Below are positions 1 to 58,326 of a DNA stretch of 58,326 bases, piece by piece. The position numbers and the translations under genes were made by a program. Every line of letters starts with the position of its first letter. Position 1 is the first letter of the stretch. The notes below the pieces were generated by a model that saw nothing but the letters and a program-made list of their open reading frames with translations, did no database searches and was not told the DNA's origin. The stretch comes from an uncultured Candidatus Saccharibacteria bacterium (GTDB taxonomy: Bacteria; Patescibacteriota; Minisyncoccia; Phycocordibacterales; UBA5272): the NCBI GenBank assembly GCA_964348515.1, contig CAYGDA010000003.1, positions 10,401-68,726 of the forward strand, in the 5' to 3' direction.

Positions 1-55
1 CCACGCCCCCGGCAAAGATGAGAAGAACTATTATAGCTGTAAGTATTTTGTTCAT
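1..55 (-). CDS. 5' end of a CDS running off the left edge; hydrophobic N-terminus MNKILTAIIVLLIFAGGV
   Basis: ATG at 55-53 on the minus strand stays open to the window edge. Only 18 codons are visible. Confidence 0.25.
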   Translation of the reverse strand, partial: MNKILTAIIVLLIFAGGV

Positions 56-79
56 CCTGTTGTATGACGTGGTTCTTAT

Positions 80-1015
80 TTATTTGTTACAGAGCACTTT
101 CAACGCAGCCAGGTCGGCGGCTGTCGGCTTCTCCCCGGTGCCCTGATTTAACGGGTACATAATCGCGGAAGGTGACTCCACATGGTCAAGCCCGATTGCG
201 TGGCCAAATTCGTGCTCAAGCACGCGGATTAATTTATTCATATCATTGTACTGGTAGATATCGATTTCTTTCCCCTCACTGCTCACAACATACTCTCCCT
301 CCCTGAATTCAGGTTCAACGGAGGCGTTAATTGTGTTGTATTTATTTGCAACGGCATTATGACTTGCCACGCTGCCGTTTAATTCCGCCACGACTGAATT
401 TATATTCCTGATTTCCGCGTTAAGGGCCGCCGCTTCCGCCTCCAGCTTCGCGTATTCCAGAATCAATTCCTCCTTGGCGTTCTGAAGGCGTTGGTACACA
501 TCCTTAGGAGCTCCCCCGCGCTTGTTCCAGGAATCAACTTCTTCGTTATAACTTTGCTGTACCGCCTCAACCCGGCTCTTGTGAGCCTCAAACTTGGCTT
601 TATTTTCTTTGTACACGGCGGTCAAAGAATTAAATTTACTTTTCAATGCCTGATAATTGGCATCACTGCTGTCCAGAACCGTGTCCAATGTTTTTAACTG
701 TTCCGTCACCTGCTGGCGCCTGTCATATTTAAAGTTAACAACCACTTCCCCTTTCGTGGCGTTATATTCCAAAAGGTTTTTGCCCGATGCTTTGTCCCAC
801 GACTCCGCGGCTTTATTGATGATAGAGAGCACGGCATCATGGGAAAGCTTAAATCGGGGATCAATTTTACCGAGGGTATAGATAACGGGTTTTGAACAGG
901 GAGCACCATAAATAATGGTGCGGACCCTGTCACGTATTTGATCCTGATAGGTATAGGCAAAAACCCCGGCGATAATCACGAGGACAAGGAGAATAAAATC
1001 AATAATTTTTCGCAT
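80..1015 (-). CDS. membrane-anchored coiled-coil protein with a C-terminal matrixin-type (M10) zinc metalloprotease domain
   Basis: 311-aa ORF with an N-terminal TM helix. HEFGHAIGLDH matches HExxHxxGxxH, and AIMYP looks like a Met-turn. Confidence 0.8.
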   Translation of the reverse strand: MRKIIDFILLVLVIIAGVFAYTYQDQIRDRVRTIIYGAPCSKPVIYTLGKIDPRFKLSHDAVLSIINKAAESWDKASGKNLLEYNATKGEVVVNFKYDRRQQVTEQLKTLDTVLDSSDANYQALKSKFNSLTAVYKENKAKFEAHKSRVEAVQQSYNEEVDSWNKRGGAPKDVYQRLQNAKEELILEYAKLEAEAAALNAEIRNINSVVAELNGSVASHNAVANKYNTINASVEPEFREGEYVVSSEGKEIDIYQYNDMNKLIRVLEHEFGHAIGLDHVESPSAIMYPLNQGTGEKPTAADLAALKVLCNK

Positions 1016-1021
1016 GATTTT

Positions 1022-1702
1022 TTATAACTGTGAATATTCCTCTTCCGCCCGGAGCAAATTTTTTTCTTTCTGGGCTTGCCTCAGCGCCCTGGCCGACTCT
1101 GTTTTCCAATTATGATTCCTTAACAACTCCAGCGCAAACTTGTAAAACTTTTTTCTGACTTCCGGATCCTCCAGATTCAAACCCAGCTCTTCCGCAACTT
1201 TTGCGCGTTTTTCAAAAAAATCTTCTCTGCCAAAATTGCTCACGTCTCCGTCTAAGGCATAGCCGATTTCACTTTGTTGTTTAAGCAAAAACGGCGACCC
1301 GTTTTTTACGATAACCTGGGTGTCCATTATATTTGCCATTACTTCCTCGCGTTTATCTTCCGACAACAGTTTATAAGCCTCGCTTTTCCTGAACAGTGTT
1401 ACCGCGATGGGCTCGTTCTCCGTATCCTGTTCAATAAAGCCCACATCGTGCCACGCCGCCGAAACCGCCTGCTGTTCAACAACTTCCGGGGACGCCCCGT
1501 CAGAGAGCGCAAACAGTATGGTTTCCATTATCACGTCTTCCGTGTGTGCTTTTCCGTGATACCGCAAGTGCCTGGGGAGTTTTTCCAACAGAACGAGCGC
1601 CTCGGAAATTTCAGGCCTTTTTATAAGCTCATTATAAACAGCCAGAGCTTCATTTTTTAACTCTTGGCTCTCTGTCCTCGGATATTGCTCGGCTCTTTCC
1701 AT
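1022..1702 (-). CDS. HD-domain phosphohydrolase-like protein
   Basis: 226-aa ORF. HGKAHTEDV followed by AAWHDVGF fits the H...HD metal-binding pattern. Confidence 0.6.
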   Translation of the reverse strand: MERAEQYPRTESQELKNEALAVYNELIKRPEISEALVLLEKLPRHLRYHGKAHTEDVIMETILFALSDGASPEVVEQQAVSAAWHDVGFIEQDTENEPIAVTLFRKSEAYKLLSEDKREEVMANIMDTQVIVKNGSPFLLKQQSEIGYALDGDVSNFGREDFFEKRAKVAEELGLNLEDPEVRKKFYKFALELLRNHNWKTESARALRQAQKEKNLLRAEEEYSQL

Positions 1703-1729
1703 AATTAGAAGATAGCAGATATGCGAAAA

Positions 1730-2482
1730 TTATACATTCGTGAGGCCTTCACTCTCCGACACCGGAACTTCCATAATCAAAATACTGGCTTCCGAATCAG
1801 TTGAGATTTCGACTCTTTCCGTATCCCAGACTCCGACAGCATCCCGCTTTGAAAGATTTTGTCCGCCGACAATCGCGCTTCCTTCAATAACAAAAATATA
1901 CACCCCCGCCTGTTCCGGCGGAGCATCCCCCCTTTGAATTAACTTGTATTCAATCGGCGACTTGCTGTCCAGAACGGCGTGGTAAATGTAAGCATCCTGA
2001 TTTACGGTTAACCCCCCGCCCTTTCCTTCCGGAGAAACCAAAAGCGTAATGCCGTTCTCTTTACTCTGAAACCCGAATGATTTCTGAAAGTATCTAGGTT
2101 TTATCCCGCGCTCTTTCGGCTCAATCCATATTTGAAAAAGCGCGAGAGGCACGTCCTTTGACCCGTTATATTCAGAATGCGTAACTCCCGTTCCGGCTGA
2201 CATTACCTGGACATCGCCTGCCGGCACAACTTTCGTATTCCCAATATCATCTTTGTGGGTAACGGCTCCCTCTCTCACGATAGTTATAATTTCCATGTCC
2301 TTATGGCTGTGCGCGCCAAAACCGGAATCAGGCGCAATTATATCGTCATTTATGACCCGCAATTTTCCAAATCCCATGCGCGCCGGGTCATACCAGTCTG
2401 CAAAACTAAAACTGTAGCGGGTTTTAAGCCAGCCGTAATCTCCATTTCCGCGTTCTTCCGATTTATGAATTATTTTTTTCAT
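1730..2482 (-). CDS. pirin family protein (bicupin)
   Basis: 250-aa ORF. GFGAHSHKDMEIITIV and THSEYN are cupin His motifs, and the N-terminus is YhhW-like. Confidence 0.85.
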   Translation of the reverse strand: MKKIIHKSEERGNGDYGWLKTRYSFSFADWYDPARMGFGKLRVINDDIIAPDSGFGAHSHKDMEIITIVREGAVTHKDDIGNTKVVPAGDVQVMSAGTGVTHSEYNGSKDVPLALFQIWIEPKERGIKPRYFQKSFGFQSKENGITLLVSPEGKGGGLTVNQDAYIYHAVLDSKSPIEYKLIQRGDAPPEQAGVYIFVIEGSAIVGGQNLSKRDAVGVWDTERVEISTDSEASILIMEVPVSESEGLTNV

Positions 2483-2495
2483 TTAATGCGCACAA

Positions 2496-3095
2496 TCACA
2501 ATAGCTCCCTAGGCAACCTCCAAATATAGATTCCCAGAACAAAAGAAATAACCGCCATAGCAACAAATACAGCCTGATAGCCGAAGTTCTGAATAATGAT
2601 ACCCCCTGTAAGTGCCGCAATACCGGTCATAATTGAAGAAATCCCTTCCCACTCTCCCCACTCAACTATTGAATCTTCTTTTGCGGTGTGACTGGCATAT
2701 ACAGAATCAAAAGCAGGGGTCCCTATGGCTGCCGCCACGCCCCAAAAAATCTGCGTAACAATAAGTTGCGGGATACTTGTCATTACCGCGTAACTTAAAA
2801 ACACGCCCGCTCTTAAAATGTATCCGAGTGCGATTAGGAGTTCCTGTTCTCTCACTTTAAGCGACCAATTGGAAAAAAGAAGTATCAAAACCCCGGCGAC
2901 TATGGAAAAAATTGCCCACGACAATCCGGCAAAGGCGATATTCCCGCCGATATTCTGTACAAAAACCGCGTAAAACGGGGCAAAAAGTCCCACTATAAAA
3001 ACCAATATGGAGTTAGTGGTTATAAGAATGCGGAGACTGCGATTCAGGCGTGCACTAGGTAAGGCAACGGCTATTATTCTTTTTAAATTTTCCAT
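2496..3095 (-). CDS. polytopic membrane protein, MFS-half-like
   Basis: 199-aa ORF with about six hydrophobic helices. Confidence 0.5.
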   Translation of the reverse strand: MENLKRIIAVALPSARLNRSLRILITTNSILVFIVGLFAPFYAVFVQNIGGNIAFAGLSWAIFSIVAGVLILLFSNWSLKVREQELLIALGYILRAGVFLSYAVMTSIPQLIVTQIFWGVAAAIGTPAFDSVYASHTAKEDSIVEWGEWEGISSIMTGIAALTGGIIIQNFGYQAVFVAMAVISFVLGIYIWRLPRELL

Positions 3096-3192
3096 TTGTT
3101 TAATTATAGACCAAAAATTTTCTTAACAGAACATATAATTAATAAGCTTGTAAAACTGTTATATAAAGCTATATTGGGTAATAAATTGACTC

Positions 3193-3735
3193 ATGAAATA
3201 TTTTATTGGAATAACCCCGCCAAAGGAAACTGCCCAAAAAATCGCCTCTTTTCAAAAAGAGTTCAAAAACAACAAACTCCCCGGGATGTTTGAACCCCAC
3301 ATAACCATAAAAACCAAAAACGGCCTGACCGAAGATCTAAGTTGGATAGAAAAAGTGCGCCCGGTCATTGAAAGCTACCATAAATTTGAAGTGAGTTTCA
3401 CCGGCGTTGACACGTTCAGGGATGAAGTTGTAATACTGAGGATTGAGCCCTCAAAGGAACTGGTCGGACTTCACAAAGAATTATTCAGAACAATATCCCC
3501 CGACGAAACTGACACATCCAGAAAGTATTTCGAAAACGACAGGTTTGAACCGCATCTTACCCTGGGAATGTCTTCCTGGGGAATGAACAAAGAAGAGTTG
3601 GTTGTTATGAAAGAGGCCGCAGAAAAAGAATTTCCTGCCATTCCAAAATTTGAAGTTCCTTTCGTAAGAATCTACCGCCAAAAAGAACTTGATGAACTTT
3701 ATGAAGAATTTCTTGATATCCCGCTAAATGAATAA
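3193..3735 (+). CDS. 2H phosphoesterase (LigT/ThpR-type RNA 2',3'-cyclic phosphodiesterase family)
   Basis: Two HxTx motifs, EPHITIKT and EPHLTLGM, at the spacing expected for the 2H fold. Confidence 0.8.
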   Translation: MKYFIGITPPKETAQKIASFQKEFKNNKLPGMFEPHITIKTKNGLTEDLSWIEKVRPVIESYHKFEVSFTGVDTFRDEVVILRIEPSKELVGLHKELFRTISPDETDTSRKYFENDRFEPHLTLGMSSWGMNKEELVVMKEAAEKEFPAIPKFEVPFVRIYRQKELDELYEEFLDIPLNE

Positions 3736-4609
3736 ATACACAGATACATCAGCCGGCATATACACTGACAACTATCCGATTCTTTCTTTATCCGGGACGG
3801 ATTTTTTCGAAAACCGCAAAAACGATTTGGCGGATCTTCTGAAAGACTGCGCGTACTTTAAGTGCGCCGACCTAAAGGAGCGGGAAAACACGCTGTCTAA
3901 ACTGGAGCTAATTCTAAACCTGGTGGAAGACGTGAAAATATTAACAAAAGAAAGATACCCTGATTTAGAAATAAGGCACATATCCACAGGAGGCTCATAT
4001 CTCTTCAAGGCAGACGGAAGTAATGATATAGATTTCAATATTATCGTATCAGGCAGCCATTTCTCTTACACTGACATATTTGAAGTTGACGAAATAAACA
4101 GAAAACTGCCCGCCGGTGTAAGGAAGATATCCCTCATGATTTTTGGAGAAGATGATTTCTTAAGAAAAACCGGAGTGGATGATTCCATTGAGGTTGAAGA
4201 TTATATTCACACCTCGCTTTGTCTGAGAGAAGGTCTGGTATTCCAAATAAGAAACGTTCCGATTTACGGGCATCTTTGTGTCCCAAAAAATCTTGATAAA
4301 AAAAATATCCTTATACGAATAAAACGACAACTATTCCACGCAGAACTGATGCTGGAGGATAAAGTTGACTTACACCGAAATATGGAGGCGCGATTACTCA
4401 AAAGCATCGGCAGAATATCAGAGGCCTACTTATACCTTTCTGCAGTTTTTCCGGAATTTGGAATATCAGCGAAAGAAGCTCAGAGAAAGGAACAGGATTT
4501 GTCTGAAACTTTGAACCGTAACGACATCCACGCTTGGCTTGTGAAAGCCAGACATTTTACTGACCCGTCATACGCCCTTAACCAAGTTCAACTTCTGAAG
4601 GCGATTTAA
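3728..4609 (+). CDS. putative Pol-beta-superfamily nucleotidyltransferase with a helical C-terminal domain
   Basis: TGGSYLFKADGSNDIDFNIIV fits G[GS]-x(9-13)-DxD. Its ATG overlaps the end of the upstream gene by 8 nt. Confidence 0.5.
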   Translation: MNKYTDTSAGIYTDNYPILSLSGTDFFENRKNDLADLLKDCAYFKCADLKERENTLSKLELILNLVEDVKILTKERYPDLEIRHISTGGSYLFKADGSNDIDFNIIVSGSHFSYTDIFEVDEINRKLPAGVRKISLMIFGEDDFLRKTGVDDSIEVEDYIHTSLCLREGLVFQIRNVPIYGHLCVPKNLDKKNILIRIKRQLFHAELMLEDKVDLHRNMEARLLKSIGRISEAYLYLSAVFPEFGISAKEAQRKEQDLSETLNRNDIHAWLVKARHFTDPSYALNQVQLLKAI

Positions 4610-4825
4610 TCGTTTTATCCCGGCTTCTCTACTGAGAGCTTCCCCCAGAGTTTTAACTTCCTCTTTATATACAAGTTTTACGGGACGGCGGATTTTTGTG
4701 TAGTGCGCCCCCGACTTTGATTCGTTGTGCTGTTTTAATCTTTTTTCAAGATTGTTGGTTGAACCCACATAAAGGGTGTTATCGGAACACTTAAGAATGT
4801 AGACGAAGTGGGACATCGGAATCAT
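4568..4825 (-). CDS. GIY-YIG nuclease family protein (small, YhbQ/UPF0213-like)
   Basis: FVYILKCSDNTLYVGSTNNLEKRLKQHN is a GIY-YIG motif. The start was trimmed to M49 of the ORF-track entry because the upstream part is a tRNA. Confidence 0.8.
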   Translation of the reverse strand: MIPMSHFVYILKCSDNTLYVGSTNNLEKRLKQHNESKSGAHYTKIRRPVKLVYKEEVKTLGEALSREAGIKRLNRLQKLNLVKGV

Positions 4826-4842
4826 AGGATTTATACCCCCAG

Positions 4843-4913
4843 CTGGCAGACTTGGAATCGAACCAAGATTCACGGCTTCAAAGGCCGCTGTCCTACCTTT
4901 AGACGATCTGCCA
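4843..4913 (-). tRNA. tRNA-Gln (anticodon UUG)
   Basis: Hand-folded cloverleaf with a U1-A72 first pair and G73, as in bacterial tRNA-Gln. Anticodon loop is CTTTGAA and T-loop is TTCGATT. Confidence 0.9.
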
Positions 4914-5068
4914 GCTGGGGGTATAAATTTCAAAATATCTGACTTGGCAAACTTTAGATGATCTGCCAATTTATGGATGTCATTCTTACAGAAAAAACGG
5001 TCTTTGACAAAGAAAATGCTTGGAGTAGCTTTAAGTGCAGGAAGAGAAAGATTATAGGGGAGGCCGGG

Positions 5069-5509
5069 ATGTTTACTGACACAATCAAGTTTTGGCTGGT
5101 TGCTTTGTCGGGTTTGTTCCTGTTCTTTGTGTTGTTTGACGAATGCGAAGCAAGCGGAGGTTTGCCGGCGCAGGAATACGAACTTCTAAAAACGGCTGCC
5201 GGTTACGATTTCAGCTCGGGAGTCGGTTCCCCGTGCGGAAAATATTTCGTCGATGCCGGTACCGTACCAAAGGCGGTCAGTTTCGCGGTCATCCTGCAAT
5301 TTCAGAAGACGGCTGATGGCGGAGCAAGCGTCATAATTCATCCGGAGGTAATAGAAACAACGCGGATTGAAATACGCATAAACAACGGGAAAAACAGGCC
5401 GACGGCGGAGGTGGTAAAAAGAAAAGGCTTTACGGAAAAAATCATCATCCGCTTAAGCGACGGGGAGTTACAGGCTTCTCCGTGCCTGCCGCAACCAAAA
5501 AACACGTGA
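5069..5509 (+). CDS. hypothetical secreted or membrane-anchored protein
   Basis: GGGGAGG RBS lies 6 nt before the ATG at 5069. N-terminus is hydrophobic (FWLVALSGLFLFFVLF). Confidence 0.5.
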   Translation: MFTDTIKFWLVALSGLFLFFVLFDECEASGGLPAQEYELLKTAAGYDFSSGVGSPCGKYFVDAGTVPKAVSFAVILQFQKTADGGASVIIHPEVIETTRIEIRINNGKNRPTAEVVKRKGFTEKIIIRLSDGELQASPCLPQPKNT

Positions 5510-5539
5510 CGCAAAAGGCGGAATTTACTTCCGTCTTTT

Positions 5540-6577
5540 TTATTTCCCGGAAATAATTTCAGTTAAAGCAAGTTCAAGCGGAAGTTCCGGAACAAACGAA
5601 GCAGAGTCTATTAAATGATACGCATCAATTAAAGACACGAGTGTTTTGGAAGAAATGCCGCTCTTTGCGTTCTTGGCAATCTTTTCCAAAAATGCCACGT
5701 CATCCTCGCCGAAAGTTTCTATCAGTTTCTTTTTTGAGTCCGGCGCTATGCGCAAAAGAAACACCGCCCGAAGTTCGGTAAGCAATAATTTAGCCAAAGT
5801 GCGCATATCGGAATTCTGCTCTTTTGCCTTCCCTACTGCCATTAGAGCTTTGCTTATATCAGCCTCGGATATTGCCTCAAGAATCTCGCGCACCACGCGC
5901 CCATTCGGCGCGCCGGTAATAGCTTCAATTTCCTCGCGTGTTACGGTTTTGTCTTTTGAATAAACAAGTACTTTTTCCAAAATACCGTAAGTGTCACGGA
6001 AAGAACCGTCCCCCAAAATTGTGACGAGTTCGATTCCGGCTTTATCTATTTTTATTCCTTCCTTCTTAGCTACTACCGTCACGAGCTCGCGCAGAACCGC
6101 TTCGGATGGCTTTTTGAAAGTAAAAGTCTGACAGCGGGAAATTATTGTATCGGGAACTTTATGAAGTTCCGTTGTCGCCAGAATAAAAATTACATGCTTC
6201 GGGGGCTCTTCCAAGGTTTTCAAAAGCGCATTAAACGCCTCTTTAGTGAGCATGTGCACTTCATCAATAATGTAAACTTTGTACTTTGAATCAAACGGGA
6301 AAGTTTTTACGGCCTCGCGCAGTTCGCGGATATCGTCAATACCGCGGTTGGAGGCGGCGTCGATTTCATATATGTCGGCCTCGCTTACACCAAGCTCTTT
6401 GGCAATAATGCGGGCGACGGAAGTTTTACCTGTTCCGCGGCTTCCGAAAAACAGATACGCGTGCGAAAGTTTTTTGCCTTCAATGGCCCTCTCCAAAACA
6501 GAAACTATATGATCCTGTCCCAAAACTTCGCCAAAATTTTTTGGGCGGTATGCCCTGTAAAGTGCCTGGTGTGCCAT
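5540..6577 (-). CDS. dnaX: DNA polymerase III subunit gamma/tau (short form)
   Basis: GSRGTGKTS Walker A, the IIDEVHMLT box and SRCQ sensor motifs. Confidence 0.9.
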   Translation of the reverse strand: MAHQALYRAYRPKNFGEVLGQDHIVSVLERAIEGKKLSHAYLFFGSRGTGKTSVARIIAKELGVSEADIYEIDAASNRGIDDIRELREAVKTFPFDSKYKVYIIDEVHMLTKEAFNALLKTLEEPPKHVIFILATTELHKVPDTIISRCQTFTFKKPSEAVLRELVTVVAKKEGIKIDKAGIELVTILGDGSFRDTYGILEKVLVYSKDKTVTREEIEAITGAPNGRVVREILEAISEADISKALMAVGKAKEQNSDMRTLAKLLLTELRAVFLLRIAPDSKKKLIETFGEDDVAFLEKIAKNAKSGISSKTLVSLIDAYHLIDSASFVPELPLELALTEIISGK

Positions 6578-6620
6578 GGTGGGTTTAACTATACCAAAGT
6601 AGGGCCTTTTTTAGAAAATT

Positions 6621-6648
6621 AAAAAATCGGCCTTGTAATTAGCCGATT
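6621..6648 (-). terminator. intrinsic terminator of the 6647-7213 gene
   Basis: AATCGGC/GCCGATT stem followed by a T-run on the minus strand. Confidence 0.5.
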
Positions 6649-7213
6649 ACTGCAGGCTCACAGCACGCCTGCGCTCTTTGAACGCGTATTTGCGCTGGGC
6701 AAATTCGTATTCGCCGAAATACGGGTTCATCTGACGTCCCACGCGCAGAAGAGACAGAAGATTGAAAGACGTGTAAGAGTACTTGAGTCCTCCAGCTGCG
6801 GTACGTTCGTTCACGAGACTGACGAGCCCCTGAAGTTCTGTTCTGGAAATCGCAGCGAACACGTACTTAATCAGGAGAAACGTAACGGCAAGAATGTTTG
6901 TGCCAAGCAAATCCTCCGAGATATCGCGCGGCAAAATAAGTTTCGGGTACGGCGACCGCGGATAACGCCTGAGAGCGTACGGTTCGTTGTCAAAGCGGTA
7001 CGCATACAACAGATGGTCCCCCACAGTTCCATAATCGTCCGAAGGCTCTATGTCACGGCATCCGTTATACATTTCGTACAAAAGCTCATCCAAGAAACCG
7101 GCAGCCACCAGAACCCTGTCGTTCCAGGAAGAACAGTACGAGAGAACGCATATCCCCATAAGGTCTCCGTCCCCCTCAACAACTTCCTGTTTTTTTTCGC
7201 TCATATCCTTCAC
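6647..7213 (-). CDS. hypothetical protein, no family recognised
   Basis: 188-aa ORF with its own terminator. GC looks elevated (33/60 in line 6661-6720). Confidence 0.5.
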   Translation of the reverse strand: MKDMSEKKQEVVEGDGDLMGICVLSYCSSWNDRVLVAAGFLDELLYEMYNGCRDIEPSDDYGTVGDHLLYAYRFDNEPYALRRYPRSPYPKLILPRDISEDLLGTNILAVTFLLIKYVFAAISRTELQGLVSLVNERTAAGGLKYSYTSFNLLSLLRVGRQMNPYFGEYEFAQRKYAFKERRRAVSLQ

Positions 7214-7234
7214 CTCTGTGAATGATCGGATAAC

Positions 7235-8299
7235 CTATTGGAAAGTGTACGTTTTTAAAAAATCGTTGACAATACCCCTTACTTCCGCGGAATTTTTTGT
7301 GTCCATAAGTTTTACGCGCAGTTCTTTGGCTCCCGGAAAACCTTCGGCGTAGGCTTTGTAATGTTTTTTCATTATGGAAAAGTTTTTCTTGTCACCCAGC
7401 AGTTTTTCAAAAAGTTCCGTATGTTCAACCAAGACGAGGAGGCGTTCTTTAACTGTCGGTTGGCACCCTTCTTCAATTTCACTTGCCCGTGAAATTTCAT
7501 CAGGATGCTCAACTTGGCGGTCGCCCTTCGCGCGAGCCAAGTTGGCAAATAGCCACGGGTTTCCGAAAATTCCGCGACCAATCATTATCCCGTCACATCC
7601 GGTTTCCAGCGCTTTTTGTTTTCCGTCCGCAATATCACGTACGTCTCCGTTCCCTATGATGAGTGCTTCGCTTTTTAATTTGTCACGAAGTTTAACCGCG
7701 CGTTCCACCGCCTCCCATCTTGCCGGGACTTTTGACATATCTTTTCTCGTGCGCGCGTGCACCGTAACAGCGGCAGGCCCGCACTCAAGCAAGACAGAAA
7801 GCCACTCCTCCAAAATATCTTTGTTGTAACCAATCCGTGTTTTTACGGAAACGGGAATTTTTCCGTCGACTCCTTCTTTTGCCGCTTCAATAACTTTGCG
7901 CGCAATTTCAAAATCTTTCATGAGAGCCGCTCCTGCCCCCTGCTTTTCTATGGTGCGGTCGGGACAGCCCATGTTTATATCAAGCCCGTCAAAACCGAGT
8001 TCTAAAATAAGTTTTGCCGCCGCGCGCATATTGTCCGGATTTGAAGTAAAAACCTGCGCCACAATGGGTCTCTCTGCTTCCGTGTATGCAAGATCAGTCA
8101 TAAGCGCGGCACGGCCTTTGGGAGAAGCTAACCCGTCTGCGGAGACAAACTCAGTCCAAAAAACATCCGGGCCCCCGCCCGCCTTTCCGTGCAGGCTGTA
8201 TTTGGCAATTATCCCGCGGAAAGCAATATCCGTGACATCCGCCATAGGCGCCAAAACAAAAAACGGTTTCTTCAGTTTTGACCAAAATCCCTGATTCAT
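7235..8299 (-). CDS. dus: tRNA-dihydrouridine synthase
   Basis: LAPMADVTD N-terminus, DINMGCP and catalytic-Cys context, TIM-barrel Dus pattern. Confidence 0.9.
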   Translation of the reverse strand: MNQGFWSKLKKPFFVLAPMADVTDIAFRGIIAKYSLHGKAGGGPDVFWTEFVSADGLASPKGRAALMTDLAYTEAERPIVAQVFTSNPDNMRAAAKLILELGFDGLDINMGCPDRTIEKQGAGAALMKDFEIARKVIEAAKEGVDGKIPVSVKTRIGYNKDILEEWLSVLLECGPAAVTVHARTRKDMSKVPARWEAVERAVKLRDKLKSEALIIGNGDVRDIADGKQKALETGCDGIMIGRGIFGNPWLFANLARAKGDRQVEHPDEISRASEIEEGCQPTVKERLLVLVEHTELFEKLLGDKKNFSIMKKHYKAYAEGFPGAKELRVKLMDTKNSAEVRGIVNDFLKTYTFQ

Positions 8300-8380
8300 A
8301 ATAATAGAATCAAAATTAGCAATTTTTGGCCGTTTTTGCTAACTTATTTAAAGATTCTTCAAATATACGGGAGAAAAAAG

Positions 8381-8626
8381 ATGGTAAAGTTCGACCCCAG
8401 AGCCTTGGACGGAAAAACCAACGAGGAAGCAGCCTCGCTGGTTAACAAAATTTTTGAGCGCCACCCACCGCGGGAAGCAAATGAATGGGTAAGCGAATTC
8501 ACCCGTCACATGAAAAAGCTGTGTCTCTCCGGGGACATTCCTCCGCAGTCTCTCCTCATAGCCTTCGTGGTAAGCCTCGAGGCAAACGAAGTTCTCCTGG
8601 CGGAAATGGCCGCAATGACTTCCTAA
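8381..8626 (+). CDS. small hypothetical protein
   Basis: GGGAG RBS lies before the ATG at 8381, and a terminator follows. Confidence 0.4.
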   Translation: MVKFDPRALDGKTNEEAASLVNKIFERHPPREANEWVSEFTRHMKKLCLSGDIPPQSLLIAFVVSLEANEVLLAEMAAMTS

Positions 8627-8632
8627 CCCCAC

Positions 8633-8669
8633 CCGTGGAAAAGCCCCAGGCTTTATCCACGGATTTTTT
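8633..8669 (+). terminator. intrinsic terminator
   Basis: CCGTGGAAAAGCC-cca-GGCTTTATCCACGG hairpin followed by TTTTTT. Confidence 0.6.
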
Positions 8670-9537
8670 AATCCCTGAATTTGAAAAACACTTTGTTGCC
8701 GAAACGCACATCTATATAGAAAAGTTTGTCGCGCGAATTTGCCATCTTTGATTTCAGGGGGTCGGCCAAAAGCGCTGAGTTCAGATTGCTCAGTGTTTGC
8801 CACGGATCTTTTTTGTAATTCATTTCAATTTTTGCATCGGAGTTTTTGCCGGTACTGTCTTTAAGCCAGAAAAATACATCCGAATCGTCGCCAAAAGAAG
8901 CCGCGTACACCGGAATACCCAATTTTTCTATGCCGTCCCGCAGGCCCGTTACTACCCTGAAATCGGCCGCCGGAATAATCTGCGTGCTTATTCCTTTGGT
9001 GGAAGTCGCCCCGCCTCCGGAAAAACCGTCAAAGAAAACAAGATATGTCCCGGGAGAAAATTTATAAGGTTCAAAAATATAACCGTTTTCATCGGAAACA
9101 AAACAATCTTCACCACCTTTTGGAGCATCTGCCGAAGCGCAGTATGCGTATGCGGGAGACCGCTCTTTAACGTCTACGGACAAATTAAAAATTCCTGAAG
9201 ATGAAACCTGCGCATCAGAAAGCCTTGGGTATGCGCTCATTAGAGAGGCCGCCATTTCTTCTTTCGGCACAAAAATAATATTCTTTTTTGAAATGAGATT
9301 ACCGTAAAACCCGGACAGCGTATCTCCGATGCGGGCACGCAGAGAAATTTCCGGTACGGCGTTATTTCCGGAAATCAAAACGGAACGCACAAACAGATAC
9401 GGGCTTCTGAGAGCCAGGGTATAAGAAACGGCTATAACCAAAATAAGTATTGCGATAATAGTAAACCGCTTGCGCTTTACTTCACGTCGGACCGAACTTT
9501 TGTGCGCAATGTTTGCCCGGTATTTTATTTCCCGCAT
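8668..9537 (-). CDS. cell division protein FtsQ/DivIB-like (TM anchor plus POTRA)
   Basis: 289-aa ORF with an N-terminal basic region and TM helix, then a POTRA-like segment (VRSVLISGNNAV). Confidence 0.6.
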   Translation of the reverse strand: MREIKYRANIAHKSSVRREVKRKRFTIIAILILVIAVSYTLALRSPYLFVRSVLISGNNAVPEISLRARIGDTLSGFYGNLISKKNIIFVPKEEMAASLMSAYPRLSDAQVSSSGIFNLSVDVKERSPAYAYCASADAPKGGEDCFVSDENGYIFEPYKFSPGTYLVFFDGFSGGGATSTKGISTQIIPAADFRVVTGLRDGIEKLGIPVYAASFGDDSDVFFWLKDSTGKNSDAKIEMNYKKDPWQTLSNLNSALLADPLKSKMANSRDKLFYIDVRFGNKVFFKFRD

Positions 9538-9540
9538 GGC

Positions 9541-10803
9541 TTAACGGCTGATTCTGTCCTTACCCATAAACGGCCTCAATACTTCCGGCACAGTAATGGA
9601 ACCATCCTCATTCTGATAATTTTCCACAATGGCAAGCAACGGGCGCCCGGAAAGAGCCGTATTATTCAAAGAGTGCGCGAAACGCAATTTGCCGTCATCG
9701 TCTTTATAACGGATATTCAGACGGCGTGTCTGAAAATCATGGAAATAAGAAGAGGAACCTGTTTCGCGGTATTTGCCTTCCCCCGGCATCCAGGCTTCAG
9801 CATCATATTTTTTTACCTGACCCTGCCCCAAATCCGCCCCGCAATTGGCTACCACATGGTGATGAAGCCCGAGTTTCTGCAAAAGTTCTTCGGCAAAAAG
9901 AGTTATGTCTTCATGATGCCTGACCGATTCCTCATGGCTCGCCTCGCAAAAAACAACTTGCTCCCATTTATAAAATTCGTGTACTCGGATAAGCCCTTGT
10001 GTGTCTTTGCCGTGCGCTCCGGCTTCACGGCGGAAACACGGTGAAAAAGAAATAAATTTGAGCGGCAATTGTTTTTTATCAAGAACCTCATCCATAAAAT
10101 ATCCCATAGTCGCCACCTCCGCCGTGCCCGCCAGATAATCGCCGTCCTGAGTCTTATATAAATCCTCTTCTCCCTGCGGCAAATAACCGGTGCCCATAAA
10201 CACTTCGCGCTTTACCATGGAAGGAACAATCATCGGATTAAATCCCTTTTCCACAAAATGTTTCTGCACGAAATTCCAGAGAGCAAGGGAAAGAAGCACC
10301 GCATCGTTTTTTAGGAAGTATCCGCGGAAACCGGCCACCTTTGTACCGCGCTCGAAATCAACCATATCAAGAGCCTTCATCAGTTCTATGTGACTTTTGG
10401 GCTGGAAGGAGAATTCCGGCTTCTTCCCCCATTTTCTTACCTCAACATTGTCGGCATCCGAGTTTCCTTCCGGCACGCTCATATCAGGAACATTGGGGAC
10501 ATGAAGCATTAGCTTTTGCCAGGAGACAACTGTTTCTTTAAGTTCCTCTTCGTTTTTTTTCAAATCTTCTTTAACCGTGCGCATCTCCTCAATCAGGGTC
10601 GTACGCTCGGAGGAATCGGCAATCCCCGCTATTTTATCGGAAAATTTATTCTGTTCACCGCGTAAAGCTTCAACTTTTGAAAGCAGTTCAAGGCGTTTTT
10701 TATCAACTTCCAAAAGTTCCTCAACGTTAAATTCAATGTGCTTTTTCTTGGCCGCAGCTGAAATAAGGTCTTTGTTTTCGCGGATAAATTTAATATCTAA
10801 CAT
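9541..10803 (-). CDS. serS: serine--tRNA ligase
   Basis: N-terminal coiled-coil MLDIKFIREN, then class II motifs FRRE and GSSSY...TRR. Confidence 0.95.
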   Translation of the reverse strand: MLDIKFIRENKDLISAAAKKKHIEFNVEELLEVDKKRLELLSKVEALRGEQNKFSDKIAGIADSSERTTLIEEMRTVKEDLKKNEEELKETVVSWQKLMLHVPNVPDMSVPEGNSDADNVEVRKWGKKPEFSFQPKSHIELMKALDMVDFERGTKVAGFRGYFLKNDAVLLSLALWNFVQKHFVEKGFNPMIVPSMVKREVFMGTGYLPQGEEDLYKTQDGDYLAGTAEVATMGYFMDEVLDKKQLPLKFISFSPCFRREAGAHGKDTQGLIRVHEFYKWEQVVFCEASHEESVRHHEDITLFAEELLQKLGLHHHVVANCGADLGQGQVKKYDAEAWMPGEGKYRETGSSSYFHDFQTRRLNIRYKDDDGKLRFAHSLNNTALSGRPLLAIVENYQNEDGSITVPEVLRPFMGKDRISR

Positions 10804-10841
10804 AGATTATTTTATGTGGGCAGTGTAACAAAAATGATACA

Positions 10842-11726
10842 ATGAAACAAATGGAAATTAAGGAAATCGCACGAAGCGCTTACCCGGAATTTCTCCTGCC
10901 CCTCCTTGAAATCCCGGAACCGCCGGAGAGACTCTATGTAACCGGAATCCTGCCAAAAAAAGACGGAATGAAGACACTCGCCATTGTCGGCTCCAGGCGG
11001 AATTCAAGTTATGGAAAAGAAGTCTGCGAAAATCTGATTGCCGGACTGCGCGGGTATCCCGTAATAATAGTCTCAGGACTGGCCTTAGGAATTGACTCAA
11101 TTGCGCACAAATCAGCATTGGGAGCGGGTCTTATTACAGTTGCGGTGCCGGGCTCGGGGCTTGCCCCAAAAGTTTTATACCCGAGTTTTCACCGGCCACT
11201 GGCAAAGGAAATTACGGAAGCCGGCGGAGCGCTGATTTCTGAATTCGAACCGGAAACCCAAGCCGCGCCCTGGACGTTCCCAAAACGAAACAGAATTATG
11301 GCGGGATTGGCCGATGCGCTTCTTGTAATAGAGGCCGAGGAACGTTCCGGCACGCAAATTACGGCGAGACTGGCGCTTGATTATAACCGCACGGTTCTGT
11401 CGGTTCCGGGAAATATCACCTCCGAAACATCCGCGGGGACAAACAGGCTAATCCGCGAAGGAGCCGTTCCTGTTACTTCCCCGGAAGACATATTGCGCGA
11501 ACTGGGATTTGAAATAAAAGAAGGAGAACAGCGCACTTTTGATTTTTCATCATTCTCACAAGCCGAGCAAAAGCTCCTTGAACTTCTCCGCGAACCACGG
11601 CACAAAGACGAGCTTCTTTCCCTTTCGGGACTATCCGCGGGCGATGCCCTTTCGGCACTAACAATACTTGAAATCAAGGGCGTAATAAAAGAAGAACTTG
11701 GACTCGTGAGAATCCTCTTAAATTGA
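10842..11726 (+). CDS. dprA: DNA processing protein DprA
   Basis: VSGLALGIDSIAHKSAL and the Rossmann-like DprA core. Confidence 0.9.
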   Translation: MKQMEIKEIARSAYPEFLLPLLEIPEPPERLYVTGILPKKDGMKTLAIVGSRRNSSYGKEVCENLIAGLRGYPVIIVSGLALGIDSIAHKSALGAGLITVAVPGSGLAPKVLYPSFHRPLAKEITEAGGALISEFEPETQAAPWTFPKRNRIMAGLADALLVIEAEERSGTQITARLALDYNRTVLSVPGNITSETSAGTNRLIREGAVPVTSPEDILRELGFEIKEGEQRTFDFSSFSQAEQKLLELLREPRHKDELLSLSGLSAGDALSALTILEIKGVIKEELGLVRILLN

Positions 11727-11788
11727 TACCTCTTAAGATGTGTGTTAGTTTAGCGCCAGGCACACACAAACAAAGGATACCAAACCAC

Positions 11789-12124
11789 ATGAAAGAACCC
11801 GCGCTTGCAGCGCGTCTCATTTTTTTGGGATTGCGCATAGCGGACAGGTATAAGTGGAATCTGTTCACGGTCTCCGCCACAATCTCGGCGGGAATCATAT
11901 CCTCTTATTATCTTTCACATAAGACCGTGCCCGTGCTTATGTTCTTCGCGCACATACTGTGCTGGCTGGCTCTCTCTGCCCAGCTGATAGAGCCGCTCCT
12001 CATATTATCGTACGCCCCCATCAGGAAAATTTTCGGAAACACAAAGTACAGAACCGTGATGGCAAACTCGGCCATACAGTCGTCTGTCCTGCTGGTTTTT
12101 CTCCACTTTTTCCTGACACGCTGA
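11789..12124 (+). CDS. hypothetical membrane protein
   Basis: Internal ATG preceded by an AAGGA-like RBS, followed by three hydrophobic helices. Confidence 0.4.
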   Translation: MKEPALAARLIFLGLRIADRYKWNLFTVSATISAGIISSYYLSHKTVPVLMFFAHILCWLALSAQLIEPLLILSYAPIRKIFGNTKYRTVMANSAIQSSVLLVFLHFFLTR

Positions 12125-12205
12125 TACCCGCCCCGCGCGGGATTTTTTATTTATGCATTTGCCAAACACCGCAAGGTATACTATATATATGTGCGCAACA
12201 CATAC

Positions 12206-14377
12206 ATGAAGCTTCTCATCGTCGAATCGCCTTCGAAGGCAAAAACAATTTCAAAATATCTTGGAGCGGGTTATGAAGTGCGCGCCTCGGTTGGGCACGT
12301 GCGAGACCTTCCAAAATCAAATAAAAAAGCAATCGACATAGATGGCGGCTTTATTCCCCATTACGAAGTTTCAAAAGGAAAAGAAAAAATTTTAAGCGAA
12401 ATAAAAGCGGCGGCAAAGAAAGCCGGTGAAATATATCTCGCAACCGACCCCGACCGCGAAGGTGAAGCTATTGCCTGGCACTTGAAGGAAGCGCTGGGCT
12501 TAAAAAAACCAAAACGCATAGTATTCCATGAAATTACAAAAGCTGCCGTGGAAGAAGCGCTCAAACACCCGCGCGACATTGACGACAACCTTAAACTCGC
12601 CCAGGAAGCGCGCCGCGTCCTCGACAGGCTCGTGGGCTACGATTTATCGGGCCTCATCTGGAAAAAAGTACGTTACGGGCTTTCCGCCGGCCGTGTGCAG
12701 TCTCCGGCACTGCGCATAATAATGGAGCGCGAACGTGAAATCCGTGCTTTTATCCCTGAAGAATTTTTCGTACTGCGCGGTTCTTTTGATACCGACGCCA
12801 AAAAGAAAACCGTTGTACTTAATCTTACCTGCGAAGAAGAACCGCGGGACGGGAAAGAAGCCGAGAGAATATTGGAACTTGGACGCAAAAACCCCTGGCA
12901 TGTGATTGATGTCGCAGAAACAGAAGCTAAGCGTTCTCCCCGCGCGCCGTTTATAACTTCAACACTCCAGCAGACGGCGAGTTCACGCCTCGGCTTTTCA
13001 CCGTCACGCGCAATGTCCGTAGCCCAGAAGCTTTATGAAAAAGGTCTCATTACATACATGCGAACCGACTCCACGAATCTCTCGGCACAGGCTGTAAAAG
13101 AAATCGCCGGAGTCATCACAAAAAAATTCGGCGCAAATTATCTGGAAACGCGTGTTTACAAAACAAAATCAAAAAACGCGCAGGAGGCGCATGAAGCAAT
13201 CAGACCGACAAGCGCGGCGGTTGAGCGCGGAGGAGTAACGGACGACGAGAAGAAACTGTATAAGCTTATATGGGACCGCACTGTCTCATCGCAGATGTCC
13301 GACGCCAAACTTCTGCGCACAAAAATATCCGCCACAATTTCGGGAGGCACAATCCCTTCGTTTTCCGCAACCGGAAGTGTGGTACTTTTCCCGGGCTGGC
13401 TTATGGCGGACCAGGGCGCCCGCGGAGAAGATGTGGAATTGCCAAAACTTAAAGCCGGTACTCCGCTTTACCTAATTGACCTCGAAAGCGAACGCAAAGA
13501 AACAGAACCACCGCCGAGATACACGGAAGCCGGTCTCGTTAAAGAACTTGAGAAACGCGATATAGGCCGTCCTTCCACTTACGCTTCAATAATAGGCACA
13601 ATACAAACTAGGGGGTACGTGGAAAAAATAAACAAAGCTCTTCATCCAACCGACACCGGGGATGTTGTTTCAACATTTCTGGAACAAAACTTCGCAAGTT
13701 ATATAAGCGACTCTTTCACGGCGGAAATGGAAGATAAGCTCGACCAGATAGCTGAAGGAAAACTCAAGTATCTCAAATTACTGCAGGATTTTTACAAGCC
13801 GTTCCAGAAAGAAATAAAAATAAAGGACAAGCTTGAAAAGGCCACGAATATGGGCACCTCTGACTTCAAATGCCCTCTTTGCGAAGGCCCAATGGTTATA
13901 AAGCTCGCGCGCTCAGGAAGATTCCTTTCCTGTGAAAATTTCCCAAAATGCACGGGGGCACGGAAAATCGACGGCACTATAATGGAAGGCCCGAAAGAAA
14001 CGGGAGAAATGTGCCCGACCTGTAAAACCGGAAAGCTGTTGGAACGCGAAGGACGCTTCGGAAAATTCATTGCCTGTTCCAATTATCCCAAGTGCAAATA
14101 TATAAAAGAGAGCCCCGAAGAAGAAGCCCGCAAAAAAACCGGAATACAATGCCCGGTCTGTAAAAAAGGAGAGATGGTTGAACGCCGCGGGCGATTTGGA
14201 CTTTTTTATTCCTGTTCCGACTACCCGACCTGTAAGAACGCCATTAAAGCAAAACCAACCGGAAACATCTGTAAACTTTGCGGATCACTTATGATGGAAG
14301 GCACAAAGACAATACCCGAGAGATGCAGTAATAAATCCTGCCTCAACCACAATCCCCACAAGCTGAAAAATTCTTGA
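12206..14377 (+). CDS. topA: DNA topoisomerase I with C-terminal zinc-ribbon repeats
   Basis: MKLLIVESPSKAKTI Toprim start, active-site region ITYMRTDS, and three to four CxxC...CxxC zinc-finger repeats. Confidence 0.95.
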   Translation: MKLLIVESPSKAKTISKYLGAGYEVRASVGHVRDLPKSNKKAIDIDGGFIPHYEVSKGKEKILSEIKAAAKKAGEIYLATDPDREGEAIAWHLKEALGLKKPKRIVFHEITKAAVEEALKHPRDIDDNLKLAQEARRVLDRLVGYDLSGLIWKKVRYGLSAGRVQSPALRIIMEREREIRAFIPEEFFVLRGSFDTDAKKKTVVLNLTCEEEPRDGKEAERILELGRKNPWHVIDVAETEAKRSPRAPFITSTLQQTASSRLGFSPSRAMSVAQKLYEKGLITYMRTDSTNLSAQAVKEIAGVITKKFGANYLETRVYKTKSKNAQEAHEAIRPTSAAVERGGVTDDEKKLYKLIWDRTVSSQMSDAKLLRTKISATISGGTIPSFSATGSVVLFPGWLMADQGARGEDVELPKLKAGTPLYLIDLESERKETEPPPRYTEAGLVKELEKRDIGRPSTYASIIGTIQTRGYVEKINKALHPTDTGDVVSTFLEQNFASYISDSFTAEMEDKLDQIAEGKLKYLKLLQDFYKPFQKEIKIKDKLEKATNMGTSDFKCPLCEGPMVIKLARSGRFLSCENFPKCTGARKIDGTIMEGPKETGEMCPTCKTGKLLEREGRFGKFIACSNYPKCKYIKESPEEEARKKTGIQCPVCKKGEMVERRGRFGLFYSCSDYPTCKNAIKAKPTGNICKLCGSLMMEGTKTIPERCSNKSCLNHNPHKLKNS

Positions 14378-14410
14378 CATAAACTTCGGGCACCTTAGTA
14401 TGGGCTATAT

Positions 14411-15871
14411 ATGCATACGGCGCTCAAAACCAGCAAGAACCTGTTTTCTTTGCTCCCCCACATAACCGCCGAAGAAAAAACGCGCATTGAGCGGGCTCTT
14501 GAGATGGCTATGCACGCGCACGAGGGGCAGCTCCGAAAAAGCGGCGAACCTTATTTTAATCATTTGATAGGAGCCGCCGAGATATTGGCCGAGTTTGACA
14601 TGGATACGGACACGGTGATTGCGGGAATACTGCACGACTCACTTGAAGACACAACGCTTCGTCCGGAAGAAATAAAAAAAGAATTCGGACCGACGGTTTT
14701 ATTTTTGGTGGAGGGGGTTACAAAACTCGGCAAACTGAAATATTACGGGGCTGAACGGCACGTAGAATCTTTGCGAAAATTATTCGTGGCAATGGCCCAC
14801 GACATAAGAGTTATTATTGTTAAACTGGCCGACCGCCTGCATAACATAAGAACACTGGAGTTTGTGCCGAAAGAAAAACGAAAGCGCATAGCTCTGGAAA
14901 CCCTCATGATACACGCGCGTATAGCAGACAGGCTCGGTATGGGTAAATTGAAGGCTGAACTTGAGGACGGATCTTTCCCGTATGTTTACCCGAAAGAGTG
15001 GGCGGAAACAAAGAAACTCCTTGAAGAAAACAAACACACGAAAGAAGAACGTCTGGAAAAATTCAGCCGGGAGATAGCCAAGGACGTGGCGGAAAGCGGA
15101 GTAAAAATAATAAAGAAAGATTTCCGCGTAAAACATCTTTATTCGTTTTGGAAAAAACTCGGAGAGAAAAAAGGAGACAGTAATAAAATTTACGACCTCG
15201 TTGCATTGCGCTTCATAGTCCCTACTGTGGAAGACTGTTACCGCGCGCTTGGCGCAATACATGCTCGCTATCAGCCTCTTCCCGGACGAATTAAGGACTA
15301 TATTGCCCTTCCAAAAATGAACGGTTACCGATCCTTGCACACAACCATCTTCACAGGAGAAGGCGGAGTTCTGGAAATACAGATACGCACCCAGGAAATG
15401 CATGATGAGGCGGAATACGGCGTTGCCTCGCACCTTACATACAAAGAAATAGGCAAAGGACTCGACAAAGAAACTCTGGAAAGAAAAACAGGGTGGACAA
15501 AGGAACTTTTGCGCTGGCAGGAAGAAGCGGCCCAGGCGGAAGAATTTCTCAAACACCTGCAGATAGACTTCTTCGAAGACCGCGTCTTTATTTTTACCCC
15601 GCGGGGAGAAGTTGTTGACCTGCCGCAAGGCGCAACTTCAATTGATTTTGCCTACGCGATACATTCCGACATCGGCGACCACATGGCCGGAACAAAAATA
15701 AACGGAAAACTTGTTTCCATTGAAACACCGCTGAAACAGAGCGACATTGTGGAAATTATCGTAAAAGATTCAGCGAAACCGAAACAAAAGTGGATTGATT
15801 ACGCAAAAACATCCCTGGCAAAACGGCACATCAAATCATTTCTGGAAAACGACCGCCGCTTACGCCGTTAA
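14411..15871 (+). CDS. bifunctional (p)ppGpp synthetase/hydrolase, short Rel/SpoT homolog (HD, synthetase and TGS domains)
   Basis: HD-domain motif HDSLEDT, synthetase motif YRSLHTT, TGS-like C-terminus. At 486 aa it lacks the distal regulatory domains. Confidence 0.85.
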   Translation: MHTALKTSKNLFSLLPHITAEEKTRIERALEMAMHAHEGQLRKSGEPYFNHLIGAAEILAEFDMDTDTVIAGILHDSLEDTTLRPEEIKKEFGPTVLFLVEGVTKLGKLKYYGAERHVESLRKLFVAMAHDIRVIIVKLADRLHNIRTLEFVPKEKRKRIALETLMIHARIADRLGMGKLKAELEDGSFPYVYPKEWAETKKLLEENKHTKEERLEKFSREIAKDVAESGVKIIKKDFRVKHLYSFWKKLGEKKGDSNKIYDLVALRFIVPTVEDCYRALGAIHARYQPLPGRIKDYIALPKMNGYRSLHTTIFTGEGGVLEIQIRTQEMHDEAEYGVASHLTYKEIGKGLDKETLERKTGWTKELLRWQEEAAQAEEFLKHLQIDFFEDRVFIFTPRGEVVDLPQGATSIDFAYAIHSDIGDHMAGTKINGKLVSIETPLKQSDIVEIIVKDSAKPKQKWIDYAKTSLAKRHIKSFLENDRRLRR

Positions 15872-15873
15872 AA

Positions 15874-16821
15874 CTACACCGAGAAATTTTTAATATTATA
15901 AAGATCTTCTTCGTCTTTTTGTTTTTCGTCCAGAGAACGGTCATCCTCCGCTACCGCCTCTCCTTTATTTTCTTCATCTAATGACGCAAACACATTGGGG
16001 ACTTTTTCTTTCAGTTGATTTAGAATCGCCTGCAATTCCTCCTGCGAGAAAAAATCTATCATTATTTTCCCGCCGGTCTGGCTCCGTTCAATCTGCACGC
16101 GGGTGCCGAGCGTCTCAGCAAGCTCTCCTTCCATTTCCGCCGTTTCCGGATCAAAATATTTTCCTTTTCTGCGTATCTTTTCAAAAGCAATATTGCGGGC
16201 TATGTGCTCCGCCTCGCGTACCGTCATTTTGCGGATAAGCATTTCCTGAAACAGTGTTTTCTGCTCTTCAGGCCTGTCTATAAGCATTAAAAGAGGTCTC
16301 GTGTGGCCTTCCGTGATTTTTCCCTCCACGATTCCCTGGAGCATGTCTTCCGGCAAAGAAAGAATACGCATGGTATTAGATACGTAGACACGGCTCTTCC
16401 CGATTTTTTTCCCAATCTGATTGTGCTTAAAACCGAACTCGTCCACTAAACGCTGAAAGGCGCGGGCGCGGTCAACCGGATTCAAATCCTCACGCTGAAC
16501 GTTTTCAATAATCGCCAGTTCCAGCTTTGCCCGCGGATCATCTCCGACACGGATTATAACCGGCACTTGGTTTAGGTTAACCAGTTTAGAAGCACGAAGA
16601 CGGCGCTCACCGGCAATTAGTTCGTATTCAACCGTTATACCGTCCTCTTTCTCTATTTCCTTGCGGGAAACCACGAGAGGCTGGAGTATCCCGTATTGGC
16701 GTATAGAATCGGCCAAATCACGCAGGTGCGCTTCATCAAACTCGCGGCGTGGCTGGTAGGGGTTCGGTTTTATCTTGTCCGTCTCAACCCAAAAGATGGA
16801 ATTTTCGTACAAATTGGCCAT
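15874..16821 (-). CDS. parB: ParB/Spo0J chromosome partitioning protein
   Basis: ParB box GERRLRASK and an HTH region. Confidence 0.9.
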   Translation of the reverse strand: MANLYENSIFWVETDKIKPNPYQPRREFDEAHLRDLADSIRQYGILQPLVVSRKEIEKEDGITVEYELIAGERRLRASKLVNLNQVPVIIRVGDDPRAKLELAIIENVQREDLNPVDRARAFQRLVDEFGFKHNQIGKKIGKSRVYVSNTMRILSLPEDMLQGIVEGKITEGHTRPLLMLIDRPEEQKTLFQEMLIRKMTVREAEHIARNIAFEKIRRKGKYFDPETAEMEGELAETLGTRVQIERSQTGGKIMIDFFSQEELQAILNQLKEKVPNVFASLDEENKGEAVAEDDRSLDEKQKDEEDLYNIKNFSV

Positions 16822-16903
16822 TGGAAATTTTTTTCATTTTAACATCTTTTTACTGCCAGTGCATTGCGCTTATGCGAGACTTTATTTACAATAGCCCCGT
16901 ATT

Positions 16904-16984
16904 TGCCGGAGTGGTGGAATGGTATACACGTGCGACTCAAAATCGCATGCCGTAAGGCTTGTGGGTTCAAGTCCCACCTCCGGC
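16904..16984 (+). tRNA. tRNA-Leu (anticodon CAA)
   Basis: Hand-folded type II tRNA. Anticodon loop CTCAAAA, long variable arm, T-loop TTCAAGT. Confidence 0.9.
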
Positions 16985-16994
16985 ACAGAATAAT

Positions 16995-17020
16995 CAAAAA
17001 ACCCGCATATGCGGGTTTTT
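16995..17020. terminator. bidirectional intrinsic terminator
   Basis: AAAAAA-CCCGCATATGCGGG-TTTTTT. Confidence 0.8.
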
Positions 17021-17039
17021 TGTTTTACACGGCTTATTT

Positions 17040-17213
17040 TTATTTTGTTTCGTCCACGCCCGTCTCTTCGTTTGATGGAGCGTGCCCATCAGTAACTTTA
17101 CAACTGCCGTCACCCTCACACCCTTCACCACAACCGCCTCCCCCACAACATCCTTTTTCGGAAGAACCGCAAGCACATTTCTCTTCCCCCTCCTTGTCTT
17201 TACAACAGCTCAT
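17040..17213 (-). CDS. 57-aa cysteine-rich (9 Cys) acidic peptide, metallothionein-like; not in the ORF track
   Basis: My translation is MSCCKDKEGEEKCACGSSEKGCCGGGGCGEGCEGDGSCKVTDGHAPSNEETGVDETK. It lies 20 nt downstream of the peroxiredoxin stop on the same strand, and a terminator follows. No clear SD. Confidence 0.45.
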   Translation of the reverse strand: MSCCKDKEGEEKCACGSSEKGCCGGGGCGEGCEGDGSCKVTDGHAPSNEETGVDETK

Positions 17214-17233
17214 GATTGTTTATTTTTAAATTA

Positions 17234-17776
17234 TTAAATAGATCTCAGATAGTCCGCCATTGTCTTCGCGTCAGAAACTTCGAACGGGTCGTCAGGACAA
17301 TTGTCAGAAAAACCGGGTTCGATAAACGCCTTCTTGATAACGCCGTCGTCGGCATAAAAACTGTATCTCCACGATCTGTCGCCAAAACCAAGATTATCTT
17401 TTGTAACCATCATACCCATACCTCTGGTAAAATCGCCAGAACCATCGGGAATAAGTTTTACTTTTGAAACGTTCTGGGCTTTACCCCACTGAAACATGAC
17501 AAAAGCGTCGTTTACAGAAAGACAATAAACTTCATCAACCCCAAGAGCTTTTAATTCATCATACGCGGCTTCATAACCGGGAAGATGCGTAGAACTGCAA
17601 GTGGGAGTAAAAGCCCCCGGAAGAGCAAAAACTACAACTTTTTTGCTCTTGAACAAATCTCCGGAGCTGACATCCTGCCAACGGTACGGATTTGATCCAT
17701 CCACGCTTTCATCTCTCACTCGTGTCTTTAAAATAACATCGGGAACACGTTTCCCTTCCAATTGCTTGCTTTCCAT
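17234..17776 (-). CDS. peroxiredoxin, Prx5 (atypical 2-Cys) type
   Basis: FALPGAFTPTCSSTHLPGY is the peroxidatic Cys motif typical of Prx5/PrxD. Confidence 0.85.
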   Translation of the reverse strand: MESKQLEGKRVPDVILKTRVRDESVDGSNPYRWQDVSSGDLFKSKKVVVFALPGAFTPTCSSTHLPGYEAAYDELKALGVDEVYCLSVNDAFVMFQWGKAQNVSKVKLIPDGSGDFTRGMGMMVTKDNLGFGDRSWRYSFYADDGVIKKAFIEPGFSDNCPDDPFEVSDAKTMADYLRSI

Positions 17777-17826
17777 AGTGGATAAAGATAAAAATTAAAG
17801 TTAATAAGAGAAAACGATTATAACCC

Positions 17827-18741
17827 ATGATTAAAAAACCCGCCAGTAACTTTCCCAAAATACTTGTAATTGTGGGGCCTACCGCCTCCGGCAAAAGCGC
17901 TCTTTCTGTGCGCCTGGCCAAGAAATTCAATGGGGAGATTATCTCCGCCGATTCCCGGCAGGTTTACACAGGGCTTGATATTGGGACGGGAAAAATCACC
18001 AAAAAAGAAATGCGCGGGGTTCCCCACCACCTCCTGGATGTGGTAAATCCCAAAAAACAATTCAGCGTGGCAGAATACAAAAAGCTGGCCGACAAGTCAG
18101 TCGGGAATATTTTGAAAAAAGACAAAGTTCCAATAATCTGCGGAGGCACAGGCCTTTATGTTGACTCAATTATAAACGGAGCGGTAATTCCCGAAGTAGC
18201 CCCAAACTTAAAACTCAGAAAACTTCTTGGAAAAAAGCCCACGGAAGAACTTTTTAAACTGCTCAAGAAACTAGACCCGCGAAGGGCAAAAAACATTGAC
18301 GCAAAAAACCCGAGAAGGCTCGTCAGGGCAATAGAAATTGCTAAGGCTTTGGGTAAAGTCCCGGACCACAAAACCCAAATCTCCAAATATCAACCGCTAT
18401 GGATTGGGTTAACTCCAGACAAAGAACCTTTGCGGAAAAAAATTCACGCGAGGCTTCTTGCACGAATGAAAACGGGAATGGTAAACGAAGCAAAAAAATT
18501 GCACGAGAATGGGCTCACGTGGAAACGGATGAACGACCTTGGACTGGAATACCGATACTTGGCAAAATACTTAAACGGCAGCATAACAAAAAAAGAAATG
18601 TTGGTTTTGCTTGAAAAAGAAATCCGGAATTATTCCAAACGCCAAATGACGTGGTTTAAGAGGAACAAAAAGATAAAGTGGTTTAGTCCTAGTGACGTGG
18701 CAAAAATAGAAAAGGAGGTAAAAAAGTTTATAAATTCTTAG
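17827..18741 (+). CDS. miaA: tRNA dimethylallyltransferase
   Basis: GPTASGKS P-loop, DSRQVY, GGTGLY. Confidence 0.9.
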   Translation: MIKKPASNFPKILVIVGPTASGKSALSVRLAKKFNGEIISADSRQVYTGLDIGTGKITKKEMRGVPHHLLDVVNPKKQFSVAEYKKLADKSVGNILKKDKVPIICGGTGLYVDSIINGAVIPEVAPNLKLRKLLGKKPTEELFKLLKKLDPRRAKNIDAKNPRRLVRAIEIAKALGKVPDHKTQISKYQPLWIGLTPDKEPLRKKIHARLLARMKTGMVNEAKKLHENGLTWKRMNDLGLEYRYLAKYLNGSITKKEMLVLLEKEIRNYSKRQMTWFKRNKKIKWFSPSDVAKIEKEVKKFINS

Positions 18742-19052
18742 GTTTTGATTTCTTTCTTGATCCACTCGGCTGCTTTTTTAGAGATATTTGTTACGGGTAA
18801 AGATTCCAAAACAAAAGTTTCATAACTATGAAGTTTTTTAACCAGATCCTCTGCTTTTTTGAAATTGGAAACAATCGATTCCATAACAAGTAAAACCTCT
18901 CTGGCATTCTGTTTCTTACCTTTCCAAAGAAACGAGGATTGTACAGGGAAACACTTAACACAAATAACAATACGTTCTTTCAAAAGTGCATCGCCGATTT
19001 TTTTGGCTTCCTTTTGATTGGCGCAAGATAGGATAAAAATTGACGGTTTCAT
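18738..19052 (-). CDS. cutA: divalent-cation tolerance protein CutA
   Basis: 104-aa ORF with a CutA1-like pattern (SSFLWKGK...E). Confidence 0.7.
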   Translation of the reverse strand: MKPSIFILSCANQKEAKKIGDALLKERIVICVKCFPVQSSFLWKGKKQNAREVLLVMESIVSNFKKAEDLVKKLHSYETFVLESLPVTNISKKAAEWIKKEIKT

Positions 19053-19057
19053 TTGAG

Positions 19058-19129
19058 CGGGCCCACCAGGACTCGAACCTGGAACCTCGGTTTTGGAGAC
19101 CGATGTTTTACCGTTGAAACTATAGGCCC
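19058..19129 (-). tRNA. tRNA-Trp (anticodon CCA)
   Basis: Hand-folded. Anticodon loop CTCCAAA, T-loop TTCGAGT. Confidence 0.9.
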
Positions 19130-19191
19130 TTTAAACTTTGACACTATAACTAAAAACCCCGCTTTTGGCGAGATTTTTAGTGGGTGTTTGA

Positions 19192-19356
19192 TTATTTCTT
19201 AACTTCTTTATGCACAGTCTGCGCGCGACAGGAATTGCAGAACTTTTTGAGTTCTATTTTGCGGGTTACAAGCTTTTTGTTCTTGCTTGTCCAATAATTA
19301 AAACGCTTGCACTTAGAGCATTGGAGCTTGAAGAGGCGGTCTTGGGATTTAGCCAT
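19192..19356 (-). CDS. rpmG: 50S ribosomal protein L33 (54 aa; not in the ORF track)
   Basis: My translation is MAKSQDRLFKLQCSKCKRFNYWTSKNKKLVTRKIELKKFCNSCRAQTVHKEVKK. It has the CxxC...CxxC L33 pattern. Confidence 0.9.
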   Translation of the reverse strand: MAKSQDRLFKLQCSKCKRFNYWTSKNKKLVTRKIELKKFCNSCRAQTVHKEVKK

Positions 19357-19418
19357 AATGGACAGAAGATACTACAGAATAACGATAATTGCAACCACCT
19401 ATCCCCTTTCTTTAAATG

Positions 19419-19502
19419 TGCGTAGGGCAGGATTTGAACCTGCGAAGCCCTATGGGCGACAGATTTACAGTCTGTTGCGATTGACCACTCCGCCACCTAC
19501 GC
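19419..19502 (-). tRNA. tRNA-Tyr (anticodon GUA), bacterial long-variable-arm type
   Basis: Hand-folded. Anticodon loop CTGTAAA, T-loop TTCAAAT. Confidence 0.9.
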
Positions 19503-19557
19503 ATGTCGCCTTACAAGAAATAACCCTACACTATTTTATGCTTCTTGTTAAGATTTT

Positions 19558-22248
19558 TTAGACTTTTTCCAAATGTTCCTTCCCGGAGACTCCTATACCA
19601 CTCGGAGCTTTCCCTTTCTTTATTTCCACTGTGATTTCTCCGTCCTTTACTGAAACAACAGCCGAACTGCCGGGCGCAAGTTTCTTGCCGATAAGAGTGG
19701 AAGCTATCGGGTTTAGCATTTTTGTCTGAATCAAACGCTTAATAGGGCGGGCGCCGTAGTGCGGGTCATACCCTTCTTTGGCGATTTTATCCACCGCCTG
19801 CGGGGAAACAGAAAGCTTGATTCCCTTCTCCAGAAGTCGTCCCGAAAGAAGCTCGATTTGAACCGAAACAATTTTCTTTATTACTTCAGTGGAAAGAATA
19901 TCAAATACAACGATGTCATCGAGACGGTTCAAAAATTCCGGGCGGAAATGTTCCTTCAGGCTTTCAAACACTTTTTCTTTCATTGAAGAGTAATCATTTT
20001 CTTTGGTGTTGTTTGAAAAACCAATGGATTCCATTTTTTGTATGTACTGAGAACCCACGTTTGAAGTGAGAATTATTATGCAATTTTTGAAGTTAACCGT
20101 ACGACCCTTGGAATCTGTAAGTCTGCCTTCATCAAGCACCTGAAGAAGTGTGTTGAACACTTCCGGATGAGCCTTTTCTATTTCGTCAAAGAGAACCACT
20201 GAGTACGGTCTGTGACGCACAGCTTCGGTAAGCTGTCCGGATTCTTCATAACCGACATATCCCGGAGGTGCGCCAAGGAGTTTAGAAACGGAATGCTTCT
20301 CCATATACTCCGACATGTCAATTTTAATGAGAGCTTTGTCGTCGTTAAACATAAATTCCGCCAGGGCTTTGGTAAGCTCGGTCTTTCCCACTCCCGTGGG
20401 TCCCATGAACATAAATGAGCCAATGGGGCGATTCGGATCTGAGATACCGGCACGCGAACGCCGTACCGCATCTGAAATTTTAGAAATCGCATCATCCTGA
20501 CCGATAACGCGGCGTTTTAAATATTCCTCCATATGCGCTAATTTCTCGGCTTCTTCTTCAATCATCCGGTGAAGAGGAATTCCGGTCCAACGCGCCACAA
20601 CCCCGGCGATGTCTTCTTCGGTAATTTCTTCACGCAAAATCCTTCGTGTCTTCTGAAGCTTCTTCAAACGTTCAAGTTTACCGTCCAAATCTTTTTTAAG
20701 AAGCGGAAGTTTCCCGTAGCGGATTTCCGCAACACGCCCAAGGTCTCCGCGGAGTTCCGCGTTTTCCCCCTCAAAACGCAAAGTTTCCATCTCCTTTTTA
20801 AGGGAGCGTATTTCCGTGAGAATTCCTTTTTCGTTTTTCCATTTAAGTTCAAGTTCGTGGGTCTTTTCGCGCAGGTTAGCGATTTCTTTATCAATAGTCT
20901 TAACCCGCGACTTGGTGGACTTCCCATCTTCGGCAATATCAAGATTCATCTCTTTAACAAGAGCTTCTTTTTCTATTTCCAAACGCATTATCTTGCGGTG
21001 AGTTTCCTCAAGCAACGGCGGCTTGTTTTCCAGTGCTATGCGGAGCGCAGAGGCGGCCTCGTCGATTAAATCAATCGCCTTGTCCGGCAAGAAGCGGCTC
21101 GTTATGTAACGGCTGGAAAGATTGACGGCGGAAAGGATTGCGTCATCGGTGATGCGAACCCCGTGATAAAGCTCATATTTTTCTTTAAGACCGCGCAACA
21201 TTGCCACGGTGTCTTCAAGAGAAGGTTCTTCCACATAAACCGGCTGGAAGCGGCGCGAGAGCGCCTGGTCCTTCTCAATATGCTTCTGATACTCCCTTAT
21301 GGTCGTGGCTCCGATGGCACGGAGATCTCCCCGCGAAAGAGCGGGTTTTATAAGGTTAACGAAATCGGCCCCTCCTTCTGCAGCTCCGGCACCGACAATG
21401 GTATGAATTTCATCAATAAAAAGTATCACCCGGCCTTCGGCGCGTTCTATTTCTTTTATTATTCCCTTAAGGCGTTCTTCGAACTCGCCGCGGTATTTTG
21501 TTCCGGCAATAAGACCGCCCAAATCGAGTGACAATAATTCTTTCCCCTTCAAAGAATCCGGAACGTCATTTTTGGCTATGCGTATCGCAAGCCCCTCAAC
21601 AACAGCGGTCTTTCCGGTTCCTGCCTCTCCGATTAAAATCGGATTGTTTTTTGTACGCCGCGAAAGAATCTGCATAAGACGCATTATTTCATTGTCACGC
21701 CCTATGACAGGGTCAAGCTTGTCTTCCTGCGCCTCTTTAGTCAGGTTGCGCGTAAACTTGGCAAGTGCGCGGAATTTTTTCTGTTGTGATTCTCCAACGG
21801 TGTGGCTGCGCATTTCTTCAAGCACGCGGAGCGCCTCATCTTTGTTTATGCGGAAGCGCGCAAACAGTTCGCGGATATTGCCGTTCACATCAAGAAGAGC
21901 CAGAAACAAATGTTCCGTTGAAATAAAATCGTCTTTCAAAGATATGGAAACTTTATCGGCCAAATCAAGAGCCTGAACAAGTTCCGGCGTCAGATACATC
22001 TGAAACGACGGGGACATAACGTTGACGTTCTCCGGCGACTCTATAAGTTCAAGAGCAGATTCAGTGAGAAGGATTGTATCAATTTCCAAACGCTCCAAAA
22101 TGGAAATAACCATGCTTTCATCCTGAAGAAGGAGCGCCGCCAAAAGGTGAACCGGCGTTACATGATTTTGACCACGTTCATTAGCCAGCACGTGCGCGCG
22201 CTGGATTGCTTCCCTGGCTTTGGTTGTATATTTTTGAAATGGAGGCAT
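19558..22248 (-). CDS. clpB: ATP-dependent chaperone ClpB
   Basis: Clp N-domain, two AAA+ modules (GEAGTGKT and GPTGVGKT) and a long M-domain coiled coil. Confidence 0.95.
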
Positions 22249-22312
22249 AAATAATGGTTTATAATAAACAATTTACAATAAAATAAATAAAAGTCAATGT
22301 TCAAAAAACCCT

Positions 22313-23185
22313 TTAATTGCTTGCCGCTGGAACCGTAACTCCCACAGCCGCTGTTCCCGATTCTGTTTTTCTCGCAGAAGAAGCGCTGGTTTCTTTCCCC
22401 TTAATGGCCGCCTGCAGAACATCCCCGGTGATTATCTCAGTTCTCCCGTGGAGAACCAAGGCAAGCCCAACAATGGAACCGTCAGTGCTGAAAATCGGAG
22501 CCCCCGAATCGCTTTCCCTGAGTACTATATCCGTTTTAAGGGAAACGACTGACCTTTCTGTGTTTACATTTACCTCGGTAATATTCCCAACAGTAAGACG
22601 GAATGCGGAGATACCGGAAATCACAAATACCTTTTGCCCAAGATTAATTGCTTTCGGGTCGGCAAAAACATCCTGCGTGTCTTTTTTATAATCTGCCGGT
22701 AATATTACTTTAAGCACCGCCGCGCCGGAATTTCCATGATATATAACTTCAGCCGGGACAATAACGCGGTCAGCGAGCTCAACTGAAACAGCTCTGCTTC
22801 CGACTTCCCCCACAAGTCCCCCATCCACAAATACCACGCTCTCCGAAGGGATCAAAAAACCTATTCCTGAATACTCGCGCGCCGCGACAGTAGTTGACGC
22901 TGAAGTACCGACCGGTAAAAGACGCACTACCCTGTCTTTTTCAGATGCGGCAATTGCGGGAATAGTTTCATCTTCCCTTATAACAATTTTGACCTCCTTG
23001 GTTGACGGTCCTGGTACCACTTTCTCAACGGTCTGCTGGACAACACGGTTGATTGTCTGAGTAATTGGTGTTGGCACCTGCTGCAGTAAGTACACAGTCA
23101 AAATACCAGTGGCAATTGAAGTTACAAAGCTCGTAAGGAGCGTCAAAATAATCAGTTGTGACTTGTTCAGGTCTTCTATATCCAT
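22313..23185 (-). CDS. membrane-anchored trypsin-like (S1C-like) serine protease
   Basis: N-terminal TM helix. GIGFLI and SDSGAPIF resemble GDSGGP. Confidence 0.6.
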   Translation of the reverse strand: MDIEDLNKSQLIILTLLTSFVTSIATGILTVYLLQQVPTPITQTINRVVQQTVEKVVPGPSTKEVKIVIREDETIPAIAASEKDRVVRLLPVGTSASTTVAAREYSGIGFLIPSESVVFVDGGLVGEVGSRAVSVELADRVIVPAEVIYHGNSGAAVLKVILPADYKKDTQDVFADPKAINLGQKVFVISGISAFRLTVGNITEVNVNTERSVVSLKTDIVLRESDSGAPIFSTDGSIVGLALVLHGRTEIITGDVLQAAIKGKETSASSARKTESGTAAVGVTVPAASN

Positions 23186-23239
23186 TTCTTTATTCCAATA
23201 CTATCACAGGGGAAAAAAGTAAAACATTACATCCTTTAC

Positions 23240-23818
23240 CTACATAGCTCCGGAGAGTCTCTCCTCCACCGCTTCCCAGTCTATTGCCTTCATAAAAGAA
23301 TCTATGTAATCAGCCTTCTTAAGACCGTAATCAATCATAAATGAGTGTTCAAAAACATCCATAACGAGAAGGGGCACCGCTCCGGCCAAATGCCCCGCAT
23401 CATGCTCATTTACCCAAGTGTTGAAGATAATTCTCTTTTCCGGGTCGTATGACAATATGACCCAGCCTATCCCGCGCATAGCGCCGGCGGAAACAAAATC
23501 TTTTTTCCACCCATCAAATGACCCCCAAAGGTAGTTGAAAACTTTTCCAAGCTCTCCGCCGTCACTCAGCGCCTTGCCGCCGCTCACCATGTTGCCAAAA
23601 TAAAGTTCGTGCAAACGCATACCGTTCCATTCCCAACCAAAGCGCCTCCTTACTTCCGCACATTCAGGAGTGCCTGATTCCGCGTTTTTCAAAAATGCCG
23701 CGAGTTTGTTTGTGTTCGTGACATACCCTTGGTACAGGGTGAAATGATTTTTAAGAAGAGCATCGGAAAATCCCGGCGTGCCCAAGAGAGAATCAAAGTT
23801 CTTCGCTGTGTATTCCAT
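23240..23818 (-). CDS. Fe/Mn superoxide dismutase
   Basis: C-terminal DVFEHSF resembles DVWEHAYY. The N-terminal helical hairpin carries conserved His residues. Confidence 0.85.
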   Translation of the reverse strand: MEYTAKNFDSLLGTPGFSDALLKNHFTLYQGYVTNTNKLAAFLKNAESGTPECAEVRRRFGWEWNGMRLHELYFGNMVSGGKALSDGGELGKVFNYLWGSFDGWKKDFVSAGAMRGIGWVILSYDPEKRIIFNTWVNEHDAGHLAGAVPLLVMDVFEHSFMIDYGLKKADYIDSFMKAIDWEAVEERLSGAM

Positions 23819-23839
23819 AATATTTGTAATAATTAATAA

Positions 23840-25036
23840 TTATTTTATGAACGCTTCCGTAATTTGCTCTATGGAGGCAAGGAGCTCTTCAATGTCTTTT
23901 TTTTCAGTATGCCGTCCCGTGGTAATCCTAATGCTTTCTTTCGCCTCAGTCTCATTTCCTCCGATCGCCATTATAACATAGGAGCCTTCCTCATCCCGTG
24001 AAGCGCAGGCGCTTCTGGCGGAGACAGAAAACCCTTTTGCATCAAGGCGTAAAATCATTTCTTCGGCCAACATGCCGGAAAACGAAACGTTTATATTGTT
24101 TGGACTGCGCCCGGAAAGCGAACCGTTTATTCCGGCACTGGGAACCCGCCGCTTTAATTCCCCAAAAAACCAATCCCGGATAAGAGTGAGACGTTTGCTC
24201 TCTCTTTCCCGTATTCCGGCAGATTCAGAAAACGCTTCCGCAAATGAAACCGCGAGAGAGACGGGCTCTGTTCCGCTGCGTAATCCACCTTCTTGTCCGC
24301 CGCCAAAAACAACCGGTTCAAGCGGAACAGTCTTTTTTTTATACAAAAATCCAATCCCCTTCGGTCCATAAAGTTTTGCCGAATTGACACTCATTAAATC
24401 CGCGCGCAAAGGTCCGGGACGCAAATCAAAATAATTTCCGGCCTGGCATGCGTCTGTATGAAAAATCGGGTAAGTGCTTTTCTTCTCTCTCCGGAAACGT
24501 TCAACCGCCTTACCAATTTCTTTTACGGGTTCCACTGTTCCTATTTCATTGTTTACAAAAATTACAGACACCAAAAAAGTATCGTCTGTCAGGGCCCCGT
24601 ATATATCATTCGGATTCACAAACCCGCCGGAGTCAACCGGCACGTATGTCACGCGCACACCTTCTTTTTCCAAAACATGCGCGGGTTCCATGAGTGATGG
24701 GTGTTCCACCGAACTCATGACTAAATGCGGGGTTTTGCCGGGAAATTTTTCGCGAAAGGCCCTTAGCGCCCCAAACAGGGCAAGATTATTGCTCTCCGTA
24801 CCTCCGCTCGTGAATATAATTTCCGCCGGGTTGCAAAGGATAATGTCGGCAATTTTTTTTCTCGCGTTCTCCAACGCCTTCTTTGCTTTAACACCTTCCG
24901 CGTAAAGCGCGCCCGCATTGCCGCTGTTTTCTTTTTCGTTATTTATGAATGCCGACAAAGAACGCTCCGAAACCGGGGCAGAAGCCGCGTAATCCAAATA
25001 AATGCGTTTTTTACTTTTCCAAAACATTGAAGACAA
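23840..25036 (-). CDS. cysteine desulfurase (NifS/IscS class V aminotransferase)
   Basis: IYLDYAASAP start, HTDACQ, SVNSAKLYGPKG PLP-Lys region, and the SARSACAS catalytic Cys loop. Confidence 0.9.
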   Translation of the reverse strand: MSSMFWKSKKRIYLDYAASAPVSERSLSAFINNEKENSGNAGALYAEGVKAKKALENARKKIADIILCNPAEIIFTSGGTESNNLALFGALRAFREKFPGKTPHLVMSSVEHPSLMEPAHVLEKEGVRVTYVPVDSGGFVNPNDIYGALTDDTFLVSVIFVNNEIGTVEPVKEIGKAVERFRREKKSTYPIFHTDACQAGNYFDLRPGPLRADLMSVNSAKLYGPKGIGFLYKKKTVPLEPVVFGGGQEGGLRSGTEPVSLAVSFAEAFSESAGIRERESKRLTLIRDWFFGELKRRVPSAGINGSLSGRSPNNINVSFSGMLAEEMILRLDAKGFSVSARSACASRDEEGSYVIMAIGGNETEAKESIRITTGRHTEKKDIEELLASIEQITEAFIK

Positions 25037-25070
25037 TCTACTCCCGCCTCAAAAAAACTACAACAAAAAA

Positions 25071-25898
25071 TTAGCGGCGCCCCAAAACTATCGTAGGAAT
25101 CTGGTTTATAAAAGTATTGACGATGGCGGCATTTCTTTGGGCATTCAGCTGTTCTACCTGAACTTTTATATGCTCGCCTAGTTTTTTCGCTTCCTGTTCG
25201 GCTGCAACCTTGAGGGCCGCCCTGTCTCCCGCGAATTGCCCCATGGCTTTGATTTTCTCCCCGTCCAGCCTTCCCAACGTGGCCATATCACCCCTTGCTT
25301 TAGCCTGATTAATTTGGGCGTCAAAAAAAGCACTGGTTCGCGCCTCCTTCTGCGCAATCTGCTGTTCCACCTGCCGGACATTCGCCTGCAGTTGTCTTTC
25401 CATGGCGGATCTTTGACCCTCGATTTGGCGTTTTTGCATTTCAGTATTTATACCGACCTGCATGCTTTGTACGGCAGGGGCGGTAAAATCTATGGCCTGG
25501 GCTTCAGTTGGCTTCATCCCCCCAACCGCCGCGACTCCCATCATGCCCGCCACGATTGCAGATTTCCCCAAACCCCCGGCCTTATGAAGCACACCATCAG
25601 CTACCTCTTCCACTCCGCGTTTGGCTATATTTATCCCAGCCAGAAAAGAAGCCAGCATAACGCGGGCAGTGCTCAATTTTGCCTCCCTGTTCCAGTTATT
25701 GGCAGGACCGTGTTTTTCTTCAAGACCGGCAACCCCTTCCGCCTGCATAGCCACGCCTTCCAGCGCCTCCGTTTTTACCAAAGAACCGTCACTCATCTCA
25801 ATTGATGACGGGAGACTCTCAGGTCCCTGCTCCTGTACTTTTTGGAGAACTCCTCCTTCTTCCTGCTGATTTATTCCGCCTTGTTCAAGGTTATTCAT
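25071..25898 (-). CDS. hypothetical protein: acidic N-terminus, a central G/A-rich hydrophobic segment, and a Q/A-rich coiled-coil C-terminus
   Basis: 275-aa ORF lying 2 nt after the upstream ORF. No family recognised. Confidence 0.5.
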   Translation of the reverse strand: MNNLEQGGINQQEEGGVLQKVQEQGPESLPSSIEMSDGSLVKTEALEGVAMQAEGVAGLEEKHGPANNWNREAKLSTARVMLASFLAGINIAKRGVEEVADGVLHKAGGLGKSAIVAGMMGVAAVGGMKPTEAQAIDFTAPAVQSMQVGINTEMQKRQIEGQRSAMERQLQANVRQVEQQIAQKEARTSAFFDAQINQAKARGDMATLGRLDGEKIKAMGQFAGDRAALKVAAEQEAKKLGEHIKVQVEQLNAQRNAAIVNTFINQIPTIVLGRR

Positions 25899-25900
25899 AA

Positions 25901-26176
25901 TTATGAGTTTAAATCTTTGGTAATTTGCGTAATATCTTTTTCAACAAGCACTTTAATCCTGGCTGAATCTCCGATTGAAGAGAGTTTTTCTTTAAAGTTT
26001 TCCACCAGGGCGGGCAATTTTTCGGCGTCCTCTTTGAAAACATCCACGAGAAGGGTGAGTATTAAGTGCCCGCAATGAGGCAGGCGTTCAAGGAAAAAAT
26101 CTTTATCCCCCTGGGGTAAAGCAGAGTATTTAATCAATTCGTCCGCTTCTTTCCTCAACGCTTCTCTGTCATTCAT
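25901..26176 (-). CDS. small helical hypothetical protein
   Basis: 91-aa ORF forming an operon with 25071-25898. Confidence 0.45.
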   Translation of the reverse strand: MNDREALRKEADELIKYSALPQGDKDFFLERLPHCGHLILTLLVDVFKEDAEKLPALVENFKEKLSSIGDSARIKVLVEKDITQITKDLNS

Positions 26177-26341
26177 AATAAATCAGATTATACACCAAAA
26201 ACCCGCCCAATCATCACAAAAAACACAAACCGTGCCCGTGGCGGACAAACATTTTAAACACCACCATTCTCCAAAACGCTGTCAATGACGTTCCCTAAAA
26301 AAGCTTTGATAAATCGCCCCTTTGCGCTAGAATCCCTAACT

Positions 26342-26803
26342 ATGAGTATCACCCTTTCCCCTACAGTTATTCTCATTGGCGCAAACGCAATTCTCATTAT
26401 TGCCACGCTATATTTGAGTTATCGCCTTTCGGGACTTCTTAAAGGGAGGGGGGCCAGAACACTGGAAGACACATTAAAAACGGGTTTTTCCAAAATCACA
26501 GAACTCGAAGATGAAAACAGCACTCTGAAAGACCGCGTAGACACCCTGGATAAAAAAATGAAGGAAGCCGTGCGTAACGTGGAGACTCTACGATTCAATC
26601 CGTTTGAAGATGCCGGCAGCAACCAAAGTTTTGCCAGTTCATTCGTTAACGAGGAAGGTAACGGGGTCATTGTTTCCTCCCTGTACGCGCGCGGACAAAT
26701 GAGTATATTTGCCAAACCCGTGGAACACTTCAGTTCCAAACACGAGCTCACGGGAGAAGAAAAAACAGTGCTTCAAAAAAGCCGCGAAAAATCTTCCCGC
26801 TAA
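26342..26803 (+). CDS. DUF4446-like membrane protein
   Basis: TM helix, coiled coil, then LRFNPFEDAGSNQSFA...SSLYAR. The start could instead be 26285. Confidence 0.6.
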   Translation: MSITLSPTVILIGANAILIIATLYLSYRLSGLLKGRGARTLEDTLKTGFSKITELEDENSTLKDRVDTLDKKMKEAVRNVETLRFNPFEDAGSNQSFASSFVNEEGNGVIVSSLYARGQMSIFAKPVEHFSSKHELTGEEKTVLQKSREKSSR

Positions 26804-26823
26804 AATGAAGACAGAAAATAATA

Positions 26824-28335
26824 ATGACAAAAAATCCTACAACAGAAATTTCCGAGCGCCCGCCAGTAGTGGCGGTTTTGGGGCATGTCGATCACGGCAA
26901 ATCCTCCCTTCTTGATTACATAAGAAAAACAAACGTGGTGGCGGGAGAGGCCGGCGGTATTACGCAATACATTTCCGCATACGAAGTAACGCACAAGAAC
27001 GATGCCGGAACGGAAAAGAAAATAACTTTTTTGGATACCCCCGGACATGCGGCGTTTTCCGGAATGCGCGAGCGCGGAGTTGAAATTGCCGACATCGCGA
27101 TTCTTGTCGTATCCGCCGAGGACGGAGCCAAAGCCCAAACCGTTGAAGCTTACAAAACAATAAAACAAAGCGGCATACCGTTTATTGTTGCCATAAATAA
27201 AATAGACAAGCCCGCGGCAGACATAGAACGCACCAAACAAAGCCTGGCTGAAAACGAAGTATATGTTGAAGGATATGGCGGCTCTGTTTCCGCCATGCCT
27301 ATTTCGGCGAAAAGCGGTGCGGGAATACCAGAACTTTTGGACATGATTTTGCTTGCCGCTGAACTTGAGGGGCTTAAGGGCGACGCCGGTCTTCCCGGAA
27401 CGGGATTTGTTTTGGAATCATTCCTGGACCCTAAACGCGGTATTTCCACCACGCTTGTGATAAAAGACGGTACGGTCGGACGCGGCGCTTTTATTCTGGC
27501 GGGAAGCGCTTTGGCGCCTTTCCGTATTGTGGAAGATTTTATGGGTAAACCTTTGGAGAGCGCATCATTTTCAAAACCAATAAAAGTAACGGGCTGGGAC
27601 GGTTTGCCGGAAACCGGTTCCAGGTTTCTCACATACACCGATAAAAAACAGGCTGAAGAAGCCCAAAAGTCGGCAAAGGAAAAGATAAAAGATATAAAAA
27701 GCGAATCTTTCACTCAGGATGACGGGAGTATGGCAATCGTGCCTCTTATAATAAAAGCCGATGTGGTCGGAACACTTGAAGCAGTCCTCAAAGAAATACA
27801 AAAAATTAAAAAAGAAAATACTGTCATTAAAATAGTGTCCGCCTCAGTGGGCGCAATCGGCGAAAATGACGTGTTGCTCGCCTCCGGCGACAAACGCGCG
27901 CTTGTTGTTGGTTTTAACGTTAAGGTGGAGACTAAAGCCAAGGATCAGGCTGAACGCCTCAATATCCCAATCAACACTTTTGACATAATTTACAAATTGT
28001 CAGAATGGCTGGAAACAGTCGCCGAGGAACGCCGCCCGCGCGAGGAAGTCAAAGAAATAAAAGGTATGCTTAAAATTCTTAAAACTTTCAGCGCGGTAAA
28101 AGATAAACAAGTTATAGGGGGGCGTGTTCTTTCAGGCTCTATCGTAAATGGCGGAAACGTAAGAATTCTGCGCCGTGATTTTGAAATCGGTCAAGGAAAA
28201 ATTATGGAACTGCAGTGCCAAAAAGTTAAAACCGGCGAGGTCCCGGAAGGAAACGAATGCGGGCTTCAAGTTGAATCAAAAATGGAGATTGCTCCGGGAG
28301 ATGTTTTGGAAGAATTTGTAATAACCAAAAAATAA
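26824..28335 (+). CDS. infB: translation initiation factor IF-2 (short form, no long N-terminal domain)
   Basis: GHVDHGKSSLLD, DTPGH and NKID GTPase motifs. Confidence 0.95.
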   Translation: MTKNPTTEISERPPVVAVLGHVDHGKSSLLDYIRKTNVVAGEAGGITQYISAYEVTHKNDAGTEKKITFLDTPGHAAFSGMRERGVEIADIAILVVSAEDGAKAQTVEAYKTIKQSGIPFIVAINKIDKPAADIERTKQSLAENEVYVEGYGGSVSAMPISAKSGAGIPELLDMILLAAELEGLKGDAGLPGTGFVLESFLDPKRGISTTLVIKDGTVGRGAFILAGSALAPFRIVEDFMGKPLESASFSKPIKVTGWDGLPETGSRFLTYTDKKQAEEAQKSAKEKIKDIKSESFTQDDGSMAIVPLIIKADVVGTLEAVLKEIQKIKKENTVIKIVSASVGAIGENDVLLASGDKRALVVGFNVKVETKAKDQAERLNIPINTFDIIYKLSEWLETVAEERRPREEVKEIKGMLKILKTFSAVKDKQVIGGRVLSGSIVNGGNVRILRRDFEIGQGKIMELQCQKVKTGEVPEGNECGLQVESKMEIAPGDVLEEFVITKK

Positions 28336-28336
28336 T

Positions 28337-28669
28337 ATGCCTTCCTCCAGAGACGAACGACTGAAAAAACTTCTGCGCGTAAAGGCCGCCGAATTTTTTG
28401 AACGTGAATCAAACGGCACTTCCCTTATAACCGTAACCAAATGCGACATTTCCCCGGACTGGAAACGGGCCACTATTTATATATCCGTGTTGCCGGAAGA
28501 CAAAGAAGGTGAGGCCATAACTTTCATCAAAAGGCGTTTGCATGATTTCCGCGAAATAGTGAAGAAGGAAGCGACATTCAAAATTATTCCCTTCTTTGAA
28601 GTGGCTTTGGATATCGGAGAAAAAAACCGCGCCCGCATAGATGAGCTCCTACGTTCCGAAAATACCTAG
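28337..28669 (+). CDS. rbfA: ribosome-binding factor A
   Basis: 110-aa KH-like RbfA pattern, immediately after infB. Confidence 0.8.
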   Translation: MPSSRDERLKKLLRVKAAEFFERESNGTSLITVTKCDISPDWKRATIYISVLPEDKEGEAITFIKRRLHDFREIVKKEATFKIIPFFEVALDIGEKNRARIDELLRSENT

Positions 28670-28688
28670 AATTTTTCCTCTCTTTGTG

Positions 28689-28694
28689 TATAAT
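28689..28694 (+). promoter_or_regulatory. candidate -10 box (TATAAT) for the tRNA-Lys/tRNA-Leu unit
   Basis: Perfect TATAAT 13 nt upstream of tRNA-Lys. No good -35. Confidence 0.3.
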
Positions 28695-28707
28695 CGTTCT
28701 AGTTTAT

Positions 28708-28780
28708 CCGCCCATAGCTCAGCTGGTAGAGCAGTTGCCTCTTAAGCAAACGGTCGCAGGTTCGATTCCTGCTGGGCGGA
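28708..28780 (+). tRNA. tRNA-Lys (anticodon CUU)
   Basis: Hand-folded. Anticodon loop CTCTTAA, T-loop TTCGATT. The first pair is an unusual C1-G72, and 27/43 is G-A. Confidence 0.85.
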
Positions 28781-28927
28781 CAAGTTTAAAAGTTTGCGGG
28801 GCAAAGTTTTAAACTTGTCCGAGCCGCAACGAGCAGAGCGAGTGAGGCGGGGTCGCGAGTACTTAGCGCGCGGAGTGTTGCGAAGCAATACGAGCACGCT
28901 TAGTAACTCGTAACGACGAGAATTATT
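28781..28927 (+). repeat. tRNA-linked structured spacer element, copy A
   Basis: A 17-bp hairpin at 28780-28818, then the box GAGGCGGGGTCGCGAGT (28844-28860) and a helix pairing 28856-28868 with 28897-28910. Homologous to 29757-29953 and 58187-58296. Confidence 0.65.
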
Positions 28928-29012
28928 GCCGAGGTGGCGGAATTGGTAGACGCGCATGCCTTAGGAGCATGTAGGGAAACCTGTGGAGGTTCAAGTCCTC
29001 TCCTCGGCACCA
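28928..29012 (+). tRNA. tRNA-Leu (anticodon UAG), CCA encoded
   Basis: Hand-folded type II tRNA. Anticodon loop CTTAGGA, 3' end GGCACCA. Confidence 0.9.
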
Positions 29013-29045
29013 AACAAAATACCGCCCATCTTAGACCGGCGGTAT
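29012..29045 (-). terminator. intrinsic terminator of the 29055-29546 gene
   Basis: ATACCGCC/GGCGGTAT stem followed by ATTTTGTTTG on the minus strand. Confidence 0.5.
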
Positions 29046-29054
29046 CTGACTGAC

Positions 29055-29546
29055 TCATTTGGCTATCAACTTATAAATGGAAAAAGGCAGAAGCTCCAAT
29101 ATTTTTTCCCGCCTCCTCCAAATTTTAAGTGAGCGCACTCTTTCCTGGGTGGAGTTGCGGCAGAACCAGGAGTCTTCCGTATACTGTTCAATCTCGTCGC
29201 ATGCGTGGATGATTATTTCCACCCCCAACTCAAGAACCGCCCGCCTCACGTCTCTGAGAACACGCCACAAATGGGGTTTTGCCGCAACAATCCAAAGCAC
29301 TCGGAGCGACCGTTGCCGAGCCCACGCCACAGACGCGCGGGCAATGCGCAAAGTTGGAGGCGGTTTACCAGGTTGTTCTCCTGCGTATTGCACCTCAATA
29401 CCCGGCTGAATCAAAACGTCCCGTTGGGTATATACCGGAGCGTCTAATTCACGGGCCTTCTGAGAAGCAATCTGGGCTATACGCCTGTTGGCAAGAATTG
29501 TGTACGGAGTACCAAAAGCGAAAGCAACTACGCCTGAATTTCCCAA
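29055..29546 (-). CDS. GC-rich hypothetical protein, possibly DUF218/YdcF-like
   Basis: TTG start 5 nt after a GGGAGG RBS. IVAAKPHLWRVLRDVRRA loosely resembles the DUF218 VTSxxHxxRA region. Confidence 0.45.
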   Translation of the reverse strand: MGNSGVVAFAFGTPYTILANRRIAQIASQKARELDAPVYTQRDVLIQPGIEVQYAGEQPGKPPPTLRIARASVAWARQRSLRVLWIVAAKPHLWRVLRDVRRAVLELGVEIIIHACDEIEQYTEDSWFCRNSTQERVRSLKIWRRREKILELLPFSIYKLIAK

Positions 29547-29675
29547 AGGTTACCTCCCTTTCCCTGACATCAGCACTGCGAAAATAATTACTATCTTCCA
29601 AAACTAAATCACACATTTTGTACTTTGTAAAGAGTGGGAACCGAGTATTGTAATAAGGCCAACCTCTTTTTATTG

Positions 29676-29756
29676 TGCCCGGGGTGGGACTCGAACCCAC
29701 AAGCCTTGCGGCAGAAGATTTTAAGTCTTCCGCGTATACCATTCCGCCACCCGGGC
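29676..29756 (-). tRNA. tRNA-Leu (anticodon UAA)
   Basis: Hand-folded type II tRNA. Anticodon loop CTTAAAA, T-loop TTCGAGT. Confidence 0.9.
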
Positions 29757-29953
29757 AATATTTTTGTGATATCAGGAACCGGTCACAAGTTACTAATTCG
29801 CAATGCTCATAAGTACTTGCGACCCCGACTCACTGTCGCTTTGCGACATGTTCCGTCTTTCGATTCCCGACGCAGGCAAAGCAGTTTGCCTGCTCCTTTA
29901 CTTCTCCGAGTAGCATACTTCCACAGCATAAAACTGTGGAAGTATGCTACTTG
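29757..29953 (-). repeat. tRNA-linked structured spacer element, copy B
   Basis: Perfect 18-bp hairpin at 29909-29951, GCAGGCAAA/TTTGCCTGC hairpin, the box at 29815-29831 (complement) and a helix pairing 29785-29795 with 29810-29819. Confidence 0.65.
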
Positions 29954-30025
29954 AGGCGTAGGCGGGAATCGAACCCGCGCATGTCGGTTTTGCAGACCGA
30001 AGCGTTACCACTTCGCCACTACGCC
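29954..30025 (-). tRNA. tRNA-Cys (anticodon GCA)
   Basis: Hand-folded. Anticodon loop CTGCAAA, discriminator U73. Confidence 0.9.
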
Positions 30026-30065
30026 AATGTGACGACTTTAACATAAAATTCCCCATATTAAAAAG

Positions 30066-30093
30066 TAAAAATCCGCACACATATGCGGATTTT
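30066..30093. terminator. bidirectional intrinsic terminator
   Basis: AAAAATCCGCA-cacata-TGCGGATTTTT. Confidence 0.75.
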
Positions 30094-30114
30094 TACCTGA
30101 CACCTGAAGATTAT

Positions 30115-30369
30115 TTAACTTGAGATAGTCCCTATCACGAAGTTCAGTATTCCCCACACGGAAACCATTATAGTCATACCAACGATCCCCCAGATTATAT
30201 GACTGATACCCTGAGTTCTTTTTGCCGGATTATCCGAATTCTGCATAAATTCAATAACCCCCCAGAGAAAAAGCACCGTGGCAACCCCAAACAAAATCCT
30301 GGAAAGAGGATTAAGAATCGCGGTAGACAGGTTTTCCAAAAACTGCTGCGCCAAGGGCGACGGGGTCAT
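30115..30369 (-). CDS. small two-TM protein, TrbC/VirB2-like (T4SS-pilin-like) paralog 1; no signal peptide
   Basis: LFLWGVIEF...WGIVGMTIMVSVWGIL is shared with paralogs 2-4. Confidence 0.6.
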   Translation of the reverse strand: MTPSPLAQQFLENLSTAILNPLSRILFGVATVLFLWGVIEFMQNSDNPAKRTQGISHIIWGIVGMTIMVSVWGILNFVIGTISS

Positions 30370-30393
30370 AAACTATAATGAAGAAGTTCCGTT

Positions 30394-30759
30394 TTATCGG
30401 GGAACTATGGGAGTTGACGGGACAACACCTGAGTTACCAGTAGAAACTCCGGTTGTCGTAGCCAAAAACTGAACGAGTCCCCAAACAGCAACCATAACGA
30501 ATATTCCGATAATACCCCATATCATAAGCTTTCTGCCCTCAGCCTTTGAATCAGCTTTGCCTAGATTGAAGATATAAACCAGGATGCCGTAACCAAAAAC
30601 AAGCACAGCGGCGGCAACCACAACAATGGTTAATTTGTTGATGGTATCGCTCACATACACGATTACACTGTTAAGGCCGCCGGCGCCGGCATTCGCCTGA
30701 GCGAACACGAGACCGGTAGAAGCAATAACTGTTCCTAAAGTAGCTAACGTTTTTTTCAT
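30394..30759 (-). CDS. TrbC/VirB2-like (T4SS-pilin-like) small membrane protein, paralog 2
   Basis: Signal peptide ending VFAQA, two TM helices around a basic loop, WGIIGIFVMVAVWGL. Confidence 0.65.
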   Translation of the reverse strand: MKKTLATLGTVIASTGLVFAQANAGAGGLNSVIVYVSDTINKLTIVVVAAAVLVFGYGILVYIFNLGKADSKAEGRKLMIWGIIGIFVMVAVWGLVQFLATTTGVSTGNSGVVPSTPIVPR

Positions 30760-30901
30760 AATGGATTAAATATAGTAATTAAAATCGTCAACCGATTTGT
30801 ATACAGTATAGCGGGAATGACCCATAAAAGACAAGGAAGTTTTGCACACATTGAAAAGCAATGCGGTTCACAAACCTTGCCGCGAATAGCCCTCTTAACG
30901 A

Positions 30902-31258
30902 TTAAAATACCGGGGGAGTAGGACGGTAGGAATTACTAAAGCCAAACGTTTCTGACAAGAAGTAAATCAACCCCCAGACTGAAAACATAACGAAAAGACC
31001 TATAAGACCCCATAAAATGAAATCCCTGCCCTTTTTGCGTCCCGCATCGTTATCGGCATTTTTTATGAAGGTAAGAACTCCCCAAAGAAAGACTACAAGG
31101 GCCGCCGCTATAATCACCGGGATGATTTTGGTGTTCATGAGCGTAATGGCAGAATCGACAAAAGCGGAAAAATTAGTGGTAACAAAATCCTGCGCCATGG
31201 CGCTCACCGGGACTAAACTTAAAATAATTGCCCCGATTTTCAATAAATTTTTTTTCAT
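30902..31258 (-). CDS. TrbC/VirB2-like small membrane protein, paralog 3
   Basis: Signal peptide ending AMAQ, WGLIGLFVMFSVWGLIYFL, Pro-rich tail YRPTPP. Confidence 0.65.
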   Translation of the reverse strand: MKKNLLKIGAIILSLVPVSAMAQDFVTTNFSAFVDSAITLMNTKIIPVIIAAALVVFLWGVLTFIKNADNDAGRKKGRDFILWGLIGLFVMFSVWGLIYFLSETFGFSNSYRPTPPVF

Positions 31259-31325
31259 AATTGTTTAGTAAGCTGTACCACTCCCCAAAACCACCCCACT
31301 CTAAGCATGAACACGGCTCCGGAAA

Positions 31326-31709
31326 TTATTGCAGGGTCGGCGGAGTTGGGCGGTAAGTGTTATTTAAACCAAACGTGGTTGATAAGAAATAAATCAACCC
31401 CCAGACTGAAAACATTACAAACAAACCGATTAGTCCCCAAAATATGAATTCCCTGCCTTTTTTTCGTTCTGTGTCGTTATCGGCATTTTTTACAAAAAGG
31501 AAAACCCCCCAAAGGAAGACTATGAAGGCAAGCGCGATGATCACCGGGATGATTTTGGTGTTTATCATCGTAATGGCCGAGGTAATGAACGCGGAGGCGC
31601 TTGTGGAATCAAGGTTGCCGCCGCTTAAGCTTAAGGATATCTGCGCCATGGCGCTTAACGGAACCAAACTTGCCGCAAAACTCCCGATTTTCAATAAATT
31701 TTTTTTCAT
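31326..31709 (-). CDS. TrbC/VirB2-like small membrane protein, paralog 4 (recent duplicate of paralog 3)
   Basis: Same motifs as paralog 3. Long identical nucleotide runs, for example AAATCAACCCCCAGACTGAAAACAT. Confidence 0.65.
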   Translation of the reverse strand: MKKNLLKIGSFAASLVPLSAMAQISLSLSGGNLDSTSASAFITSAITMINTKIIPVIIALAFIVFLWGVFLFVKNADNDTERKKGREFIFWGLIGLFVMFSVWGLIYFLSTTFGLNNTYRPTPPTLQ

Positions 31710-31759
31710 ATAATTTTGCAAAATTATGTCGCGTACTGTCGATTGAAACGCGACGCTTC

Positions 31760-32116
31760 TTAATTAACTATAATCTGGTTAATCGTACCCGAAAGAATCA
31801 GCTGTAATCCCTTGGCCCCAAGTACAATGGCGGCGCCTAATATAGTGTACCAGAAATTGGTTTTGGCCTTTGCTATTTCGCCGGGATTCCCGCGCGCCGA
31901 CACAAACTGGAAACCGACAAAAATAAGGGCTAAACCCAGCACCGGAATGGAAAAATAAATAACAGCGTTTAGCACGTCTCCTATTAGCTCCTGCACAGTA
32001 GTTGCTCTTATGGGATTTGGGATACCAACTTGAGTTTGGGCAAACAAGGTTCCAGGAAAAAACGATAGGGCAGCCAGGTAAAATTTTTTCATTTTCGACA
32101 TTATATCACGCGTCAT
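31760..32116 (-). CDS. TrbC/VirB2-like small membrane protein, divergent paralog 5
   Basis: Signal peptide ending LFAQ and two TM helices. The true start is probably the MKKF Met at 32092. Confidence 0.55.
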   Translation of the reverse strand: MTRDIMSKMKKFYLAALSFFPGTLFAQTQVGIPNPIRATTVQELIGDVLNAVIYFSIPVLGLALIFVGFQFVSARGNPGEIAKAKTNFWYTILGAAIVLGAKGLQLILSGTINQIIVN

Positions 32117-32124
32117 ATAGCTAG

Positions 32125-32529
32125 CTATCTAAAGAAACTCCTGAAGGGTCCGCTCGCGGAGCCTCCGGGAACATCCCCCTGGAAATAAAGTGAATCTAAA
32201 ATTAGTTTAACCACCAGCCACCCCGCCAAAACCCAGACCGCCCCCCAGAAAATCATTCCAAACATATGTTTGGCCTTGCTGTAAGCCCCCGGCTTATCAC
32301 GCGAGATTACCATCTGAAATCCCGCCCAGGCAAAAGCCAACACCGCGACGGGAACAAAAACAGCGGTCATGAAGAAATTAATTGTCTTAGTCACAAGCTC
32401 AAAGAATTTATCCAAATTGCAGTCTGCGCCGTCACAGACAACAAACGGAGAACCCTGTGTTGCCTGAGCCAAAGAAACAACAGGAATCGTTACGACAAGA
32501 AAAGAAAGGAAAAAAGAAAATAGTTTCAT
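32125..32529 (-). CDS. TrbC/VirB2-like small membrane protein, divergent paralog 6
   Basis: Signal peptide ending SLAQA, a CDGADC pair, and two TM helices around a basic loop. Confidence 0.55.
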   Translation of the reverse strand: MKLFSFFLSFLVVTIPVVSLAQATQGSPFVVCDGADCNLDKFFELVTKTINFFMTAVFVPVAVLAFAWAGFQMVISRDKPGAYSKAKHMFGMIFWGAVWVLAGWLVVKLILDSLYFQGDVPGGSASGPFRSFFR

Positions 32530-32534
32530 AAGCG

Positions 32535-33860
32535 TCAGCGCAAAAGCATGGCTGAGAAAAGCGACTGGACGGCGCTTGCCGCCCCGGCCGGATTCAACCT
32601 GCCTGAGAGAACTGCCTCAACCGCGTCTTTCCATATTTTGTCGGTAGCCGCAGGCGACGGATCAAGAAAGCCCTGCGCAATTAACGCGGACTGATGAAGT
32701 ACTTCCGACTTGGCATCCGACGGAGAAGCCACGGCTAAAATATCGCGACGCGGCGGAGGCAAATCAAGGGATTTGCTTATAGCCGAAATAAAATCGCCGG
32801 CGGAAAGAATCGTCAGGAGGTAAAAAGAAGTTGCCATATTCTTTGAGGTACGCGTGACTCCCAATGAATAGAGTCTTCCGTAAGTCGCTTTTATCCCGCT
32901 GTCCGCCGCAAGTTGCGGAACTACCGCCATACCAAAATTAAGATGGGGATTTTTTTCGGCAATCTCTTTGTATTCGGAAGAAAATCCAAGATACATTGCC
33001 GCGGTACCTCCTATAAACGCATCCCTGGAAGAAGGCATCGTGCGGTTCCATGAGTAAGTCGTCTTTGTCGGATTGGCAAATTCGGTGTAAAAACGTAAAG
33101 CCGATTCCGCCGGGTTAACTGACCCCTTCGCTATGCCCGGAACCGCACTCAATTTCCTCTGCAACACCCCTCCATCCGTCAAAAAACTTGACTTCACTAT
33201 TGGGTTTCCGAGTTGGAACATAAGAAGCGAGATTATTTCCTTAGCGTGAGAAATATTTTCGTATTCTCCCAAAGGAAGACCGCTCTTCATCAGCGTGTTG
33301 TCCTTGTCTATGACTGTGAGTTTTGTCACGGTTGATGCCGCGTCAATCCACTTCGAGAGTGGTTCAGGTATGCCTGCGGCGTTATAAGCATCACGGTCGT
33401 AATAGAGAACCATCGGGTCAATCGCCAAAGGAACCCCCAGTGCTCCAATTGGAGTCAGAAGAATTGATGCCTCATCAACAAAGCGGCTTCGGAATTCGCT
33501 CTCTGAAAGAGAAGTAAACGGGAGGGGCATGAGCTTGTCCCCCTGACGCACAATAAGGTTTTCCGGGAAAACAATTGCGTCCGGACCGGCACCCGAAGCC
33601 AAAGCCTCAATCAGGCTTTGCTCAAAAGTATCTTCATTTTTTTCAACATAAACGGCTTTAAATGTTTTAACGGAGTTATTTATGCTTTCAAAAATCGGGT
33701 TTATGGCCGCGGCAGGAAAAGTTCCCCACACGGTAACCGTGCCGGTATATTGCGATTCATTTTTTCCTCCTATCGGAATGAGTCCCGAAAAAACCAAAAC
33801 GGCGAAAACCCCAAAGACTATGGAAACTATGACCGCAATAGTTTGAAAATTAGACTTCAC
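32535..33860 (-). CDS. membrane-anchored extracellular solute-binding-protein-like protein
   Basis: 441-aa ORF with an N-terminal TM anchor and GTVTVWGTFP, a typical family-1 SBP start. No permease or ATPase is adjacent. Confidence 0.5.
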   Translation of the reverse strand: MKSNFQTIAVIVSIVFGVFAVLVFSGLIPIGGKNESQYTGTVTVWGTFPAAAINPIFESINNSVKTFKAVYVEKNEDTFEQSLIEALASGAGPDAIVFPENLIVRQGDKLMPLPFTSLSESEFRSRFVDEASILLTPIGALGVPLAIDPMVLYYDRDAYNAAGIPEPLSKWIDAASTVTKLTVIDKDNTLMKSGLPLGEYENISHAKEIISLLMFQLGNPIVKSSFLTDGGVLQRKLSAVPGIAKGSVNPAESALRFYTEFANPTKTTYSWNRTMPSSRDAFIGGTAAMYLGFSSEYKEIAEKNPHLNFGMAVVPQLAADSGIKATYGRLYSLGVTRTSKNMATSFYLLTILSAGDFISAISKSLDLPPPRRDILAVASPSDAKSEVLHQSALIAQGFLDPSPAATDKIWKDAVEAVLSGRLNPAGAASAVQSLFSAMLLR

Positions 33861-33902
33861 TTTTTATTACCGAAAATTATATCATTTTCTGACACTCCCA
33901 GG

Positions 33903-34445
33903 CTATTCCGTAGCCTGAGTACGCATTGCCAAAAAGGCGTAGTGATAGTCGCCGGCTGCTACGGGTTTCTCTATTGTGAAATGGTGCTTTGTAAAAAGTT
34001 CGCGGGCCTTTGCCTCCGGAAAAACCTGTTCCGGGTGCGGACCGACGCCGCCGAATGAGTCAGACCAATCGGCGACAAAAACTTTCCCGAATGGCTTCAG
34101 TACGCGCAGCATTTCTTTTATCATCCCGTCCTTGTCTTCAACCTGGAAAAGAATGTTGGCAATAATAACCAAATCCACGGTCCCTCCGCGCAGTTTGGTG
34201 CTTCCCTCTCGCTCTATGTCTCCCCAGATAACATCTATATTTTCAAGTCCCACTTTTAAACCTTCACTTTTTACTTTTTCCAGCAAATCGCGGTTTATGT
34301 CAATCGCGTAAACTTTGCCGTGTATGCCGACATCTTTAGCGGCGACGAACGTGTAGGCCCCGGTGCCGGCGCCAAAATCCGCCACTGTAGCCCCCTGTTC
34401 TACGTGAATCTCGTTCAGTTGTTCTTCCGGTGTTAGAAAAGCCAT
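33903..34445 (-). CDS. class I SAM-dependent methyltransferase
   Basis: VADFGAGTGAYT motif I and DLVIIANILFQ motif. Confidence 0.8.
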   Translation of the reverse strand: MAFLTPEEQLNEIHVEQGATVADFGAGTGAYTFVAAKDVGIHGKVYAIDINRDLLEKVKSEGLKVGLENIDVIWGDIEREGSTKLRGGTVDLVIIANILFQVEDKDGMIKEMLRVLKPFGKVFVADWSDSFGGVGPHPEQVFPEAKARELFTKHHFTIEKPVAAGDYHYAFLAMRTQATE

Positions 34446-34454
34446 ATTTTCATT

Positions 34455-34493
34455 ATAACAAAAATTACCGCGTCAAGCGGTAATTTTTGTTAT
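34455..34493. terminator. 17-bp perfect palindrome, terminator downstream of gyrA
   Basis: ATAACAAAAATTACCGC-gtcaa-GCGGTAATTTTTGTTAT. Confidence 0.75.
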
Positions 34494-34503
34494 CAAATAT
34501 TTT

Positions 34504-36966
34504 TTACAAACAGGTAAGTGATGCCAAAGTATCCCCATCGCGAAGTTTCATTATGCGCACCCCTTGGGTCTGGCGTCCTAGGGACGGAATAGTTTTCTGT
34601 TCTGTCCTTATTACTTGGCTTTTCTTGGAAATGGCGATTATTTCTTCTGTGTTTTCGGTGACAACCTTGCCCATGACAAGTTTTCCAGTTTTTGCCGTCA
34701 CTTTAGCCGTCTTTATTCCGGACCCTCCTCGTTTTTGTATTTTATATTCCTTGAGCGGAGTCTTTTTACCGAAACCATTCGCGGAAATAACAAGAAGTTC
34801 GGGGTTTTGCACGGACTGACCGACAATATCGGCATTTATAAGATAGTCGCCTTTCTTCATTTTTATTCCACGCACACCGCCGGCGGCGCGCCCCATTTCC
34901 CGCACATCCGATTCCTTAAAGCGTATTGCCTGGCCTCCGGACGTCGCCAATATAAACGTATCACCCTTCTCCACAAACATTGAGGCCAGAAGTTCGTCCC
35001 CCTTATCCAGACGGATAGCAATAATTCCGCTTCTGCGCACGTCCTTAAAGTTTTCCGCCGAGACTTTTTTGATAACCCCCTGTTTTGTAACCATAGCCAG
35101 GGATAATTTTGCCTGTTTAATTTCTTTTGGCATAACCAAAATGGAAGTTACTTTTTCATCGGAACCAACCTGCAGGAAATTAACGATTGATTTTCCGCGC
35201 GTGGAGCGGCGCCCTTCCGGAACGTCATACATTTTTATCTGATAGGCTTTGCCGCTGTCCGTGAAGAAAAGAAGGTCGCTGTGCGTTGACGCAGTAAGAA
35301 TGGTTGTTACAAAATCCTCTTCTTTGGTGTTCAAATCAACCACACCTACACCACCACGGCGCTGTACACGGAACTCTGACGGATCGGTGCGCTTAACATA
35401 ACCGCCGGAAGTATAAACGAGCACAGATTCCGTGTCGGGAATCAAATCTTCAACCGTCATGACAGAAACAGCACCTTTGACTATTCTGGTGCGCCGTTCA
35501 TCCCCATATTTTTCTCTGGCTTCCAAAAGTTCCTTCCTGACAAGGGCCAAAATTTTCTTCGGGTGCTTAAGCAGGTCTTTAAGACTTTCAATCATCGCCT
35601 GTACCTCGCGAAGTTCATCTTCAATCTTCTTTCTTTCAAGTCCGGCCAGACGCTGGAGTTTCATTTCCAAAATTGCGGTCGCCTGAATGGAAGAAAACTT
35701 GAATTTCTGCATCAGGTTGGCGTGGGCGGCTGCGGTATCTTTGGAGGCTTTTATGAGTTTTATAATCTCATCAATGTGGTCCAGAGCTTTTTTAAGCCCG
35801 AGCAATATATGTTCGCGTTCCTCGGCGCGCCTCAAATCATATTCCGTGCGGCGGCGCACAACTTCCCGGCGGTAACCAACAAACTCGGTCAGTATATTTT
35901 TCAGAGAAAGCGTCTGCGGTACGCCATCTACAAGAGCCACCAGGTTGTAGTGGAAAGTGCTCTCAAGTTCCGTATGTTTATACAAAGTATTCAAAATGGT
36001 CTGCGGGTGTCCCCCTCCCTTAAGCTGGACGACTATACGGATATCTTTGGCGGACTCGTCACGCAAATCTTTTATATCTATTTTTTTATCGCGGTGAAGA
36101 TCAGCTATCTGCACCAAAAGATCGGATTTGTTAACGCGATAAGGTATGGAAGTTATAATTATCTGGTAATGACCGTCTTTCACTTCCATTATTTCTGCCT
36201 CGCCACGCACAACGACGCCGCCGCGTCCTGTTGCGTAAGCGTGGGCAATATCAGACTTGTTGAAAGCAACCCCGCCTGTCGGGAAATCCGGCCCCTTAAC
36301 AAATTCCAAAAGGTCTTCAGTGGTCGCTTCTTCGTTATCAATCAGGTGCACGGTCGCGTCCACAACTTCGCCTAAATTATGGGGCGGGATATTTGTGGCC
36401 ATACCCACGGCAATACCGAGAGTCCCATTCAAAAGAACATTAGGCAGTGAACTCGGAAGAACAGACGGTTCCTTCTTGGTACCGTCGTAATTCGGACGAA
36501 AATCAACCGTATCTTTTTCTATGTCGCTCAACAGCTCACTTGCTATGCGCGACATTTTTGCCTCGGTATAGCGGTAAGCAGCCGCGCTGTCCCCGTCAAT
36601 CGAACCAAAGTTACCTTGCCCAAGAATAAGCGGGTATCGGAAAGAGAAATCCTGCGCCATTTTCACCATGGCATCATAGACTGAAGCATCTCCGTGCGGA
36701 TGGTAAGAACCGAGCACATCTCCGACTACGGTCGCAGATTTTCTGAACTTGGCGGAAGCAGTGAGTCCTTTTTCATGCATTGAGAAAAGTATGCGGCGAT
36801 GTACCGGCTTCAGTCCGTCACGTACGTCCGGAAGTGCGCGCTGGGTAATGACGGACATGGCATAGTCCAAATAGGACTCGCGCATTTCCTTAACTATATT
36901 TACCGGCAAAACCCCGCCTACAGCGGGGCTTTCTGCCTCCTTTTTCTCCTCTTCTTTACGAGCCAT
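34504..36966 (-). CDS. gyrA: DNA gyrase subunit A
   Basis: [11 protein letters not shown], the active-site AAYRYTE region, and C-terminal beta-pinwheel repeats. Confidence 0.95.
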
Positions 36967-37027
36967 AAGTTATACCAGTTTAGCACAAAAAGCCTTTTAC
37001 ATCAAGGATTTAACAGAAATTTAACCA

Positions 37028-37285
37028 CTATTTAAAGTAATTTTGACCCGAAACAAAAACCCCCTCAAAGAATTGCTGGGTACTGTCCTTCGCTTTCACG
37101 AAAGAGTTCAAAAAACCGTTAACAGCCGTGTTTTCCGTGACCGGGGGATTCTCCCTAAAACGGTTAGGAAAAGTAAAGAACCAGAAAATAACAACGGCAG
37201 CCATGACCAAAAATGTCGTCCAGTATAAAATCCGATTCTTTTCGCGCACGGGTTTCTTTTTGAGACTGGAAAAAATCTCTTCCAT
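37028..37285 (-). CDS. small single-pass membrane protein
   Basis: Start trimmed to MEEIF. A TATAAT box lies about 12 nt upstream of that ATG. Confidence 0.4.
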   Translation of the reverse strand: MEEIFSSLKKKPVREKNRILYWTTFLVMAAVVIFWFFTFPNRFRENPPVTENTAVNGFLNSFVKAKDSTQQFFEGVFVSGQNYFK

Positions 37286-37344
37286 AATTATGGATACATT
37301 ATATCCTGGAAAGAAAGAACAGACCACAATTACCGGAGGACCAG

Positions 37345-37596
37345 TTACTTCAGATGGCTTGAGACGAGTTTAGTCATCTCAAACATTGTAACTTCGCCCT
37401 TGCCCCCAAAAACAGCCTTCAATTTATCATCTGCGAGAATATTCCTCTTGTTCTTGGGATTCTGAAGATTATTCTTTTTGATGTATACCCAAAGCTTTTT
37501 AACCACCTCAGTCCTAGGCAGTGGACCTTTTCCGATAACCGCTTCAAGTTCTGAAGAAAGATTGAGCGGTTTTGATAAAGCTGAATTTATTGCCAT
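37345..37596 (-). CDS. SWIB/MDM2-domain protein (stand-alone, 83 aa)
   Basis: LPRTEVVKKLWVYIKKNNLQNPKNKRNILADDKLKAVFG matches the SWIB core pattern. Confidence 0.8.
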   Translation of the reverse strand: MAINSALSKPLNLSSELEAVIGKGPLPRTEVVKKLWVYIKKNNLQNPKNKRNILADDKLKAVFGGKGEVTMFEMTKLVSSHLK

Positions 37597-37682
37597 AAAA
37601 TGAATATAATTTATATTAATACTGACTTAACCAACCCAGTATACAGCACGGGCGGAAACTTTGTACTCTGTCGCCTTTAGCA

Positions 37683-38303
37683 CTACAGCTCTTCAAGCAA
37701 CATCACTTCCCCGTCTTTACCGTCTATATCCTTGCGTTTTACTGTTAGCTTTTCAATTGGAGCCACTTTTTCGGCTCCGGCTTCGCGCAAAAAAAGCGGT
37801 AACGTTTTCTCGCTGTAGTTCATCGGTATTATTACTTTCGGCTCAAGCGCCACGGAAATCGATGCCGCTTCTCTGAAGGAATAACCTTCTCCTCCTTCCA
37901 CCGGGACAAACAAAATGTCCACTTCGCCTATCTCTTCTTTTTGCTCGGCATCAAGTTTGCCGGAAAGCATCCCCAACAAACATATTTTTATTCCATCCAA
38001 GGTAAGCGTGTAAATGGTATTAACATATTTTTGTTTGTCTATCAGGCACTCAGAGAAAATTCCACGCACAATGACTCCCTTAACTTCATATTCTCCGGGA
38101 CCCCTGATTTCGAACGGTTTTTTATCCCCATGGGCGACCTGTTCGAAACCGTTACATTCAATGGTGTTTACGGAGGAAAGAGCCACGTCCGCGCCAAAAC
38201 GGGTGAGCCTGCCTTTTGAGTCTTTAGAAACAGGATTATAGGCAACTACGGTATCCCCGAGCTGAAGCTTAAAAAATTCCTTGCCGTGGTAAGTAATAAT
38301 CAT
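37683..38303 (-). CDS. MBL-fold metal-dependent hydrolase (UPF0173-like)
   Basis: MIITYHGKEFFKLQ start and a beta-lactamase-fold pattern. Confidence 0.6.
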   Translation of the reverse strand: MIITYHGKEFFKLQLGDTVVAYNPVSKDSKGRLTRFGADVALSSVNTIECNGFEQVAHGDKKPFEIRGPGEYEVKGVIVRGIFSECLIDKQKYVNTIYTLTLDGIKICLLGMLSGKLDAEQKEEIGEVDILFVPVEGGEGYSFREAASISVALEPKVIIPMNYSEKTLPLFLREAGAEKVAPIEKLTVKRKDIDGKDGEVMLLEEL

Positions 38304-38373
38304 GGGTGGCAGTATACAAAAAAACACAGCCGGTTGGTAGTCCCCCTTATAAAAACAGAGTTTCTTGGCAGTA

Positions 38374-38403
38374 TTGACAAGTAGCCTATTTATGTGGTAT
38401 AAT
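38374..38403 (+). promoter_or_regulatory. near-consensus sigma70-type promoter
   Basis: TTGACA (38374-38379), an 18-nt spacer, then TGgTATAAT (extended -10, TATAAT at 38398-38403). Confidence 0.7.
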
Positions 38404-38489
38404 TAGGGGCAGATGGAAGGGGGTACAAAAAAACTCAATTCCTCTAAAAAAGTAGGTCCATTGAAAAACCAATCTTTAGGAGAATAGCC

Positions 38490-38996
38490 ATGTTTAAGAA
38501 CATCAAACGCATTACCCTCTCGGGTTTTTTCTTTTTGATGGCGTGCGCCATCGGCGGCGGGGCCCAAGCACAGGTACCGGGAACTCCACACTACGCGCAG
38601 GCCGGTTTTGATTTCGGCAGCGGCATCAACGCCTGGACAGAGGTCGCCGGTCCCAACGGGAACGGCAACCTGCAGTTCAACAGCAACCAAGCGCCCATCA
38701 TTTCCTCTTACGCGTCAACTTCGCTCGGATCTGTTTCGTTCACGGCAACGCCGTGGGCAAACGGAAACGTCTCAAGCGAGAAAGGCGGCTCGGGGAACGT
38801 GAGCATGCAGATTACGGGGTTCGGCAATATCGGCCTCGGGAAGAACGATGGAAACCTGCAAAGCTTTTCCAACTTCCAAAAGTCGATGAATTTGTCGGCC
38901 TCGTCGAACGGAAACGGCTCGGCGAACATTTCCGGAGGCTTCACCGTCTACGGGAACATGGGCACATTCAACAACCAACCGAGAACGAAACAGTAA
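38490..38996 (+). CDS. secreted N/G/S-rich repeat protein (168 aa), no family recognised
   Basis: AGGAGA RBS and a signal peptide ending GGAQAQ. Imperfect repeats NGNGNLQFNSNQ, GSGNVSMQITGFGN, DGNLQSFSNFQ and NGNGSANISGG. Confidence 0.7.
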   Translation: MFKNIKRITLSGFFFLMACAIGGGAQAQVPGTPHYAQAGFDFGSGINAWTEVAGPNGNGNLQFNSNQAPIISSYASTSLGSVSFTATPWANGNVSSEKGGSGNVSMQITGFGNIGLGKNDGNLQSFSNFQKSMNLSASSNGNGSANISGGFTVYGNMGTFNNQPRTKQ

Positions 38997-39045
38997 CGAA
39001 CCGCGGCGCCGACCGGTGCCGTGAAAAAAACAAGGAGACCCGATC

Positions 39046-39942
39046 ATGCGAGGCATTGCCGTACTGCTTGTAATTGTTTCAAACGTGGTGTGTATGAGCA
39101 ACGTCATCGCACAGAGCTCCTCCACATTCAACAACGACATGGCAATTCAAACTGGAAATTCCCAGGCAATAAACGGCACGGGAAATACCCAGAGCATCAA
39201 CTTCTCGGGGGGCAATTCACCGCTCCCCTACGCCCCGCCGGTTGCTCTTCAACAAGCATCGGCGCCGGCACTTTTCCAGATGCTCCCCAACCAAGCCGGC
39301 CTTCCGGCGGAAGTAGTGGGGTGGCAACTCGACATGGCTTACGTGAACTCCTGCAAGCCGCGCGTCGGAAAAGGAAAACTGGCCGTAGTAAAACAGGAAG
39401 GAGATTCGGGAATGACGACTTTTGTTTTCTCTGGGCATCAAAACCTGAAGAAGCAAGGGGGCGCCATCCCCGAAATCGAGGTAGACCTCTCGGGCAAAGG
39501 TACTTTTGAGTGCCTCGGGAAAGTCACTATCTCGGCCACTCCAAAAGCGGCCAAAGAGTTCCCCCTGGACATGAGCGTGATAGTGAGCGATCTCATGAAC
39601 TCCCTCGGAGAAGTACTCTCCGGTGTTGAAGGGCAAGTCGTCCTTCTCTCCCACCCAAGTTTTTGGGCGGGAGGAGTCGGGGTGTCGTCCGGAGCCAACG
39701 GGTTCTCTCTTGGTACCGGAATCTTCAACGCGGTAAGCGCCTTAACGGGTCTAACCGTTGCCCCCGGAATCACCAACACAAACGGTTCCTCATTTCCCAA
39801 TGCAAAAATCGGGATGAGTTTCATCGTCGCAAAACGAATGAAACAGGGGGACCCTGGGGCGGTAGATATCAACATCAACCCCGCGCCCATGCAAAATGTA
39901 CAACCGCTCGGCGGCAACGGAATCAAATCTGAAGCCAAGTAA
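39046..39942 (+). CDS. secreted protein (298 aa) with an N-terminal Q/N/G repeat, a P/A linker and a Gly-rich C-terminal region; no family recognised
   Basis: AAGGAGA RBS and a signal peptide ending VIAQS. Contains AIQTGNSQAINGTGNTQSINFSGGN. Confidence 0.7.
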   Translation: MRGIAVLLVIVSNVVCMSNVIAQSSSTFNNDMAIQTGNSQAINGTGNTQSINFSGGNSPLPYAPPVALQQASAPALFQMLPNQAGLPAEVVGWQLDMAYVNSCKPRVGKGKLAVVKQEGDSGMTTFVFSGHQNLKKQGGAIPEIEVDLSGKGTFECLGKVTISATPKAAKEFPLDMSVIVSDLMNSLGEVLSGVEGQVVLLSHPSFWAGGVGVSSGANGFSLGTGIFNAVSALTGLTVAPGITNTNGSSFPNAKIGMSFIVAKRMKQGDPGAVDININPAPMQNVQPLGGNGIKSEAK

Positions 39943-39962
39943 TGCCAAGCACCTTTAAACCC

Positions 39963-39994
39963 CCGCCCTGAGCTACAAGCCAGGGCGGTTTTTT
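39963..39994 (+). terminator. intrinsic terminator
   Basis: CCGCCCTG-agctacaagc-CAGGGCGG followed by TTTTTT. Confidence 0.8.
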
Positions 39995-40081
39995 ATTTCT
40001 TATAAAAAAATTATCCCGGTCAGTTACAAACAAAAATCATTGCTACTCGTCAAATAAAAATTTATACTTACAACAAATCCG

Positions 40082-41167
40082 ATGAAGAAATCCGCTATTT
40101 TATTTTTTACATTATTTCTCTATTTGCCGGCGCTTGTAACCGCGCAGGCTGTCTTGGGCGGCACTCCGGAACCGGCCGCCGGTTCTCAAGTTTCTTCCAC
40201 CTCTTCAAACACCTCAAATTCTTCCTGTACGATAATAACCCGCGATCTCAGGTACACGGCCGTAAGCAGCCGGACCGGCGGTGAAGTAACGGTTCTGCAA
40301 AATTTTTTAAAGGCGAAGGGATATCTTAACACCGAACCTACCGGCAGATTCGGACTTGCCACTCTTCAGGCCGTAAGGGACTTCCAACTGGCTAAAGGCC
40401 TGCCGACGACCGGAAACGTCGCGACTCTCACGGCGGCAAAAATAAATGAAATTAATTGCGCGGGGAGCGCCGGTGCCACAAGCGGAACAACTTCCGGAAC
40501 AGTATCGGGCACTCCCCAAAATACCGTGGTTACAAACCTGATTCAGGGATTCAGCGTTTTCCCTACAAGTATTGTCCAGGGACAATTGGCCACGCTAAGC
40601 TGGAGCTCCTCGGCAGACCACTGTGTTATTTCAAATAAAGTTGATTCCGGCAATTGGGTTCGCTCAAGGATTATAACTGAAGGGCAAGGTTCAGTAAGTG
40701 TAGCGCCGCAGGGCTCCGCCCAATACAAACTTTCCTGCTATGACAGACGCGACGAGGCCGGAGCCATAACTGAACGCGAAGTCTCCGTGGGTTCCGACGC
40801 TCCGCCAACAGCCACGATAAGGTCATTCACCGCGAGCCCGGCGACAACCGACCCCGGACAACTTTCAAAATTCAAGTGGGACGCTGTTGCGGACCATTGC
40901 GTAATATCAAACAAAGATTCCATGGGTAACTGGGCAAGAATAACTTCCATGTACGGACAAGCCGGTGAATATGTCACGGCTCCCATGAGTACATCAAAAT
41001 ACCGCCTGTCCTGCTTTAGCGATTTAAATGAAAATACCCCCCGAACCGACAGAGAGCTGACCGTTACGGTAAACGGAACCCCTGATCTTTCAGCTTCCAA
41101 TTCAACTACCGCCATATCCGGCTCGTGTCCAACCGGGACAACGCTTCACGGAACTTCCTGCTGGTAA
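40082..41167 (+). CDS. secreted protein with a PG_binding_1-like domain and two tandem ~95-aa repeat domains
   Basis: Signal peptide, LQNFLKAKGYL...GRFGLATLQAVRDFQ, and duplicated ADHCVISNK...Y[KR]LSC[YF] modules. Confidence 0.7.
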   Translation: MKKSAILFFTLFLYLPALVTAQAVLGGTPEPAAGSQVSSTSSNTSNSSCTIITRDLRYTAVSSRTGGEVTVLQNFLKAKGYLNTEPTGRFGLATLQAVRDFQLAKGLPTTGNVATLTAAKINEINCAGSAGATSGTTSGTVSGTPQNTVVTNLIQGFSVFPTSIVQGQLATLSWSSSADHCVISNKVDSGNWVRSRIITEGQGSVSVAPQGSAQYKLSCYDRRDEAGAITEREVSVGSDAPPTATIRSFTASPATTDPGQLSKFKWDAVADHCVISNKDSMGNWARITSMYGQAGEYVTAPMSTSKYRLSCFSDLNENTPRTDRELTVTVNGTPDLSASNSTTAISGSCPTGTTLHGTSCW

Positions 41168-41196
41168 ACCGGTATACGGCGCCCAAACCGCAAGCA

Positions 41197-41225
41197 TTGC
41201 AAAAAACCGCGGTGCGTGTTACATT
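41197..41225 (+). promoter_or_regulatory. candidate promoter for rpsA
   Basis: TTGCAA, a 17-nt spacer, then TACATT. Confidence 0.3.
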
Positions 41226-41379
41226 CACGCAATCGTTTGAGAACCTGTTTGAAAAATCAATACGATTATTAAAGTCTCTTTAGGACTAAACCCGCGTCTC
41301 TCTGTGAGTAAATGAGCCGGACACCTAAGGGAAGTGCGATTTTCGCCTCCTTTTGGAGGCAATTTTTGTTTTAAAATTT

Positions 41380-42435
41380 ATGACTACTGTAACAGAACCA
41401 AAAATCGACGGGCCGAAAATGCTGCGTGTCGAAGAAATAGTGGAAGGACCGGTTATCGCAATAGAGCCATCGTCGGTTTACGTTGATCTTCCTCCATACG
41501 GAACCGGAATTATATACGGGATAGAATTCATCCAGGCTAAAGACGTTATCCGGAAAATTAATATAGGCGACATAATAAAAGCCAAAATAATTCTCCGTGA
41601 AAATGACGACGGTTATATAGAACTGTCTCTCCGCGAAGCCAAGCAAGCCCTCATTTGGAGCGATGCCGAAGCGGCCATACAAAACAAAACCGTCATCGAT
41701 CTCGTTGTAAAAGAAGCCAACAAGGGCGGTCTTATAATGGAGTGGCAGGGGCTGAGCGGATTTTTACCCGCGTCCCAGCTTAAATCTGAAAATTACCCGC
41801 GCGTTGCCGACGGCGACAAGGACAAAATCCTGCGCGAACTTAAAAAACTTATCGGAAAGCGAATATCAGTTTGCATAATCGGAGCAACCCCGAAAGAAGG
41901 AAAACTCATCTTCTCGGAAAAAGATACTTCCCTTAAGGAAAAAACCGAGATTGTTTCCCGCTATACTCTTGGGGACGAAATAGAAGGCCCGATTACCGGA
42001 ATCGTTGATTTCGGAGTATTCGTAAAAATAGAAGAGGGATTGGAGGGATTGGTGCACATCTCCGAAATCAGCTGGGCTCTCATTGACGATCCGCGCTCGC
42101 TTTTCAAGGTGGGAGACGTCGTCAAAGCCAAAATCATTGAGATTAAAGACGGAAAAATTTCTCTTTCCATCAAAGCCCTGACACCAAATCCGTGGAGCGA
42201 TGCCGATAAAAAATACAACAAGGGCGACACAGTTAAGGGTGTTGTAATCAAGTTCAACAAGCACGGGGCTCTTGTCTCCATAGAAGAAGGAGTTGCCGGC
42301 CTTGTTCATGTTTCCGAGTTCGGTTCAGAAGCCAAACTAAAGGAAAACATAAGTCTCGGAAAAACTTACGATTTTCAAATCACATTCTTTGAACCAAAGG
42401 AACAAAGAATGACCCTCTCGTACGTAAAAAAATAA
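41380..42435 (+). CDS. rpsA: 30S ribosomal protein S1 (four S1 domains)
   Basis: Repeated S1 OB-fold motifs (GxVxxIxxFGxFV, GLVHISE). Confidence 0.9.
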   Translation: MTTVTEPKIDGPKMLRVEEIVEGPVIAIEPSSVYVDLPPYGTGIIYGIEFIQAKDVIRKINIGDIIKAKIILRENDDGYIELSLREAKQALIWSDAEAAIQNKTVIDLVVKEANKGGLIMEWQGLSGFLPASQLKSENYPRVADGDKDKILRELKKLIGKRISVCIIGATPKEGKLIFSEKDTSLKEKTEIVSRYTLGDEIEGPITGIVDFGVFVKIEEGLEGLVHISEISWALIDDPRSLFKVGDVVKAKIIEIKDGKISLSIKALTPNPWSDADKKYNKGDTVKGVVIKFNKHGALVSIEEGVAGLVHVSEFGSEAKLKENISLGKTYDFQITFFEPKEQRMTLSYVKK

Positions 42436-42448
42436 GAACAAAAAAAAC

Positions 42449-42474
42449 AAAACCCCGCCCAAAAGCGGGGTTTT
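42449..42474 (+). terminator. intrinsic terminator
   Basis: AAAACCCCGC-ccaaaa-GCGGGGTTTT. Confidence 0.8.
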
Positions 42475-42605
42475 GTAACACACTAAAAATTTTAGGAGTT
42501 ATAGAAACCAGCGCGGAGACAACTGTGGTCACAGCATCTCTCGCGGCACTACGAAAAGGAATCAAAACGTTGCAACAAAACAGGGCTCGTAGTATACCTC
42601 TTTTA

Positions 42606-43199
42606 ATGGAGACACAATCGGATACAGAAGAACAAAATATAACTCATAAAAGAGATGAGGAAATTCTTTCCTTATCTCTCAGTCATCCCGCCCTCTACGA
42701 GGTCATAGTTGACCGCTATGAGGAAGCTTTCAAGCGCAAGGCCCGGAAAGTTCTGCGCACCGAAGAAGACGTCGAGGACGCCGTTCAGGAAACATTTGTG
42801 CGTATATACACCGGCGCACCGAGATTTAAGACAGTGGAAGGGGCAAGCTTCAAATCCTGGGGGTATAAAATACTGATGAATACGTGTTTTACACACTATC
42901 AGAAGAAAAAGAAGGAAGAAGAATTTTTCTCTCTTCTGGATTTGGATGATGAGTTTGCTGAAATAATTCCCGACAAGGACGAGTTACACAGAATGGAGGC
43001 GAAAATAAACGGTGAATTCGCCCTTTCCCTGGTCTCCAAGCTTCCGGAGATGCTAAAACGTGCCATAACGATGTATTTCATCGAAGAACGGCCGCAAAAG
43101 GAAATCGCCAAGCTTGAGGGAGTCTCGGAGGGGGTAATACGCACCCGCATACACCGCGCCAAAAAAGAACTGCGTAAAATTATGAACAGTCAAAATTAA
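42606..43199 (+). CDS. RNA polymerase sigma factor, sigma-70 (ECF-like) family
   Basis: Region 2 EDAVQETFVRIY and region 4 HTH KEIAKLEGVSEGVIRTRIHRAKKEL. Confidence 0.8.
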   Translation: METQSDTEEQNITHKRDEEILSLSLSHPALYEVIVDRYEEAFKRKARKVLRTEEDVEDAVQETFVRIYTGAPRFKTVEGASFKSWGYKILMNTCFTHYQKKKKEEEFFSLLDLDDEFAEIIPDKDELHRMEAKINGEFALSLVSKLPEMLKRAITMYFIEERPQKEIAKLEGVSEGVIRTRIHRAKKELRKIMNSQN

Positions 43200-43212
43200 A
43201 AATATAAATAAT

Positions 43213-43542
43213 ATGGAAACTACAAAAACAATAATAATGCGCCGTGTCACCCGCATATATCACATGCGCAGGGCTCTCGCCCTTCTTACGGCTAAACCCC
43301 TGTGGCTTATGGCTCTTGCTGTATTTTTGGCAAAATCGGTTTCTGTTGCGGATGTGCTCAAAAACCGCCCGGCTTGGTCAAGTGTTTCCGAGAACTTCTC
43401 TTTCTGGAGTTATGCAATCACGCATACCGGATATTCCGTGCAACTAATGGTTATCCTCTCTGTAGCAGTTGGATTGTTCTTCGTGCGTGATTTGGTAAAA
43501 CTTTCCTTCCGCGGGGATTTATCTTTCTATCGCGTTAATTAG
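43213..43542 (+). CDS. small membrane protein, candidate anti-sigma partner
   Basis: 109-aa ORF with two to three TM helices, 13 nt after the sigma factor gene. Confidence 0.35.
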   Translation: METTKTIIMRRVTRIYHMRRALALLTAKPLWLMALAVFLAKSVSVADVLKNRPAWSSVSENFSFWSYAITHTGYSVQLMVILSVAVGLFFVRDLVKLSFRGDLSFYRVN

Positions 43543-44125
43543 ATACGCTCATTGCTTTTTCACGGCCTTCAGCGACAAGCGTCTCAATAGATTCCACGGC
43601 TCTTTTGGCGGTTTTCTTCAAGGTTTCAGTTTCTTTGTCGGAAAAATTCCCCAAAATAAAATCCTGAACTTTCTTCTCTCCCTGCGGTTTTTTAATTTTC
43701 CCGCCTGGAGTAACGGGTGAGATACCTATTCTGATTCGCACAAACTCCCGCGTTTTTAGCGCCCTGATTACCGAATCCAACCCCCTGTGCCCTCCGCTCC
43801 CGCGGTTAAACGAAAGTTTAAAACTGCCGGCCGGCAAGTCGAGATCATCATAAATAACAACAGTACGTTCAGCGTCTTTTTTACTCTTCACAAACCCCGC
43901 CACGCTCTTTCCTGAATTATTCATAAAACCTTCAGGCAAAAGAAAGATGAGCGAGTGCTTGCCGTGGCTGCCTTTGGCGGTAAGTGCCTTCATCGTTTTT
44001 TCCGTCTTCCACTCCGTGGCGTCAAACTTTTTTGCCGCCACAGACGCAACAATTCTTCCGGTGTTGTGTCTGGTATTTTTATATTCTTCTCCGGGATTTC
44101 CGAGCCCCACAATAAAATATTTCAT
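43535..44125 (-). CDS. pth: peptidyl-tRNA hydrolase
   Basis: MKYFIVGLGNPGEEYKNTRHNTG and GGHRGL. Confidence 0.95.
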   Translation of the reverse strand: MKYFIVGLGNPGEEYKNTRHNTGRIVASVAAKKFDATEWKTEKTMKALTAKGSHGKHSLIFLLPEGFMNNSGKSVAGFVKSKKDAERTVVIYDDLDLPAGSFKLSFNRGSGGHRGLDSVIRALKTREFVRIRIGISPVTPGGKIKKPQGEKKVQDFILGNFSDKETETLKKTAKRAVESIETLVAEGREKAMSVSN

Positions 44126-44183
44126 TGAATGGAAGTATATCGCAATTTGTGGCGCGGAAGAAAAGGTGGAATAATCGGCTGAT

Positions 44184-45014
44184 ATGATGGAAAAAAACCC
44201 GGGCAGTAACCCAGATCACTCCCAAATAGAAACGAGTTCCCCCTTTATTGAATTTGCCCACAAGAAAGCTGTGGCATCTCTTGTGGAGAACGCCATAGAC
44301 CCCAAATCTTTCAAAAATTACGGAGAGGCGAACCTGGCTGCCGATATGGCCTATGTTGAAAAAAGAAAGAAGCAATTTGAAGCTGACGAAAACAAAAAAC
44401 TGGCCGACATATTTGAAGCTTTATTTATAGACGCGGGAGAACTGAATAACTGGATAGGAGACAAAACAGTGATAACAAAGACAGCTGAGTATGACGACAT
44501 AGCCCACGGAATTGACGCCATAGTGGAGTTTGAAGAAACAGAAAACACATACGCCCACCTGGCTACGGCCATAGACGTTACCTTCAGCGGAATGAGCGTA
44601 AGAGAAAAACTGGCTTCCCTTCTGGAAAATATCAAAAACGGAAAGCTCGGAACCATAAAATATTTCCGTTCCGACCGAGACCGTTTTATAGGAGAAAAAA
44701 GGCAGGTGCCGCAGGCGATAATAGGCATTGAACGCGAAACTGTACTTGAACTGGCGGGGCTTTGGGTAAACCACAAAACAAAAGAGTTAGAGTCCCATCC
44801 GGTTCAACGTCTGATATTGGAAGAACTGCTCCTTCAGCTTAAGGCTTTCCGGGAATTTGCCGCCAAAGTCGGACAAAACGACCTCGTGCTGATATATGAC
44901 CGTGAAATAAAAATACTGCGCAAACTCCTTCTGAGCAAACAGCACATAAGATTGGAGGGTCTTTCCGATGACAAAGTTTTATCTTCACTCAAAGCAGAAC
45001 TCGCAAATATATAA
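44184..45014 (+). CDS. hypothetical protein, no family recognised
   Basis: 276-aa ORF. Confidence 0.5.
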   Translation: MMEKNPGSNPDHSQIETSSPFIEFAHKKAVASLVENAIDPKSFKNYGEANLAADMAYVEKRKKQFEADENKKLADIFEALFIDAGELNNWIGDKTVITKTAEYDDIAHGIDAIVEFEETENTYAHLATAIDVTFSGMSVREKLASLLENIKNGKLGTIKYFRSDRDRFIGEKRQVPQAIIGIERETVLELAGLWVNHKTKELESHPVQRLILEELLLQLKAFREFAAKVGQNDLVLIYDREIKILRKLLLSKQHIRLEGLSDDKVLSSLKAELANI

Positions 45015-45067
45015 GTAAAAACCGGTTGTTTGCGCCTCTCGATTCTTTCCTTTACAATACGACCACT

Positions 45068-45682
45068 ATGAATTCCACTTTCGGACGTTTCTTAACAAAA
45101 TTCAGGGAATGGAAAGGAACGCACGAGGATGACTGGGACGCGATACGTTTTTTTGTGATAGTCGCCGCGGTGATGTTTCTTATAGTACGCCCGTTTATAG
45201 TGCAGCCCTTCATCGTTGACGGCCGCTCAATGGCGCCGACATTTGATACCAACGATTATCTTTTAGTGGACAAAATTTCCCCGCGCTTCACGGAATTTAA
45301 GCGCGGGGACGTGGTTGTTTTTCTTTTCCCCAATAAAAACAAGGATCCCCGCTACGCCAACCGCTACTTCATAAAGCGCATAATCGGCCTGCCGGGAGAA
45401 GAAGTAAAAATAGACGGCGATTCAACTACAATTGTCTCCGAGTTTCATCCCGACGGAATGAAACTCTCCGAACCGTATGTAACCCTTCATGCTCTTAATA
45501 TTTCAGTGGATAAAAAACTTGGGGCTAATGAATATTTCGTGATGGGCGACAACCGCGCGGAAAGCTATGATTCGCGCTATTGGGGACCTCTTGAAGAAAA
45601 TTTTATTTCCGGCCGCGCGTTTTTGCGCCTGTTCCCGCTGACCGGTATTGGTATTTTCCCCGGAAATTTCCACTCTTATTAG
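45068..45682 (+). CDS. lepB: signal peptidase I
   Basis: GRSMAPTF Ser box, KRIIGLPGE Lys box, GDNRAESYDSRYWG. Confidence 0.9.
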   Translation: MNSTFGRFLTKFREWKGTHEDDWDAIRFFVIVAAVMFLIVRPFIVQPFIVDGRSMAPTFDTNDYLLVDKISPRFTEFKRGDVVVFLFPNKNKDPRYANRYFIKRIIGLPGEEVKIDGDSTTIVSEFHPDGMKLSEPYVTLHALNISVDKKLGANEYFVMGDNRAESYDSRYWGPLEENFISGRAFLRLFPLTGIGIFPGNFHSY

Positions 45683-45690
45683 AATAAAAA

Positions 45691-47022
45691 ATGCCTATGC
45701 TGAATAAATTTAAAAAAATAACTTCGCTCGGAAAGGAAAAAGAAAACCTTATCCAGTCTCCCAAAGGAATGAGCGACGTGCAGGCTGACGAATACTATCA
45801 GCTCCAGGGGATGTTCGAAAAAGCGCAGGAAGTAGCGATATATTACGGATTCAAACCAATTGAAACGCCTGTACTTGAGTACGAACACATTTTTACCACA
45901 ACAATAGGCGAAGGTACCGATATAGTGGACAAAGAAATGTACACACTGCGCACCAAAGGAGGAGACCATTTGGCTATGCGCCCTGAATACACCGCCGGGG
46001 TTATGCGTTCTTATATTGAGCAGGGCATGCAGGCTCTTCCCCAGCCGGTGATGCTCTACAGTTACGGCTCAGTTTTCCGCCACGAACGTCCCCAACGCGG
46101 GCGCCTGCGGGAATTCCGCCAGTTCAACCTGGAAATGATTGGCAGTGAAAAAAGCATAACCGACGCGATTATTATCCGCACGGTTATGACAATACTTGAG
46201 GAATTCGGTTTCAAGGATCTTACGGTAGACATAAACAGCATGGGAGACAAGGACTCCAGGGTTAAGTTTGTCCGCGAGCTTACCGCTTATTACAAAAAAC
46301 ACCTGAGCTCCATTTGCTCGAACTGCAAAGAACGCATTAAGACAAACCCGCTCCGACTTTTGGACTGCAAAGAAGAAGCCTGCGCGTCATTCAAAGAAGG
46401 GGCTCCTAATTCCATTTCATTCCTTTCCAGCGACTCAAAACAGCACTTCAAAGAAACTTTGGAATATCTTGAAGAAATGGAAATACCGTACCGGATTAAT
46501 CACACTCTTGCCCGCGGACTTTCCTATTACACCAATACGGTTTTTGAAGTCATAAAAACGGAAACGAACGAAGACGGAACGACAAAAGAAATCACCATAA
46601 ACGGCGGTGGCAGATACGACTACCTGGCAAAAACTCTCGGTTCAAAGAAGGACATACCGAGCGTAGGGTCAGCATTGGGTTTCGAACGCATCATGCTTTT
46701 CCCGGAATGCAAAAAACTTTCCCCCCGCATAATCAAGAAGCCAAAAGTATACTTCATACAACTTGGAGCCGACGCAAAACTGAAAAGCCTGAAAGTCGTG
46801 GAAATACTGCGAAAAGCCCGGGTACCGATAGTGCACTCACTTTCCAGAGATACCCTGGCAACCCAACTTGGTACCGCGGAAAAACTCGGAATTCCCTACA
46901 CGATAATATTCGGGCAAAAGGAAGCCGTGGAAAATGCGGCAATCGTGCGGAATATGGAAAACCGCTCCCAGGAAACAGTAAAGATAGAAAAGCTCCAGGA
47001 ATACCTTAAAAATCTGGATTAG
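45691..47022 (+). CDS. hisS: histidine--tRNA ligase
   Basis: Class II motifs (FRHERPQRGRLREF, GGGRYD) and a C-terminal anticodon-binding domain. Confidence 0.95.
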   Translation: MPMLNKFKKITSLGKEKENLIQSPKGMSDVQADEYYQLQGMFEKAQEVAIYYGFKPIETPVLEYEHIFTTTIGEGTDIVDKEMYTLRTKGGDHLAMRPEYTAGVMRSYIEQGMQALPQPVMLYSYGSVFRHERPQRGRLREFRQFNLEMIGSEKSITDAIIIRTVMTILEEFGFKDLTVDINSMGDKDSRVKFVRELTAYYKKHLSSICSNCKERIKTNPLRLLDCKEEACASFKEGAPNSISFLSSDSKQHFKETLEYLEEMEIPYRINHTLARGLSYYTNTVFEVIKTETNEDGTTKEITINGGGRYDYLAKTLGSKKDIPSVGSALGFERIMLFPECKKLSPRIIKKPKVYFIQLGADAKLKSLKVVEILRKARVPIVHSLSRDTLATQLGTAEKLGIPYTIIFGQKEAVENAAIVRNMENRSQETVKIEKLQEYLKNLD

Positions 47023-47074
47023 AGCAGACAGAGACCGTTGCCAAGCGGGATTACCCGTGGTAGGATAGCCGACT

Positions 47075-47332
47075 ATGAGTATCGCAAGCGTAGAAGTAAA
47101 GAAAGGTCAAAACGAAAATCCGACAAGCGTTATACGCCGTTTTCAGAAACGCGTACAAGAGGCGGGTATTTTGCCAAAGGTGAGAAGCGGCCGCTACGAG
47201 AACCGCCCTCTCTCCAAACTGAAGGTAAAACGCGCCAAACTCCTCAAGTTAAAGCGCAAGAAGACTTACGAGACCCTTAAACGCCTCGGTAAATTAAAAC
47301 CTCAGGAACGCAGACGCTTCCAAAGACGATAA
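47075..47332 (+). CDS. rpsU: 30S ribosomal protein S21
   Basis: 85-aa basic protein with a ...IRRFQKRVQEAGIL...RYE pattern. Confidence 0.75.
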   Translation: MSIASVEVKKGQNENPTSVIRRFQKRVQEAGILPKVRSGRYENRPLSKLKVKRAKLLKLKRKKTYETLKRLGKLKPQERRRFQRR

Positions 47333-47338
47333 GCCATT

Positions 47339-47737
47339 ATGGCCGCATCCACCTTCTCGGTAACTAAGTTAGATAAAGGCAAGCTTCCGAGCTTGCCTTT
47401 TCGCTCGCTTAAAGAGCAGGTACTGGGAAAACGTTACGAACTGTCGCTCGTGTTCGCGGACGAAGAAACGAGCCGCAAACTCAACCGAAAATTCCGCAAA
47501 AAAAATAAGCCGACCAACGTACTTTCCTTTCCGCTATCCGATAATTCCGGTGAACTTTTTATGCATTTGGCTTCCATAAAGAAAGACTCCCCTCTTTTTG
47601 ACATGAAAGAGAAAGATTTTGTCCGATATATTTATGTTCACGGACTTCTCCACCTCAAAGGTCTGGATCACGGACCAAAAATGGAGTCTCTTGAGCGCCG
47701 TTTCTGTATCCCCGAAAAAAGGAAAATTTCTTCATAA
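47339..47737 (+). CDS. ybeY: rRNA maturation RNase YbeY
   Basis: HGLLHLKGLDH zinc-binding motif. Confidence 0.9.
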   Translation: MAASTFSVTKLDKGKLPSLPFRSLKEQVLGKRYELSLVFADEETSRKLNRKFRKKNKPTNVLSFPLSDNSGELFMHLASIKKDSPLFDMKEKDFVRYIYVHGLLHLKGLDHGPKMESLERRFCIPEKRKISS

Positions 47738-47763
47738 CCGCCGATTGTTGTTATAATAACGGG

Positions 47764-48921
47764 ATGAAAAAACGCGTCACAGCGGGTATTGATATAGGCA
47801 CGCATTCTGTGCGTGTTGTTGTGGCGGAATACAAACCTGACGAAGAATACCCGACCGTGCTTGGTATGGGACAGGCTCCATCGCAGGGTATGAGACACGG
47901 CTACATAATAAACACCGACGAAACGCGTGAGAGTATAAAAAAAGCCGTACGCGAAGCGGAAAAAACAAGCGGGCACAAAATAAACCGCATACTTCTTTCT
48001 TTGGCAGGCATAAGTCTGGAATCAAGAATCGTGAGCGGTACCACCGTGATTTCACGCGCCGACAACGAGGTGACTCATCTGGACATAAAAAAAGCGCGTC
48101 ATGCCGGCGAGCGGACAATGGAAGATATTTCCAACCGTAAAATAATACATTCCATCCCCGTACATTTCCGCCTGGACGGAAAGGAAGTGCTTGGACGCGC
48201 CACCGGGATGACGGGCTCAAAACTTGAAGTGATGACTCTTGTTATTTTGGCGCTGGAACAGCACCTGCAGGACTTGGTCGGCGCGGTAAGTTCGCTTGGC
48301 ATAGACATTGCTGATGTGGTGGCCGCCCCGCTTGCCGCGAGCCTGGTAAGCCTTTCAAAAAAACAAAAAAATGCCGGTTGTGTCCTTATAAATATAGGCG
48401 CCGAGACCGTTTCCATGATTGTTTACGAAAACGGAGTCCCGGTGCTTCTGCATGTATTCCCCATCGGCGGCACGGATATCACAAACGACATCGCTCTGGG
48501 TTTCAAGATTCCCCTTGAAGAAGCCGAGAATGTAAAAATCGGCCGCGACGGAGCCAATACATCAAAACGCAAACTCGATGAAATAATTGAAGCGCGACTC
48601 GCTGACATTTTTGAACTTGTTGACCTTGAACTTAAAAAAATACGCCGAAACAAACTTCTTCCGGCGGGAGCGATAATAACCGGCGGCGGTTCCCTTCTTC
48701 CGCAAATAGGAGACGTTGCAAGAAAAACTCTGGAATTGCCTTCAAGAGTTGAGACTCCCGACATCACTCACATCTCCAAAGGAAAAATCCGCGATTCACT
48801 GTGGTCTGTCGCCTATGGACTGACCCTACTTGATCAGGGAAACGAAAGTGATGAGGAAGACGGCTTTGGTGAAAAAATTTCGCGCTCCCTGAAAGATTTT
48901 TTACGCCAGTTTTTGCCCTAA
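47764..48921 (+). CDS. ftsA: cell division protein FtsA
   Basis: Actin-like ATPase motifs (GIDIGTHSVRVVV, ITGGGS). Confidence 0.9.
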   Translation: MKKRVTAGIDIGTHSVRVVVAEYKPDEEYPTVLGMGQAPSQGMRHGYIINTDETRESIKKAVREAEKTSGHKINRILLSLAGISLESRIVSGTTVISRADNEVTHLDIKKARHAGERTMEDISNRKIIHSIPVHFRLDGKEVLGRATGMTGSKLEVMTLVILALEQHLQDLVGAVSSLGIDIADVVAAPLAASLVSLSKKQKNAGCVLINIGAETVSMIVYENGVPVLLHVFPIGGTDITNDIALGFKIPLEEAENVKIGRDGANTSKRKLDEIIEARLADIFELVDLELKKIRRNKLLPAGAIITGGGSLLPQIGDVARKTLELPSRVETPDITHISKGKIRDSLWSVAYGLTLLDQGNESDEEDGFGEKISRSLKDFLRQFLP

Positions 48922-49027
48922 AAACCCTTACCCGGCCCGTAACCGCCCCCGAAGGGACACTCCTTGCGTTCTTTGCCCTTTCCGCTATATGATACGAAAA
49001 CCTTAACAGTAGCTAAGCGGAAAAACC

Positions 49028-50173
49028 ATGCCAAAAGTAAACCCTGAAATTGAAGCCTTCGCGCGTATTAAAGTAGTCGGAGTGGGCGGTTCCGGAAAAG
49101 GAGCCTTAAACCACATGATTAATTCCAAAGTCCGGGGAGTCGAGTTTATCGCCATGAACACGGACACCCAGGACCTCCATCACTGCCTCTCGGACAAAAA
49201 AGTCCATCTCGGAAAGAACCTGACCAAGGGACTCGGGGCCGGAATGAACCCGGAGACCGGCAAACGCGCGGCGGAAGAATCCCGTGAACAAATTCAGGAA
49301 GCTCTTAAACCGGCAGATATGGTTTTCATCGCCTGCGGCATGGGCGGAGGAACCGGAACCGGCGCTGCTCCAATAATCGCAAAGATTGCAAAAGAACAGG
49401 GAATACTCACCGTCGGAGTTACCACAAAACCGTTTTTCTTTGAAGGTCAGCAGCGCATGCGCATAGCTGAGCACGGACTTGAAGAATTGGAAAAAGAAGT
49501 TGACGCAATTATAGTTATACCTAACGACAAACTCCTTTCGGCGGTTGATAAGACCACGAGCGTAAAAGATGCTTTCGCTCTCTGCGATGAAGTGTTACGC
49601 CAGGCAGTGGAAGGAATCTCTGAGCTCATAACTTTGCCGGGAATCATAAACGTGGACTTTGCGGATATAAAAGCTGTTATGGCTGACGCCGGTACGGCGC
49701 TTATGGGCGTAGGCCGCGCCCAGGGTGAAAACCGTGCCACGGATGCCGCCCTTTCCGCAATAAATTCCCCGCTTCTTGATGTGTCTATCCACGGGGCAAA
49801 AGGTGTCCTCTTCGCCATTGCCGGCGGAGATGACATGTCCATGTTTGAAATACAGGAAGCCGCAAAAGTAATTACAGAATCTATTGATAAAGACGCCAAA
49901 GTTATATTCGGAGCCATACGCGATGAAAAACTCAAGAAAGACGAAATAAAAGTAACTGTGATTGCCACCGGATTCCCTCCTTCCGGAAAGAAAAATCTTT
50001 TTACCGGAACATTTAAGGAAGAGAAGGAAAAAGAAAAAAAAGACACGCACAGTCTGTTTACAAGCGAGGAACCGAAGAAAGTTGAAGTTAAAGACATGAC
50101 GGTGCCGAGCCTTGATGAAAACAACGACTGGGGAGCGGTTCCCGCGTTCCTGCGCCGCCCGAAGAAGCCGTAG
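49028..50173 (+). CDS. ftsZ: cell division protein FtsZ
   Basis: GGGTGTGAAP tubulin signature and NTD... Confidence 0.97.
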   Translation: MPKVNPEIEAFARIKVVGVGGSGKGALNHMINSKVRGVEFIAMNTDTQDLHHCLSDKKVHLGKNLTKGLGAGMNPETGKRAAEESREQIQEALKPADMVFIACGMGGGTGTGAAPIIAKIAKEQGILTVGVTTKPFFFEGQQRMRIAEHGLEELEKEVDAIIVIPNDKLLSAVDKTTSVKDAFALCDEVLRQAVEGISELITLPGIINVDFADIKAVMADAGTALMGVGRAQGENRATDAALSAINSPLLDVSIHGAKGVLFAIAGGDDMSMFEIQEAAKVITESIDKDAKVIFGAIRDEKLKKDEIKVTVIATGFPPSGKKNLFTGTFKEEKEKEKKDTHSLFTSEEPKKVEVKDMTVPSLDENNDWGAVPAFLRRPKKP

Positions 50174-50185
50174 ACATTTGAAACT

Positions 50186-50209
50186 AAACCGCCCCTTTCG
50201 GGGCGGTTT
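50186..50209 (+). terminator. intrinsic terminator
   Basis: AAACCGCCCC-tttc-GGGGCGGTTT. Confidence 0.75.
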
Positions 50210-50242
50210 CACTTTTTGGAGAACTCCTTATATAATCTGCAA

Positions 50243-51184
50243 ATGCAAAACGAACTATTTGATTTAATTATCGTCGGAGGCGGTCCGGCCGGATGTGCCG
50301 CAGCCGTATATGCCGCCCGCAAACGCCTGAAAACGCTCCTTATCGCGAGGGAGTTCGGCGGACAGTCAATTGTTTCTCCCGACATTAAAAACTGGATAGG
50401 CTCGCCTTCCATCTCCGGTTTTGACCTGGCGGAAAATCTTAAAAAACACGTTTTTGAATACACGGGCGAAAACGGAACGCTCACTGTCAAAGAAGGATAC
50501 GGCGCCAAATCAATAAAAAAAGAAAGTGAAAATTTTTCCGTTGAAACAGAGGATGGGATGAATTGGAACGGCAAAACAATTCTTGTTGCGGCCGGAAGTT
50601 CCAGAAGAAGGCTCAACATTCCCGGCGCAGACGAACACGAACACAAAGGTCTCACTTATTGCGCATCATGCGACGGTCCTTTGTTCGCGGGACAGGATTT
50701 GGCTGTTATAGGAGGAGGCAATGCCGGATTTGAATCCGCCGCCCAGCTTCTCGCTTACGCCAAAAGCGTTACTTTGATAAGCCGCTCTGAAAATTTAAAA
50801 GCAGACCCCATCACGGTTGAAAAAGTAAAAAAACACCCCAACTTCAAAATTCTGGTAAACGCGACCCCGACAGCAATAAAGGGCGATAAAACAGTAACTG
50901 GTCTTGCATACAAAGATGAAAAAACAGGTGAGGAAAAGGAAATCAATGTTACGGGAATATTCGCGGAAATAGGGCAAATTCCAAACACAGGTTTTGTGGA
51001 AGGGCTGGTTGAAATGGACCCTTACAAACGCATCAAAATTGACCACCGCTCACAAAAATCTTCCCTGCCGGGCATATGGGCCGCCGGGGACTGTTCCGAC
51101 GTTTTATATCACCAAAACAACATTGCCGCCGGGGACGCCGTGCGCGCCGTGGAAGATATTTATCTCTATCTGCACGCGAAATAA
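50243..51184 (+). CDS. trxB: thioredoxin-disulfide reductase
   Basis: DLIIVGGGPAG, redox-active CASCDG, GGGNAG. A TATAAT box ends only 6 nt before the ATG. Confidence 0.85.
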   Translation: MQNELFDLIIVGGGPAGCAAAVYAARKRLKTLLIAREFGGQSIVSPDIKNWIGSPSISGFDLAENLKKHVFEYTGENGTLTVKEGYGAKSIKKESENFSVETEDGMNWNGKTILVAAGSSRRRLNIPGADEHEHKGLTYCASCDGPLFAGQDLAVIGGGNAGFESAAQLLAYAKSVTLISRSENLKADPITVEKVKKHPNFKILVNATPTAIKGDKTVTGLAYKDEKTGEEKEINVTGIFAEIGQIPNTGFVEGLVEMDPYKRIKIDHRSQKSSLPGIWAAGDCSDVLYHQNNIAAGDAVRAVEDIYLYLHAK

Positions 51185-51191
51185 ATTTCAT

Positions 51192-51222
51192 AAAAAATAA
51201 AAGAAGAGGTCCTTACCTCTTC
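51192..51222 (-). terminator. intrinsic terminator for the 51260-51370 small gene
   Basis: GAAGAGGT-cctt-ACCTCTTC followed by a long T-run on the minus strand. Confidence 0.65.
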
Positions 51223-51259
51223 GTGTTCCTGTGGAATGCCTACGGCGCATTCAGGCCGG

Positions 51260-51370
51260 TTATTTCTTCCCCTTCTTGGGCTTTTTGATGCCCCACTTGT
51301 AGCTCCTGAACCGGCCGTTCTTGGCGCCTCCCTGGCACTGTTGTCCGTGGTGGGCTTTTCTTCTCGGCAT
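51260..51370 (-). CDS. 36-aa highly basic small protein (not in the ORF track)
   Basis: My translation is MPRRKAHHGQQCQGGAKNGRFRSYKWGIKKPKKGKK. A GGAGAGGGGGAG RBS lies 5 nt upstream, with its own terminator downstream. Confidence 0.5.
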   Translation of the reverse strand: MPRRKAHHGQQCQGGAKNGRFRSYKWGIKKPKKGKK

Positions 51371-51446
51371 GACTCTCCCCCTCTCCGTTGAAAAACTTTT
51401 ACTATTCTAGAATTTACTAAACTCGTACAACTTAGTCAATAAAAAA

Positions 51447-51854
51447 TTATTTAAATTTTTTGAAATACGAGCGCAACATCGCCCCCACGTGTTCCAATTC
51501 GTGTTCTTTCAATTTATATCCTACTCCTTTTATTATTTCTCCGGATTTATTAACCGGAATCAGATGGACGTGAAGATGCGGTACCCGAAAACCGTCAATG
51601 ATAAAAGCTGTTCTTTTTGATTTGAAAATATCCCTTAATGCCGTGGCCATCTTTTTTGCCACCTTGGCGATTTCTAAAAAATCTTTATCGTTCATATCCA
51701 AATATTTATCAACGTGTTTGCGCGGAATCAAAAGAGTATGCCCCTGTTTTATGGGTTCTTTGCTGAGAAAAGCGATAAATTTTTTATCCTGCCAGATAAT
51801 CTCGTGATGCGGTTTCCCTGTCTTTATTATTTTGCAAAATACGCAATTTTTCAT
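51447..51854 (-). CDS. HIT (histidine triad) family protein
   Basis: CVFCKII start and HLHVHLIP triad. The start was trimmed because the ORF-track N-terminus is tRNA-Glu. Confidence 0.85.
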   Translation of the reverse strand: MKNCVFCKIIKTGKPHHEIIWQDKKFIAFLSKEPIKQGHTLLIPRKHVDKYLDMNDKDFLEIAKVAKKMATALRDIFKSKRTAFIIDGFRVPHLHVHLIPVNKSGEIIKGVGYKLKEHELEHVGAMLRSYFKKFK

Positions 51855-51868
51855 TCTTTTTATGTATT

Positions 51869-51943
51869 TGGTGACCCTACCGGGAATCGAACCCGGATTT
51901 ACGCCTTGAAAGGGCGCTGTCCTAACCGTTAGACGATAGGGCC
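51869..51943 (-). tRNA. tRNA-Glu (anticodon UUC), CCA encoded
   Basis: Hand-folded. Anticodon loop CTTTCAA, T-loop TTCGATT. Confidence 0.9.
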
Positions 51944-52030
51944 GCTTAGCTAAACAGAACAGGCGTGATAGTACCATTTTTTGCCAAAAAATCAAAAAAT
52001 GCTATGCTTTTTCGGTATTCGTGACCGGAA

Positions 52031-52117
52031 GGAAGTGTGGCTGAGTGGTCGAAGGCACCTGACTCGAAATCAGGCGTGCGGGAAACTGCACCAGAGGTTC
52101 GAATCCTCTCACTTCCG
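52031..52117 (+). tRNA. tRNA-Ser (anticodon CGA)
   Basis: Hand-folded type II tRNA. Anticodon loop CTCGAAA, long variable arm, T-loop TTCGAAT. Confidence 0.9.
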
Positions 52118-52130
52118 CAAAATTGAGTAA

Positions 52131-53432
52131 ATGAAGAAACTTTCTGATATCAAAAACGAATATTCAAAGGCTATAAAGGTTGGGTGGTTTTTGGCGTTGC
52201 GCCAAATAAAACACTCCGGAAAAGGAACGACTGGGCTTATTATTTTCATAATGGTTCTAACTTTTCTAAATTTAGTTGTGGTATACGGTCTTCTTGTTGG
52301 ACTTATCGCCGGTTCATTCAAACAATTCAGTGAAAGCTACGCGGGTGACGTTATCATTACTTCTTCCCCGGGATGGAATTACATAGAGAATTCCTCTGCA
52401 ATCATCACTTTTTTGGAAAATAATCCTGACGTAGAAAATATTTCTCCGCGCTACGGGATAAATGTACAGCTTCTGGGTACATTAAACGATCTACCAAAAA
52501 AGAACGAGCGCACAAACAAGATAGGGATACGACTTACGGGGATAGACCCGGAAAAGGAGGAGGCCGTTACCCATTTCTCGCGCTTTATAAAAAAAGGCAC
52601 CATGCTTGAACAGGACACGGAGGGATACATCCTCATAGGATCAAACATGATAAAAAAATATTCCAGTTTCGCCGATGCCAACATACCCGGCCTTGATTTA
52701 TTGAAAGACGTGGATGTAGGAAGCCGTGTAAGAGTAAGCTTTTCGCTCAAAGACGGAAACATGGTGGCCAAAGACTTTATTGTGCGCGGAATAGTAAAAA
52801 GCAAAGTTGATGAAATATCAACCCGCGCGTTCATTTTAGACAAAGAACTGCGCAGAATGCTTCCGGTTAACCAAGGTGAGGTTCAGGAGATAGCCGTGAT
52901 AACAGCCCCTGGAATGGCTGAAAAAGTAGCAAGCGATGCTAAATCTTTCATGGGAGAGTACAGTGCCAGAATACAAACCGCGACAGAAGCAATCCCGTCG
53001 TTTTTGCGGAACATTGAAACCACAATGACCGTACTTGGCAATGCGCTTTCTTCCTTCGCTCTGGTAGTTGCTTCCATAACAATTTTCATCGTTATATTCA
53101 TAAACGCCGTCACCAAAAGAAAATCCATCGGTATTATGAAGGGCATAGGAATCAGTCCGCTGTCCGTACAATTTTCTTACGTATTCCAAGCTTTCTTTTA
53201 TGGAATAACGGGTTCAGCCATAGGTCTTTTCCTGACTTTCGGCATACTAAAACCATACTTTGACGCTAACCCCATAAACTTTCCTTTCTCCGACGGCATT
53301 TTAATAGCCACTCCGGAAATAGCGGCAGTCAGAGTTTTTATCCTTCTTATCGTCACTTTGATAGCGGGATACGTACCGGCGAAAATAATTATCCGTAAAA
53401 ATACACTGGACTCCATTTTGGGAAGAAATTAA
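52131..53432 (+). CDS. ABC transporter permease, FtsX/MacB-like (four TM helices with a large extracytoplasmic domain)
   Basis: 433-aa ORF with a TM1, large loop, three C-terminal TM helix topology. Confidence 0.75.
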   Translation: MKKLSDIKNEYSKAIKVGWFLALRQIKHSGKGTTGLIIFIMVLTFLNLVVVYGLLVGLIAGSFKQFSESYAGDVIITSSPGWNYIENSSAIITFLENNPDVENISPRYGINVQLLGTLNDLPKKNERTNKIGIRLTGIDPEKEEAVTHFSRFIKKGTMLEQDTEGYILIGSNMIKKYSSFADANIPGLDLLKDVDVGSRVRVSFSLKDGNMVAKDFIVRGIVKSKVDEISTRAFILDKELRRMLPVNQGEVQEIAVITAPGMAEKVASDAKSFMGEYSARIQTATEAIPSFLRNIETTMTVLGNALSSFALVVASITIFIVIFINAVTKRKSIGIMKGIGISPLSVQFSYVFQAFFYGITGSAIGLFLTFGILKPYFDANPINFPFSDGILIATPEIAAVRVFILLIVTLIAGYVPAKIIIRKNTLDSILGRN

Positions 53433-53433
53433 A

Positions 53434-54144
53434 ATGATACGCTCTGAAAAATTAGTAAAAAAATTCGGCGAAGGCGACTTGTCTCTCACGGTTCTCAAAG
53501 GAATAAACCTAGAGATAAAAGACGGGGAGTTTGTCGCCATTATAGGACCGTCAGGCGCCGGAAAATCAACCCTTCTTTATCAACTTTCACTCCTAGACGA
53601 ACCAACTGGCGGAGAAGTTTTCATCGGAGACATAAAAACGTCGAAGCTTACCCAGCAGGAAAAAACGCTTTTACGCCTCCACAAACTCGGATATGTGTTC
53701 CAGGACTACGCTCTTCTCCCCGAACTTACGGCCCTTGAAAATGTTGCTTTACCGATGCTTATGCAGGGATTTTCATTCGGCGACTCAAAGAAAAAAGCGA
53801 TTGACGCTCTCGCGCGTATCGGTCTTTCCGACAGAATGACAAATCTGCCGAGCGAACTCTCTGGAGGACAACAACAGCGCGTTTCTATAGCCCGCGCTAT
53901 AGTTCATTCCCCGCGGGTATTGTTTGCGGATGAACCGACAGCAAATTTGGATTCCGCAAGCGGCCGGCTCGTCATGGATGCCTTCGAAAATCTGCACAAA
54001 AAGGACGGGCAAACAATAATTATGATTACCCACGAAGAAGAGTACGCCAAGAGAGCAGAGCGCATAATTTCAATAAAAGACGGGATTATAATAGCGGATG
54101 AAAAAGACGGGAAAGAAACCGCTTTTGAACTTCTCCGGGGATAA
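53434..54144 (+). CDS. ABC transporter ATP-binding protein (MacB/LolD-type)
   Basis: GPSGAGKST Walker A, LSGGQQQRVSIARA signature, LFADEPT Walker B. Confidence 0.9.
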   Translation: MIRSEKLVKKFGEGDLSLTVLKGINLEIKDGEFVAIIGPSGAGKSTLLYQLSLLDEPTGGEVFIGDIKTSKLTQQEKTLLRLHKLGYVFQDYALLPELTALENVALPMLMQGFSFGDSKKKAIDALARIGLSDRMTNLPSELSGGQQQRVSIARAIVHSPRVLFADEPTANLDSASGRLVMDAFENLHKKDGQTIIMITHEEEYAKRAERIISIKDGIIIADEKDGKETAFELLRG

Positions 54145-54190
54145 AATTCCCAGTATAAAAAACAAAAGATAATAGATTATACTAAAGTTT

Positions 54191-54535
54191 ATGTATCCGT
54201 ATCCGGAAAAAGACAAGCAGGGTGAACTCATATTTCTGACTGACACTGAAGGGTCCGGGAAACCCCAAAGGGAACCGCCGCGCGTAAACCGCGCGCTTAT
54301 ACCCCAAACTTCAGCCAGCGGACAGTGGCTCATAAAACACTCAAGTGGTTTTGTGAAAGACGAAATACAGGCGGCCATCATACTTTCTTTGGTGGCAGCC
54401 GCTTTACTTACCGTCTCCTTTTATCTGTTTTCGGCTGTTCTCGACGGGCCGATTAAGGCACCCAAAGGGTTCGGCGGAAACATACCCAATGATCCTGTTT
54501 ATCAGAATCCCCCGCGTCCCGAAGACTTACGATGA
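54191..54535 (+). CDS. hypothetical single-pass membrane protein
   Basis: 114-aa ORF. Its stop overlaps the next ATG (ATGA). Confidence 0.4.
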   Translation: MYPYPEKDKQGELIFLTDTEGSGKPQREPPRVNRALIPQTSASGQWLIKHSSGFVKDEIQAAIILSLVAAALLTVSFYLFSAVLDGPIKAPKGFGGNIPNDPVYQNPPRPEDLR

Positions 54536-55071
54536 AAATGCGACCCTCAAATAAAAAATTGAATCAGCGGGGATTCACTCTGATAGAACTCCTCGTAGTC
54601 ATTTCCATAATAAGCGTACTCTCGGCCGTAGTTTTAACAACACTCACAAGCGCGCGCAACAAAGCCAGATACGCCAGAGCAAACGCGGAAATAAACGGAT
54701 TCATCAGAATGGCGATAATGGCCCAGGGGGAAGGCAGTAAGACTTTACTCCAAATAACCGGTAGTGGCTGCAGTGACTGCGCCTGCCGGAGCATCGGGGA
54801 CATAAAAAATATTTCATCGTCTCACGCATGCTACACCCAATGGGCAAGCGCCCTTACCAATATAAATACCGCCTCCAACGGAAATTACGCGGGACTCTTG
54901 GGAATGACCCGGGATCCATGGGGCAGTCCGTATCTCCTGGACGAAAACGAGCGTGAGAGCGGGCCTTCCGACTGCCGCAACGATACCATCCGCTCCGCCG
55001 GACCAAACGGCATTGCCTACGACGCCGATGATGTCGGTTATATAATTCCCTTAAGAAGCACCTGCCCGTAA
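54532..55071 (+). CDS. type IV pilin / pseudopilin-like protein
   Basis: Class III signal QRG-FTLIELLVVISIISVL. The C-terminal domain has four or more Cys. Confidence 0.85.
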   Translation: MKMRPSNKKLNQRGFTLIELLVVISIISVLSAVVLTTLTSARNKARYARANAEINGFIRMAIMAQGEGSKTLLQITGSGCSDCACRSIGDIKNISSSHACYTQWASALTNINTASNGNYAGLLGMTRDPWGSPYLLDENERESGPSDCRNDTIRSAGPNGIAYDADDVGYIIPLRSTCP

Positions 55072-55121
55072 AAGACGCGTATCTTTGATACAATCAGTCA
55101 TATAATTATTAAACAAAAAAA

Positions 55122-55556
55122 ATGATTACACTCGCACAATTTTGGCCGATACTTGCGGCCGCAGCGGCGGCTTTTTTATTCGGAGGATTTTGGTATTCGC
55201 AGACTCTTTTCGCCAGACCGTGGAATGAAGCCGTGGGAAGAACAGAAGCAGATATGCTGGAGATGAGTAAACACCAAAAACGCACTATGACGTACGGATT
55301 CTTGGCAACTGTTGCTCTCTCTTACGCCCTATATTCTGTCCTTAATTTTATCCAACCGTATACCCTTATCCAATCACTCCTAATCTCAACCTTAATATGT
55401 TTTGGATTCGTAATTGTAATTAAATTCAGCGACATGATTTTTGCCTCGCGCGAACCAAACTGGAGCCGCAAACCGCAGATGCTTTTTCTCATAGACAGCG
55501 GTTATTATCTGATTGCTTTCCTCATAATCACATCCGTTCTCTGGTGGTTGCGGTAA
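55122..55556 (+). CDS. DUF1761-like membrane protein
   Basis: Four TM helices and a GGFWYSQTLFARPW motif. Confidence 0.55.
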   Translation: MITLAQFWPILAAAAAAFLFGGFWYSQTLFARPWNEAVGRTEADMLEMSKHQKRTMTYGFLATVALSYALYSVLNFIQPYTLIQSLLISTLICFGFVIVIKFSDMIFASREPNWSRKPQMLFLIDSGYYLIAFLIITSVLWWLR

Positions 55557-55588
55557 GTCAAAATTTAGGATAATTTTAATAAGTTCTT

Positions 55589-55663
55589 GCGCTTTTAGCT
55601 CAGTGGTAGAGCGTCACATTGACATTGTGAAGGCCGGAAGTTCAATCCTTCCAAGGCGCACCA
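55589..55663 (+). tRNA. tRNA-Val (anticodon GAC), CCA encoded
   Basis: Hand-folded. Anticodon loop TTGACAT, T-loop TTCAATC. Confidence 0.9.
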
Positions 55664-55666
55664 TAT

Positions 55667-55692
55667 AAAAATCCACCCAATGGTGGATTTTT
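55667..55692 (+). terminator. intrinsic terminator after tRNA-Val
   Basis: AAAAATCCACC-caat-GGTGGATTTTT. Confidence 0.75.
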
Positions 55693-55811
55693 ATATGGTG
55701 CGCAACGCAGGCAATTTTGCGAAATCGTGTCGCGTACCGTCCATTAAAACGCGACCATGCGGAGCATGTTTGTCCCCAACAGTAATAAATGCTAGTTTTG
55801 AATATCAACCA

Positions 55812-56972
55812 ATGAAAATCCTTGCTATTGAAACAAGCTGTGATGAAACAGCCATAAGTTTGATTGAAACAAAAGGGAAATTATCATCCCCTTCTTTCAA
55901 GGTACTCGCAAATAATTTGCTCTCGCAAGTCCTGATCCATACCAAATACGGAGGGGTTTTCCCTAATCTGGCGAAACGCGAACATGAGAAAGCTTTGACT
56001 CCGCTCCTTGAAACAACCCTGCAAAAAGCCGACCTTTTAAAAAAAGTAAAAAAACCAAGAAAAATTTCCTCTTCGGTGATAAAAATACTGGACCGCGAAC
56101 GATCGCTGGGCGATATTTTAATTCCTTTTCTAGGCGGCATAGAAATTCCAAAAATAGACGCTGTCGCCGTAACCGCTGGTCCCGGACTTGAGCCGGCGTT
56201 GTGGGTCGGAATAAATTTTGCCAAAGTTCTGTCAAAAGCCTGGGAACTGCCGCTTTATCCGGTAAACCACATGGAGGGGCACATGATTGCCGCGTGTCTG
56301 GAGAAAACCGGAACGAATGACTACAAACTCACAAACCTTAAATCTTCCGCCGTAGCCCTTCTTATTTCCGGAGGACACACGGAACTTATAGAAATAAAAA
56401 AATGGGGCTCGTACAAACTTATGGGAGAAACTCGCGACGATGCGGCGGGAGAAGCCTTCGACAAGACTGCCCGCGTTCTTGGTCTTCCCTACCCCGGAGG
56501 ACCGGAAATCAGCGCTCTCGCGGAAAAAGCGCGTAAGGAAAAAATTGTCCCGGAAATAAAATTTCCGAGGCCAATGATAAATACTCCTGATTATGATTTC
56601 TCATTTTCCGGGCTAAAAACATCCGTTCTCTACGCTTCGGAAAAAATCGGAAAACTATCCGACTTCCAGAAAAAATCATTCGCTCTTGAGTTTGAAAACG
56701 CGGTAACAGAAACTCTGCTTTCTAAAACACTGCGCGCCATAAAAAACAAAAAGGCAAAAATTCTGATAATGGGCGGCGGAGTCTCTGCCAATAAACACAT
56801 CCGCAATGAGTTTAAAAAAACCGCGAAGAAAAATAAATTTAAACTATGCGTGCCCGTAAATAAACTGTCCACCGATAACGCCCTTATGATTGCCGCAACC
56901 GCGTATCTGCACATACTGCAAAAAAAGAAACCTTCATATAGCTTCAAAGCATCCGGTAACTGGCAATTATAA
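55812..56972 (+). CDS. tsaD: tRNA N6-adenosine threonylcarbamoyltransferase
   Basis: MKILAIETSCDETA start, HMEGH metal site, Kae1/TsaD pattern. Confidence 0.9.
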   Translation: MKILAIETSCDETAISLIETKGKLSSPSFKVLANNLLSQVLIHTKYGGVFPNLAKREHEKALTPLLETTLQKADLLKKVKKPRKISSSVIKILDRERSLGDILIPFLGGIEIPKIDAVAVTAGPGLEPALWVGINFAKVLSKAWELPLYPVNHMEGHMIAACLEKTGTNDYKLTNLKSSAVALLISGGHTELIEIKKWGSYKLMGETRDDAAGEAFDKTARVLGLPYPGGPEISALAEKARKEKIVPEIKFPRPMINTPDYDFSFSGLKTSVLYASEKIGKLSDFQKKSFALEFENAVTETLLSKTLRAIKNKKAKILIMGGGVSANKHIRNEFKKTAKKNKFKLCVPVNKLSTDNALMIAATAYLHILQKKKPSYSFKASGNWQL

Positions 56973-56993
56973 AACCCGCCTAAGGCGGGTTTT
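56971..56993. terminator. bidirectional intrinsic terminator
   Basis: AAAACCCGCC-taa-GGCGGGTTTT. Confidence 0.8.
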
Positions 56994-57024
56994 ATAATGG
57001 AACCCTTTTGTGTTTGCGTCCAAG

Positions 57025-57234
57025 GACGGCGAGCGGGGCTTAGCTCCAAAACAAATGTCTTTTGTGAGTGCAGCCGCTCGCCGTCTCTGAAAACAACGGC
57101 TGCACAGAATCAAGCGTATCGTATATAAATGTGGGGCGCAACTCTCAAAACCGGTTGCCCACAAACGCAAATCCCGCCTTTCGGCGGGACTTACGCAGAC
57201 ATTCGTGTTTTGAGAGCCAAAACACTCACGCCCC
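57025..57234. ncRNA. candidate structured non-coding RNA or regulatory region (strand undetermined)
   Basis: A 12-bp helix pairs 57025-57036 with 57074-57085. An 8-bp helix pairs 57069-57076 with 57097-57104. A nested long-range helix pairs 57133-57151 with 57207-57234 and encloses hairpin 57172-57189. Confidence 0.35.
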
Positions 57235-57305
57235 TATCTTAGCAGATTTTACATATTTGTCAACCCCGTGAAAGAAATCACGCCTAATTTGCTCATGCAA
57301 ATATT

Positions 57306-58133
57306 TCACTGGGTTAATCCCTTACGCCTAAGCTGCATATATGCGTTTGCTCTGGCGACAAAAGATATCGGGACTGTAATAAAATTAACCGCTATAAGGA
57401 AAACCAAAACAACCTTGGGTAGGGCTATGGAAAACATCGCCATAAACACGGGCAGGAAATTTGAGAAAGAAATTAAAAAATAAACCAGGAGAGAAAACAC
57501 GAAAAGCCTGATATTTTCCCCTTTAGTAAGAAAAAAACTCCTAACGAGAGACGATACTCCCTTTTCCTCGTCAAGTATGAAGAAACGGAAAAACTGCAGC
57601 CTCATTGAAAAGAAAAGGAGAACCACCGTAAGAACCGCAACCATAGACAGATAATAAACCGGGGAGGTAAGCAATGTGTTATATATAACCGCGCCAAACG
57701 GAACACCGTTCACAAAGGCATTGGCCTCTTCATACGGCAGAAATCTGAAAAGAACCGTGCCCATAACAACCACATACGAAAGAGTCATGGCCGGCAAAAA
57801 AACAAGACCGTACAGAATAAAACTTCCAAAAAATTTAAGAAACAGATGCGTGCGGTTTCGGAAATAAGGCAGTCCAATGGTTTCTCCCTTGGCGGCCAAA
57901 AGCGACAGCGCGCTTCCGGCGAATTCTATTACCGTATTGGACAAAAGCAGAGCAAGCTGCAAAAAAATTGTCAGGAAAGCGCCCAGTCCCACGACCCCAA
58001 CTTTTGCAAAAAGAAACGAGAAAAAATTACTGACTGAAAAAGCCGCCATCACAAAAACAAGAAAAACAGACCAGTGAGAACTAACCCCGCGCCACCCTTC
58101 CGCAAACGCCTCCCTGATTGAAAAAGTATTCAT
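57306..58133 (-). CDS. polytopic membrane protein, no family recognised
   Basis: 275-aa ORF with about six to seven TM helices. Confidence 0.6.
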   Translation of the reverse strand: MNTFSIREAFAEGWRGVSSHWSVFLVFVMAAFSVSNFFSFLFAKVGVVGLGAFLTIFLQLALLLSNTVIEFAGSALSLLAAKGETIGLPYFRNRTHLFLKFFGSFILYGLVFLPAMTLSYVVVMGTVLFRFLPYEEANAFVNGVPFGAVIYNTLLTSPVYYLSMVAVLTVVLLFFSMRLQFFRFFILDEEKGVSSLVRSFFLTKGENIRLFVFSLLVYFLISFSNFLPVFMAMFSIALPKVVLVFLIAVNFITVPISFVARANAYMQLRRKGLTQ

Positions 58134-58159
58134 TATTTTATTATGTCACAAAATTTCAT
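58133..58159 (-). CDS. 8-codon upstream ORF (MKFCDIIK) overlapping the membrane-protein start in TAATG
   Basis: AAGGAGGA RBS (58166-58173, minus strand) lies 6-7 nt before its ATG. The main ORF has no SD of its own. Confidence 0.4.
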   Translation of the reverse strand: MKFCDIIK

Positions 58160-58186
58160 GAGAAATCCTCCTTACCCGAGACAGGA

Positions 58187-58296
58187 CCGGCCCGCACAAA
58201 GCTTCACTTACTGTGGTCACAAGTTTTTGCCTGCTGGCAAAACTCGCGACCCCGCCTCGCGCCGCCGCGCTCCGGCCCGCACAAAGCTTCACTTTG
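58187..58296 (-). repeat. tRNA-linked structured spacer element, copy C, containing a 22-nt perfect direct repeat
   Basis: The box lies at 58242-58258 (complement) and the helix at 58220-58246. CCGGCCCGCACAAAGCTTCACT occurs at 58187-58208 and 58272-58293. Confidence 0.55.
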
Positions 58297-58326
58297 TGCG
58301 CGTGGAAGGAATCGGACCTTCGACCT
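58297..58326 (-). tRNA. 3' part of a tRNA-like gene truncated by the window edge (identity unknown)
   Basis: Read on the minus strand: variable AGGTC, T-arm GAAGG-TCCGATT-CCTTC, acceptor CACGCGC plus A. The T-loop has C where U55 is expected. Confidence 0.4.

Follow-up and report, generated by a model that had tools for sequence, protein, structure and literature searches.

In the window, by which we mean the whole stretch of DNA that was analysed (58,326 nucleotides), we have identified a compact cassette for two proteins, P1 and P2, which we read as the Sec-exported members of a rare and previously undescribed family pair, P1 being the abundant subunit of a surface polymer and P2 its oligomeric anchor, assembly factor or pore; we put the probability of this reading at roughly 40%. 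The role of the cassette probably lies in a cell-surface structure, and the surface fibre, adhesin or amyloid function which the original prediction proposed may reasonably be inferred. The P1-P2 pair is met again in a few other uncultured bacteria, and the cassette is thus a real but rare module. The CPR (Patescibacteria) accounts for much of bacterial diversity. Its members are believed to live in attachment to other cells, and almost nothing is known of their surface besides type IV pili. A cassette that is strongly promoted, exported and conserved, and whose P2 has no recognisable fold relatives, offers a specific candidate for a new structure of the cell surface or of host contact.

Positions 38374-39998 form a single transcription unit of about 1.6 kb that runs from promoter to terminator and holds two genes (Table 1). 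The promoter, which had been singled out as the best in the window, is indeed the sole full sigma-70 match in the 58 kb, both strands considered, with its TG extension in place, and the downstream hairpin is as strong a terminator as was claimed. The two same-strand ORFs lie behind their AGGAG sites as predicted, and the peptide motifs that had been quoted were all found in the P1 and P2 translations. No Rfam element was detected in 37500-41500, and the 5′ UTR of the window cassette shows no unusual structure (z = 0.06). The picture of a self-contained promoter-to-terminator operon for two secreted proteins of no recognised family thus stands.

Table 1. Coordinates of the P1-P2 cassette and its immediate surroundings in the window.
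Feature	Position	Strand	Remarks
First CTTATAAAAA copy	38346-38355	+	In the divergent MBL/P1 promoter region; 19 nt from the GTG of the MBL ORF, 43 nt from its likely ATG
Sigma-70-type promoter, TTGACA-18 nt-TATAAT	38374-38403	+	TG extension at 38395-38396; 12/12 match
P1 ribosome-binding site, AGGAG	38478-38482	+	
P1 ORF, 168 aa	38490-38996	+	
Intercistronic GC-rich stem-loop, 9 bp, without U-tract	39002-39023	+	Immediately 3′ of the P1 stop codon; -18.2 kcal/mol, z = -2.9
P2 ribosome-binding site, AGGAG	39033-39037	+	
P2 ORF, 298 aa	39046-39942	+	
Predicted long Gly/Ser/Thr-rich amphipathic beta-hairpin, P2 aa 213-249	39682-39792	+	AF2
Intrinsic terminator	39963-39998	+	Stem 39963-39988, then U-run; -22.5 kcal/mol, z = -4.8
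Second CTTATAAAAA copy	39999-40008	+	Inside the U/A tract trailing the terminator
PG_binding_1 protein gene, neighbour	40082-41167	+	Outside the conserved pair; part of the variable MBL-S1 segment

Both products carry signal peptides, as had been predicted, with n-h-c regions and AXA-type sites that are recognised by inspection and kept in the homologues. In P1 the signal peptide covers approximately aa 1-27 and its AXA-type site, again by inspection, lies between GGGAQA and Q, leaving a mature protein of 141 aa that is rich in glycine (16%), serine (14%) and asparagine (14%), with charged residues at only 6%. P1 is predicted to be all-beta, and its AF2 model is unusable (pLDDT 41). The imperfect short repeats that were first noticed in P1 are present as motifs, yet they amount to weak internal repeats, the self-alignment reaching z = 3.0 in P1 but no significance, with z at most about 2.1, in six proteins that are homologues or analogues of it. 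P1 has no match in Pfam (E ≤ 1), NCBIfam, PHROG, PADLOC or the PDB, a word-indexed homology search with P1 returned the self-match only, and a profile of P1-like proteins returned its own members alone; relatives of P1 were gathered from the DNA upstream of P2 homologues. When P1 and P2 were compared by hhalign, the signal peptides alone aligned.

The larger protein, P2, starts with a signal peptide of 22 residues ending in NVIA before Q; by inspection, the cleavage site is of the SPase I type and there is no lipobox. The signal peptide is followed by a disordered N/Q/S/G-rich region with a Pro-rich linker (aa 23-85), an alpha/beta core made up of aa 88-210 and 250-285, in which C103 and C156 are conserved, and a C-terminal tail of the form GGNG-K-x-EA, tails being conserved in the family. 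The AF2 model (pTM 0.64) places the core at pLDDT above 90 and has a long hairpin, with strands at 213-227 and 235-249, for which pLDDT is only about 60. At that same confidence, the model thus holds an amphipathic Gly/Ser/Thr-rich stem hairpin of bilayer-spanning length. Across 46 sequences of the P2 family, F/L/I/V/Y alternate with G/S/T in the hairpin region, and charges are all but absent from positions 219-227 and 233-245. The hairpin tip is hydrophobic, not polar, so that an anchoring role or a contact arm between proteins is as compatible with it as a barrel that spans the membrane. The low-complexity N-terminal region varies in length within the family, and some members carry Pro/Lys-rich C-terminal extensions. 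P2 has no match in Pfam (E ≤ 1), NCBIfam, PHROG or PADLOC, its 46 relatives have none in Pfam at E ≤ 0.01, and searches of PDB sequences with the P1 and P2 profiles gave noise only, with E of at least 0.05. With the P2 model as query, Foldseek found nothing below E = 0.1 in either the PDB or BFVD. A catalytic triad, considered from weak Foldseek esterase matches and a conserved S121, was rejected, H131, D182 and S202 not being conserved at 90% or above.

The P2 family is rare, with 62 clusters at E ≤ 1e-3 among 1.8 billion proteins. In all ten other contexts with enough upstream DNA, the P2 homologue follows a small secreted ORF rich in G/S/N/A, in keeping with the prediction that the pair would be found together elsewhere. 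P1 homologues were recognised 5′ of P2 homologues at locus L005 (phmmer 1.3e-24) and at L087 (3.6e-7), and the remaining loci have positional and compositional analogues of P1 at the same place. Neither jackhmmer nor hmmsearch --max with the P1 subgroup profile recovered these other upstream small proteins; since HMMER sees no P1 homology there, what is conserved outside the window, L005 and L087 is where the small protein is encoded, how large it is, its export signal and its composition. In Pfam, no match at E ≤ 0.1 was obtained for seven further small proteins from upstream ORFs. Most loci have in common a strong extended -10 promoter and a GC-rich stem-loop between the genes. Promoters comparable to that of the window precede the cassette at L005 (11/12 with TG), L001 (10/12 with TG), L087 and L091, and at 7 of 10 loci, including L001, L005, L006, L087, L088 and L089, a hairpin is found at this intercistronic place, although the hairpin sequences are unrelated. 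At L089, the protein encoded downstream ends in TYQF and resembles an outer-membrane beta-barrel, with no profile or PDB match.

The flanks of the cassette are unrelated in every locus, the insertion sites being MBL|S1 (in the window), tRNA-Thr|tRNA-Thr, TsaD|tRNA-Val, pilB|pilC, efp|recA and a site with RNase T on one side. Scanning with a pattern from the P2 alignment gave no match in 185,579 species-representative genomes or in viral contigs, and one added locus (L004) in metagenomes. Annotated members of the P2 family come from Paceibacterota MAGs and from a single Gammaproteobacteria MAG, cluster look-ups having supplied organism names for four P2-family clusters only. The window locus itself is stable in four other assemblies, at 99.5-99.97% identity. 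With 1-12 mismatches to the window in the aligned region of each, these four assemblies hold too little variation for a selection test.

If P1 and P2 do build a surface polymer, high expression would come from the extended -10 promoter, which is close to consensus, and from the preference for C-ending codons, and the stem-loop behind P1 may attenuate read-through or protect the P1 segment of the mRNA, so that P1 would be made in excess over P2. The 14-kDa P1, almost uncharged, rich in Gly/Ser/Asn and of predicted beta structure, would then be the bulk subunit of a surface or extracellular polymer, be it a fibre, a matrix or a coat. P2 would be the minor partner; its disulfide-braced alpha/beta domain may oligomerise, its glycine-rich amphipathic beta-hairpins could assemble into a ring or barrel that is embedded in the envelope or rests on it, and its variable N/Q/S-rich N-terminal region and Lys-containing C-terminal tail might tether, nucleate or pass P1. 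Expression level, P1:P2 stoichiometry, P1 polymerisation, and the oligomerisation and envelope location of P2 are what we infer for the system, whereas the anatomy of the operon, the conserved pairing, the signal-peptide features, the lack of a known family or fold and the accessory status are observed.

Perhaps the arrangement goes further, and represents a minimal two-gene surface-polymer system in which a P2 of new fold, with one glycine-rich hairpin per protomer, self-assembles into an envelope-embedded ring or pore that secretes, nucleates or anchors a hyper-abundant and fast-evolving P1, the whole moving as a promoter-to-terminator cassette between CPR and Proteobacteria, possibly between epibiont and host, without a dedicated mobility gene. 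We regard this extended version as rather unlikely, at about one chance in four. If it is true that P2 forms a hairpin-barrel ring, this would be a new architecture among the few self-assembling beta-barrel channels; should P1 and P2 prove to be no more than an abundant coat protein with its anchor, a modest new-family annotation would result.

Several known systems share parts of this layout, although neither P1 nor P2 matches a known fibre or amyloid family (Pfam, E ≤ 1). In fimbrial and pilus operons such as pap and fim, a stem-loop follows the gene of the major subunit. The cassette resembles these operons in having a small subunit gene first, behind a strong promoter, then an intercistronic hairpin and then the gene of a putative assembly or anchor protein, with an abundant subunit and a scarcer partner as we suppose here. 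It differs from them in having no chaperone, usher, sortase or prepilin signal, and it is unrelated to any pilin family. TasA/TapA of Bacillus and the chaplins of Streptomyces likewise combine a Sec-exported fibre subunit with an anchoring or nucleating partner in the absence of an outer membrane, and offer the closest functional analogy for a CPR host. The cassette has, however, no Peptidase_M73/TasA or chaplin match in Pfam and no dedicated signal peptidase gene, and size and composition differ.

Curli were the comparison suggested at first, and here the likeness is superficial. The hypothesis would make P1 a curlin of the CsgA/CsgB type and P2 a CsgG-like channel, both true members of the curli family, and we find it scarcely credible. 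It draws on Q/N/G/S-rich motifs such as GNSQAINGTGNTQSI, which look somewhat like curlin repeats, and on an analogous layout: as in the enterobacterial system, a small Sec-exported subunit, rich in Gly/Ser/Asn/Gln and in beta structure, stands beside an exported partner with predicted beta-hairpins for an oligomer, and a surface structure is the likely role. Yet GNSQAINGTGNTQSI lies in the disordered N-terminus of P2, not in the small protein, and no Curlin_rpt, CsgG, CsgE or CsgF match was obtained in Pfam at E ≤ 1 for P1, P2, the seven upstream small proteins or the 46 P2 relatives, nor any CsgG/E/F gene by Pfam or NCBIfam in P2 or the neighbours. About five tandem units of S-x5-Q-x-G-x-G-N-x-A-x3-Q characterise a curlin; P1 has no such series and no clear five-fold repeat. 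P2 is not a lipoprotein, has another alpha/beta core and only one hairpin per protomer instead of two, and CsgG structures were absent among the Foldseek matches listed; the cassette has two genes, against seven in two operons for curli. CPR bacteria, to which the host of the window belongs, are not known to have an outer membrane, and a CsgG-like outer-membrane channel therefore cannot apply literally. With no match to Curlin_rpt (PF07012) and internal repeats as weak as those given above, membership of the curlin family is effectively refuted. The curlin or beta-solenoid repeats of the original prediction also find no counterpart in another amyloid family at E ≤ 1, and the P1 model is too poor to bear on them.

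The hairpin of P2 also invites a different explanation, in which the pair is a two-component pore-forming or host-interaction factor: a soluble, secreted P2 would insert its hairpin into a target membrane, e.g. that of the bacterium carrying the CPR cell, as an oligomeric beta-barrel, and P1 would be a binding or accessory component. Both proteins are Sec-exported, the accessory, patchy occurrence of the module is a common trait of toxin genes, and the family-wide hairpin is uncharged, with hydrophobic residues alternating with Gly/Ser/Thr. The top Foldseek PDB matches, all non-significant, are the pore forms of alpha-hemolysin, leukocidins, Epx1 and gasdermin, and P2 shares with the alpha-hemolysin/leukocidin toxins a glycine-rich amphipathic hairpin of about 15 residues per strand. 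These matches, however, rest on the hairpin alone, the best having E = 0.16 and a TM-score of about 0.12, and the P2 core is alpha/beta, unlike known beta-PFTs and not the beta-sandwich with rim domain of those toxins. Moreover, no Leukocidin, aerolysin or MACPF Pfam match was found, the hairpin tip is hydrophobic, and one would sooner expect long low-complexity N-termini of variable length and Pro/Lys-rich C-terminal extensions in structural proteins that span the envelope. The conserved intercistronic hairpin after P1 would also imply a small protein in excess. We therefore consider a pore-forming factor improbable; a literature search for pore-forming or amyloid factors in CPR gave nothing specific.

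As to how the cassette came to its present place, the surroundings were compared in 80 related Paceibacteria loci, most of which keep the order S1|MBL-gyrA-MT-SBP. The MBL-fold hydrolase and S1 genes are often directly adjacent there, and in about 12 of the 80 they are 200-400 bp apart. Neither P1 nor P2 was found at the MBL-S1 site by tblastn or HMM, nor within ±8 kb of gyrA, and the PG-binding gene is missing from the site in all 80 relatives. Since the cassette is absent from these relatives, in which the flanking genes often adjoin, comparison with them indicates that it is accessory gene content of a Paceibacteria (Patescibacteria/CPR) chromosome, held in a variable slot between conserved MBL and S1.

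It had further been suggested that the 10-mer CTTATAAAAA brackets the unit like a target-site duplication. Both direct copies are where they were reported (38346 and 39999), and a further copy, in reverse complement, lies at 1618, giving three matches where 0.6 are expected. The chance that two intergenic regions of such size and composition share any 10-mer is 0.024 by shuffling, and among 300 pairs of real intergenic regions 9 have a 10-mer in common. The repeat is thus real, yet merely mildly unexpected. A transposon-like mobile element that made this 10-bp duplication upon insertion would explain why the direct copies bracket the interval from promoter to terminator exactly and why the MBL-S1 junction is "empty" in relatives. 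Against it, P1 and P2 are the only ORFs between the two copies, and we found no transposase, no integrase and no bracketing terminal inverted repeats in the window. The second copy belongs to the terminator tail, L001, L005 and L006 have no comparable flanking direct repeats around their cassettes, and the segment inserted relative to the relatives also takes in the PG-binding gene, likewise missing from them, which lies beyond the bracket. With a chance of about 0.03 for a feature that was chosen post hoc, the CTTATAAAAA bracket is probably a chance event, and insertion of such an element is very improbable.

Horizontal acquisition was the broader claim, and it stands in so far as the cassette is accessory, patchily distributed across distant taxa (Paceibacterota and Gammaproteobacteria MAGs) and set among unrelated flanks at varied sites; it is the composition that lends it little. 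The sharp contrast with the flanks is itself real. The hand-counted G+C values were reproduced exactly (36/60 for 38581-38640, 17/60 for 37981-38040 and 20/60 for 40081-40140), and the span of both CDSs (38490-39942) has a GC content of 0.548 against 0.459±0.021 in windows of the same length elsewhere (z = 4.2), which is the highest in the window, the maximum of the other same-length windows being 0.500. GC3 is 0.73 in P1 and 0.61 in P2, against 0.48±0.04 for 54 other ORFs of the window, with a normal 0.51 in the PG-binding gene; because GC3 is raised too, the excess is not solely driven by amino acids. Nonetheless, cassette GC3 exceeds that of the neighbours in all five measurable loci and tracks the host background with a constant positive offset. 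Expression-linked codon bias together with Gly/Ala/Ser/Pro-rich proteins fits the composition at least as well as a foreign donor does, and the argument from composition for a recent transfer is weak.

This behaviour of GC3 would also agree with a native origin. On that view the cassette is an envelope operon of long standing that is strongly expressed and passed down vertically; most relatives would have lost it or moved it elsewhere, and its GC excess would reflect nothing but amino-acid composition and translational codon bias. Other Paceibacterota MAGs hold family members, and the window locus has neither mobility genes nor inverted repeats. Such an operon should not, however, be missing from all 80 related Paceibacteria both at the MBL-S1 site and around gyrA, nor be met in a different genomic neighbourhood at each locus, elsewhere between tRNA genes, inside a pilB-pilC cluster or beside an IS200-type transposase. 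Its presence in a Gammaproteobacteria MAG and the extreme rarity of the family likewise speak against vertical descent, which we hold to be quite unlikely. More generally, it is worth bearing in mind that GC-rich islands of low-GC genomes may stem from Gly/Ala/Pro-rich proteins together with a preference for C-ending codons and not only from foreign origin. In the window, the GC3 shift is mainly one of C over T, and third-position C/(C+T) is 0.78 in P1 and 0.71 in P2, against 0.50±0.07, a bias that is common to the type IV pilin-like gene (0.72).

The cassette is a conserved, self-contained and strongly promoted operon that encodes two exported proteins, P1 and P2, of undescribed families. As the original prediction had it, the operon differs sharply in composition from its surroundings: three hand counts of G+C (36/60, 17/60 and 20/60) proved correct on recomputation, and the G+C of the coding segment, 0.548 against 0.459±0.021 (maximum 0.500) for all same-length windows outside it (z = 4.2), is the highest in the 58-kb window. 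Its promoter, TTGACA and TGgTATAAT separated by 18 nt, is the best in the window and the sole 12/12 match on both strands, with the TG extension present. An AGGAG site precedes each of the two ORFs, both N-termini have an n-h-c signal peptide with an AXA-type site, and the operon closes with a 26-nt stem-loop followed by a U-run (-22.5 kcal/mol, z = -4.8).

Coordinates of the features of the window, of P2 and of the other loci with P2 homologues
Feature	Locus	Position	Remark
Promoter	window	38374-38403	
GC-rich segment	window	38490-39942	
P1 ORF	window	38490-38996	168 aa
P2 ORF	window	39046-39942	298 aa
GGNGKK.EA of P2	window	~39900-39939	
Terminator	window	39963-39998	
10-mer	window	38346; 39999	reverse complement at 1618
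gyrA	window	34504-36966	minus strand
SWIB/MDM2-domain gene	window	37345-37596	beside gyrA
MBL-fold hydrolase gene (MBL)	window	37683-38327	
PG_binding_1 protein gene	window	40082-41167	
S1-domain protein gene (S1)	window	41353-42435	
Type IV pilin-like gene	window	54532-55071	
P2 disordered N/Q/S/G-rich region	P2	aa 23-85	~30 to ~270 residues in relatives
P2 Pro-rich linker	P2		AF2 model
P2 alpha/beta core	P2	aa 88-210 and 250-285	pLDDT above 90; conserved C103, C156
P2 long hairpin	P2	strands 213-227 and 235-249	pLDDT ~60
Cassette flanks	L001		exonuclease / RRM protein
Cassette flanks	L002, L004		HhH-GPD glycosylases
Cassette flank	L005		RNase T
Cassette flanks	L006		efp / recA
Cassette flanks	L087	tRNA 3317-3390	tsaD / tRNA-Val(GAC), tRNA ~90 nt downstream of cassette
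Cassette flanks	L089	545-618 and 2502-2577	exactly between tRNA-Thr(GGT) and tRNA-Thr(CGT)
Cassette and flanks	L091	2-451, 552-1882, 2087-3244	between gspE/pilB ATPase 3' end and gspF/pilC + pilin-like genes
IS200-type Y1 transposase gene	L088	2138-2809	~700 bp downstream of cassette
13-nt inverted repeat	L006	729-741 and 2808-2820	brackets cassette
42-nt direct repeat	L001	6848-6889 and 7187-7228	just upstream of cassette promoter
C-terminal …P..(G)GK(G/K)		L001 7878, L002 360, L004 ~197, L005 1561, L087 2077, L088 518, L091 998	upstream small proteins

Three close relatives of P2 were found, at 99%, 54% and 48% identity. Among 1.84 billion representatives, a profile search picked up 62 clusters at E<=1e-3, of which 11 reached E<=1e-30, so the family is real but very rare; its named members, from Paceibacterota MAGs and one Gammaproteobacteria MAG, are all "hypothetical protein", and no Pfam domain was found in members of the family. 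The expected co-occurrence of the pair was borne out, as a small same-strand ORF lies directly upstream of the P2 homologue in all contexts where the DNA reaches far enough upstream (L001, L002, L004, L005, L006, L087, L088, L089, L091 and one further contig). These small proteins have a signal peptide and a G/S/N/A/T-rich mature part of ~110-165 residues. Homology to P1 is demonstrable solely for those of L005 (phmmer 1.3e-24) and L087 (3.6e-7), and the remaining ones are its positional and compositional counterparts. Seven of the small proteins end in …P..(G)GK(G/K)-COOH, even where they cannot otherwise be aligned. The P2 relatives have a conserved GGNGKK.EA near the C-terminus, and the tails of both proteins could be a common signal for anchoring, cross-linking or recognition; they are not known to match any sorting motif.

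The regulatory layout is also shared. Upstream of the small gene, the window, L005, L001, L087 and L091 all have a near-consensus extended -10 promoter, and a GC-rich intercistronic stem-loop of 9-19 bp (-18 to -31 kcal/mol, z -2.5 to -5) is present in 7 of 10 loci, L089 among these, with a different sequence in each. It stands directly after the first stop codon and lacks a U-tract; an A-rich AGGAG site comes next. In fimbrial and other operons such structures attenuate read-through or protect the upstream mRNA segment. By this analogy, we infer that P1 would be made in excess over P2.

Mature P1 (141 aa; G 16%, S 14%, N 14%) has just 6% charged residues. Its imperfect repeats turned out to be weak, and its AF2 model shows nine beta-strands at a pLDDT of 41, so that no fold can be assigned. 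P2, which shows no relationship to P1, gave a model of pTM 0.64 (46-sequence alignment). Family-wide, F/L/I/V/Y residues alternate with G/S/T along its long hairpin, where charges are all but absent, and some relatives have Pro/Lys-rich C-terminal extensions. No significant match to the P2 fold was found by Foldseek in PDB (best E = 0.16, TM ~0.12) or BFVD, and profile searches yielded nothing from PDB sequences, NCBIfam, PHROGs or PADLOC. The nearest functional analogies are curli, the fibres formed by TasA/TapA or chaplins, and fimbrial operons in which a stem-loop follows the subunit gene, and the P2 hairpin resembles the stems of beta-pore-forming toxins; yet profile tests, and fold tests where possible, placed the cassette in none of these families. 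The view that neither protein belongs to a known family was thus upheld, and the cassette is therefore best regarded as an operon for a putative exported surface structure made from new protein families. The suggested likeness to curlin-type repeats was not borne out by these tests, and a true member of curli is hardly credible. We tentatively favour, at roughly 40%, a reading in which P1 would be a subunit, made in abundance, of a polymer at the cell surface or outside the cell, and P2 its minor oligomeric partner. The amphipathic hairpins of P2 would form a ring, barrel or membrane anchor, and P1 would be tethered, nucleated or passed by the low-complexity N-terminus and the Lys-bearing tail of P2. 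That the pair is a minimal machine of a new kind for secretion and assembly is conceivable, though doubtful. The top PDB matches of P2, none of them significant, are to hemolysins, leukocidins and gasdermin in their pore forms and evidently come from the hairpin alone; with no toxin family matched, a two-component pore-forming or host-contact factor is rather improbable.

GyrA of the window is 67-75% identical to that of Candidatus Paceibacteria, Paceibacterota and Parcubacteria MAGs, which places the window in the chromosome of a Patescibacteria (CPR) bacterium. Housekeeping genes are abundant in it (topA, dprA, relA/spoT, parB, clpB, infB, serS, dus), and gyrA neighbours a gene whose 83-aa product is a stand-alone SWIB/MDM2-domain protein (E = 1e-31). 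The order S1 <-> MBL - gyrA - methyltransferase - solute-binding protein is kept in most of 80 related Paceibacteria loci (L007-L086), across which the divergent MBL/S1 junction is a hot spot of variable content. S1 and MBL lie just 200-400 bp apart in ~12 of the 80 (e.g. L020, L031, L057, L064, L074, L085); in other loci the gap is 0.8-2.1 kb and filled with unrelated small ORFs. In the window, 3.0 kb separate the two genes, a space occupied by P1, P2 and the PG_binding_1 protein gene; relatives of any of these three were detected in 0 of 80 loci by tblastn and a profile search of all ORFs. Thus the cassette is accessory in this CPR genome, occupying a variable slot. The same arrangement exists in four other assemblies, 99.5-99.97% identical, so the locus is stable in the population and an assembly artefact is ruled out. 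The PG_binding_1 gene has a normal GC3 (0.51) and is missing from this site in all 80 relatives; its product is secreted, with an S/T-rich linker and two ~90-aa internal repeats (…ADHCVISNK..GNW.R…Y.LSC…).

GC3 is 0.73 in P1 and 0.61 in P2 against 0.48±0.04 for other ORFs, therefore amino-acid content alone does not explain the island. The cassette exceeds its neighbours in GC3 in L001, L002, L005 and L006 as well, and its GC3 rises with that of the host (P1 0.48, 0.48, 0.62, 0.73 and 0.80 at host ~0.34, 0.40, 0.45, 0.48 and 0.62). In the window the shift is mainly C over T at third positions, with a C/(C+T) of 0.78 in P1 and 0.71 in P2 against 0.50±0.07 (AAC 0.90/0.77 against 0.50; ATC 0.56/0.71 against 0.19; TTC 0.62/0.67 against 0.38), and P2 shows no CAA/CAG and AAA/AAG shift. 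The sole other gene so extreme in C/(C+T) is pilin-like, with an N_methyl motif (0.72), which suggests a codon signature of highly expressed surface genes common to it and the cassette in this genome. Such a signature is expected of a well-adapted, highly expressed gene, not of a recent import from a GC-rich donor. Horizontal acquisition, as originally proposed, is thus left without support from composition, but synteny and patchy distribution argue for transfer at some time. An old native envelope operon lost elsewhere, which would bear on origin and not on function, could agree with this adaptation; set against the patchy distribution, it is unlikely.

The cassette flanks differ in every locus. 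Placement beside tRNA genes, as in L087 and L089, is typical of integrated islands. The position in L091, where the cassette has its own promoter (TTGACA-17-TGaTAAGAT), may mean that it is functionally tied to type IV pili, or may be just one more insertion site. The 10-mer bracketing the window cassette had been likened to a target-site duplication. CTTATAAAAA does occur at both ends, with 3 matches in the window against 0.6 expected, but when intergenic regions matched to these two in length and composition are shuffled, some 10-mer is shared in 2.4% of shuffles, as it is in 9 of 300 real intergenic pairs of the window. The copy at 38346 sits within the divergent MBL/P1 promoter region and that at 39999 within the post-terminator U/A tract; the PG-binding gene, likewise absent in relatives, falls outside the bracket. 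With no transposase, integrase or bracketing inverted repeat at the window cassette and no direct repeat of this kind flanking the cassette in L001, L005 or L006, the repeat is probably coincidental, and a transposon with a target-site duplication is very unlikely. Unknown proteins abound in CPR genomes. What sets this cassette apart is that the logic of the operon is conserved, that P2 has a confidently modelled new fold with a hairpin of barrel type, that it seems to move as one unit, promoter through terminator, while lacking mobility genes, and that it is open to experiment.

Single loci show further elements. The Y1 transposase of L088 is 51% identical to one in the Paceibacteria locus L055. 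In L006, the cassette sits between the arms of a perfect 13-nt inverted repeat, CAAAATATGATCA / TGATCATATTTTG, which has no equivalent in the window, L001 or L005. In L001, two short uncalled minus-strand ORFs accompany the 42-nt direct repeat (76% identity), which may be a small gene or element that has been duplicated.
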